Shown: piece after piece, positions 1-64,000 of the stretch
Layout: the number at the start of each line of letters is the position of its first letter
Numbering within the stretch: the stretch's first letter is position 1
Assembly (NCBI RefSeq): GCF_003918875.1
Contig: NW_025767021.1
Span: 248,001-312,000, forward strand
Length of the DNA: 64,000 nucleotides
Origin: Haliotis rubra
Lineage: Eukaryota
Reading direction: 5' to 3'
The notes under the pieces: model-generated
What the model was told of the DNA's origin: nothing
The model's database searches: none
What the model saw: only the letters and a program-made list of their open reading frames with translations
Program-made: the position numbers and the translations under genes

Positions 1-3000
1 CGGGAACGCGTAAGCGTTAAGTCCTTCCCAAGAGATGCTTAGAGCATCTGTTGCCCCTGTTCGTGGATCTGTCCGACTTGAGGACTGAGTAGGCTCTGCC
101 AACTTTGTAGTAATAACGGAGAGAGTAGTGCTTGAGATACAATGACTTGTATCTAGATCCAACGATCGTGAAACCCTTGCCATGTCCGTAAGGGCAACGA
201 AGCAATGTCCGACTCTGTGACTGCCATCGTTGTGAAGTCTATGTAAGGTAGACTGCCTGCCGTAACCAAAAGTCCGTCAAACGTATGTTGCTGCAATTCG
301 CCTGATGAACCGTCTTCAATGCTGACAGGGAAGGTCTCTAACCCCGTGAAGGCAGTCGAATCACGCAGTTGCCGTCTAACTGGACTGTAATTGAGGCCTT
401 CTTCCCACGTTGAAAGGTTGTTGTCACTTGTAAACAATTCCTTGACATGTGAACTACGTCCGACTTCTGCGCAGGGCGTTGTCTCTCATGGACCAATCAA
501 AATGAAGCATTTTGATTCCTTTAGCTTCCCGCGATGTGACGTCACCGGTGTAGCAGAAAAAAGGTCCTTGTAGAATCTTGTGCAGTCGTTTATATGTTAT
601 CAACACTCGGTCTTGTCCGTAGCCTTCTGGAGTTACACAAGTGACCACGTGTATAGAGGGTTGAATGGTAAACGCGCGAAAGATTTCGCCGCGTAATACC
701 GATGTAGGTAGGCTGTTTCCTGGCTGCTGTGACTGATCTTCAGTCCTGAAGATAATGCAGTCGTCTTTTTATACAGATGATCAGTCCACACCTCCTCAGC
801 GCTGCCACCTGTAGACTGCATTCATCGATCTCAATGAAGTGTCGTAAAATACCCTCTTTGTGTTGAAACACACAGGTCCTTGTAGAGTTGACTTTGTAAC
901 TTCATAGCCTTAGCAAGGCTGTGCTGAACCACGCCAATGTGAATACCTGAAGATCTGTACGCAAGTGAAGATCTCTATATGGACATGACTCCCTCCTGGA
1001 TTCTTCAGATACATCTCTAACCTTTGAGAAGGTGTAGGTTGTTAGCACCAAGGAGTGCAGTTAGTCCCGTTATTATCTTCTGATGTAGATATATCTATCT
1101 TAATTTTCTCAACGATGTGAATCCCGTCCTGGATTCAGTCTGAAGATCTGCGCAGGTGATGAATTCAGACAAGAGTACCCCTCTTGAACTTCAACACGTG
1201 TCCCTCTGTCTTTACGCAGGCGAAGATTTCTTCCTCCATGCTGAAGAGTTCCTTCGTATAGGCTCACAACGAAGATCAAGGTCTGAGGGTGAAGTGGGAT
1301 GGCCAAGGACGTCTATATTAATCGTCGAAACTGCAGAGCATGACTGTCAAGTGCGTGATCCTTCACACATTTCTTCATGCCGATTACCTCCCGCAGCTTC
1401 GTCCTTAGGCTTGCGCGAACCGTCCATTAGGTCCATCATTTGCTGCATAAAAAATACCCGTGTTGAAGGTCTGCGACGACTGCAGATGTAGTGACGCATC
1501 TGAGAGTGTTGCGGCTTTTTGCATTTAACTGTGGTATATTTGGAGACTGGAAGTTTGTTGCCTTCCTGAAGGCTGCGTCAAAGTCCTCAGGTACGCCCGA
1601 GACTGGGTCAATTGGAGGTAAGGTGATTGTGTGTACATCATCGTCCTTCATTAGGTACGTGAATGCTTCATCCGCCATCGTCCTCTGTATCCAGTCCAGT
1701 TGGATATGATCGTTGAGTATCCTCCCTGCATGGAGATCTGCGTGGCAATCTGTGTGGAGATGAGTACGTAGAACTATGTGTAGTTCTAAGAGGAGATGTG
1801 TATGGCGACCTGCGTGGAGGTGAGCGTCTACGTGTCCGGGGTTGCCTTTGCAAAGGCAATATATTCCTATGTGGTGACATTCTTGATGATCTATCTGACG
1901 ACCTTCGCGCAGGTGAGAGATTTGTTGAGGGTCTCAGTCCTGAGACGGCTCTCAGTATCTTCTTGGAGGTGTAAGCCTCTCTGTGATGTAGGTAGCCTGC
2001 GCGAAGGCTCTTCATTTAGCTTTATCATCAGATGACGATCTATTTTGGTCGGATGAATGTCCCTTCCTTCGCGCAAGTTCGTTGACGTCGTGCAGGGTAG
2101 GTCTGCTCTTAGAGCTAGAACCTCTTGTAGATATCTCCGATGCGCCACCTGCGGGGTCCTTCGCGCAGCATTGGTTGAGCATGAGAGGCGGCTGCCTGAC
2201 CATCATGCAAGGTCCTGCGGCGCTTCTCCATCAGGTCCATCATCTGTTGGGAGAATTGCTGCATGAAGGTCGGGGTTGAATGTCTGCGACGAATGTAGAG
2301 ATGACGCATCTGAGAGGATAGCGATATGGTCCAGGGATCGCTGTACATCATGGATCCCTGCTGCCAGTGTAGAAGGTAACTCAGACTCGCGTCGATAATG
2401 TTGCTGACGTTACCGTTGCTGAGGCCTGCGTCTTCTTCTTATGCAGTATCTCTGGGATACGGATAGGCGGTTCTACGCATACAAGCCTATTTCTTCCATC
2501 GGGACGATCTCGGCAGAGAAGGTCCTTGTAGTCTGTGAAGAGCTTCCAGTAGATCTCGTTGAAGCCTTAGGGGTGTAAGGCTTCTTCTGCGACGAAGATG
2601 GCCTCTCCTTCTTCGTATGGGTTGAGGAGTTGTCCGACGTAGAAGATCTTTTCTTCGACGTAATGGCGGACCTCATCCCACGCCCATCTTCTGAAGACGC
2701 CTCCGGCAGGTCACTTGGCAATGTATTCCTAAGTGGTGACTGCCGTGACGATCTTGTTGTTGACGCTGTAGAAGATAATTCAGATGACCTTCGCGCAGGT
2801 GAGAGATTTTGTTGAGGGTCTGAGTCCCGAGACGTCTCTCTCGACCTTCTAGGTGGTGTAGGTTTCTTTCTCTGCTAAGTGGGTAGCCTGCCTGAAGGTT
2901 CTTCATTAGCCTCATCATCTGATGACGATCTATTTGGTTCTGAAGAGAGTGCCGTCCTGCGCGCAGGTTTGCTGACGTCATGTAGCGTAGATCTGCTCTT

Positions 3001-4290
3001 AGTCCTAGAGCTAGATTCTCTGGTGGGCCTCTCAGATGTATCATCAGTGTGGGGTCGTTCGTGCAGGTCTGGATCTTCTCTGAGGTTGATGACTTGAGCA
3101 TGAGAGCCGTCTGGCTGTCCATCATGCAAGGCTCTTTCCTGCGCGAAGCGCTTCTCCATCATCTCCATCATCTGTTGAGAGAATTGCTGCATAAAGGCCC
3201 CGAGGTTGAATGTCTGCGATGATTGTAGAGATGTCGTATCTGAGATGGTAGCGATATGGTCCAGGGATCGCTGTGCTTCATGGATCTCTGCTGTCAGTGT
3301 AGAAGGTAACTCGGACTGCGTAGATAGGGCTGCTGACGTTACCGTTGCTGAGGCCTGCTTCCTTTTCTTATGCTGTATCTCTGGGATGATCAACAGTGGC
3401 TCATCATAAGGCCTCTCTCTTCCATCGGGACGATTTCGGCCGAAAAAAGTCCTCCCAATCTGCGAAGAACTCCCCATTGAGCTGTTTAAAGTCTTAGGGG
3501 TGTAAGGCTTCTTCTGCGTTGAAGATGGCCTCTTCTTCTTCGTATGGGTTGAGGAGTTGTCCGTGTAATGGCGGACATCATCCCACGCCCATCTCAGAAG
3601 ACGCCTCCGGCAGGTCACTGGATGGAAGTATGTCGTCTGACAACGATAGACAGCTCTTGAGGGACTCAGCCGGTTTATCCATGACTTGCAAAAGTCGTCT
3701 GGATTTATCCTAAGCACACCTAAGTACAGAGAAATAATAATGATTAAATTGAATTTGTGTTAATTGCTGACATAAGTTACAGCGAGAGCTGGAAGTACAT
3801 ATTGTTGTGCAACTTTGCACAGTAAATGCGGGTCTGCAGCAGATAACCTACAACGAAAAAAGGTTTCCATGAAATGTAAACAACTGAACAATCACGTAAA
3901 AACCGTGAATGAACAGTCAAATTACGAATAATTTTCAAACCATATTGTAGAAGAATACTCCCTAAAGCCTTATAAAGGTAACTTATAGGGCAATAACTAA
4001 TTAATCAAAGGATATAGTGCCGTATTGGAGATACAGGCGCTCTCCCAACCGTCCACTAGGGCGAAGAAGGAGAGAGTGAAGCGTGGGAAGACGGGTGGCG
4101 TCGTTTTCCAGCCAAAACTGAGAGGAAGACAACTCATGGTGAGTAGTGATTTTACCTCTGCTTTATTGAAGGGAGCTTCAAAAAGGAGATACAAGTGTTC
4201 CACTAACGTTCGGGAAGGAAAGGAGACAAGCAATAATACACGAGTCAGGATAAGGAAAATTATATCTTTTAATATCAATTAGCAAGAAAA
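1..4290 (-). mobile_element. Degraded, unclassified element (possibly the gag-side part of a DIRS-like retroelement or an endogenous virus) inside a DNAI7 intron; truncated by the window start
   Basis: Higher GC/CpG block with a chain of frameshifted minus-strand ORFs (2875-3717, 2473-2721, 1668-2015, 1436-1678, 153-821), partly S/R/T-rich; contains a ~830 bp tandem duplication. No RT, integrase or recombinase motif recognised. Confidence 0.45.
1897..3619. repeat. Diverged tandem duplication, ~830 bp unit (~1897-2714 and ~2783-3619)
   Basis: Shared anchors: gaccttcgcgcaggtgagagatt (~1900 and ~2785), gcgatatggtccagggatcgctgt (~2321 and ~3251), gaagacgcctccggcaggtcact (~2692 and ~3597). Both copies encode FMQQFSQQMM(D/E)(L/M)MEKR. 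Confidence 0.9.
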
Positions 4291-5056
4291 CATTCCTCAT
4301 TTAGTATTTTCATTGAGTGAAATCTGTTGTGTTCCCACAATAGCTGATTGATGTTTTTAGACCATGGGGTAAAATGCAAAGTAACATGATGGTTTTAAAC
4401 AAGGGAGCTAAAGAACTGAAGGGCTGTAATATATGCATTTGTAGTGGTACTCTGGTGAATGTATGTCACATGGTAGTTTCATACACTTTGATGTGGTTGG
4501 TCTTGTGAAGCATATACTACTTGTTACAATGTTGTGATTGAACACATTATAAAAATATGGATCACCTTGACACAGCCATGTTTGTGTTCCAGCTGATAGC
4601 TGAGTTAGAGTACATGCTGACAGACACCCCGACCGAGGAGCTGACAGACAGACAGGTAGCAGCATACAAGGAGGTAGGTAGCAGTAACCATGGTCAAGCT
4701 TCCAAAGCTTGACTAGATATTTAGGGTAAAAATAGCAACTTCTTAATGAAAAGAGAGATGATAGAAGCAAGTGCTTGCCCCTTATATCGTTAAAATATCA
4801 TCCAGAATGTTCCATTCTATGTTGAATTCGCCTTTGAAGGTTCTGTACATGCATTCACATACGCTGGACATATATTTATATTTACATACACAAGCCATAT
4901 ACACACATGCACAGGACATATACATTCATACACGGGCTATATCCTTTCATACAGAAGCCATATACTCACATGTAAACACATACACTGTCCATCTAAGCCC
5001 ATTTTAACAGATAAATATTCATCATTCGAGTCCAGTGTTGTGATTCCTGTGCTGTA

Positions 5057-5208
5057 TGGTTTTACAACACTTTTAGCAATATTCCAGCAATATCACAGCA
5101 GGTGACGCCAGAAATGGGCTTCACACATTGTACCCATGTGGGGAATCGAACCCAGGTGTTCGGCGTGACAAGTGAACACTTTACCCACTAGGCTACCCTT
5201 CCACCCCT
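5057..5208 (-). mobile_element. tRNA-derived short SINE, family A
   Basis: Reverse complement carries A/B boxes (tagcctagtgg...ggttcgattcc) and the gatattgctggaatattgctaaaag core; similar to copies at 19798, 21692 and 51222. Confidence 0.85.
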
Positions 5209-5249
5209 AGTTTACTTTGAACCTCACTCAGTTTCACTGTTGTGCATAG

Positions 5250-8200
5250 ACAATCGAGGAGATCCAGGATGTGATCCGGGGGAAGCTGGACAAAGCGGTG
5301 TTCCATGTGCTGTGTGATGCCAGCACCATGCAGGACCCAGAGACATATAATCTCCAGTTTGTTATAAAGAATCCAGAAATACAGCTGTGCATCTGGGGAA
5401 ATCTCAGCAAAAATCCAAGGTAAATAAATTTTTCGATTTTTTATTGTTGCCTCCCATGTGAACAGGTTTACATAATACCAGACACATTAACAACATTACA
5501 TTTGAAAACAGTAGATAGTGGACAATAATTGTAAAGGCTATCAAGTCTGTGACTGCAACTGTTTGCAGCTGCAGGACTTTCTGTCCATCACATGAAACTT
5601 GACATAATTTGTGACCTTGTTTATTACATCATCCTCCAGCTTTATGTATCATAGGGCTGGGACAGGTAACCTGGATACCTGGGATGGGTGGGTAATGAGT
5701 TGGACCCGTTATGATCCTTTGTATAATAGATTAAGCAATGTAATATGTTAATCTTTCATGATTCACAATGATTAAGAGATTGTATTATCTTTGAAGATTT
5801 AGACATAATTTACAGTTACCTGTTTTTAATATACCGGTAACACATGCTTAGATATTGAAAAACTCAAAAAAAATTGCCTCTGAGCGGAAGAATATATTGT
5901 CATTTCTTTACAAATTTGATGTCAGGAATTAACATAACGGGTATCAGGATAGGGCAGGGTAATATGGGGTGGGTTACCCAGGTAGAAAATTTGGACCCAT
6001 CCCAGCCTTAAAATCTAATAATTATTTTCATGCTTTGTCGGTACAATAACTGTGTTTGTGGGTTTTACCAAAGTGGTTACCTCTGTGTCCTCCCTGCCTG
6101 GCAAAGGGCTTATTTTACGGAATTTCTTCTAGGGTGAAGTCTTTCGAGTTCCAAGATGTTGGTTTCACCTTTGACATCCCACGTGTGCTAGCTCTGTCAG
6201 ACTGTTCGTTCCAAGTTCGCATGACAAAGTATGACCATTTCTCCATGTACAGCAAGACCTTCAGTCCTCGCTTGAAGAAGAAAGAAGGTAATATTCTGAT
6301 ATTCTGAATCATAGTTTTATTACAGGCAACTGAAATGAATTAATGTAACAGTGATGACTGTTCTTTTTATTGTTCTACATGTAAAATGATGCGCTGTGAT
6401 GATCTATAGCCCACTTTTATGTCTTGTTATGTACGGTACATCAGTATTTTTTATTATAATATGCTAGTTTTCAACGTAAATTTGTTATAATTCTAGCTAT
6501 TTTACTATCCTTTGTAGACAAGTATGGATGTATTAATTATGCATAACCTTTTATAGTCATGATATACTACTCACACTTTGCTAAGGATCACAAAAATTCA
6601 TAACTTTACTTAAACATAGATTTATAATTTGATATTGTATCCATTTAAAACTGGATAAATAATAATATCGTAACCCCTGTTTAGGCAAACATCCACTTTC
6701 ATCTAATCTTATGCACTTGATATATGAGTAACCAAAAAAATGGTTTTCATGGCACCAATCAACCATTTTGCAAATCATGGAACAAGTCATTGACAAGTAC
6801 ACAACACCTGTCAATAGCAGGTATGGGATCCACAAGATGCAGTGACATACTGAAACCTGGGATCTATGCTTACAATAAACTGAGATATGTAAACCAAATT
6901 AGACCCCACATCATAGGTTTCTGTTGAATCAATGATTTGATCCTAAGCAAAGTGTGAATAGTATATGACGGAAGCACCGCAAATGCAACTTTAACTTATA
7001 ACTCACTTACTAATGCACTATGGAATCTTTCAGAAGTTGTTCCTGAACCAGTGGAGGAGAAGGAAGAAAAACCCGAGGAAGAGGAGGAAAAGAAGGAAGG
7101 CGAAGAGGGGGCAGAGGAGGAGGCAGAAGCAGACAGGGAAGACACAGAGGTAACTCAATTCTCAAATTGGACAAATGTCCCATGGTCACAAAGTATTTGT
7201 TACTATTCACTTTGGTTAGCACTTTACTGATGAAGAAATAACACTGGAAGTTGGTAGTTCAGGGTCTCGTTCGGCAGTGTTAGTTGGCCCTGTGATTGTT
7301 GCAGTTAGTGGCGGCAGTCATAGGGCTAAGATCACTTTGTGCACCCAGGCCGATGGATCCTGCTCAGTGGAAAGTATTGCGTTTATAACATGGCAGTTCT
7401 GTTTTGTCAGGACCTTATGGCACAGCTGAGGAAGATGGATGGTGGGGAGGAGGAGGAGGAAGAAGATACAGAGAAGAAGGAGGAGGTTGAAGAAGAGGAA
7501 GAGGACTTTGAAGATCCTCCAACACCAGGTGACAACAGCATAATCATAAAGGCTAGGCCAATAGTCCAGTACTGAAAATCAAGAGGAACCATTTTGTCTC
7601 CCCAAATATTGTTATTTTATATAAATCTGAAATAACTTGTGGACTAGTTGTATACCTCCAGCCCAACCCTGTGAAGGCAACTTAAACATCAAATGGATCA
7701 TGTTCATAAACTCTTATTTAGTAAATCCATCCATTGCTTTCCATCCATGATAATTAACATCCTTGATAGTGTTGATGTTATCTTGGTATTCAGAACCCCC
7801 TGAGTGGGAAGACTTCGAGGAAGATGATGATGTTGTTGACCTGAGGGCCTACAACGTCCTAGGCGGAGTTTTCACGTTTGACCTCATGGCTCTTCCTCCA
7901 CAGCCCAAACCCGTCAACCAGTGGACTTTAACTAGATGTAAGTAAAAGGCCTATACATTTATATTATCTAGAAACTCTCCTCATGGCATGATTTCTAAAC
8001 TGGACACTTCATGTCCAACTGAAACATGGTAATTGTATTCCTTTAGTACTTTCTTGCAGTGTCACTAAAACCAGCAAACTAAACTTGATTATACAGAGGA
8101 ATGAACCTGAACTCTCTTCCAGTGGTGAACCCCCCACAGATCGAGCTGATGGATTATGTGGCTGAACTGCCTGCACCTGCTGCTGCCAGTGCCCAGACGA

Positions 8201-11200
8201 AGGACCAGAAGGACACACAGACACAGGAGAAGGACAAGCGAGATGAGAAGCCTCCTATAGGTGTCACTATCAAGTAGGTGGAACCTGTACTAGATGACTG
8301 TAACCTGTACTTGATGACTGTAACCTGTACTAGATGACAGTAACCTGTACTAGATGACTGTAACCTGTACTTGATATGACAGGAACCTGTACAAGATGAC
8401 TGTAACCTGTACTTGATGACTGTAACCTGTACTAGATGACAGTAACCTGTACAAGATGACTGTAACCTGTACTTGATATGACAGTAACCTGTACAAGATG
8501 TAACCTGTACTAGATGACTGTAACCTGTACTAGATGACTGTAACCTGTACTAGATGACTGTAACCTGTACTAGATGACTGTAACCTGTACTTGATATGAC
8601 AGGAACCTGTACTAGATGACAGTAACCTGTACTAGATGACAGTAACCTGTACTAGATGACTGTAACCTGTACTAGATGACTGTAACCTGTACTAGATGAC
8701 TGTAACCTGTAAACCTGTACTAGATGACTGTAACCTACTAGATGACAGTAACCTGTACTAGATGACAGTAACCTGTACAAGATGACAGTAACCTGTACTA
8801 GATGACTGTAACCTGTACTAGATGACTGTAACCTGTACTAGATGACTGTAACCTGTACTTGATATGACTGTAACCTGTACTAGATGACTGTAACCTGTAC
8901 AAGATGACTGTAACCTGTACTAGATGACTGTAACCTGTACTAGATGACTGTAACCTGTACTTGATATGACTGTAACCTGTACTTGATATGACAGTAACCT
9001 GTACTAGATGACAGTAACCTGTACAAGATGACAGTAACCTGTACAAGATGACTGTAACCTGTACTAGATGACTGTAACCTGTACTTGATATGACTGTAAC
9101 CTGTACAAGATGACAGTAACCTGTACAAGATGACTGTAACCTGTACTTGATATGACTGTGACCTGTACTTGATATGACTGTGATATGACTGTAACCTGTA
9201 CTTGATATGACTGTAACCTGTACAAGATGACAGTAACCTGTACAAGATGACTGTAACCTGTACTTGATATGACTGTGACCTGTACTTGATATGACTGTGA
9301 TATGACTGTAACCTGTACTTGATATGACTGTAACCTGACAAGATGACAGTAACCTGTACAAGATGACAGTAACCTGTACAAGATGACAGTAACCTGTACA
9401 AGATGACTGTAACCCGTACAAGATGACTGTAACCTGTACTTGATATGACTGTAACCTGTACAAGATGACAGTAACCTGTACAAGATGACTGTAACCTGTA
9501 CTTGATATGACTGTGACCTGTACTTGATATGACTGTGATATGACTGTAACCTGTACTTGATATGACTGTAACCTGTACAAGATGACAGTAACCTGTACAA
9601 GATGACTGTAACCTGTACTTGATATGACTGTGACCTGTACTTGATATGACTGTGATATGACTGTAACCTGTACTTGATATGACTGTAACCTGTACAAGAT
9701 GACAGTAACCTGTACAAGATGACTGTAACCTGTACTTGATATGACAGTAACCTGTACAAGATGACTGTAACCTGTACTTGATATGACTGTAACCTGTACT
9801 TGATATGACTGTAACCTGTACTTGATATGACAGTAACCTGTACTTGATATGACAGTAACCTGTACTTGATATGACTGTAACCTGTACTTGATATGACAGT
9901 AACCTGTACTTGATATGACAGTAACCTGTACTTGATATGACTGTAACCTGTACTTGATATGACAGTAACCTGTACAAGATGACTGTAACCTGTACTTGAT
10001 ATGACTGTAACCTGTACTTGATATGACAGTAACCTGTACTTGATATGACAGTAACCTGTACTTGATATGACTGTAACCTGTACTTGATATGACAGTAACC
10101 TGTACTTGATATGACAGTAACCTGTACTTGATATGACTGTAACCTGTACTTGATATGACAGTAACCTGTACAAGATGACTGTAACCTGTACTTGATATGA
10201 CTGTAACCTGTACTTGATATGACAGTAACCTGTACTTGATATGACAGTAACCTGTACTTGATATGATTGTAACCTGTACTTGATATGACAGTAACCTGTA
10301 CTTGATATGACAGTAACCTGTACTTGATATGACTGTAACCTGTACTTGATATGACAGTAACCTGTACAAGATGACAGAGGTGTAACCTGTTGCAGGTTGC
10401 CATCTGATGTGATGTTCCAGGAGGAACCCCAGGTAGTTCGGTGGGATGAAGACAAGAGACACTGGCGGCTGGACGGATTCTCAGACATTGTCTACAATGA
10501 CGGTAAAAACAGAATACTTTACTTTGAAAAACCTTTACTTAGTGTACCAGTGATTCTCAGCATTTTGTGTTGCATAAATCCAGTGCTGATGCCTCCAAGC
10601 GTAGACAAAATATATAGATTCACGATGTGTCAACGAGATGTCAGTTTTTCATTTGCTGTTGCAGAGAACCGGACATTTGGTTTCAAGATGTACAAGTTTG
10701 GCATCATGGCACTGATACAGGAGACACACATCAACATGCCATTCCAGTCTTGGGAGCTCCGCCCCCGGGCGGTCAACAAGGCGGTTCTGTCCATCATTGC
10801 AGCCATTGTGGAGCTGGACATTGAGATAGAGGTGAGGTGTAATTTGTGTAGGTCAGAATTGTCCTGAGCTTGGGTGTAAGTGGCAACTTCAAGTCACTGG
10901 ATTGTGAAGTCCAGACCCAATTGTTTTCAGTTTATTCATGGCTGCTCCCATAAAGCTGGAATGCTGCTGGGCGGGGCATGAAATTACTAACAAACACGAA
11001 ATAATGTTGGACATGCTATCTGAATGACTGTTTTAGAGCATTCATAAGTTTCAAATATTATATAAACCTTACCTTTCCTTGACAACAGATCAAAGGTCCT
11101 TTATCCTTTTACAGATAATCCTGACATGGACTGCTGTGCAACTTCATTATTGTTTTCATTCTTTCACCTTTCAGAATTCAATGTGTTGTCTGAGCACCTC

Positions 11201-13953
11201 TTTTGAAGATCCTGCGCTGAGGCATCTCAAGGGGCAGATGATGACTCCAGCAGACTTAATTCAAGTAAGGCACTTTTCTAGCTTCTGCAGATAGATCTGG
11301 TATTATTATAGTTACTTTGAAATAGTTGGCATGGCATTTAGAACTGGCAAGTCATCCTGTTTTCAGTGGCGAGATAGCCTAGACGTTACCACATTGGTTG
11401 CCAGTAGTTCATCTTGTCCAAAACCCTATTTCCATTTCCAACATGGGTGAAATATGTGGAGCCAGATATCTGCTACTATGGCTGAAGTATAGTTCAATAA
11501 ACATGCATTCATTCTAGGAGAGATTTGGTTAAATTTGTAATGAGAATGTGTGAGAGCAGGCAAAGCATTCATAAGAAGTTATACTGTGGTGTTTAATTGT
11601 TTCCCTACCTTGTTTCCAGAGTTTAAGGAAAGCTGGTGTGAATGTCTTCCCGTCTGAGGACTCCTCCAAGTATGTCAGCATCCAGAACAAGGTAGGAGGT
11701 GATGCTGCTGAACCACCAGTACACATCATGCTATCATTTTGAAGTAAGAAATATAAATGATGTGTAAAAATATTTATGTCTTTGTCTGAATTGAATGTGG
11801 TTGATCTCAAGGTATGAAGAACCATGTCAACCCAGTTCACTATGTGCATGTTCAACTTCAAAATTCCTGAATTCCTGAGACAATTCATGCATTGTTTTCA
11901 GCATTGCTTGGTAATAAATCCCAGTTCTGGCTCAAATGCTGATGATGAGTGTATGTTGTTTCAGCATCAAGTGTTGGAGTCACGGACATATGAACAGATG
12001 GCTCTTACTGCATCAGCCATGACGTACTCCTGGTCCAAGTGGAACCAGGACAAGGAGACAGACCAGATCATCTTCCAAGGCTCGGAACATCTCAGCGATG
12101 AGCGGTTGTTGGAGGTGTGCACATGATCCCTACATATTCTTCACTCTATTGGAAAACTGAAGCTTGAGATCATAATTGTGGAATAATACATTAAGAATAA
12201 ACATCAATGGATTAGGAGAGTACGACTGGACACCTTTTAAAAGTGGACTACACAACAATAGATAATAAGGCATATTTACTGATGATGAACTGAGATTAGT
12301 TCCATGTGAGAGTCAGCGTGAATTCTTCATGTTCATCACAGTAACCCTAGCATATTTGGTTTCTGGTGATTTATCTGCCATTTCTAAAAGTCCTTATTAT
12401 GGATGGCGATATCTGTTTATGACAATATGCTAGTTTTAAGTATAAATCTGTGATGACTATAGTTACAGTATACCCTAGTTATAATGCCACCATTAGTCCA
12501 GGAGAAAATAGATGGCATTCTATTACCCACGTGGTCAACGTATGGGTAGTTGCATACTAATCTCATACGTCACACGAGTGTCGTATCGCGTTGACCTGTG
12601 TCGTAACGACTTGACCTGAGATTCTAACAATTTGATTGGATAACCAATCTCTCAATTACGTCCCGTTGTGACGGAACCACTTGTTCATTCATAACAAACA
12701 CATGAATTCATTCATTCTACAACTTATATGCATTGTGGGAATGTAAACATTGTGAACGTTGCCGTATTGCTGTTTAATTGTGAATCGAACTGAAACATTG
12801 TATCCGTCGAAAAACATAAACGCAATGTTTCCACCAGTGATGTTAGCCGAGTGAAGCAACTGCAAACCAAGAAAAGGGGTGCTACGGAGTAGTTTACTGT
12901 AGGAGGCTGTACGAGGCGATGACAACTGACATGCATCATGACGTTGGTTACCAAGGGAGCAGACGAGTATGGTGTAGTGACGTCAATACAGTTCGACGTC
13001 ATGCAAAAGTGAACTACAGAACAAAATTATTCCACAACCTCTTTATGAAACCGGTTTCGGTTTGAAACCATAACAATAACAAAAATACGCTGTTTGTCAA
13101 TTTATTTATTACATGCATGTAAGACGTGGGTAATAAATAAAATACCACACTCGGTCTCATTACATATGAATTATACGAAACTCATGACACTCGTTTCGTA
13201 TAATTCATATGTAATGAGACCGAGTGTAGTATTCTCTATATATCCAGGGTTGCATTATAACCAAGGTGGCATTATAACCAGGGTGCACTATATTTTTCTG
13301 TCCTTTGTAGAGAGGTATCTATATCGTATACAGGTGTTTCTTAAGCAGATTTTGGCTCAAACACTGCTGATGCCACCTAAAATCCTCACTCACTCTACAC
13401 AGGGCCAACTATCCAACATGTTTATATATTTGTTACAGGAGGACTGGACCCTGTTCCAGGCAGGCAAGAGACAGGTGAAGCAACTCACCATGACAGAGTT
13501 TGATGAGGTGTTCACTGAGGAGTCAAAACATCCAGGGACAGTAAGGAGAACTTTCCTACACAAAATAGTAGTCCTTGAATTTGGGACAAACAGTGCGTAA
13601 ATACAGGACACTATTTTAAACTGTTTACATACGGAATTTACAGATACACAACACCCACATGATGTAACATTCCTTCACACCATCAACCCCGACCCATCAG
13701 TGCTCAAATAATGTGAATCATTTCTCTTATCTGCCCCCTATATAGCAGAGATGTTTTTAAGTAACACTGAGGTGAGTAATAACATATCCATCACTCATGG
13801 TTTGTGTACTTTCAGTTCAAGTCCAATCTGTACCATCTGATTGTGGACACAGGGTCCGAGGAGGCCAAGGACAGGATCTATAACTCCAGCTATGAGTTTG
13901 TGGATTGTGTTCAACAGTTACTGGAGGCAACAAAAGTACTCACCTACTCTTAA
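5250..13953 (+). CDS. DNAI7: Dynein axonemal intermediate chain 7 (CASC1/CFAP94), 3' 13 exons; 5' exons lie upstream of the window
   Basis: In-phase GT-AG exons: 5250-5419, 6133-6287, 7034-7149, 7411-7528, 7794-7937, 8123-8273, 10396-10502, 10665-10831, 11175-11264, 11620-11691, 11965-12114, 13439-13540, 13816-13953. Casc1-type motifs LCIWGNLSKNPR, VDLRAYNVLGGVFTFDLMALPPQPK, HINMPFQSWELRP, AGVNVFP, WSKWN and C-terminal LLEATKVLTYS*. Confidence 0.9.
5652..6010. mobile_element. Non-autonomous hAT-like MITE
   Basis: Imperfect TIRs tagggctgggac ... atcccagcctta; same terminus type as the MITE at 60513. Confidence 0.6.
8281..10390. repeat. Minisatellite with 20/22-bp units (taacctgtactagatgactg / taacctgtacttgatatgactg), about 100 copies, filling DNAI7 intron 8274-10395
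   Basis: Directly visible tandem array; it explains the spurious ORFs at 8798-10488. Confidence 0.97.
11367..11515 (+). mobile_element. Degraded SINE family A copy
   Basis: gtggcgagatagcctag...caacatggg...aatatgtggagcc...actatggctgaagtat is collinear with the SINE A copies. Confidence 0.5.
12466..13290. mobile_element. TA-flanked Tc1/pogo-type MITE with a nested hairpin-bearing element
   Basis: TA|cagtataccctagttataatgccacc ... ggtggcattataaccagggtgcacta|TA inverted termini. Confidence 0.65.
12508..13240. mobile_element. Non-autonomous element with subterminal inverted repeats and a terminal 35-bp perfect hairpin (Crypton- or Helentron-like)
   Basis: attacccacgt (~12522) and acgtgggtaat (~13124) are inverted. 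Perfect stem 13147-13181 / 13193-13227 with an 11-nt loop. Confidence 0.6.
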
Positions 13954-14597
13954 ACAGCAGTGCTCAGGACACTCAGGCTAACAACCAAATTGATCACAGC
14001 ATGAAAATCTCCACCTTCTAAACACTGTCCATGTCAGAGAACTCAAAATATTCTTTGATGCATCAAACAGTGTGAACTTGTTGCTTCACACAATGAAGGC
14101 CTGTCCATCTGATGCATGTATGTTTCTTTAATATGTTCAGTGGGACTTGTTTATCACATGCTGAAACTGAAAAGAATGTATCAGTCATGGGTGACTTTTC
14201 ACTTCCATAATAATACAGAAATACATTTCATAAAGTATTTATGTGTACATAACATGTTTTATTGTATAAAGTTGACATTATCTTGAGTTACGTTGTCTGT
14301 TTTCAATAAGGTCTACTGAACATCAAGCCAAGAAAAACTGAACCAGATAAGCATAAAAAACATTGGTATACACAGGTTTTGAATACGTCTCAAGCCATTG
14401 ATTGGAGGTCACACCTATTCTGATTTCTTTTTGTCATGATCAAATTGTGCAGCAACATTGGACAGTTGAAATACACCTTTTTCCTTATCATGACTCATGT
14501 TACATGCTTATCTCCCTTTTTCCTTCGAACAGTAGTGGAAACATTTTCATTTTTAATAAAAGGTGAAGATGCACCATTTTCCATCCCTTGTCAAATA

Positions 14598-15092
14598 ACT
14601 GTGGGCGAGCTGGCTAAGGCGCCAGGCTAGTGATCCAGCGAGCATGAGGTGCCGGGATCGAGCCCACCTGTGACGGGTGTAAAATCCTTGGAGTCAACCT
14701 TGTGTGCAGATTCTTTCCCTAATGTACAGTACACAACCCGGTGTACTTAAAAGAACCCACGAATCCGTTGGTATATGACCAGATGGTGGCCACATGAATA
14801 CGTGCAAACACCTAGTTGCGGGTACAGCAACGTGCAGTAAACTTGGACAAAGTCCTGTGACTATGTGTCCCAGTCCACCCAGCTGTGAATTGGGTACCTC
14901 GTAAGGATGGGAAAGCCGCAATAACTCGGTGCGCCTTGTGGCAGCAAGAGTTGTATGGTCCCCAGGGAGCTGAGATTGATAATAAGATGTGCAACTGACA
15001 TCAAATGATCGTGGGGAAAATACCAGCGCCATGAGCATGCACTAGTGCGTGGATATGTGCGCTATATAAATATCCAATAATAATAATAAAAA
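14598..15092 (+). mobile_element. Long tRNA-derived SINE with an L2-type 3' tail
   Basis: 5' tRNA-like head (gagctggctaaggcg...gggatcgagccc), central gtccacccagctgtgaattgggtacc block, 3' gcgctatataaat followed by (aat)n. Confidence 0.7.
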
Positions 15093-15926
15093 AGCATATT
15101 TTGTTTAAACGTGTTCATTTTCCTCTTATCAGATGTTTCATCAAATTTTTAGAGCTTGATTTAACTTTATGAAACCCTTGAATGTGATATGTGACTTAGT
15201 TTTTAATGATTTTCACTTTTATCATGTGTAATGTCTTATGTACAAGCAGACATTTTGTGAATAGCTGCAAAACTGCTGATCTGGCATTAAGTAACATTCA
15301 CTCACTAACACAAAGTAAACACTTCAAATTATGTCATAATGGGCTATGTCATGTTGATGTTTAAATTACCTCCCCCTATGGTCTAATGTATCCTTAGTAA
15401 CACTGTTCTGTCAATCAACTTAGCCCATCCTCATCTATTATCGATCGTTGAAACAGTTGGTTTACTCCCAAAAGTCAGACAAATCAGTGACTGTGATTAC
15501 AACCTAGTCCTACCCACTCATATAATGAACCTGTCCCATCCACTAACGAGATGGTTTTCACGTTTGTACAGAAATTCTTTAATCAGAATACTAATGTTGA
15601 CTGGCTTACTCAGTCACTGGGTTCTCCAAATGTGTTTTCACAATGTTCAATTTTATCATAACAGGATTATGGATTGTTTTGAGAGTGAAAATGAACGTTG
15701 GAAATGTTGTTAATAACAAAAGACAATAAATAATGCTGTACAGTAAAGAACGGATTGCCCGAACACATCATGGAAGACATCACATGACAACAACAAAATT
15801 CATGCACAACACACACGAAAAGCACAAATTGCATGTGTAAAACATGTTTATTAGGGGTATAAATGACCGTCGACAAAAAAGCGTTCTCATTTTAGCTGTA
15901 CCTCCGAAAGTTAAGTTTATTTTGCA

Positions 15927-16837
15927 ATGCCAAGATTGTCACCAGAGGAATGAGAACAGGCGTTGGGCATGTTGCAGGTTGGCACATCAAGCAGGATTAT
16001 TGCCAGACGATTTGGTTGCCATCATTCCACCATCATAAGACTTGCCAACAGGTACCAACAAACAGGGACCGCCAACGTCTGGCCAGGCACGTGTTACCAC
16101 CCCTCGCCAAGATCGAGACATTGTTCAGCGCCATATTCGGGATCGTACATTGCCGGCTGCCAGAACCGCTAACACTGTCCAAGGCCGACGTGGTTTGATC
16201 ACTGCTTCCACCTTCTGACACCGTCTCCATGCAGCAGGATTATGTTGGACCCATCCTGACTGATAGACATCGCCGTGAACGCCGACGATGGGCTGAACAG
16301 CATCGTTTGTGGTTGTTACGACGTTCGCATGGTGTTGTGTTCTCCGACGAGTCGCGTTTTCACTTGCAAAATGCTGACGGGCGTCTACCGGTATGGCGTC
16401 GACGGGGAGAACGTTACCATCAGGACTGTGTTGTCACCAGATTTGTCTCCCATTGAACACTTGTGGGATTACATCGGCCAACGCCTCTCACATCGCCCAC
16501 AGATCAGCAACCTTGGGGAACTTGAGAATGCCTTGCAACAATAGTGGAATGCATTGCCTCAAAACATTATTCAGACTGACTTAGTTCAATGAGGAGACAT
16601 TGCACAGCTTGTGTTGCTGCTAACGGTGGTCATACACGTTACTGACTTTCCAATTTGACTCCATCTTTCTTTCATGGTCAGCTGAATTAAAACTTCACTG
16701 TTTTGCTGGATTGGTTCTTGTTTCTTTTCTTTACCAATGATTGGACTACAAAAGTATGTAATATTTACACCGACTGCTCATTTATGCTCTTGGAAATCCA
16801 AACTAATACAGGTGGTGCGTTTCAATGATGTTCACTA
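15927..16837 (+). mobile_element. Tc1/mariner transposase relic (internally deleted, frameshifted)
   Basis: HTH ALGMLQVGTSSRIIARRFGCHHSTIIRL, VVFSDESRF...VWRRRGERY, SPDLSPIEHLWDYIG. TIR-like right end ggtgcgtttcaatgatgttcacTA; left TIR not recognised. Confidence 0.9.
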
Positions 16838-19559
16838 TATGTTCTCTTAACTTTAACTCATTTCTTAACCTTTTATTATGTTCATCATTATTCACTTAAT
16901 AATTTATGTTGTTAAACATAGGTTGGTTGTAAAGCAACATATTAAACTACAATCAAATTGTTTTGTTTCATGTCAAATAAAGTCATTGTCATTCTCCATA
17001 ATCTCTTCTCTTTGTGTTTGGATTAGTATGTTTGGAGTAGTCCATTAATGAACGAAGGTAACAGTGTAGTGAACCTCAGTGCAACCAACCATAACCTTTG
17101 TTGTTTTAACGCGTCTAACTTTTGGGAGGTCACCAAACAGTTTCTTGCACGAGTCCATGAGGTGTTGATAATCATGAGAGAGAAACACAGCAACAGACAC
17201 AATATTGTCCCATTTGCCATTTAATTTTTCCACCCACTTAAACACTACCTTCATAAACAAAATCAAACTGATGCATTTTCTTCCACTTTTGAATCTGAAA
17301 TCGAATTGATTCATATTCTCAGCTGCCAGTGAGATTAAACAATCATAAAAACACCCTTTCAACCAATTCCCACACAGGATGATTACCCCAGACATACCCC
17401 AACCATTGTGTCCTTACCTATCAGCAACAAACACATTGCTGAGATGGGCATTGGTGCTAACAAACTATGTCCCTCATTGGATAAAGAGAAAGTCATCTTT
17501 GAAAATCATACTTCAGCTGCTGATCATGGGGCACTTTGCCAAATACTACGGTCAAACAACAACTGTTGCTCCATCTCCCACACTGACGCTATTTCACATA
17601 CCATGTACATTACCATATAATAAAACCACCACCATCATCAGTTCATGGCTTGCAGTTGCTGCAGTCTGCTAATACTGGTGGTAGAAACATCAGTTTTAAC
17701 TTCTTTAACATCAACAACAAAATACAGTAACTCATAATAACCAATGATGCACAACTGTGACTGTTCTCATCCTACATACTGCTGCTTCATGGGATTAGGG
17801 ATAACTTCACACTGTATAGATAAAATAATGACTTGCATAACATCATTAACTACCTATTCTTTGTTGTTTTGCTTGTTCTGGAGGGTCCATGACAGCTTTG
17901 CGGAAAGTACAAAATTCTGTGCTAAGTTAGAGTAAATTGCACATAATCAACAGAAATTAGGGTCAGTTTTACTTAAAATGTTGAGACACAGGTTGTTTAT
18001 GGATAGCTCTATCCAAATGACAGATAGAAAAACTACAGAAGTTTAGATAAGACAGTAGTTGAGAGAATTATCCACTGACCCTGAACATTTACTAGATAAA
18101 CACCTTGTTCATTGTAAGTTTAAACTTAATCATTTCTTAGTATATTTCACATTTCTCTTACATAAAAAGGGAATTTCACATTTAGTTGATCAGAAGAGGA
18201 TTTCATGTTTAGTTAGGTGCAAGCTAAGTCAATATTTAGGTAACTTTATTACAAAACCATATTTTGTAAAAAGACTTCCCTTCATCCTGCAATGCTGTAT
18301 GAATAACACAATAAATATTGTAATTCTGTCCTACGAGTAAAGTATTCAGATCAAAGAACCCTTACCAGAAGTAGAACCAAGTTGCTTAAATCAAGAAAAG
18401 AGTTTTTTAGTACATACAAAACACAAGCTGTCTGACCACCATTTCTAAGAGGAAAGAAATCCTCACACATTTGCAGTGTGATAAACCTTCAGTTTGGTGA
18501 AACACATTCTTGACACAACCTCAAATCTAAAGTAATAATGAGCATACTCGTAATTATGTTTCCAGTTTGAATAGAATGACATGTACCTGTGGTCTGCAAA
18601 AATACACAAGCTAGTACCTAAAAGGGTTCCACTTCTTGCCTTCGAAGGAAGCGACACACCAAAGTCCAACTTATTATGTTATATGCATTCACTCAATTGA
18701 GCCAATCACAAGCTCAACTTGTTCTTGTTGAATATGTGGTCTGAATTAATAAACATGATATACTACCACAGGGGTTTGTTCAGTTAACATAATGGCAGAT
18801 TTACCTTCAGAATGATCAGTAACCGTGAGGTTCAACCATCAACTCACAGCCTTACCACTTCATTGCCCCACTCAAATGATGTCTATCAAGTATTTAACTG
18901 TAACAGTAAATATCACGTTCAAATTCCACCATACTTTTGTATGATGTGATATCAAATAACTATGGAAGAAATATCTTCACACTATCTGTAAAACGAAAAT
19001 CAGCCATAACGTTCCTTGTCATGGTGCTTCATTCACCTGAAGCAATTTTATTTCTTGAGTTTGTTGCTTCCCTCAGCTATGACCTTGACGTGACTGTGTC
19101 CAGAGTAAAAACAACAAAAATCCATGAGATGTCACTGCACAGTATGGTTTCAAAACAAACTATCACTTCATGTTCATGGAAGATTCCAAAACATACAGTC
19201 ATTCATTCAAGGAAAAGTAACAGAAGGATTTGTTTCAATAATTGTATTTAATTATCCTAGTTTTGCAACCAAACAACCTAATGAAGGAGAGTTTACATTA
19301 GGCTGCAGGTTCAGCTTTCTGCACAGACCAGAAAACAGTCCACCAGTTTCACATACAATACTCATATATACAGTAACCACACGCTCTTCAGTGATGTCCA
19401 CAGTATCAGTTTATTGTAAATGGAGATATTTGACAATACCCCATGAGCAGAAGACAATTTTGAAACTGATTCCCAAAACTGGCCTGATTTGGCAAAGCTT
19501 CTGTTTCAAATAACTGACTTAACATCAAAGACAGTTCAACATCCTAAAGCTGGTGAGTT

Positions 19560-22500
19560 TCATGACACTACAGGAGGTGGAACTGGGTCTGCAAACTCTC
19601 CAAGTGCCTCGTCATAGTAGGCATTCATCCGGAAGGGCTTCAGTTCAAAGGGAGCTCGATCCTCCAGCCTCAGCAAGTTGACGCCGAGATCTTCAAGTGT
19701 GGGGTTTCCAGTCAGTATGTCGGTGATGTGATCCTGCAACAACATGTCCGCCAGATGCAGGAAGTGAAGAAAGTTGGATGTCCTAATGTCAATAGCACTG
19801 CAGCGAGTGAGTATGTTTTTACGACGCTTTTAGCAATATTCCAGCAATATCACAACGGGGGAACACCAGAAATGAGCTTGAAACATTGTACCCATGTGGG
19901 GAATCGAACCCGGGTCTTCAGTGTGACGAGCGGACGCTTTAACCATTAGGCTACCCCACCGTCCCAATGTCAATAGCAGAAGGCACAGAAGTAATTAAAC
20001 CTGCCTAAAACAATGAACCTGTGTGATGAGTGCGATCACATAATTCCCCATTTTACTGGTACTTGGAACAAGATACTGAGAATCCATTCTGTTTTGTGTG
20101 ACTTCATCCACAAGTAAATTGGAATTCTGTCTAGATCATCTACTCATATTGGTCATCCTATTTACCCAACCCTTTCCTATGCCATTATGATGCCTAAATA
20201 CACAAAAGGATTATTGAACAAGATTTCGACAGAGACTGGAGATAATGTTCTTTGATTCTCATTATCGCTATAGGTCTTCACCATCTCAGCAGTTCATGGA
20301 TAATAACTATATCTCCTATGCAAGAACACACTTTATGTTAACTGTTCCTACCTTCTCGATTTTCTCCATGGTATAGACGGGTGATGCTGGAGCCATGGAC
20401 AAAGCCATTGCTTTCATTCTGAAAAGCAGATATATTTTTCGGTACCAAATTTTACAAAACCCAGAAATACTTACTGAATGTGTGAATCAGTACTTAGGAG
20501 TACCTGTCATAACCTTGCCTAGTAACAGACAATTACATTATCACAGGGTACAAGCAACTCAGTGCTGTCCTTGACTGTACCCTTTACAAAGTGTTCCCAT
20601 TATTGAAAAGGGATATTCAATTTTCGAAATTTACCCAAATACTACGCAATAATATGTGTTGAGAATGGAACATCTATCTTAACTTTCAGTTTTATCATAA
20701 AAGGCATTTTTGATATATGTGTATCAAACATACCTGAAAACTGGAGTAAGGTATGACCTCTTGAAGTTCTGGAACCTCATGCATCGGTAGAAATAGTCCA
20801 CTAAATCAGCCAGATAGTAGCGATGTGGCCTGTATATGTATGAATATATGTCAACCTTTCACAAATCACAAACAGATGTACTTGTATATGCATAAAAAAT
20901 ATATACCCGAACAAAATCTATTCCAAAGAGTAGACAAATTAAAGGACATGTTCAATAGAAGTGAAACACTAGAGCACATGAGAGCACACTGACCCCACAG
21001 CATCATATGTTTGTCCAACTGAATCAGGGTTTCTGATGGCCTGGATTACTGCTTCAGCCACATCCGATACCTACAAAACAAACTTTACATTGTGAGTACA
21101 CAAAGATGAGAACATTAAAAAAGTACTACCATAACTGACATTTAATATGCAGAGAGTTCCAAACTATCCAGAGCTGTCATTAACAGCATCTCTACTACTC
21201 AAAACTAGTTAAGCATTAGGCGATTCTTTCAAATTACTGTGATGAGGTGAGGTGAAATAGGGTTTAACATCATACTCGAGAATATTTGCTCAAATGACGA
21301 CGTAAGCTGTTTTTTTAGTGCCAGCTCATTGAGATACCATGCCGCAGTTAAGCATGAATACCCCACTCAGACACATTATACTGACTCCGAGCCGACCAGT
21401 CCTTGTTGTACCCATTAATGCCGAGCACCAGGCAGGGACCAACAAGTACCATATTTTAACATCGTATGGTATGATGCAGCCAGGGAGCAATCCCGCGACC
21501 TTCTGCTCTCCAGGCAGATGCTCTAACCACTACACCACGGAGGTGTTCCATATTACTATGGTTAATCTGCCATGGTCCTTAACTTCTAGTTTAGGAAAGT
21601 CATGGGTTACTGGGAAACAAGAACAAGCACCCAAACAATGGAAGTCTGCAGGCTCAATCCTTGTTGCCAGCCTTGGACATTCTACTAGAATGAGTGAGTT
21701 TGGTTTTACACCGTGTTTAGCAATATTCCAGCAATTCTGGGCTTCACACACTGTCCCCATGTGTGGAATCGAACCCAGGTCTTCGGTGTGACAAGCGAAC
21801 GCTTTCACCACTAGGCTACCCCACTGCCCCTCATTCTTTGCTGTCGACTAATACATGAATAATCGGATTCGAACTCATGACTTACGAAAACTGGCTGCTT
21901 GATAGTGGCATCTCCTTTCTGCCACAATGGCATGGTACCACGCGCTCTCCTGTCTACAAGAGAGTAACAAAATATTCAATCCAAGGCAAACAACCCTTCA
22001 CACGTCATCTTTTGTAAAATGTTAATTTTTTCTGCTAATCAGTATTTTTATTCAAATCTCTCGAGTCATAAACTACATTACAAAAAAGTCATTGGTTCGT
22101 CAGTCTGAATACAAATCAGTATATAAGCATCTTTCACTCAGGATACGTAGTAAGATACTTCATACATGAAAAATATCTTAAACTCTTCAAATTCTTGATC
22201 TACTATCTGCTTGATAACCCCAAACTACATAAGACAAATTCATGAAACGATGTTAAGCCTAAAATATTGTCTGCTTCAGTAAATGCTTCATGCTCCCTTT
22301 AAGAAGGCATTACTTTCAGTATGTAATGTCTAGGCTCCTGTATCCTGATAACTTACAGACACTGGCATAGTATCTAATGAATCGGTCCTCTGCCCCAAAA
22401 ATGTCAGCAGGTCTGAAGATGGTGGCATCAGGGAACTCTTCCCTCACAGCCTCTTCACCAGCATACTGAAGGGAGGCAACATAAGGTGGTTACTCTTTAA

Positions 22501-25500
22501 ATACTTGATTACAGTGGGTGGGTGAGTGAGTGGTTGGGCATTTATGCTGGTTTGACAAGTACTTCTGCTATATCACAGTGTTTCAGTTTGGTGGTACGAA
22601 ATCCTAAGAGATGCATGTCCTATACATTTACCACAATGGTAAAACAAAAATGTTGCTGACAGATCTAGAAACGTAATTGATAAAAACCTGCATTCAAACA
22701 CATGATCATAGGATTCCTACACACGTCAAATTGAGGTGCCTTGGACAACTGGGCACCGGTATCCCTGTTTGATTAACAGATCTACTGGCAGGGTCTAGTT
22801 TTCTTTCTCTCAGAGCATGAACAAATTCCTGAGAAAAAAGAGTCCACGTTTCTCAGTTATCTTATGTATCCAAGTATCATATATCCCTGATATCAATTTG
22901 CCTCCACAGTTTTGTTACAGAAAGTGGAGCTGGCATCTCTATGTTCTAATCTCCTTCTCATATGCTTGAAATCAACAACAAATGAAAACTGTCTCTATTT
23001 CATGTCTCCAGGGATGGAACCCAATCAGAAGCTGAAATGAAAGCTTCCTTTACCTTAGTTCTGAGGAAGCGTGATCCTCCTTTGATGTAAATCTGTTGTG
23101 GATTAGGACTCGCATTGAGGGACGAGAAATGAATGAGCCTCTCCACACCATTCTCACGGGCCAGTCTGGCAATCAGGCGGGCAGTCTCAACATGTACGTC
23201 ATTGTATTTGAAGTTTCTGAAAAAATATTATGAAACTGTGAAGAAAAGTTAACTGTAAACACAAGCAAGATGAGAAAACAAACTGACATCCTAAATGATG
23301 TACCCAAACCGGGTCAAACTTATGACTGACAATAACATGTTATCAGCTGAGAAGTAGAACCTGGACACCTGATAAGCTGCCTGATGCAAGCAGCAAGGTG
23401 GGGCTCAGGACCAACATCTGCCGCTGGAGGAGTATCATTGTCCAATTACAATCATCTTTCAATTACATCAAATTGAGTATTGTTTCACACAGCTTTTAGA
23501 AATATTCCTACAATGTCATGCTTGGGGACACAAGAAATGTTTTGATTATCATAATCATGGTAGTCACAATTCAAACCCAACCAAGACTGTTTGAAATAGA
23601 TCACAAAGCTTAAATGCTCCTTGTCTGGATGCCAGTGGTTAATGGCTATGATTGATAAGGGGTTCCTCAAAACAAATACAGTGGTTGCGAACCTAAACGA
23701 CCCCACAACCTCCTGGTCAGTCCAACCGCCTCAATGGTGTAGTGGTTAGAGCGTCCGCCCGGAGAGCGGAAGGTCGCAGGTTCGATCCCCGACCGCGTCA
23801 TACCAAAAGACGTTAAAATATGGTACTTGTTGGTCCCTGCCTGGCGCTCGGCATTAATGGGTACAACAAGGACTGGTCAGCTCGGAGTCAGTATAATGTG
23901 TCTGAGTGGGGTGTTCATGCTTCACTGCGGCATGGTATCTCAGTGGGCTAGCACTATAAAACCAGCTTCAGTCTTGGCTAGTACAAGCAGACGCACATAC
24001 ACATAAAAATGCATGCACGTCGTCATATGAGCGAAATATTCTCAAGCATGACGATAAACCCAATTTCACCTCACCTGGTCAGTCCAATATTTTCAATTTC
24101 CCAAATCATGTAAATATTTGTTTCATATCAGTGAGGCTGGTGGATAAGAGTCCTACTACTCCTATAATTCAGATTGAAATACTGGCTGCTACTTGTATCA
24201 ATCACTTGAGCACCATTGCTTTCAAGAGTGAAGAAAGCATTGGAACAACATAATACCTACACTGTACAGCACACTGTCATCTATAAAGCAACCACACTTA
24301 TAATGGGAAATCCCTGCAGAAACCATTAAAACAAAATATTAGTTAATTGCTATTTTGGACAAATACAAAGTTGCACTGACAAACATTAGAACTGAACTGG
24401 CCTTCAAATTCAGTGGAACCTGAAATAGATTGTAAGCAATTCTACTCTATGTATAGTTGGACCTCCTTTCATAAACCTTCTTTCTTGGAACCAAAAAAAC
24501 CATTATAGATGGTAACATAGATTAATTGCCATCCCCCTCCAAGATGTTATTCTTGTAGTGACTCCTTTGGCTCCAGATTTGTTTAATGCTTAGGACACAT
24601 TAAATCCAATAAGTTATTTATATTTGGGCAGATAGTGTTACCTTGTTTCCCAGTCTCGTCCAATCAGATTGATGACAACATTGGAGTGCTGCAAAACCTT
24701 CCTCACAGAGTCGTCATCACCGAATGGAGTATGGCTGGAATACAACACAAGAGTCACTCACTGCATCCGTATAGCACATTGGCTACTTTCAAACAAAACA
24801 GGACAGAAATCCTTGACTCTTAAATTTATAAAGTTATTAATAATGTGAATGATGAATCTTAAAATGAAACCACTGACCCGACAAAACAGAACTTACAAAG
24901 AACAAGATCTGTCCCAAATCCCCAGACAACTTGAGTCTCTGAATGTCAAGTGGTTCGCTGCGGTAGGGGATAATCACCTGCGACCCTACTTTCCCTGAAA
25001 AATGCAATTATAATTTTGATGATACTCCTTACACATCCCTGTGAATGATGTTGTCATTTAACAATATAGATGTGTTGATATTGATCTACTTACACATATA
25101 CATTGAGCTGATGATATCATTAATAAAGATGATAAAAATGTCAATCAAATTAGCTATTTTTTATATCTATGTTATTTCTGTTCTAATTCTAAATTTTAAG
25201 ATTGTTAGCTGAATAAATATTCCAAAACTGCTGTGGTTTTAATTGAATATTATTACCTAATCTGTTTACAACATAGCGGCCAACAAACCCAGTTGCACCG
25301 AACACAGTAGCTACAATTCCACTGAATGATGATCTTCCGCCACGACCCCTCTTGTAGGCGGCAAGGTTGGTGCTTTCATCTCTCTTGCTGATATAAACAG
25401 CACTAACCAAGCGAGGTACTGTTGCCTTTCCATGTCCTACACAAACAACATGTTGACAGACATATCAAAAGTAAACAATGCAATAAAAAATGACTAAATA

Positions 25501-26166
25501 ACATTTAAAAACAACCAACACCATAAAGAATATATCAATGCTTCTAGTTCTATACATGATCATTACTAGTGGCAAGGTAACAGAAAATGTGAAGCTTATT
25601 CCAACTTCTGCTGCGCTAAGGTACAATGATCTAGTAGAGTAACTGTTCCATACATATATAGATGTTAATGTTGGCTACGATAAACTGCTTTCTACCCAAC
25701 TGATCAGTAATGTGAGCTACCTAACGACACGATAAATAACCTGGTAGGCCCTTTCAATCTGACACAACTGTCATAACGCCAAAACCTTCCGGTTAATTCC
25801 ATACTGTAGCAGTCTTAGGAAGTGAAACTAGTCCAATAATTCAGAACCAGTGCAATGATGGAAATTCATAAATTGCAGGTTTACCGATACAATACAGTAG
25901 CACCATGATCAGAAAACATCATAACAATAACTGTTCACAAAAAAATAAAGTTTCAACCGGTGCACTGCAATGTTGGAGGTCAAAGGGACGGTACAGGTTA
26001 TTATTGTTACTGTGTAGATGGCTATCAAAATAAAGAGTAAATGTGATTGGTGTTATACTTATGAGCATTTCGACAGATATTAATAATTGCGACTGACAAT
26101 GCAAAAGCTTGGAAACTTACGCCCAACTTGGACGACAGTTTTGGAAACAGTGGCAATCGCCGCCAT
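19560..26166 (-). CDS. NDUFA9: NADH:ubiquinone oxidoreductase subunit A9 (39 kDa), 11 exons; apparent 1-bp insertion in exon 4
   Basis: Exons 26166-26121, 25436-25257, 24994-24897, 24734-24642, 23216-23054, 22465-22357, 21953-21886, 21070-20994, 20829-20734, 20418-20352, 19733-19560. Motifs [64 protein letters not shown]. Exon sizes 98/68/77/96/67 match the vertebrate structure as I recall it. Confidence 0.95.
19798..19965 (-). mobile_element. SINE family A, full length with 13-bp TSD
   Basis: TSD aatgtcaatagca at 19785-19797 and 19966-19978; tRNA A/B boxes on the minus strand. Confidence 0.9.
21244..21545 (-). mobile_element. tRNA-derived SINE family B (V-SINE-like core)
   Basis: Reverse-complement match to the 23726-24073 copy (tggtacttgttggtccctgcctgg, ctcggagtcagtataatgtgtctgagtgggg, tcacctcacct tail). 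Confidence 0.88.
21692..21830 (-). mobile_element. SINE family A copy with internal deletion
   Basis: gagtgagtttggttttacacc...tagcaatattccagcaat...ggaatcgaacccagg...ccactaggctacccc. Confidence 0.85.
23726..24073 (+). mobile_element. SINE family B, full length with 14-bp TSD
   Basis: tRNA head tggtgtagtggttagagcg...ggttcgatccc; TSD cctggtcagtccaa at 23712-23725 and 24074-24087. Confidence 0.92.
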
Positions 26167-26622
26167 ATTGCCGACTCACATTGCACTATGGGAGAATCTT
26201 ATTTCATATGAAGTGAATTTTAATGTGTAGCGCAATACGTATTAGCAAATAAACATTGAATCCGAATTTATAAATAAACCTTTATTATACACGTATATAA
26301 ATTACATGCATGCGATATCGGACCAAAATTACGGACACATGCAAAATATTTACGTACGGCCCAAACCGGAATGGGAATGATGAAAATCAAAAGAACATTC
26401 GAATTTGTGCAGCATTTCATTAAATTCTTGACATTTAATTCGGTTTTTAATTTGAAATGTACATAATGAACCGTTACTTTTGTATGACATCAGCCTTCCC
26501 TTCCTTTTTCAAAATTCATTCTCCGTTTTAAAGTTTGTTTGTGAAAACCACAGTCTTCACAAGTTGCAGCCACCAACCACGATCATTTAACAATTTTTTA
26601 AAAGAAAATCGAAAAGAATTTG
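26158..26622. promoter_or_regulatory. Bidirectional promoter NDUFA9/TXNL4A, including a putative TXNL4A non-coding exon 1 ending at 26622
   Basis: YY1-type AANATGGCGGC over the NDUFA9 ATG; ZNF143/Staf-like ctcccatagtgcaatgtg (26177-26194, minus); pyrimidine-rich initiator-like ccttcccttcctttttc at ~26495; donor ttg|gtaagt at 26622/26623; acceptor tttcag(acag) at 28666/28670. Confidence 0.6.
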
Positions 26623-27193
26623 GTAAGTGTTTTATTTCACCATTATATAACATTCTAACATTTCGATACATCATAATTCATTCTAACGGGAGTTAAGATT
26701 GTGATCACCCAAACAAGTTAATGTGCTTATTATTTCGTGGTGGGAGCGTTTGATTTACGTTTGTGTGGCTCAGAACGACGGCTTTGGCGTTCGTTCATTT
26801 CTTTATTTACCCACATGTCGGTACTGAATTTTCAAGGCACTCCACAGTGATACCACCGATAAGCCAAATATCTGTATGTGTCTCTTATCTTGTATAAGTG
26901 TATCAGTACTCATTATCCAATACGATCGATTTATATAGCTATAAAATGTACATAACACACTAATTTATGTTTAACTGGTTTTAAGAATTTTTACCATTAC
27001 AGTTATTCAATACCTGCTAATAAATGTTAGGTACACAATGAATGTACAAGATAGCATATCATGTGGATGATTTTACAAAATGTTCTGTATAGATATATGC
27101 AACTAAAATGAGAAACTCCTTCAAGTTAACTATTGACTGAAATACCAGATCCTAAACCCCACATGATACAGAACCGTAACCTAAATTCGTGAA

Positions 27194-27635
27194 TAACCTT
27201 GATTCATGGATCGCGGAAATTATCATGCTAGCTCGTAAGCCTCGCTGACAAAAAAGTTTTGAATTTCTGCACTACACGCAAGTACACTAAATATAATTGT
27301 CCAGCATTGAGATAAATTGCCCCATATCACTAATACCACCATTACCAAATTTTATTTTTACAAAATGTCAAGTAAAATGTCAAGGTTGCTAGCTCCAACC
27401 TTCTCACTTCTCGTTGTCTGTTTTCCTTGGTGTCAGTACTTCTGAATTGGGATGTTGTACATAGTGGTATAAAGTAACCGACTACATAATCCACAAATCA
27501 AGGAATATTAGGCATTTTCATATTATTTCAATTTGCTGATACAATGAATAAAATAATCAGTGCGATACAAAATATAATCATGCATTTAAAATATGAATTT
27601 CGCCACACTTCCCTTATATCCATGAATCAAGGTTA
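27194..27635. mobile_element. MITE with 18-bp TIRs
   Basis: taaccttgattcatggat ... atccatgaatcaaggtta, perfect inverted termini. Confidence 0.75.
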
Positions 27636-28698
27636 CGCGAGTGTAAATATTAATACCAAATAAATTTAGCTGAATTTACCCCATTAGGTGCTGTAATAAT
27701 CATGCAAAGTTTAGATGCATTGGTGAAGAGAAGAGACGTTGAAGTATATAATATGATCTGTTCACATGCTACAGAAACAATAGAAGTAACAGTCACTGAC
27801 CAAGTCATTGCTGGATGAGGTAGCTGAAGACAAAGGGAACCCTATACTAACTAACAAAACTACTTTTCCTATTTATTTGTTCAGTGTGTTTAGGTTCGTT
27901 GAGAGAGCTGTTATCTACTCAAGTTTAAAATACATAAATTAAAGTACACAATATTTACATTGTGGTATATAAATTTCATAAAGACAAGCAATCAGTTTTT
28001 GTGAGAATCCTTGAGTTTGTTAGCTCGATAGGGTGACTAAACTCTGTACTGTTAAACAATGAATATGTAGCTAGTCTTGCTGAAGGGTTACATAACTGAA
28101 AAAGTGGTAGCCTAATGGGCTATTAAAATCCGATTAGCCATGGTTATGATGGTGTCGCAGGCTCTAATGAGTGGTCACTAGCCATTTCTCACATTTATCC
28201 CGCATTGTAATTTACAAGATCCTGCATGATATGGTCAAACCTGATATGACACAAACAAATGCCTAGAATGTCACTGTCAAATATCTTGAATGAGACACTG
28301 TTAGAAAAAAAAATCTAGAAACTGAGGTACTTGACATATTATTAGTGTGTCAATCATGTTGAAAGAGATGGTTGACTGAAAAAGGAATCCTGTGCTCAGA
28401 CTATATAAATTGGTTACTAGCATAGGATTATCAAGTCCAATATCAACTATTTACAGGTAACCTTCTCACAGATGAAATAACAGAGTGTGGCATTTAGCAG
28501 CTAAAACCTTTTGACTTTCATACATCTAAAGAGTTATATGGGTCTCTTGAAGTTTCAGAATACAGTGGTACCTTCTTCAGCTCACAAAACCATCTTGTCA
28601 ATGTAAATGTGATGAAGTTCCTGTAGTTGCCTGTGTTGTATTGGTTACCTGTTCATTACTTTTCAGACAGGTATTGAGTGGGGTCTTCATCAGCCAAG

Positions 28699-29127
28699 AT
28701 GTCGTACATGTTGCAGCATCTCCACAATGGCTGGCAGGTGGACCAGGCCATATTGTCGGAGGAGGATCGGGTGGTCATCATCCGCTTCGGCCACGACTGG
28801 GACCCCAGCTGCATGGTCATGGATGAAACTTTGTACAAGTGTGCCGAGAAAGTGAAGAACTTTGCTGTGATATACTTGGTGGACATTTCTGCAGTTCCAG
28901 ATTTCAACAAAATGTACGAGTTGTATGACCCCTGCACCTCCATGTTTTTCTACAGAAACAAGCACATCATGATTGATTTGGGTACTGGCAACAACAACAA
29001 GATCAACTGGTGTATGGAGGATGTTCAGGAGTTTATTGACATTGTGGAGACAGTGTACCGGGGCCCGAGGAAAGGGCGAGGTTTGGTTGTGTCACCAAAA
29101 GACTACTCTACCAAGTACAGATACTGA
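28699..29127 (+). CDS. TXNL4A: Thioredoxin-like protein 4A (Dim1, U5 snRNP 15 kDa), 142 aa, intronless CDS
   Basis: MSYMLQHLHNGWQVDQAILSEEDRVVIIRFGHDWDP...HIMIDLGTGNNNKINW...GRGLVVSPKDYSTKYRY*; canonical length. Confidence 0.98.
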   Translation: MSYMLQHLHNGWQVDQAILSEEDRVVIIRFGHDWDPSCMVMDETLYKCAEKVKNFAVIYLVDISAVPDFNKMYELYDPCTSMFFYRNKHIMIDLGTGNNNKINWCMEDVQEFIDIVETVYRGPRKGRGLVVSPKDYSTKYRY

Positions 29128-29796
29128 CAGCTTTCACAATTGCATTACCGGTATATGTATCATAAAGTGTCATTGGTCATTTGTTTCGCTATTCATGTTT
29201 CACCAACATTGATACAAGTTACCACATTCAGAGTGCTGCAGTGGCCATGTAATGAAAAATAGACAGTTTCTTGAAGTGAAATGCCATTAGAAATGTGTAA
29301 ACATCAAATAGCCCATAAGTTAACCATAACAAAGGTTGTTGTCAGTAATGACTTATTAAGCATATATATTCACATCCCATGCACATAATAGATAAAGTGA
29401 AGGTTTCCATTGCCATAAACACTAACCATCAGAAGTTCTCAAGTTATATATCATTGAAAAGTTGAGAAGCAGTGTAGTTTCTCAATTGTGAAGGCAGACT
29501 GTACATTACAATCTGAGGCCCTGTTCAACACATAGACATTTGTTTCGCGATGCCATCTGTTGCCATGGTAACGGACAACATCAGGAAAGACTAATTATTA
29601 TGATTGTCGTATTGTCTGGGACAGGAAATAAACATGTTGTGCTATGTTGCTTTTTGTGCTTTGTTGGTAAGTATAACTGTCAACATGGTCAAGTGTAGGA
29701 ATTTGGTTTGTTTTGGTTGACATTCTCTGTGTCTCTGGTCTCATCAATTACAGTGAGAATGAATGGTATGTGAAAGTCAGCAAAAAGCATACTATA

Positions 29797-30904
29797 CTGA
29801 ACAGCAAACGAAACACAAGTCTGGCTTTTTGTCAAGTTTTTGAATAGAAGACAACCAAAATCATGTCTAGTCATTTATTCTATAGAAAAATGTTCAAATT
29901 GATCACAGTCCGTCAAATGGAGAACGCGAAAAGTGACAGACTCTTTAGTAGCACGTATAGCCACCTTGAGCTTGCACACAGGCCGTGCAATGTGGCCTCA
30001 TTGAGTTCACTAGAGTCTGAAAGGATGCCTGAGGCAATTGGTTCCGCCCAAACACCAATCTCTATTCCAAATGTGCAAGTGTGAGTGGCTGTCTACCTGC
30101 CCCAATCCTCCGTCCAATTTCGTCCCAGAATGTTCAATGGGAGCCATATCCGGTAACGAGATGGCCATAGCAAAATGTTAATGTTGTTCTGAGCCAGACA
30201 ATCCATCGACACCCTTGCTGTGTGAGGGCTGCAAACGTCATTGGCGTTGTTGACGTGCCAAAATTGGCCCCACATATGGCCTTCAGCAGTGGATTCCAGC
30301 AGCCGGAAGACGACGCCTAATCGTATCGCTGGACACTGCTCCCCTTGACCCAAGAACTAAGGCTGCTGTTACTGTTGCTGCTTGAGTTCGGTTCCTTAGA
30401 TGAGTGACCCGGATGAACCGATCTTGCGTATGAGTTGTTACTCGTTGCCGTCCGGTACAGGGACTATCAGCAGCAACCCCTGTTTGCTGATGACGTTGAG
30501 CAAGTCGTGTAATGGTGGTAAAATGACAGCCCAATTGTCTAGCTACCTCCGTGCAACTTTCCAATGGCCATTCCCCTCTGCTCAGTCGTTAGTCTAGGCA
30601 TCGTTTGTGTGGCGTGTACACCTCCTAGCGTCAATGCTGAACTCTTTTGACACAAACCTTTATAAAGGATACCTCAGAGTGAAATGCATGTTTTCCATCC
30701 AGAACTGTCAATGCACGTGCTAAAATTATTGTTTTGTTGCACTCACTGTTGGTGTGTTTGTGCCAGTGTTTCGTATGGACGTCAAATTGCATGACATCTC
30801 ATCGGGGATCATGACGTCACTTTACCATGAACGTTCCATAAACATGAACGCTTACCTTCATGAAATTTCATTTTTTCGAAACTTGCGTTTCTTTTGCTGT
30901 TCAG
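29797..30904 (-). mobile_element. Tc1/mariner element, internally deleted, both TIRs present
   Basis: TA|ctgaacagcaaacgaaacacaagt ... acttgcgtttcttttgctgttcag|TA. Transposase fragments VARQLGCHFTTITRL, QDRFIRVTHLRNR and NINILLWPSR. Confidence 0.92.
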
Positions 30905-33900
30905 TATATTTCTTACTGGTCTGCAAATAATCAAGTATTGGCCAAGCAAAACAGTGATTGATAGTGTGAGTAAAAATCCAGAAGTAATGATCAGTCAACG
31001 TCCCTCAGTGTGACGTCCTGATACAGTGGTGACAAGAATGGAATCCTGGGGATACATCCTTATGAACAAGTGTCTCATTGTCGTGAGGTAAACGGAAAGT
31101 AGGTACCAGTACATGAATATCTAATAAAATTTGGTATGTGCATAGTAAACAAACAATACATCACTTGGACATGGTAGTTTTTTTCAGTCTATTTGACCAG
31201 TGTAAAACACATGCTGTGTGAAACATTTCCACTTGTTTGGGAAACCAGAAAATTACAAAACCAAAACATATGTCTCAAGTGACTTTCAGTAAATAAGAAA
31301 ATAATTGAGATTTGAACCTTGAACAAATCATCTGAATCGGAGTGGAATTGTTTTGGTCCAGTGTACCTTATACTGCACAAAGAGTATTATGTATGTGAAA
31401 TATATTGTAACAGAATCTGAACTTTATCAACTTTAATAATTCAAAACTCTAACATGTACAGATACATGGTGTGTCATCTGTAAATAAAGCATAAATTATG
31501 AAAACCCTAAAGAATTATGTTTGTGCATGTTGTGAAATCAATGGAATGTTTCCATCTACGACTCATGGTCAAAGGGAGATAATTCTGTCGAATTACCTCC
31601 CTTGCACCACACAGCCAGCTTATGTAAGCCCGTCACCAGCTGCAACAACACACGTCGTGGATAGTACCCTTGAGGTTTGTTTTAATATTTCTCATTGTAA
31701 TCCAACTAGCGTACATCCATGGACTTTGATCAGTAGGCGAACGAACATTGAAAGCTTGAATGTTAAAAAACTCAGTGATGTTTTCCCTCCTGTTGACGTG
31801 AAGCCGGCGCCAAGTAGGCCAATAAAGATCCCGAACATTGTACTTCAGCATAACATACTCATTTTCCGCTTACACATGCCTGTCTGCTAAACGAACGGTC
31901 AGATGTTTACTAGTACATGTACCACATGAAAATGCGATCAGATATCTTTCTTTAAGTTCTGAACTACCACCAGGCATATAGAGTGTCGTTAAATCAATAA
32001 ATGTGGTCTCTCTTTACACGAACACACAATTTACTGAATGTCCTATACTTACAATCCAACAAAGAATCAGAACCAAGAATCTGTGCTTCAGAACGTTAAT
32101 CTGAATATGAGGTAGGCAGTACGAGTTGTTATATCCCAGTATCACCCCTAGACCTAATTTGCAGTAAAAATAAGTTTGTGGGATAACAAAACCTTTTTCA
32201 AAGGATCCAGACTGAAGAAATAATATTTTCCAGCCAAAAGTAACATCTGACCAGGAATCTTGTTTCTGGATAACTTTATTGCTGGGCCACACTTGAACAC
32301 CCATCTAGCATTACTCTTTTCAAAAGTGATTCCCAATTTCTTGTGCTCAACACAAAGTTAGGTCAAGAATACTGTGTAACAGAGGTATTCTTAGATGATA
32401 GTTTAATGAGGATCGAATACTTGTGGAGGTTTTCAGGGATCTATTCCAGACTGGTAACGTGGGATATGGAGATCCCCAGTTGGCTCTCAGTCCATAAAAC
32501 TGGACTAACAAAACGCCCTGAATGATAAAATATACATCAATTAATACATGTCTCTCATATATGTAATACATATCATGTTATACATTCAGTATAGTTCTAT
32601 TTATAATACCCAGATTTAAACAAAGACATGTGCTCTAATTATCACTCACATATATGACAACTATTATTACTAATATTTACAATCACATTCTGAAAACAAT
32701 ACCTCACCTCGTCTCAGGGATGCAGGCAGAATAGTCCAACAGCTAATATGAACATCTCATTCTCAGTGAAACTAAATAAACAAAACATTGCCTAAGTATA
32801 CTTCTAGTATATACAGATATACATCATAAACGGCATTAGCGTACACGCAAATGGTAACCTGACTGACCCTAGTATACACATAAATATGCATATAGAAACT
32901 AAACCTTATTATAAACATGCATGGTACACATTACTGTATCATGTCAATCATAAAATAGCTAATACATATACATGCTACGTACACATGACACAAATTGCAG
33001 TATCATGGTGGTATAAAATACCCTACAAACAAACTCATACCAGCATACTAATGTACTGGAATACAATACATCATACATTTGTCTAAAATACTAGGTTACT
33101 AGGTATGCATATATTTATTGACAAACACCTAACATACCGATACACTAAATATGATAAAACACAATTCCTTAAACCCATGTAATCTAACACACTAGATCCT
33201 AATAGCCCTACTATACATATAATACTAAAAGATCTAACTTAACTTACCCCATAATGTGCTGGTGTTGTGCTGTGATAGTGCTAAGGAGAAAAATGTAGAC
33301 TGCTACAAGTGAAAGGCAGTGGAAAGCTTTAAATATGACAAGAAGCTGAAATCTATAAAACAATAGGAACCTTGACAACAGGCCAATGTGGAGTTTGAAC
33401 CTGACACAGATCACTTAACCAAGTAACAATAGACCCCAAGCTAGCTTACCAGTGAGTTAGTTAAACAGTGCACATGTTAGTGTTAACACAGGCCAGTTTG
33501 GTAATGATAATGTTTATGTCTAAGTTTAAAATAATGAAGTTTAACACATTAAAATGGCACACTTATTTACACACTGTTACAACTGCATAAGTCATATGCT
33601 GATTGCAGGAACAGAAAACAATGGCGTCACTGGCTCAGCATCCTCAGTAGCCATCAAATATTTCTGCAGAACTCCGCAAATGTCCCAGAGAAAACGGCGC
33701 AGACCTCAACAACGCACTATCCAAACTGCACTGTTGTGTAGTTAGGTACCCTCCTGTTATTCTCGTAACATCTACCTTTAACACACAACTACTGCAGTAC
33801 TTACAAGTAACAGTAGTTACAAGAATGTTGTTAGGTCTTAAGTTCTCTTAACCAGTCAAAAATGCCATTACATAAGTAGTCCAGAAGCTCAAATCAAGAT

Positions 33901-34009
33901 GTTCGAAGGTTTCCATGTGTAGAAGAATGCTAATTCAGTCTCTGAGGAAGGAGTAAGACACAGATTCAGTATCATGGCATATACATTTGACAAGGAAAAC
34001 TATGAACCA

Positions 34010-34750
34010 ACTCTTCATCTAGTATCTGCTACTTTGTTATCCCTTGCCTGGGAGGATTACGGCACTGAGAGTAAAGTTATAGGTATCGCTGATCCAGAGC
34101 AGACTATGCATGTACATTTATCATGTCTTTACTGTGAGTTGAGTCATTTTATCAAGCTTCGTACAGTCCTATTATCAGTACAGACACTCGCTCATGAGTG
34201 ATTCTGTTTACAGCTGCTGAATTGATGGCGAAAGCTGAATATAGTTAATATGCCAAGCCTGTAAACCAGGGAAGTCACACTCAGGGCTTATGTGATCTCC
34301 ATACACCCCACCACACCCATCTGAACAAGCATCATGATGGAGACTTGTGATAGGGTGCTTGTCCTGTCTCCTCTCAGTACCAGGGAACATCAAGGGAACC
34401 AATCCAGCGGTGTATGTCGGCTTTAAAGTCAATTGACAGCCATACTCGGTGGTTTCTATGTACCATAGCTGTTCTTTAGCAATAGTGTTCATCTCAAGAA
34501 CCGTCTACCACCTCTAGCCACCTGGCTTAACCAACTGAGCTTCCTGCCAGTATCGAGAGTTTGTGGTTACTGGCACTGAATAGTCCTACAGCACCAACAG
34601 TCGAGGACAGGGTATAAGAAACCATGTCTAATAACTCACCAAGAAATGTAAGCTGTGTTGAGTACAGGCAGTTTTTGTCCAGTTAATGATAAGACCTAGA
34701 TATTCCAAACGTGCTTGAAATGCTGTTCACTAGGTATAGTTGCTAACATT
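34010..34750 (-). mobile_element. Degraded DIRS-type retrotransposon RT/RNase H fragment
   Basis: Minus-strand translations across frameshifts: LEYLGLIINWTK..TQLTFLG (RT end), HDACSDGCGGVY (TDAS-GWG-like), WHINYIQL (WHINxLEL-like), LSAVILPGK.NKVAD, in the DIRS order. Confidence 0.65.
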
Positions 34751-35548
34751 TACAAAGTGGATTCATCACCTCTCAAGATGTTTTACCCAACTGAAACATA
34801 TACAAGTGAAATTACAAGCCACCAGTTATCATTTTTAAAACAATGGCAATACACTTTTGACAAACCTGTTTGAAGTGTCACGCAACAAAGAAATTCACCT
34901 GAAGCAAACTTGTGGGCATGCTCTGATGATGTAATTTGATATATTTGTGAGGCTATGATCTATAGATTATGATAACCATTCTGAACAATGCAGCTGTGTG
35001 ATGCTGTGGTGCTTCATATTTCTGAGACCAATCATCTTTAGGATTGTTAACATGCAAATGTGCAAATATTGGAATTATTTAGAAATTCCAGGGCTGATAT
35101 GAGTCTTAATTTATGGCCTTGTTACTTGATCCCATAATATCTACCTGGATACCCACTGTAGGTCTCAAGAGTTGGGTATACAATGTCTCATTGGAAATTG
35201 TCTTACAAGAGTCCGGTGGCTGAAAAAAATATCTGAAACATATAGTAAAAAAGAATCTAATCACACATGCACCAAAACTGATTGCAGTTTTAATTTTTCT
35301 CAAACATATTCATGTCCGAGGGATTATGTAAATCAGCTATTTATAGTGCAGCCATAGAGTTCTATTGTTTGATATATGATACAATGATCTAATCATTGAA
35401 GGTTATCAAAGAAGCTGAGTTTTGTCTGTAGTAAAATGTGTGGATGTCAGAAGGCATGTCGGCATTGTTAGAAAGTAATGTGAATATTGACAGCTCGTAG
35501 TGAAACCAAGTAGTTATGTTGGTATTTCATTAACACATATAACATCAC

Positions 35549-36050
35549 TACCCATGGGTCAGGGTCGTCCTGTGGGTACCTGGGTCCCACTCAGGTACCC
35601 ATGGGTCAGGGTCGTCCTGTGGGTACCTGGGTCTCACTCAGGTACCCATGGGTCAGGGCCGTCCTGTGGGTACCTGGGTCTCACTCAGGTACCCATTGGG
35701 TGAGGGTTGTCCTGTGTGTACCTGGGTCTCACTCAGGTACCCATGGGTCAGGGCCGTCCTGTGGGTACCTGGGTTCCACTCAGATACCCATGGGTCAGGG
35801 TCGTCCTGTAGGTACCGGGGTCTCACTCAGGTACCCATGGGTCAGGGCTGTCCTGTGGGTACCTGGGTCTCACTCAGGTACCCATGGGTCAGGGCCGTCC
35901 TGTGGGTACCTGGGTCTCACTCAGGTACCCATGGGTCAGGGTCGTCCTGTGGGTACCTGGGTTCCACTCAGGTACCCATGGGTCTGGGTTTTCTTGTGGG
36001 TACCTGGTACCCATGGGTCAGGGTCGTCCTGTAGGTACCTGGGTCTCAGG
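35549..36050. repeat. GC-rich minisatellite, 47-bp unit (cccatgggtcagggtcgtcctgtgggtacctgggtctcactcaggta), about 10 copies
   Basis: Directly visible; it explains the repetitive ORFs at 35500-36104. Confidence 0.95.
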
Positions 36051-36054
36051 TCTC

Positions 36055-39000
36055 ATGAGACCCAGGTATATTCATCTGAAAGAGTAACATACTGGCCATT
36101 GTAGGTGGAGGTATCTCTGGCCTGGTGTGTGCTGCCAGACTAGGGCAGCTGAACATCCATGATGTCACCGTGTTTGATACAGGTAATGTAGCACTCCCGG
36201 TCATATGATGGCTGCCACCACCTGTTTCTATGTTTCTGACCTGAGGAAGGAGGTACAAATATTGAAAACATTGAACCAGACCAATGGTAAATTAACCTGA
36301 AAACACTTTGTGCTTGAACAGTATTTGAAGCAGTATCAACCACTGGCAGACTGTATATGATATACACAGAGGCGTGGCAGGTGGAACCAGAGGTGAAGGT
36401 CAACATTCTAACACTCCATTGGTATTGTGGTTCTTAGTTGTAATAATTCAAGGAAATCTTTTTGAATAAAGTACATAAAGCAGTGCCTGCTTTTACAAGA
36501 TTAGAGATATTTATGTTCTCATTGCTTCACCCTGCAGGTCAAAACGCAGTGGGAGGGCGCTGTTCAACCCGCCATGTACAGATTGAGGGGAAGACATACA
36601 TATTTGATCACTCCGCCCAGTACTTTACGGTCTCTGACAAACGGTTTGCAAAAATTGTGAGTTTTCTGCATTCAAAAGGGGCAGTGAAAGTGTGGCCAGG
36701 GAAGATTGGACATCTGAAGAAGGGCAGATTCTCCACAGATGCTGGTATCACACAGGCTTTTATTGGCAGTGAGGGGATGAGGTCCGTGGTGGAGTGTCTG
36801 GCATCACTCAGTAAAGTACAGCGGCCATGTTGGGTTGGGAATGTCAGCTTCGACAGCGTGTCCAGGAAATGGCAGGTAGACAAGTATGGCTTCTTTGACT
36901 ATTTGGTTGTGGCTCATAATGGTAAGTGTGCCGACAAGCTGATGTCCAGCGCTGGAGTACCTGACGTTCACCGACTGCTGAGAGTGAGGTTTGGGGATGA
37001 GCTTGTTGTCCGGGATCACCGGATGCAGCTCTGTTCATTGTGGGTCCTACTTGTTGCCTTCAGGGAGCCACTTAAACTCTCCTTCCAGGGAGCTCATGTT
37101 GAACATCAAGATATATCATGGATTGCAAACAACACTGCCAAGCTGGGTCAGAAGTTTCCCGCAAGTAAAATTGAATGTTGGACTGTATTTAGTACAAGAG
37201 AGTTTGGTACAGCAAACAAGGTTCCCCAGGAAAACATTCCTCCCGGGGAAGGCTCAAGGTGTAACAAACAAGCTTCTAGCTGCATTCAGTCAGGCAACAG
37301 GGAAGGGCCAGCTCCCGGAAGTGGTGTATTCCCGGGTACAGTTGTGGGGGGCCGCTGTGCCCATGAATGTGCTGGCAACAGATGAAGAGTGTGTGTTTGA
37401 CAGCTTCAACAATGTGGGTGTCTGTGGGGACTGGCTGGTCAGCCCTTGTATCCAGGGAGCAGCGGTCAGCGGACTCGCGCTGGCAGAGAGGATACATCAA
37501 CACTGTAACGGTAGGAGTCATTCATTCATATATGCAATCTTTGAGAATGGTTAAATTCATAACATTTATATATGTAGGATGCTCTTTCGGAAACAAAGTG
37601 AATCTTTTGTACACAATGTGTACAAGAGATGTGCTACCCAGTTTTCTTAGAGTGTAAAGAAACGGTTGAATTCATTTTTTTGTGCTTACGACTACTAGGA
37701 CAGATGCTTGCCAGATCTCATTATAAATGTATTGTCATTTAAGGGATTTGTTTTTCAGACCCTGTAATAAATCTGTTATACATCTAGTAATCTTGCAATT
37801 GCAATGGTTCATCTGTACAAACTAAACCATTTCAGCAAACACCTTTAATTAAGTCACTGAATTTGAATATGACCCATCGCATGATGAGCATTGAAGTGTC
37901 GTGGTGTATTTTGACTCCTCTGATAGAAAACAAGATGGCATCTGGTACTGGAAAACAAGATGGCGTCTGGTACTATTATATCTCATTGTTTACAGCAAGG
38001 TTACTGTAACAACTTGAAGGCTTCATAAACTTTAGAGAGAACAAATGATTAGTCTTGGTGAGGTCGACTGTGAACTTGATCCTATCTGACCACCTCCTGT
38101 TTCAGGTACACAGGTCCTTGTTTACACATACTGACCTTCTGCAGAGTAGCTGTTTGTATAATATTGCAGTGTAAAGGATGTGCTCCCTAGGTGTTATAGA
38201 TATATTGCAGTGTAAAGGATGTGCACCCCAGGTGTTATAGATGTATTACTGTGTAAAGGATGTGCTCCCTAGGTGTTATAGATGTATTACTGTGTAAAGG
38301 ATGTGCACCCCAGGTGTTATATATGTATTGCAGTGTAAAGGATGTGCTCCCTAGGTGTTATAGATGTATTACTGTGTAAAGGATGTGCACCCCAGGTGTT
38401 ATATATGTATTGCAGTGTAAAGGATGTGCTCCCCAGGTGTTATAGATGTATTGCAGGTGATTATAGATGTATTACTGTGTAAAGGATGTGCACCCCAGGT
38501 GTTATATATGTATTGCAGTGTAAAGGATGTGCCCCAGGTGTTATAGATGTATTGCCCTGTAAAGATGTGCTCCCCAGGTGTTCTAGATGTATTGCCGCAG
38601 TGTAAAGGATGTGCTCCCCCAGGTGTTCTATATGTATTGCAGTGTAAATTGCTCCCCCAGGTGTTATATATGTATTGCGTGTAAAGGATGTGCTCTCCAG
38701 GTGTTCTCCGTGTAAAGGATATGCACCCCAGGTGGTCTAGATATATTGCAGTGTAAAGGATGTGCTCCCCAGGTGTTATAGATGTATTGCAGTGTAAAGG
38801 ATGTGCTCCCCAGGTGTTATAGATGTATTGCAGTGTAAAGGATGTGCTGCCAGGTGTATTGCAGTGTAAAGGATGTGCTGCCAGGTGTTATAGATGTATT
38901 GCAGTGTAAAGGATGTGCACCCCAGGTGTTATAGATGTATTGCAGTGTAAAGGATGTGCTCCCAGGTGTTATAGATGTATTGCAGTGTAAAGGATGTGCT

Positions 39001-41836
39001 CCCCAGGTGGTCTAGATGTATTGCAGTGTAAAGGATGTGCTCCCCAGGTGTTATAGATGTATTGCAGTGTAAAGGATGTGCACCCCAGGTGGTTCTAGAT
39101 GTATTGCAGTGTAAAGGATGTACCCCAGGTGGTCTAGATATATGGTGTAAAGGATGTGCTCCCCAGGTGTTCTAGATGTATTGCAGTGTAAAGGATGTGC
39201 ACCCCAGGTGTTCTAGATGTATTGCCGTGTAAAGGATGTGCACCCCAGGTGGTCTAGATATATTGCAGTGTAAAGGATGTGCTCCCCAGGTGTTCTAGAT
39301 GTATTGCAGTGTAAAGGATGTGCTCACCAGGTGTTATAGATGTATTGCAGTGTAAAGGATGTGCTCCCCAGGTGGTCTAGATGTATTGCAGTGTAAAGGA
39401 TGTGCTGCCAGGTGTTCTAGATGTATTGCAGTGTAAAGGATGTGCTGCCCAGGTGTTATAGATATATTGCAGTGTAAAGGATGTGCTCCCCAGGTGTTAT
39501 AGATGTATTGAAGTGTAAAGGATGTGCTCCCCAGGTGTTATAGATGTATTGCAGTGTGCACCCCAGGTGTTATAGATGACTGTGTAAAGAATGTGCTCCC
39601 AGGTGTTATAGATGTATTGCAGTGTAAAGGATGTGCACCCCAGGTGTTATAGATGTATTGCAGTGTAAAGGATGTGCTCACCAGGTGTTATAGATGTATT
39701 GCAGTGTAAAGGATGTGCTCCCAGGTGGTCTATATGTATTGCAGTGTAAAGGATGTGCTGCCAGGTGTTATAGATGTATTGCAGTGTAAAGGATGTGCTG
39801 CCCAGGTGTTATAGATATATTGCAGTGTAAAGGATGTGCTCACCAGGTGGTCTAGATGTATTGCAGTGTAAAGGATGTGCTGCCCAGGTGTTATAGATGT
39901 ATTGCAGTGTAAAGGATGTGCTCCCCAGGTGTTATAGATGTATTGCAGTGTAAAGGATGTGCTCCCCAGGTGGTCTAGATGTATTGCAGTGTAAAGGATG
40001 TGCTCCCCAGGTGTTATAGATGTATTGCAGTGTAAAGGATGTGCTGCCAGGTGTTATAGATGTATTGCAGTGTAAAGGATGTGCTTCCCAGGTGTTATAT
40101 ATGTATTGCAGTGTAAAGGATGTGCTGCCAGGTGTATTGCAGTGTAAAGGATGTGCTGCCAGGTGTTATAGATGTATTGCAGTGTAAAGGATGTGCTCCC
40201 CAGGTGTTATAGATGTATTGCAGTGTAAAGGATGTGCTCCCCAGGTGGTCTATATGTATTGCAGTGTAAAGGATGTGCTGCCAGGTGTTATAGATGTATT
40301 GCAGTGTAAAGGATGTGCTCCCCAGGTGTTATAGATGTATTGCAGTGTAAAGGATGTGCACCCCAGGTGGTATTAGATGTAATTGCAGTGTAAAGGATGT
40401 GCTCCCAGGTGTTATATAGATGTATTGCAGTGTAAAGGATGTACCCCAGGTGTTATAGATGTATTGCAGTGTAAAGAATGTGCCCCCAGGTGTTATAGAT
40501 GTATTGCAGTGTAAAGGATGTGCACCCCAGGTGTTATAGATGTATTGCAGTGTAAAGGATGTGCTCCCAGGTGTTATAGATGTATTGCAGTGTAAAGGAT
40601 GTGCTCCCCAGGTGTTATAGATGTATTGCAGTGTAAAGGATGTGCTCCCCAGGTGGTCTATATGTATTGCAGTGTAAAGGATGTGAACCCCAGGTGGTCT
40701 ATATGTATTGCAGTGTAAAGGATGTGCACCCCAGGTGTTATAGATGTATTGCCGTGTAAAGAATGTGCTCCCCAGGTGTTATAGATGTATTGCAGTGTAA
40801 AGGATGTGCTCCCCAGGTGTTATAGATGTATTGCAGTGTAAAGGATGTGCTCCCCAGGTGTTATAGATGTATTGCAGTGTAAAGGATGTGCACCCCAGGT
40901 GTTATAGATGTATTGCAGTGTAAAGGATGTGCTCCCCAGGTGTTCTAGATGTATTGCAGTGTAAAGGATGTGCACCCCAGGTGTTATAGATGTATTGCAG
41001 TGTAAAGGATGTACCCCAGGTGTTATAGATGTATTGCAGTGTAAAGGATGTGCTCCCCAGGTGTTATATATGTATTGCAGTGTAAAGGATGTGCACCCCA
41101 GGTGTTATAGATGTATTGCAGTGTAAAGGATGTGCACCCCAGGTGGTCTATATGTATTGCAGTGTAAAGGATGTGCACCCCAGGTGGTCTATATGTATGT
41201 AAAGGATTGCAGGTGTATGTATTGCAGTGTAAAGGATGTGCACCCCAGGTGTTATATATGTATTGCAGTGTAAAGGATGTGCTACCCAGGTGTTCTATAT
41301 GTATTGCAGTGTAAAGGATGTTCTACCCAGGTGTTCTAGATGTATTGCAGTGTAAAGGATGTTCTACCCAGGTGTTCTAGATGTATTGCCGTGTAAAGGA
41401 TGTGCACCCCAGGTGTTCTATATGTATTGCAGTGTAAAGGATGTGCTCCCCAGGTGGTCTAGATGTATTGCAGTGTAAAGGATGTTCTACCCAGGTGTTC
41501 TAGATGTATTGCAGTGTAAAGGATGTGCTCCCCAGGTGTTTATGAGGCTCACATTCTGTTGTTTTCTTTGCAGTGTAACATCTATAGTTCCGAGGTTTCG
41601 TTGTCATGGTTATCTGGCATAATGTACAGAGGTATTCTGTTTAATCTTTTCATACTTTTAAGACTTTAATGCAACTTTAATACAATCCAATGAAGTAAGA
41701 CAAAACACCATCTTATGTTTCAGGACTGGTCACCACCAGCACCAGTTTGAAACCTGTGTTTGTGCCGGCCAGTGGTCACATTATAGGAGCCTTCCCCACA
41801 GACCAGAACATGATCTTCACTCCCAGCAAGTCATAG
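36055..41836 (+). CDS. FAD/NAD(P)-dependent oxidoreductase, renalase superfamily (plant At3g04650-like); start unresolved, apparent frameshift(s)
   Basis: Exons ~36055/36080-36182 (ILAIVGGGISGLVCAARL...VTVFDTG), 36538-37510 (GGRCSTR, FDHSAQYFTV, NKVPQENIP, QLWGAAVP, GVCGDWL, AAVSGLALA; +1 shift at ~37245) and 41724-41836 (…GHIIGAFPTDQNMIFTPSKS*). Junction phases agree (1/1). Confidence 0.85.
38160..41540. repeat. Intronic minisatellite, ~41-bp unit (tattgcagtgtaaaggatgtgctccccaggtgttatagatg), about 80 copies
   Basis: Directly visible tandem array in the last intron of the oxidoreductase. Confidence 0.97.
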
Positions 41837-41965
41837 CAGATGCTTGCCAACACAGACCAGAACATGATGTTCACTCCCAGCAAGTTGAAGCAGGTGCTTG
41901 CCAGCACAGCCAGGAAAGTCATAGCAGGTGCTTGCCAACACAGACAGGAACATGATCTTCACTCA
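41798..41965 (+). repeat. Short degenerate ~54-bp tandem repeat spanning the oxidoreductase stop codon
   Basis: acagaccagaacatgat(c/g)ttcactcccagcaag...gcag(a/g)tgcttgcca recurs about 3 times. Confidence 0.85.
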
Positions 41966-42150
41966 ACACTTGGGAAGTGGACAAATAAACACATTGCATG
42001 TGCACTTTGTGAACCTGATGGTTTGTTCTCCATTTTAGATCATGTGGCGTATGTTTGTTGTTGACAAACATGAAACTTGTCTTGTTACTTACATGTGTTT
42101 AGAAACATTGTTGAACATTTGTGAACATGGTCATAAGAGGATTCAGCCTC

Positions 42151-43770
42151 TATGTCTCATGTCAGTGTAACCTGGTCAGTGTGGATGTTTCTCCACTACA
42201 GCTCATTATACAGTATATAGTGTAAAGATGTGTGTGAGTCTATGTCTAGTGTCAGTGTAACCTGGTCAGTGTGGATGTTTCTCCACTACAGCTCATTATA
42301 CAGTATATAGTGTAAAGATGTGTGTGAGTCTATGTCTCGTGTCAGTGAAACCTGGTCAGTGTGGATGTTTCTCCACTACAGCTCATTATACAGTATATAG
42401 TGTAAAGATGTGTGTGAGTCTATGTCTCGTGTCAGTGTAAATTGGTCAGTGGGGATGTTTCTCCACTACAGCTCATTATACAGTATATAGTGTAAAGATG
42501 TGTGAGTCTATGTCTCGTGTCAGTGTAACCTGGTCAGTGTGGATGTTTCTCCACTACAGCTCATTATACAGTATATAGTGTAAAGATGTGTGTGAGTCTA
42601 TGTCTCGTGTCAGTGAAACCTGGTCAGTGTGGATGTTTCTCCACTACAGCTCATTATACAGTATATAGTGTAAAATGTGTGTGAGTCTATGTCTCAGTGG
42701 TCAGTGAAACCTGGCCAGTGGGGATGTTTCTCAACTACAGCTCATTATACAGTATATAGTGTAAAGATGTGTGTGAGTCTATGTCTCGTGTCAGTGAAAC
42801 CTGGTCAGTGTGGATGTTTCTCCACTACAGCTCATTATACAGTATATAGTGTAAAGATGTGTGTGAGTCTATGTCCGTGTCAGTGAAACCTGGTCAGTGT
42901 GGATGTTTCTCCACTACAGCTCATTATACAGTATATAGTGTAAAGATGTGTGTGAGTCTATGTCTCGTCGTCAGTGAAACCTGGTCAGTGTGGATGTTTC
43001 TCCACTACAGCTCATTATACAGTATATAGTGTAAAGATGTGTGTGAGTCTATGTCTCGTGTCAGTGTAACCTGGTCAGTGTGGATGTTTCTCCACTACAG
43101 CTCATTATACAGTATATAGTGTAAAGATGTGTGTGAGTCTATGTCTAGTGTCAGTGTAACCTGGTCAGTGTGGATGTTTCTCCACTACAGCTCATTATAC
43201 AGTATATAGTGTAAAGATGTGTGTGAGTCTATGTCTCGTGTCAGTGAAACCTGGTCAGTGTGGATGTTTCTCCACTACAGCTCATTATACAGTATATAGT
43301 GTAAAGATGTGTGTGAGTCTATGTCTCGCGGTCAGTGTAACCTGGTCAGTGTGGATGTTTCTCCACTACAGCTCATTATACAGTATATAGTGTAAAGATG
43401 TGTGTGAGTCTATGTCTCGTGTCAGTGTAACCTGGTCAGTGTGGATGTTTCTCCACTACAGCTCATTATACAGTATATAGTGTAAAGATGTGTGTGAGTC
43501 TATGTCTCAGTGTCAGTGTAACCTGGTCAGTGTGGATGTTTCTCCACTACAGCTCATTATACAGTATATAGTGTAAAGATGTGTGTGAGTCTATGTCTCG
43601 TGTCAGTGAAACCTGGTCAGTGTGGATGTTTCTCCACTACAGCTCATTATACAGTATATAGTGTAAAGATGTGTGTGAGTCTATGTCTCGTGTCAGTGTA
43701 ACCTGGTCAGTGGGGATGTTTCTCCACTACAGCTCATTATACAGTATATAGTGTAAAGATGTGTGTGAGT
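42151..43770. repeat. Homogeneous 90-bp satellite, about 18 copies
   Basis: Unit tatgtctcgtgtcagtgtaacctggtcagtgtggatgtttctccactacagctcattatacagtatatagtgtaaagatgtgtgtgagtc. Confidence 0.97.
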
Positions 43771-45049
43771 TATGTTCTGATTAAAAGACACATATTGTGA
43801 AGTGATTATACTCTGTGTGTTTATCAATAGTAGTGTTGGTAAACCAAGGGTAGACTGATGTATGGATGAGGTGAGTGTCGACAATAGTGGTGGGGGTCAT
43901 CAATAGTAGTGTGGGTACCAAATATACAGCATTCTCTAATGCAAACCCAGCAAAATTCTATGCTTTCTGGTCCTCCTTCCATACACTTTTTGCTAATTAT
44001 ACCAATTTAGATGTTCTTTAAATATAACGCAATTTGACAGTACATCTGAATATTTGTATACATATTAGCCTTTGGGTAAAGATAGCAGATATACAGTACA
44101 ACCAGAAATTATTGAGAATTTAAGATTGTAAATTTTCATGTATTTATGTGTGTATAGACAATCTAGTGAAGATATGTTTAGGGTAGTCAACTTACTGTAA
44201 AACCTTTTAAAGCTCAATTGATTGTAACAAACTCGTGTCGACAAACTTTGAAAGGTAATAACAAACTAAAGGGTGTGATATTTACTAGATTTATTATATA
44301 AAATAACTGACAAAAACAAGTTCACTTCAAAGTTGTTTGAACATTTTGTTTATGTTATGCATACAAGAGAGATTAAATAGGCATATGGTATATACAATGA
44401 CAGGTACTGACTTCCTCAAATCTTCAACACATATGTACATACAGTATACTGATAGTACACATAATGTATCCACACTGGTGACTGATACGTCTATCAGAGG
44501 ATCTAATACAATCAAATAAACAGTAATCAATTTGATACCAAATACTGTTTGTTCATGATCAAGAACGGATCATTCTATTGCATTTTGGCTTTATTTCATC
44601 GCAGCTGTGATATGCATAGACAAGAGTTGATCAAAACTACTACTTCATGAAGTAAAACAACAAGGTAATAAATAAAGGGTAAAAGTCTCTAAAGATGGAG
44701 ATGGGGATCTGACAGTGTAAAACAACGACCTTGTGTAGAGACGATACAAACATGTAATGGTCATCCAAATGGTTAAGTTGAGAACCAAGTTGAGCAATAT
44801 AACAACATGGTGATCGTTAAGTCAGTCATCTCCATAGTAACTGTTCAAGGAGACTATATCACAGGATGACATCAAAAGGAAAATTCTCGCTATCTGAACA
44901 TTACCTTCTTCAGGTAACAAACATGAATGAAAGGAAATTCCTGCCTGTTAAATGCAATATTTGAAAATTCTTTGAGTTAAGTAGTGCCTTATTTAAACAT
45001 GAGATTTTCATAAGAGTATGTCAGTGATGAACATCAGGTAGTCAAGCCA

Positions 45050-45180
45050 AGTTTGTTGTTTAACACTGGACTGAGCAATATTACAGCTATATGGTGGCAG
45101 GCTGTAAATAAACCCCAAGTTTGGACCAGACAATCCAATGATTGATCTATGAAAGTGGGATACAGTGACATGTGTCTACC
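45050..45180 (-). mobile_element. SINE family C 3' fragment
   Basis: gtttgttgtttaac...agcaatattacagctatatggtggc...tggaccagacaatcc is the reverse complement of the 52780-52860 tail. Confidence 0.65.
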
Positions 45181-46804
45181 AGGGCATGCCCTGCATGTGT
45201 GAGGAAATGTGCTGGAGTCTTACAACAGGTCCACCTGATGGTCCAGGTGTGGTCCACCTACCTGGGTACCAGCTACAGAACTAGGTGAGGATGGCACTAG
45301 GTGTAAATGTACTCAAAGTCATCCAAAGTAGATGAGGTATGTTTAGAGATGAAAATATGTGTTAAAACAACACTTTTAATACGATTATGAAAAGCTGTGT
45401 CATAAAGATACACTTTAATTTGTCAAAGACACTAACAGCATGATATTTTGTATGGCTGCTCAACAGCCAAGATGTAGGCGAAGCCCCTGAGATCTTTGAG
45501 AACACAACATACCAAGACAGCCATGTTGGATAGTCTCACTGCTGCAGCCAGAGAGCTAGGATATATATTCCACTTAAGTTTGCAAACCTACATACATTTG
45601 TTCTTTTAAAACATCAGAATGAAGGTGCAATAATAAAATAATGGCACACATTAAACAAAATAACCATCCAAATATTTTGATCTGATTTAGTATGTGAGTA
45701 GAATGTTTTGGCAACTTTGTCCTGTAAACTGAAGGCATTCACATTGAGGCTAGTTGATGAAAGGTACTTTCACTATTGTGTAACTATACAGTGAGATATC
45801 ACAGTATGTGACTTGTCATGCGTCTGCTCCATATAGCAGTGAACTTTGGTCTTGGAGACAGATATAATACAGATATCACTTATTCACAACAGTTGATTTC
45901 AATCCAACCCATAAACAATTTCATTGAGATCAGATATTTGACAGCTTTCTAGAATGATTTGACTTCACTTCTATACTGCTCTGACTCGAACATATTTCCA
46001 CAGAGAAAGGTAATGTATCGGAGATAAATGTGGTTGATCCCATACATGTACACAGTTTCCTCAGATATGACTTCCCCGGAAAAGAGCATCATGTGATTTG
46101 GGACGATGGATTTCGAGGTATATGTAATGTAAGCAAACATCACAAGTGCTTCAGAACCACATAACCAGAGTCATTGTCATGGAGATAAGTTGGCAACAGC
46201 TACAGCTTCTTCAAAAGACACTAATAAAATAGTTACAGAATCAAACATTTTGTTCACTCTGTATAAAAAACAGTATGTAACACTTGTGGGTTTTTTCAAG
46301 TTAAGAAATTTGAACTATTTTAATCCAGAAGATGTAATTAGATTAGGCTGAGACCCCATGGAGGTCACAACTGTGCCTCGATCGCATGCAGTATTGAAAT
46401 AATGCCCTATGGACAAGAAATATATTAAAAATAGATACTAATTTGTTCAAGATACTACCAACTGCATGCTTCCAAACTATTCTTTCTGTTAACATGAAAG
46501 TGCGGACATTCTGTCGGCGATGACACAGTGAGTAAGAACAGTTGAAACTACAGCAGACTGAAGTTTGTATTGTGTCTCACATAAGACAAGTGAGGTTATG
46601 AGAAGAAGTTGAATGGATACCTAATGCAGATATATGATTCATGAAAGTTGTTGAATCAATACCCAATTCAGATGTACAATTTGCTGGAGGAATCTTTTCT
46701 TTCATAGCACAATGTGGTGTATGGTTGTTCCGAGTTGGGTGGCACTCTATGAGAGATCTGGCTAGCCACACAAGTGACCTGCAGATTCTTGACCAATGAC
46801 TAGT

Positions 46805-49800
46805 CTATTTGTCCTTCTTGGCTTCAATAACACCATTAGCCGTTACGACGCTACCGTTCCTCTTGTGGCCCCGTGTAGTACCATTTGCAACTTTTCCATT
46901 GGCGACCTGGGCCTTTGACTCTCCTCCCTGCAGCACAAGCAATTTGTGATGTAGACATGTGAATCAGTAACTGATGGACACGACTTGTAATAAGATGGTT
47001 TAGCAGGCAATGGTTTGATCTGATTAAGACAAAAATGATCTTTGAAGAAATGCTGTATTTTTATTGTGAAAAAGCTGTATCAGGACATACTGTCTTGATT
47101 AATTTAAGCAGGTTTTAAGAAGAAATACTTTTCATCCTTCAAGCTCCAACAAGTTTAAATTGAAAATGAGCTTGATGTTTTTACACCCATGAAAACTGTG
47201 TGACTATATGGGTCAAGTTCCCCAATCCCTTGTACTTACTGACAGGTCCACTGTGAATGGCTATAAACATGATCTTTGGACTCCTATATACACCTACCCA
47301 TAATACAGCATAGTAACCCTTACCCATTGTATAACCTAATACCTACCCATAATACAGCATAGTAACCCTCACCCATTGTATAACCTAATACCTACCCATA
47401 ATACAGCATAGTACCACAGATAGCATAACCCTCACCCATTGTATAACCTAATACCTACCCATAATACAGCATAGTACCACAGATAGCATAGCCCTCACCC
47501 ATTGTATAACCTAATACCTACCCATAATACAACATAGTACCACAGATAGCATAACCCTCACCCATTGTATAACCTAATACCTACCCATAATACAGCATAG
47601 TACCACAGATAGCATAACCCCTCACCCATTGTATAACCTAATACCTACTAATACCTACCCATAATACAGCATAGTACCACAGATAGCATAACCCTCACCC
47701 ATTGTATAACCTAATACCTACCCATAATACAGCATAGTACCACAGATAGCATAACCCTCACCCATTGTATAACCTAATACCTACCCATAATACAGCATAG
47801 TACCACAGATAGCATAACCCTCACCCATTGTATAACCTAATACCTACCCATAATACAGCATAGTACCACAGATAGCATAACCCTCACCCATTGTATAACC
47901 TAATACCTACCCATAATACAGCATAGTACCACAGATAGCATAACCCTCACCCATTGTATAACCTAATACCTACCCATAATACAGCATAGTACCACAGATA
48001 GCATAACCCTCACCCATTGTATAACCTAATACCTACCCATAATACAGCATAGTACCACAGATAGCATAACCCTCACCCATTGTATAACCTAATACCTACC
48101 CATAATACAGCATAGTACCACAGATAGCATAACCCTCACCCATTGTATAACCTAATACCTACCCATAATACAGCATAGTACCACCAATAGCATAACCCTC
48201 ACACCCATTGTATAACCTAATACCTACCCATAATACAGCATAGTACCACAGATAGCATAACCCTCACCCATTGTATAACCTAATACCTACCCATAATACA
48301 GCATGGTACCACAGATAGCATAACCCTCACCCATTGTATAACCTAATACCTACCCATAATACAGCATGGTACCACCAATAGCATAACCCTCACCCATTGT
48401 ATAACCTAATACCTACCCATAATACAGCATGGTACCACCAATAGCATAACCCTCACCCACTGTATAACCTAATACCTACACATAATACAGCATAGTACCA
48501 CCAATAGCATAACCCTCACCCATTGTATAACCTAATACCTACCCATAATACAGCATGGTACCACCAATAGCATAACCCTCACCCATTGTATAACCTAATA
48601 CCTGCCCATAATACAGCATGGTACCACCAATAGCATAACCCTCACCCACTGTATAACCTAATACCTGCCCATAATACAGCATGGTACCACCAATAGCATA
48701 ACCCTCACCCATTGTATAACCTAATACCTGCCCATAATACAGCATGGTACCACCAATAGCATAACCCTCACCCACTGTATAACCTAATACCTGCCCATAA
48801 TACAGCATGGTACCACCAATAGCATAACCCTCACCCATTGTATAACCTAATATCGTACCTACCCTTAACACAGCATAGTACCACATAGCATAACTCTCAC
48901 CCACTGTATCACATAATACCTACCCATAACTAAAGCATATAACCACCCATTGTGAAGTATATTACCCATCTCAAATGGAGCATAGTACCAACCCATTATC
49001 CAGCATAATACTCACCCATACTAAAGCCTAATACCTAACCATAATAAAGCATAATAAAGCATAATACCCACCCATAATAAAGCCTAATGTCTCAACCATT
49101 ATCAAGCCTAATGCCCACCTTAAAAATGCATAAGACCCAGCAATAAAGACACTACTATCCAAGTATTTCTGAACTGTAAGTAACCAACCCACAACCATTT
49201 CCAGCACTATCATGAGAACCATGAGATAACTGTCCTGATGAGGTAACCAACCTCCATCCCCAGAGTCACTGTTCTTTAAGTATGGAAAATCATGTTTTGC
49301 CATCAATACTGAACCGTGGTGAGGACACCAAGCTGTCCTCAGAGGAAGCAAAGTTTGGGGTCATGGATTTACCTTGGTCTTGGCTGATCGAGATTTCAAG
49401 TAGGTGTGGAAGTAGAAGTTGAGAAACAGAAGAAGAATGGTGAATGCGTAAAATATCAACGCCCAGTGTAGAGCTTCCGGGAAGTCGCAACCTTTACCCA
49501 GCGACTGAACAGCATGCACGATTCCGGTCACAAACTGAATCTAAAATGGCACAAAAAACAAAAAGCGTAAAAAACAAATTTACCTTTGATTTAGACGTGG
49601 GCTTTTTCTTGAGGTATGCTTGGATGTAAAAGTTGATAAATAGGGTGATAATTGTTATTCCATAGACTAGGCCCGCATACTGCATCCAATTGGGAAAGTC
49701 GCACTCTATTAACAATCCTTGGATTCCGTACACCATTCCGATAAAGAATTGGAGCTACAAGCAGAAGAGAAATACGCATGCATAAAGGATGTGCCGCAGC

Positions 49801-52800
49801 ACCAAGCTTGCTTTAGGTCTAGCAATCAGTGAGGATTCATTCACCATTATTTACTGTTACATGGAAGAACGTGAACATTGAACCATGCCTGTCAATATTG
49901 TACACTATGTTAGTTTCATGTAAACCAATGAAAGTCAGGTTGGAAGATATTGCGATATGACAAGGACAAGGAAATAACCTTTTTACAATGTATGTACATG
50001 AGAAAGAGGAGCATTCTTAATTCCATTTTCAAAATACATAATTTTGTGTTGATTTTTGGACTTCATTTTGATTTCAGTAATTACAATTTGTATCTTATAC
50101 ATACGGTAAACTGCCATTGTCATATCATAAGGTTGACGCAGGAATGTATGACTGGAAGTGACAGATAGGAAATGGAATTCCTGGCATGCCTACACAAGAT
50201 AATCGAAGGGAGTATGAAACCAGATGTTGCTACCATATTAACATATCTTCTGAACTAGCCATAAAAATTCGCGAATGTATTTATTGGACACACAAAGTTT
50301 TCAAGCAGAGCACAAGTGTGGGTGCAAAAACATGGAAAGTTTTCAAAAGAAACTATTTTAGAAAACATTCCCACACAGATTTCAACTCATTCAGACAGAC
50401 ACATTTCAAAGGAGAGCACACTTTGAAACACACTTTGTTTCATTTAATTTACCAACTTTCAAACTCTCTGGTTTTAACGAGGATGGTAGGTCAGGGTATT
50501 TTTCTGAGAAGCATTTGACTTTTGTTGAACAGCGCATAAATGTATTAGTATGAGGTGCATTACATCAAGCTTCAGGATCTGTTAGATCAAGCATTAGTTT
50601 ATAAGAAGCAGAAGCACCAGCCTAGCACTAGCCATTGCTGATTGAAAGAGGAGAGAAGCAAGAAGAAAGCAAGGGTAAGAGAGGATATCATTGCATGAAA
50701 CCTACGTGGCCATGTTGTTTCTGGTTAAACTGATAATCATAACAGTAAATGATGCCCCAAAACAGCCTGATCCATCAAATTGATGATGATGCACAAGTTC
50801 TCATTTCGATTTTAAAAGTTGTTTTAGTTTCACATTTTCTAAATAGACGTATTCTTGTTGATGTTTTCATGAGACCTCATAGGGATATTACTCATGATCT
50901 GGGCATGGTCTGTCAGTCACCATAGAGCACAGCTTGGTTAGCCAACCTTTGGGCTAAACACTTGATATCCTGATGACCTACCAGTCAATGTTTATTAAGA
51001 CATTGCACCTAACTCTAGACCACAGTTAAATTCACAAGAAGAAAACAGACCAGCCATTGGTCACAATGACTACCACTCATTTACAGTGGTGACTGGGTGC
51101 CTGAATCGCATTTAATGCCTCTGAACAATTAGTTCTATGATGGCTTCTTATCTCAGGTGCCATTGTACAAAGTGATCTTAGCATTAAGGTGATCATAACT
51201 CCTATGGCTTAACATAGACTCGGCGGTGGGATAGCCTAGTGGTTAAAGCGTTGACTCGTCACGCCGAAGGCCCGGGTTCGATTCCCCACATGGGCACAAT
51301 GTGTTAAGCCCATTTCTTGTGTCCCCCGCCGTGATATTGCTGGAATATTGCTAAAAGCGGCGTAAAACTAAACTCAGTCAGTCAGTAACATAGACTCACA
51401 ACAGTTTTAACATTGATGTTGCTTTGTACAACGGTACCTAGTGTGGGATATATAGCCATTGTGATGTGGCTTGTGTTCTCAGGTAGCCAATAAGCACAGG
51501 TATGGTGCAAACAAACCAAGGATTATGATTAGTGCAAATGTGGGATAATTTCATTAGATCCTGGCACAGCAAAGGGAGACAACTCTGTTTAATGAATTAA
51601 AGCTACCACCACTGGGCCATATTTACCTCAAGTGGGTAGTGCATGGTAGGGTAGAATCACTATCCATCTTGTCTAAGTGGATCAAAGTGGATAGTGATGC
51701 CCGGACGAGTCTAGTGCAGGATGGGGCTACAGAAGCAGGTACCCAAAGCACAAGGCTGTCATAGAGCTAAGGTGGACATAACTCGGATACTGTAGCATAG
51801 GCTTACAACAGTCCTGGTGCTAAGATCATTTTGTGCAACAGGACCATGAAGGACGAAGGATGGGCTACAGAAGGTGGTGGTGGAAATACACGACACGATA
51901 AATGCACGTAAAAGGAAACTAAGGGATATATGGAGGAAAGTAATGGATAATATGTCACTAGGGAAAGTAAACAATATACGAGGGATAATAAACCCAATAA
52001 CACAGTAAAGATGTATCTACAAACATGGTTTCTATGTAAAACTTGATGCTAGGCAAGCTTGTCTGCTAACAACACTAGGTTTGCATGCGTACTTCAATAT
52101 CCATTGCTAGCTCCATTCTTACAAGGAAACTAAGGAGAAACCACTCTGTGATGGTATATCATCTTCACAAATGTGACATATGAAAATGCAGATTAATCTT
52201 CACTCCACACAGGATTCATAACTGACAGAATGTGGAGGTAACCTGTTGTCATGACATACCATCACCCTGATTAATGAACAAATGTTATATATCAGAATAC
52301 AAAACTAGGCTGCATTGGTGGATCCAGAGGGGGGGTTCAGGTTCCCACCCCCACCCCCGAAAATGACTTAAGACCACATTGAAGATTTTTGGGGGGGGTT
52401 CAGGGTGTTCGAAAAAAAACCCACCAACCCCCCCACCCTCGAAATTCCAGGATCCGCCTATGGGCTGGACTATTTCTCAAAACAAGAAAATGAAGTGTAC
52501 TAAAAAGTAAATGAATAAAAACTAAATGTTACAAAATGGGATAAAATGGATTAAAACAAGGTTAAATTATGAATTGAAAATATTACAAAATAGGTCAGGA
52601 AGGAAGAGATGGGAAAAACAAGCAAAACATTTATATCATTTGCAAAATATCTCACTAAGTACGATCAAGATTAGAATTAGTAACCCATGCTTGTCGTAAG
52701 AAGCAACTAACAGGATCGGGTGGTCAGGCTCACTGACTCCCAGTTGCATAGATCCATGCTCATACTGTTGATAATTCTATTGTCTGGTCCAAATTCGATT

Positions 52801-55800
52801 ATTTTTAGACCACCACCATATAGCTGGAATATTGCTGAGTGTGGCATTAAACAATAAAGAAAGAAAACAAACCAAACATTCAAGTATATGCTCTACAGGC
52901 AAAAACACTCTATGGCAACTCAACTAGAAGCATCTTTGTCACTGTGAATCATGGATCATGGAAGTCCGTCAAGATCCGGGTTAGAATTGGTCTTCAGTAA
53001 CCCATGCTTATCGTAAGAGGCAACTAACGGGATCGGGTGGTCACTATCCCGACACAAAGAATTAAAACATTCCATCACCTGTCACTTCAGAATGACCTTT
53101 ACTCTGACCGATTCCAAATGCTGGACATTGTCTACATCTCACTTAAATGGGATAAACATTTGAAAGGAAGAGATTTTCAGAGCCTATGGGATGTAATTAA
53201 GTACAATTTTAGCCATTTATTGGCGATTCCAGAATTTCCTTTTTTCATATTTCATATTCTGAATCACCCCCATTTTCAAACTAGTGCTGGTAAATTTAAG
53301 AATGCAGTTTAAGCATTTGCTTTTGGATATACAAATGTTGACTTCCTGTCAGTTATTTCATTCGGCTGGTTGAAGTTTGCAGAAGACGTCTCTGACGTGA
53401 CATGTAATGTTATGTCCTAAGACTTATTGCTTTGCAGAAGCAAGAACTAAGATCTGATTAATATGAAATTTCCCTTCAACAGTGTAACCTGCATATGAAC
53501 AAAACTATGCAAAGATGTGGCATCAACTAACAACAGAATACTCTAAACGGTAAACGTAGCGATGACACAAAAAGAAAGAGCTTCAAAATCTGATCATGAA
53601 TTATTGAAAACAAACAGCACTAAACACCAAATAAGTGGTCAAATAGCTAATGTAGGAAGAATTAATTCTAACCACATTTACAATCTACACTATCTACCAA
53701 GTTAATAACTATCAAAGTTAATGCAGAAGTTCATCTGGGTCAATTCCAACGAAATGGACCTAACATTTTTCAGACAGTGGTCTACCCAGAATGCATGGAC
53801 ATACAGGTGTATCACTCATCTTGCCCACAAACTTCAGGATCCCTTGGGCTTTTTTAGAATAGTAATATGTAAAATTATCAAAACCAATGGCTCTTATCCC
53901 TGCCATGAAGTTGTAATCAGTGCTTTCTGCTGATAGCAAGGTGTCCTTGAACTATAACAAGTGGCCTTGACCTTTATCTACATTCCAGTATGGAGTGAGC
54001 GAGAAACACACTGCACTTTGTGTTATGGGGAAACCAATGGACTGAGAATGCTGACACATGCATGCCCTTGTGGTACACTCAAGACAGCTGCCCACACTCG
54101 CATGTCCAGCAGGATTGGGTGACCCAATTTCAGTTGGTGCCAGAAAATCTGATACATTATTCCATCAAATAATGATGTGTGATGGTGCACAATCCTGCCA
54201 CTCATGTGTCAGCTATCTCAGCCCTACACCGGTCAACAGCATGCAGTAACAGTCAAACAAGGACTCACCAGTTGGAGTTTGGTCAGGTAGCGCTTCCACC
54301 AAAGGTATTTTTGGTACTCTGGTCCAAGAGCCGACACGCCGTAGTATGTGTACATCACAACATGGATGAATGAGTTGATCATGGCACCGAAGAAGGCTGG
54401 AAAGTCAACATTTACAGGAAGGTCAAATCAATTTATTGGACAATTATCAAAGATTATAATGCATAAGCCATAGGCTTAAAAAGACCTTCTCCTCAAATAC
54501 ACTCTTCTTTGTCATTAAGATTTTGTTCATTTATTACTAGTGTAGGATTGAGATTTCTATCATGGTGTTAACTAATATTACAAAAACAAAGATCCTCCAC
54601 TTCTTAATTTTAGGTTGCCCCTCTCAAAATCATTATTCTTTTTTTTTAAACATATCTTTGTTCTCGTCTTGTTTTCAAACTTGAATGCGTGACCCTAAAT
54701 TGAGCATGTATTTCAAAATTTTGTTTTTAATGAAATCATCCACACACAAAAACATCAGTCCAATAAAAGATCTTGAACGAAAATATCTTGTACCCTGTGT
54801 GTATTCAGTAAAAGAATAGAGTTGGTTCAATATGTTCTGGTATACTCACACTGTCCGCCGGCCACCCACTTGATGCCGATCCACCAGATGGGAAACATGG
54901 AGGCGTGGTGGTACACGTGCAGGAAACTCACTTGGTTGTCCTTCTTCCGCATGATGAAGAATATAGTGTCCAACATCTCCACACACTTGGAGAAGTAAAA
55001 CCACCACAGAGCACTGGCTATCTGGAGGCCAAACACAGACACGTTACACAGGCTCTCACAGACAATACAGGCTGATAACAGACACATTGTACAGGCACTC
55101 ACAGACAATACACGTTACACATGCACTCGCAGACAATACAGGCTGATAACAGACACGTTACACAGGCACTCACAGACAATACAGGCTGATAACAGACACG
55201 TTACACAGGCACTCACAGACACGTTACACAGGCACTCACAGACAATACAGGCTGATAACAGACACATTATACAGGCACTCACAGACAATACAGGCTGATA
55301 ACAGACACATTGTACAGGCACTCGCAGACAATACAGGCTGATAACAGACACATTGTACAGGCACTCGCAGACAATACAGGCTGATAACAGACACGTTACA
55401 CAGGCATAACAGACGTTACACAGGCACTTTCGAGACACGTTACACAGGCACTCACAGACCCGTTACACAGGCACTTTCGCAGACAATACAGGCTGATAAC
55501 AGACATGTTACACAGGACAGACAGTACAGGCTGATAACAGACACGTTACACAGGCTGATAACAGACACACGTTACACAGGCACTCGCTGACACGTTACAC
55601 AGGCACTCACAGACCCGTTACACAGGCACTCGCAGACAATACAGGCTGATAACAGACACGTTACACAGGCACTCGCAGACAAGTACAGGCTGATAACAGA
55701 CCGCGTTACACAGGCACTCACAGACACGTTACACAGGCTCTCGCAGACAATACAGGCTGATAACAGACACGCTACACAGGCAGGCACTCGCAGACAATAC

Positions 55801-58325
55801 AGGCTGATAACAGACACATTACACACAGGCACTCACAGACACGCTACACAGGCACTGCAGACAATACAGGCTGATAACAGACACGTTACACAGGCACTCA
55901 CAGACAATACAGGCTGATAACAGACACGTTACACAGGCACTCACAGACACGTTACACAGGCACTCGCAGACAATACAGGCTGATAACAGACACGTTACAC
56001 AGGCACTCACAGACAATACAGGCTGATAACAGACACGTTACACAGGCACTCACAGACAATACAGGCTGATAACAGACACGTTACACAGGCACTCACAGAC
56101 ACGTTACACAGGCACTCGCAGACAATACAGGCTGATAACAGACACGTTACACAGGCACTCACAGACAATACAGGCTGATAACAGACACGCAATACAGGCC
56201 AAAAACAGACACGCACAGGCACTCAGCTGCACCTGGACAATACAGGCTGATAACAGACACTATGCTACACAGACACTCGCAGACAATACAGGGCAATAGT
56301 AGACATGTGCCAGTTCTAACAATTTATAATTGACAATATAGCTGCACCCTTAAATTTCACCTGCTCAACCAACTAAAAGTAACACACTGACATGCATAAA
56401 CTACTAACTACTACTACTTTGACCACCACTACTAAATACTACTACTAAATACTACTACTACTAAATACTACCACTACTAAATACTACTACTACTACTACT
56501 AAATACTACTACTAAATACTACTACTACTACTACTACTACTACTATTACTACTACCACCACCACTACTACTACAACTACTACTACCACTACTGTCTTACC
56601 TTCATTTCACCATGGTCGTTGGTGTAGTTGACCGGCTGACAAGAATAACTATAATTTAACTTTGTTGAATACCATAGAAGCTGAAACAGGAAAGAAATTA
56701 CTTTGCAGTCATAAATATAATAAAAAAAACAATATCTCAACATTACTGCACAAACAATTTCATTTCTATAAACAGTGCATACAATTTTCTTCACATTGGT
56801 ACAAAGTGAAACTATAATGTTGTTCTGATCTAAGACTAGGACTGTTGTCTTCTTAACACATGCCAATACTGAAACATGCATTACTATAGAAATAAGAGAT
56901 GATTTAATGACTATATTTCCACTACATTGCTCATGTAATATTAGCTTTATGTGTGAGCAATGACAGACTTCTTCAAGTCTCTAAAATCCACAAATTATTG
57001 ACACAAACTTACCTGTGAGCATATATGAAAGTTCATCACAATTAAACCAAAATTGTAGAAAAATAACGTCCATTTGAATTTAAACGGCTCTCTGTCTTTC
57101 ATTATTTTTGGCCCAACCCATACTGCAAACAAGTACAATGCTGTGATGGCTAGTGTGGGTGTGTAGCTTTGCATTAAAAACCAGTCCTTGACTCGGTCAT
57201 CTGGAAAAGAGCAGAAAAACACACATCACACACACAATAAATATTACCGCTGATAACCCAAATAAAATACTTGATAGCAATGCACATTTTTAAGCCCATG
57301 TCTTACTAATGGATTCTGCTTTAGTGTGTTAGACATAACGTGTGTTTCATAAGTGTGGAAAGATCAAACAGCATTTCAGCTGCAATAATGGTGTACAGTG
57401 GCCATACAGAGGCAGGCGTCAACTGTATTTGAAGAACATCCAGTTAAAGAGATCAATAAATTTTTCAATCCAATGGGCTCAAAAGCTTTCTACTTTTCAG
57501 CCCATGTACTGAATAACAAAGGAGGCTTAAAAATGTGCAGCCTTTGTACACTCTTTTCACTAATTTAGGGTATGTGACCCTTACGTTTTTACATAAACCA
57601 AACAATTTTAAAACAAATGGACTCGTCAATTAAAAAGTCTACAACCATTCAATTAAACGCCAATAATTAGGATTTTAATCTATCCAAGAGAAAATAACAA
57701 ATGTACCCTGAAAAGATTTGTTCCGTTAGTGGCACATGTCAATAAATTAATTAGTACAATGAGCATTAGTTTATGATAACGTGAAGTAACACCAGAAACC
57801 TGTACTCCAAACACAGTGGGGAATAATACTTCTTTTATTTATGGATCAGAAAATTGATTCAATTTCAAAGTAAGTGCCCTCCCCCCTTCCCTCATGTCAT
57901 GTACAAAATCAATTACCCCTCGCCCCTTTCCCATAATTTTAAAGCATTATTTTTTAATATAATTAATATAATTATGTACAAAATTGCAGACCCCCTAGTA
58001 CATGTGTACAGAATTGCTGAGCCCCCACCTCCCCAGAACAAAATGGGTGATCCCCTTCCTTCTCCTCACCCCACCCTCCCCCAACCACCCCTTAAAATCA
58101 CTCTCATCCCCTAGCCATAAATTATGAATCGTCCCCAAGTGAATAAATCTGCCCGTATACAAACACGCTATTTCTTGTCAGGATGTTCAGTAAGTGCACA
58201 TTGTGAAATGGGAACACAATATGTCTCAATAATGGTGTTACAGACACACAACACCAACCTGTTCGTGTTAGTGCCCATGCATAGAACTTCTGAAAATGTT
58301 CAACTTTATCTGTAATCAGCTCCAT
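46805..58325 (-). CDS. ELOVL4: Very-long-chain fatty acid elongase, ELOVL4-like, with a duplicated exon 6
   Basis: Exons 58325-58259, 57200-57013 (188), 56680-56600 (81), 55021-54850 (172), 54396-54269 (128), 6a 49754-49584 or 6b 49540-49373, and 46927-46805. Motifs [38 protein letters not shown]; C-terminal KKDK* ER-retention signal. Sizes 188/81/172/128 match vertebrate ELOVL4 as I recall it. Confidence 0.92.
47290..48930. repeat. Intronic 63-bp minisatellite, about 25 copies
   Basis: Unit acctacccataatacagcatagtaccacagatagcataaccctcacccattgtataacctaat; lies in the last ELOVL intron. Confidence 0.96.
49373..49540 (-). CDS. ELOVL4: ELOVL4-like alternative exon 6b (TM6-TM7)
   Basis: ccattttag|ATT...AAG|gtaaat, 168 nt, phase 0-0: [56 protein letters not shown]. 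Not in the ORF track. Confidence 0.9.
49584..49754 (-). CDS. ELOVL4: ELOVL4-like alternative exon 6a (TM6-TM7)
   Basis: ttctgcttgtag|CTC...AAG|gtaaat, 171 nt, phase 0-0: [57 protein letters not shown]. Confidence 0.9.
51222..51385 (+). mobile_element. SINE family A, full length with 12-bp TSD
   Basis: tagcctagtggttaaagcg...gggttcgattcccc; (tcag)n tail; TSD taacatagactc at 51210-51221 and 51386-51397. Confidence 0.92.
52313..52462. mobile_element. Short GC-rich MITE
   Basis: Imperfect TIRs cattggtggatcc ... ggatccgcctatg with internal G/C tracts. Confidence 0.55.
52665..53045 (+). mobile_element. Two SINE family C fragments (52665-52860 and ~52960-53045)
   Basis: Repeated agtaacccatgctt(g/a)tcgtaaga(a/g)gcaactaac(a/g)ggatcgggtggtca; the first continues into atagctggaatattgctgag...ttaaacaa. 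Confidence 0.7.
54420..54778. mobile_element. Possible MITE in ELOVL intron 4
   Basis: Imperfect inverted termini ggtcaaatcaatttattggac / gtccaataaaagatcttgaac. Confidence 0.4.
55034..56290. repeat. Minisatellite with 43-bp unit (20+23-bp subunits) abutting the ELOVL exon 4 acceptor
   Basis: agacaatacaggctgataac + agacacgttacacaggcactcac repeated; explains the Cys/Val-rich ORFs at 55115-56222. Confidence 0.95.
56400..56591. repeat. (TAC)n microsatellite next to the ELOVL exon 3 donor
   Basis: Imperfect ctactactac run. Confidence 0.92.
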
Positions 58326-60512
58326 CTTGATCAACCTGTAACCAAAACACAACACCATGAGTAAACATTTAATGAGACTCCACACACATTCCATAGATAA
58401 TAATTCATAACAAAAGTCCACAAATCTTTTATAAATGTTATTATCATAGAAAGAAGCTCACATATTTTTTGCAGCACACAGCAACTCATATCAATAAAAA
58501 TAACATAAATCCAACTGCTGTTTAAAAGAATAAACCTAAAATGTGAATTAGATTACAATGTAATTCATTCGTAAATAAATTCCCTACTTGACAATGTAAA
58601 ACTGTTTTATGTCAGCATTCCCTCCCTCGTAGCGTACAATATTGATCAAATAAACCACCTTTCTTAAACCATGTGCCTCACTACCAAACCACATGTCCTG
58701 GCCTGCCAAGTCCTTGCTCACGTTCAACCTTTGAACTGTTTTAAGCTGTGTTTTGGGGTAGTATTTTAGCAACAGGCATGACACTCGACATCAAAGAAAA
58801 GAGGTCACGGTTCCAGATCTTGTTCGGGCTTGAAAACATGGCATGGCCAGGCATGCATGTTTACACCAGAGGATGAATGACTGCCATGTTGCCAGGGGCA
58901 ACAGGGTTTTAGGTACCATACAGATCAGAGAAGGAATGCACGGTTGAGTGGTCAATAACACAAGGTAGCGAATACTCTCTCCTTGTTGCCCTAACATCCA
59001 CACAATACACACTGATTGAGTGGTTTACATATATATCAATATTTGAGTAGCTCTTGCTCCCTTCAAACCTTTGCCACCTAATATTAAATTGTTTACAAAG
59101 AAACGAGTGATTAGAAGCAACTTATAAGATTACTGATATGAGAACAGAATTTGATACTTTCATAAATAGGTTTATACCATTGAGTGACACATATCTATAC
59201 TATCTTTCCAATGTCATTTCTCCGCTGAGTTTCAGACATTGTTATACATACTGTGTGGGACACTTTGTTTCTGTGTAATTATGTAATCATTGCCATTTTT
59301 AACTGCTAAATTGATTTACATGACAACATTTCAGACAAAGCAGTCTTTGAAAGACTCAAACGTACTCTGACTGCCAAACATTCAGAGTCCCTTTAAGAAA
59401 TATCCTAAGGTTAGAGAACAATAAAGACCATTTTTCTGACAGAGAGGACAACACTGGCAAATAATATCTTATTTGTCCTTTAATACATAGAATGTCTGAA
59501 ATATGACCACTGCATAGTTAAACATGACATACATAGTTAAATCTTCAATTCCTCTCAACAGCAGGACATACACTAGTACAGTATTGTTTTAGAACCTTCT
59601 CTTCTTCAGGCTATGTGTAAAACCAACAAGCATTCTGTTCTCACCTGGACATAACAGAACACAGTGATCCATCAATATTCAGTGATCCATCAATATTCGG
59701 TATTGAACTGTCTATATTTATTCCAGTGGCCTATTATAGCACTGGTAATTAAATAATTTATAATGTATGCCAGATACCTCTGCTCTTACGGCTTTGAATC
59801 AAACAAATGTATTATGTACAATTTCTCATATCACTACTAAACTGTCCTAGAATCACATGGCCCAGGTGAAGAGTAGGGGAAGCCCCAACAGATTGTGACT
59901 GCAAGAATCTGTACTCTTGTGATTAAAACATATGTATCGTGGCAGTGACATGTAAGGAACAAAAACAGTTTGCATCATACTGGTTTGAGGCTGGTTAAAA
60001 TGACTGATAATTGTAATTATTAAGAATTAGTAACAAATATTTACATGAAAATTGTGTCATTATGAAATAAACTTCAATTTACACAAACAAAACTAACAGA
60101 TATCTCTTTATTCATATGCCACTTCTAAAGTGTGTACAGAATGCTGTTTTGTCAGAACCGATGCATATATGTGTCACCATTCACCAGCTAGGTAAAATAT
60201 TTTGATTTTGTAAATTGGAACCTTTTTGCTTTCTCTTATACGTCTTTATCAATCATCAATCAATATTTAGGTCATAATTATCAATTACTATAACCTATTT
60301 TGATAGCGGGCCATATACTGGTTCTAATTGTTCTTGCAAACTATGATGGGAAATTTATTATTTTACTCAAAAGGCTTTGAATCTATGGCCCAAACACAAT
60401 GATTGTGTGGTATTGAAGGCTGGGTTTATATGGACATTTTGATGGGTACAGCTTCTAAACAAGAACAGTACAAGAAACAAGGCACAGATATTATTAAAAT
60501 GTAACTCTCAGA

Positions 60513-60863
60513 TAGGGCTGGGACGATTCACCAATGCATCGTGATACATTTAAGTTTGATACAGCTATCGTATCGTCGACTGGTGTATCGATACAAAATG
60601 ATACACAAGTTTTTTTTTCAAAACAGTATTATCTTAAACATGTTACAGTACTTATTTAGAGAAACATATGCAAGTATGATAGAGTTACTTGTTTGATTAT
60701 TACAATAGTGTTATTGTTAAACACAAATACCTTGAAATAAATCATTTTAAATCTTGATACCGTTTCATTCTTTCAAAGTGTATGTATCGTGATACGTATC
60801 GTATCGCAGGTAAAATATCGCGATATGTATGGTATCGTGACACAGTGTATCGTCCCAGCCCTA
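60513..60863. mobile_element. hAT-like MITE with 15-bp perfect TIRs
   Basis: tagggctgggacgat ... atcgtcccagcccta; internal tatcg/cgata subterminal repeats. Confidence 0.8.
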
Positions 60864-61932
60864 CTTGCTTTTCACCTGCATATTCACTGCTTCACTTAAA
60901 TGTGTTACATCATCCAACCATGTTTTGTTATATTCAATATCATCTTTTCTGATACTCTGCATTCCATTTCAGTTGTTAACTGCTTGCCCATAACAATTAT
61001 CCTATTTGATACAATTCACACACAAGAGTCGTTGGTCAACAAAAACTCAAAACACTTCATTTTGTTTCAATAGCATACAGATAACTCATCAAGATTATCA
61101 GAAAACATTGTGAAATTCACATTCACTACTGTGCAGATTAATGCTGTACAGCCAGGTACTTTACTTCCTCAATAGATCTCTTCCCAGATCTCTTATTGTA
61201 GTAATCTACATGTTACTATTAACATGGTTTAACACTTATGGGTCAGCCATCTATGACATTTAGGACAATTACTAATATGATATTAACTTTGTCATAAAAT
61301 ATCTCTACACTTGGTAGATTATTCAAACATATAACTTCAATGTCTTTCATCATCACCATCAATGGATTGAACTGTCAGAAACATGTGTATATATACCAAG
61401 CTAAATGATTTTCTTGTAAGTTGTATTCATTTGATTTTGCAAATTTTCCAATGTATGTCATTAGTATGTAATCTGCTTATATTATCATTAATGAATGTGT
61501 GCATATACACATGAATAAAAGGTTGAAATGGACTACAAGTCTGCTTTAACTATACAACATACCAAAACTTAGGTTAATTTAATAATTCACCAGAGTTCTG
61601 CACAACGTGTATCAGGATATGGAATGGTGTCACGCATAAGTAATGCCATTGTGAAACACATATGTTGAAATTGAATCTAACACAGAATGGGGGCACGCCC
61701 ACAAATCAGGAATGCGTTTTTTAGGAATAAAATAGGTTGGAAACGGAAATCAAGTGCATCACATTGGATAATAAACGTATGTTTCATTATGACTGAAAGC
61801 GCTAACTGATATGCATGGCAGATCGCGACGTATCTAAGAGTGTGCATGGTCTAAATAAACAAACTGAACCGAAGCGTCCATGCTGGTTCGCGAGGTACTC
61901 GAGATCGGTGATCGGAGTATGTGGGGACTCAC

Positions 61933-62420
61933 CTCTGTTGCTGGAGCGAATGAAATTTCTGTTCTGTTGAAATTGAAGTATCTTAGGTCTTTTCTACCAA
62001 CTGATGCTGATCTCAATTGGCCGTAATGCGTGTACAGACAAGGCAAATGCCATTGAGGTTGCTACCAACAACAACTAATACAAACTTCACGCACCTACAA
62101 ACAACTATGGCACCGGTCAAATAACCAATGACAATGGATGTTACACGATAACGCACCGCTTGTGTATCTAACGTTCATTTTCATTGGCTCATGCTGGGAC
62201 AGCACGTTTGGAGGAATTCCATTTATCATTAGCCAATGAGCATCGCTGTAAATGAATCCATCATTGGAGATATTTTCTTAAGTTAAATGTGATTGGCTCT
62301 TACCGGAGGAAGTGTCCGGTGAATCCCAGTCTGGAGAAGTGACCCCTAACCTCGTGTAAATCAACACATTTCAGTATCCAGGCACCGCATCAACCCTGAC
62401 TGTTCATCATTGCTGTAAGT
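61933..62420. promoter_or_regulatory. Putative ELOVL non-coding exon 1 and CCAAT-rich, probably bidirectional promoter
   Basis: Minus-strand donor agag|gtgagt at 61933; five CCAAT/ATTGG boxes within 62124-62297; ETS-like ggaagt at ~62308; plus-strand donor gct|gtaagt at ~62415; locally CpG-richer. Confidence 0.55.
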
Positions 62421-64000
62421 ACTCTTTGTGCATGATAATTGTCTCCAAACACGAATATTGCCATATGTGGTTTTTACTTTATCGAAAATTGTTCATTGAA
62501 AACTCCAGGCGCTGTATCTGCAAAGGTCATTTTGCACATGACTTTAATGCATGATGATCGATTTACGGTTCCACCCTATTAATTGGACAATCTAATGATT
62601 AGGCGATTACTATATAACTGTTTTTCAGTAGTGTCAATGTAGTTCTCAACATATGCTATACGCCACTTCACGCTGTCCTTTAACAGATCAAGTGATCTAC
62701 GTTATCAGGATCGCTACAAGGATCAACCCTCTGCCAATATAGGGGAAAACCACACTCACCCGACTAGGCCAAGATCGTGGTACGACTACGAGTCTAAAGT
62801 CCAGAGCATGATAGCTGTTATACGTGAACTTTAATTGATATTTGCGTTGTGCATTCTCGGCGAATTGCAGAGTGATCGCAATCTTTGATCGGATGACAGG
62901 CACCTCATTTAAATACCCCCAATACCCTAAGTGTAAAGAAATACTCAAGTGAAGTGATCATCAAGAAAAAGTGATATTGGTAAGGGCATGTTCTACCTTT
63001 GAATTTTAGGTTTGCTTTACTATGCGCATTGTGGTTGAAGTATCTGCAAGTGATTGAGCTTTTTTGTTAAAATATCTTAATAGTGTTTTTGAAATGAAAG
63101 TTACATCTTAAATATTATTTTAATACCCAATACAGTCATCTGTTACATGTTTGCCTCTATTGTAGTTTCGTTCTGTTCCATTACCCATTTTGACTGATCC
63201 AGGTATAGACATTATGTACATATGAACAAATATCTATAACATCTATGGTAAAGTATGGGATGAGTGAAATTAAGAGTAAGTAAATAGTAACTGAGTTATA
63301 AAAAAATAGCATATGTACTTTATACAGTCTTAATGTAAGAGTGTTTTGGGTCTTTTTATGTTTCAGCACAGAGGATATGTTTTTGTATGGTTTTCAGTTA
63401 GCATTGATGCATATATTTAAAAAAAATACTCTTAAGCCTGTCCACATGTTCAGTATTTTCCATTTATCTGTCCAGAAAATGTATATAAGTATAGAGTAAT
63501 GACTTGTTTCTTATAATAAACACCACAACAGGGCATTTTGATTGAAACTGAGGTTTCTAAGTATCAGTACTCTTGCAGCACTAATTCTTATGCCATTATT
63601 ATTTCAACCTGGTCATCAGCTTATGATACTGGGAATGTTTATCACTGGTTTCATAAAATCTGTGTTTTTGCCAATGCAAACAGTTAAAACAGGTTCTCTT
63701 TATGTCTGATAATGTCAGAAAAATATATCAGCACATAATTGACATCAGTGTTGAACTGACATCAAAAAGTATTCATTCAATGCCTAATTCTTTTTGAAGA
63801 ACTTTCTAATTTTTGTTATTGTCAGTGACTTATGTTGGTTTACAGCTAGTTATGAAAACATTTGTCTTTAAATGCCAACAAAACAATTAGATTTATTAGA
63901 ATAACAATGGCAACTAATCAATGCTAATTAGGCAATTGTACAAGATAGAAGTGATTAGTGTGGGTATTGTTAATGTCACCTGGATCATCAGTTAATTACC

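Follow-up and report, generated by a model that had tools for sequence, protein, structure and literature searches.

In alpha-tropomyosin, exons 2 and 3 cannot be joined because the branch point lies too near the upstream donor, and the exon clusters of Dscam and 14-3-3zeta use docking-selector RNA pairing. Among fatty-acid elongases, the original chimera work on Elovl2/5 is reportedly that of Gregory et al. 2013. One substitution (Trp/Cys) at the beginning of TM7 is enough to move Elovl2/5 between C18 and C22 substrates (PMC4746653). Structural work on ELOVL7 placed Q214 in the decarboxylation pocket, F238 and I242 of TM7 in the acyl pocket and F253 beside the cysteamine, found R266 bound to the CoA diphosphate, and led to the proposal of a lateral substrate gate at TM4/TM7, one side of which lies in the exon described below (preprint, 10.1101/2020.11.11.378570). 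Invertebrates usually have one Elovl4 (Platynereis paper), and mollusc Elovl4 products of up to C34 have been reported in yeast by papers cited in PMC11286186.

The 64,000-nt stretch of Haliotis rubra DNA analysed here (the window) holds an ELOVL4-like fatty-acid elongase gene on the minus strand, whose exons were delimited from a listing of open reading frames and an alignment of relatives (Table 1). The coding sequence spliced with exon 6a was identical to XP_046576948.1 (H. rubra RefSeq isoform X1, 309 aa) and that spliced with exon 6b was identical to XP_046576949.1 (isoform X2, 308 aa). These matches identify the window as the H. rubra ELOVL4-like locus and show that RefSeq already lists the two splice forms. 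Exons 6a and 6b are open over 57 and 56 aa, both lengths being multiples of 3, and each is preceded by a pyrimidine tract with an AG and followed by GTAAAT. They are adjacent, of like length and in the same phase, and their peptides are identical at 24 of 57 positions (42%). Searches with tblastn identified them as the sole two copies in the 64 kb window (mutual E about 1e-12; next best E 0.2). The spacer between them is AT-rich, and the basic juxtamembrane tails that they encode read KKKPTSKSK and KSRSAKTK. An earlier note on this sequence had given the coordinates, lengths, phase 0-0, AG/GT sites and 43-nt gap of the pair, all of which are correct to the base. Misassembly was considered and rejected.

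Table 1. Features of the ELOVL4-like locus, in window coordinates.
Feature	Coordinates	Strand	Basis
Exon 1, coding part, from the ATG of MELITDK, phase 1 end	58259..58325	-	exact CDS translation
Exon 2, TM1-TM2	57013..57200	-	ORF listing, exact CDS translation
Exon 3	56600..56680	-	ORF listing, exact CDS translation
Exon 4, HVYHH histidine box, phase 1 end	54850..55021	-	ORF listing, exact CDS translation
Exon 5, TM5, N177, H181, end ...YLTKLQL with Q211, phase 0 donor	54269..54396	-	exact CDS translation
Conserved intronic flank upstream of 6a, with 6a polypyrimidine tract and 3' splice site	49755..49890	-	three-Haliotis comparison
Exon 6a, A type, 171 nt, phase 0-0, X1 residues 213-269 (Q214, Tyr221, TM6, TM7, basic tail)	49584..49754	-	exact match to XP_046576948.1
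6a/6b spacer, 43 nt, GT..AG, 6b pyrimidine tract and candidate branch point	49541..49583	-	sequence
Exon 6b, B type, 168 nt, phase 0-0, X2 residues 213-268 (Q214, His221, TM6, TM7, basic tail)	49373..49540	-	exact match to XP_046576949.1
Last coding exon, end ...EAKKDK-stop, KKXX-type ER retention signal	46805..46927	-	exact CDS translation

The exon switch is real: splicing takes either 6a or 6b between exon 5 and the last exon, and two versions of the enzyme result. Isoforms were identical outside residues ~213-269 in 11 of the 12 species pairs checked (H. rubra, H. rufescens, H. cracherodii, Gigantopelta, Dreissena, Sinonovacula, Saccostrea, Biomphalaria, Aplysia, Argopecten and the annelid Owenia); the twelfth pair, from oyster, was made of isoforms from different sequencing runs and showed a few additional polymorphisms. 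Further a/b pairs are present in RefSeq for Lingula, Tubulanus, Littorina, Pomacea, Mya, two Mytilus species and Babylonia, and every RefSeq isoform examined carries one exon of the pair. Cloned cDNAs from Sinonovacula constricta agree with these models, Elovl4_a (QCF41171.1) containing the B/His exon and Elovl4_b (QCF41172.1) the A/Tyr exon in otherwise identical proteins. The oyster A-type isoform was recovered as a single uninterrupted 897-nt ORF on at least 10 contigs of 1.6-3 kb; because the ORF is unbroken on such short contigs from several runs, these contigs are mRNA, and they contain the A type alone. The evidence for exactly one exon per transcript thus comes from the cDNAs and mRNA contigs of relatives, and the use of 6a in Haliotis from RefSeq models and conservation. 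The exact match of both X1 and X2, together with the 11 pairs that differ only here, bears out the earlier claim that the tandem exons are used one at a time. Taken as a whole, the reading that we consider very probable is that 6a and 6b form a mutually exclusive pair of ancient origin encoding two full-length 7-TM enzymes, with an exclusion that would be steric and a swap that would retune the acyl tunnel.

We infer that the short spacer enforces exclusion by steric hindrance, following the logic of alpha-tropomyosin. A candidate branch point for 6b, read from the sequence, is the A at 49568 within the spacer motif TTTTTAC (YTNAY-like); its distance is 16 nt to the 6a donor and 27 nt to the 6b acceptor. 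The motif is followed by a pyrimidine tract and is kept in all three Haliotis species. With a spacer of 43 nt and a branch point ~16 nt away, a spliceosome on the 6a donor would clash with one on the 6b branch point, and 6a would either join the last exon or be removed along with intron 5 in transcripts that link exon 5 to 6b. Spacers measured 42-43 nt in the three Haliotis species and 42-65 nt in every lineage examined. Tandem A and B exons are separated by 63 nt in the genome of the chiton Liolophura, by 59 nt in that of Lingula, and by 61 and 65 nt on two bivalve-like contigs. Capitella splices a constitutive 51-nt intron in its copy of the same gene, so the spacers of 59-65 nt found elsewhere are not obviously too short, and only the Haliotis spacer of 42-43 nt makes a strong case for steric hindrance.

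The exclusion could also be real but arise from regulated splice-site competition or competing RNA structures instead of the short spacer, which we regard as rather unlikely. The spacers of chiton, Lingula and bivalves, longer than an intron that Capitella does splice, are in line with such regulation, as is the sequence upstream of 6a: introns are ~76-81% identical among the three Haliotis species, and the ~130 nt upstream of 6a, together with the spacer, reach ~95%, so that this unusually conserved flank could hold regulatory elements. The spacer nevertheless stays short across lineages whose divergence exceeds 500 million years, which suggests that its length itself is constrained. Nor does base pairing favour this alternative. 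A 14-nt inverted repeat linking the intron upstream of 6a to exon 6b was considered as a docking-selector structure and rejected, since it lies within chance and its position is not conserved; an ungapped pairing scan across seven loci, made for exon b only, found pairing of the upstream intron with exon b to be no better than in shuffles, with no common position among the loci.

At the protein level, the two isoforms show the marks of ELO/ELOVL condensing enzymes. Pfam PF01151 is recorded for the protein cluster, residue numbering is the same as in human ELOVL7, the HVYHH motif (HxxHH box) occupies positions 147-151, and the residues reported as essential in EloA/ELOVL7 (K124, D130, H150, H151, N177, H181, Q211 and Q214) are invariant in an alignment of 139 sequences with either isoform as head. 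The C-terminal KKDK is a di-lysine ER retention signal. Vertebrate ELOVL4 was among the matches at about 52-55% identity, and relatives are labelled 'ELOVL4-like' by their sources. AlphaFold models of both isoforms contained seven long helices (pLDDT 84 and 82, with TM6-7 at ~90), in keeping with the inverted-barrel fold that surrounds a central tunnel in this family, TM6 spanning residues 204-227 and TM7 starting at residue 234 in each. The model of the 6a isoform superimposed on ELOVL7 (6Y7F) with a TM score of 0.91, an rmsd of 1.9 A and an E value of 5e-19.

X1 and X2 share the catalytic core (HxxHH, N177, H181, Q211) and differ over residues 213-269, a segment that takes in Q214 and, beyond it, most of TM6 together with the lumenal loop, TM7 and the basic juxtamembrane tail. 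Both exon types keep Q214, F215, C230, Y243, F251, F254, Y255 and Y259. Comparison of 21 A exons with 20 B exons showed Tyr at position 221 in all A and His in all B, and Gly, Ala, Ser or Cys in A against Leu or Val in B at position 240, with no overlap. At position 242, A exons have a small residue and B exons mostly Phe, and positions 216, 245, 248 and 256 are also strongly biased. Across the exon sequences compared, positions 221 and 240 are the only two that are invariably distinct, and the Tyr/His alternative at position 221 is fully diagnostic. The TM6 Tyr of 6a and His of 6b are as the earlier note described them, and His221 is indeed canonical for ELOVL4, being shared with ELOVL7 and vertebrate ELOVL4.

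By toggling tunnel-facing residues, the exon swap would alter the shape of the tunnel and with it the substrate range. Given these tunnel-facing differences between A and B and the single-residue precedent in Elovl2/5, a retuned acyl tunnel, and hence a changed substrate or chain-length preference, is the most likely effect of the swap and is structurally plausible. It is quite unlikely, in our judgement, that the isoforms differ not in substrate choice but in oligomerisation, elongase-complex partners, stability, or ER retention and trafficking. TM6 and TM7 do make the dimer contacts in the ELOVL7 crystal, but its authors described that interface as small and unconserved (10.1101/2020.11.11.378570). 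The two juxtamembrane tails differ and the invariant catalytic residues are all present in both isoforms, as a difference outside substrate choice would allow; against this, the cleanest A/B positions (221, 240 and 242) fall on tunnel-lining helix faces in ELOVL7 numbering, and the chain-length range of Elovl2/5 is known to change with one residue close by.

Inclusion of 6a and 6b in the same transcript would keep the reading frame (171 + 168 nt) and, both lengths being multiples of three, nonsense-mediated decay cannot police it. A 9-TM protein that normally contains both exons is nonetheless highly improbable. Exon a is joined directly to exon b in seven GenBank submitter gene models (from Sinanodonta, Nucella, Elysia, Biomphalaria and Bulinus), but these are genome-annotation predictions, neither RefSeq models nor transcripts, whereas every cloned cDNA, mRNA contig and RefSeq isoform carries one exon. 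Both exons together occurred in 0 of about 50 full-length relatives from assemblies, as opposed to genome-annotation models, and it is unlikely that so short an intron (43 nt), whose branch point would lie ~16 nt from the donor, is spliced. We treat the seven models as prediction artefacts while allowing for minor co-inclusion.

Substitution counts among abalones pointed to constraint on both members of the pair. Relative to H. rufescens, 6a had accumulated 0 substitutions in 171 nt, 6b 6 in 168 and the constitutive exons 46 in 741 (6.2%); relative to H. asinina, the counts were 1/171, 3/168 and 36/748. By direct calculation, the chance of finding no change in the 171 nt of 6a at the constitutive-exon rate is ~2e-5. 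Judged by these comparisons, no exon of the gene is as conserved as 6a, synonymous sites included; it is not decaying, and both exons are under strong purifying selection, as the earlier note had claimed for the two copies. Strong constraint that extends to synonymous sites is typical of regulated alternative exons. The B isoform is the only one annotated in H. asinina and in the chiton, but the notion that 6a is an unused, decaying duplicate has a negligible probability and was rejected, since the exon is intact in both of these genomes, is the slowest-evolving of the gene, belongs to a type conserved across four phyla and is present in mRNA contigs.

The earlier note had proposed that the duplication is old. 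A tree of 66 exon peptides united all A exons in one cluster (SH-aLRT 91) and grouped all B exons with single-exon spiralian sequences (SH-aLRT 99); the alignment has just 51 columns, and the inner branching order of the tree is unresolved. Molluscs, the brachiopod and Owenia are represented in both clades, as is a nemertean. Because the A and B clades each span several phyla, the exon sequences indicate that the duplication predates the split of molluscs, brachiopods, nemerteans and annelids, in agreement with the old origin proposed. Among the sequences examined, the Tyr221 A type turned up in spiralians and in one flatworm paralogue on a long branch, and in no others. The switch is also more widespread than the earlier note had supposed, reaching beyond molluscs to brachiopods, nemerteans and an annelid, with a/b isoforms in the annelid Owenia and the nemertean Tubulanus.

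In some lineages the exon pair was later lost or resolved into separate genes. Octopus and Capitella contain the B exon only, and Lottia an intronless B-type gene. In Solemya the two types sit in separate, neighbouring genes that are 51% identical, the first holding just an A exon and the second just a B exon. The isoforms of amphioxus and Octopus differ elsewhere in the protein and not at all in the TM6-7 exon.

The novelty of the pair had been overestimated in the earlier note: many molluscs already have both isoforms among their RefSeq annotations, and the razor-clam pair, Elovl4_a and Elovl4_b, exists as cloned cDNAs, reportedly obtained and assayed by Ran et al. 2019 (BBA 1864:1083). Oyster X1 and X2 are listed as separate entries by Surm et al. 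2015. A full-text literature search found no description of mutually exclusive splicing of any invertebrate ELOVL, and no paper on the exon switch or its age in ELOVL4 (bivalve, Haliotis, Sinonovacula). The isoforms themselves are known to databases; what is new is their interpretation as an exon switch, the conservation of that switch in four phyla and the residues that diagnose the two types.

We tentatively put forward, as a credible extension of the exon-switch reading, that the switch already existed when molluscs, brachiopods, nemerteans and annelids separated, and that it toggles a tunnel-facing His/Tyr and several acyl-pocket residues to give two ranges of chain length or unsaturation from one gene. 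Where the switch was lost, duplicated genes would have taken its place (Solemya, perhaps flatworms and nereidid annelids), B alone would have been kept (Octopus, Capitella), or an intronless copy of the B type would stand in for it (Lottia). If true, this would amount to a natural, repeated experiment on splicing and gene duplication substituting for each other, and would provide a ready map of ELOVL specificity determinants. Work on mollusc PUFA counts elongase 'genes' and assays each singly, and two products from one gene would alter the gene counts. In farmed shellfish, the output of LC- and VLC-PUFA might also be controlled through splicing. As natural chimeras, the A and B exons swap only residues 213-269 and point to a small set of residues for the setting of chain length.

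Collectively, these features can be set against the known systems. As in exons 2/3 of alpha-tropomyosin, the abalone exons are adjacent alternatives separated by a very short intron that is filled by the candidate branch point and the pyrimidine tract of the downstream exon; unlike them, they are homologous duplicates, their co-inclusion would be in frame, and their branch point is only predicted. With the Dscam and 14-3-3zeta clusters the abalone pair shares tandem homologous exons of which one is chosen, but it offers a choice of just two, and its sequences showed no conserved pairing, intron-exon or intron-intron, beyond the level of chance. Among elongases, human ELOVL7 (6Y7F) and vertebrate ELOVL4 agree with the abalone enzyme in fold and in their catalytic residues, which carry identical numbers, whereas the vertebrate ELOVL4 and amphioxus sequences examined contain one TM6-7 type. 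The Sinonovacula pair was deposited as two named elongases, with a one-gene, mutually exclusive origin not stated in the accessible text; Elovl4_a and Elovl4_b contain the same two exon types as X1 and X2, and are the clam counterpart of the abalone isoforms.

The TM6-TM7 exons were compared across lineages as A type (6a-like, Tyr221) and B type (6b-like, His221). In Solemya velum (L009:10001-40930), two ELOVL4-like genes that are 51% identical lie in tandem, one with only an A-type TM6-7 exon and the other with only a B-type exon. In this species, the exon switch may have been resolved into two genes. The ELOVL4-like gene of Lottia gigantea (L008:2001-2867) is a single intronless 867-nt open reading frame of the B type, and a Patella protein is equal in length to its product. 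The Lottia gene has the appearance of a retrocopied B isoform that took the place of the multi-exon gene. In a bivalve-like contig (ENA ERZ25069870; L001:10145-10215), the 5' end of the B exon is approximately 10 nt shorter than in other species. As a result, no phase-0 acceptor preserves the frame; the exon otherwise retains 50 intact, conserved codons. This exon reflects either an assembly indel or a recent disabling of the B exon. P0127, an unrelated fragment of an ELOVL-like protein retrieved from a different organism in the representative search, contains a partial tandem repeat of the TM6 exon start. This repeat hints that the exon was duplicated more than once.

The H. rubra assembly contains two copies of the ELOVL4-like gene, one on a contig of 2.6 Mb and the other on a contig of 1.1 Mb, and both copies are represented by the X1 and X2 isoforms (P0304/P0218 versus P0303/P0302). 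What distinguishes the copies is a single additional Leu within the sequence FFIM(L)RKK, and the window matches the copy devoid of this residue. These copies could be haplotigs or could result from a recent duplication.

On the minus strand, the motif GCTTGGTG flanks the exon pair on both sides, lying approximately 60 nt upstream of 6a (49810-49818) and approximately 50 nt downstream of 6b (49318-49326); these coordinates are approximate, as they were taken by eye from the alignment. In the alignment of three Haliotis species, the copy downstream of 6b forms a conserved island within an otherwise diverged stretch. The motif could represent a site for a shared regulator or could have arisen by chance.

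Tandem repeats were identified both within the introns of the gene and downstream of it. Arrays of the 63-nt minisatellite unit were also matched in H. rufescens and H. asinina, in the intron equivalent to that between 6b and the last exon. In the window, this minisatellite gives rise to long spurious open reading frames on the minus strand, and the array with the 43-nt unit accounts for repeated pseudo-ORFs with a 10-letter peptide motif. The two satellites located downstream of the gene coincide with a region of the window (38-44 kb) in which the GC skew is strongly positive.

Tandem repeats within and downstream of the ELOVL4-like gene (window coordinates)
Feature	Unit (nt)	Copies	Matches	Position	Location
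Large satellite	41	~75		38162-41540	Downstream of the gene
Large satellite	90	18		42149-43775	Downstream of the gene
Minisatellite	63	~25	95%	47363-48946	Intron between 6b and last exon
Degenerate tandem array	43 (other readings: 66, 109, 152)			55035-56292	Intron between exons 3 and 4

The intron that separates exon 5 from the single TM6-7 exon in Capitella teleta (L014:3840-3890) is only 51 nt long, providing a benchmark for the minimum length of a spliced intron in a spiralian.
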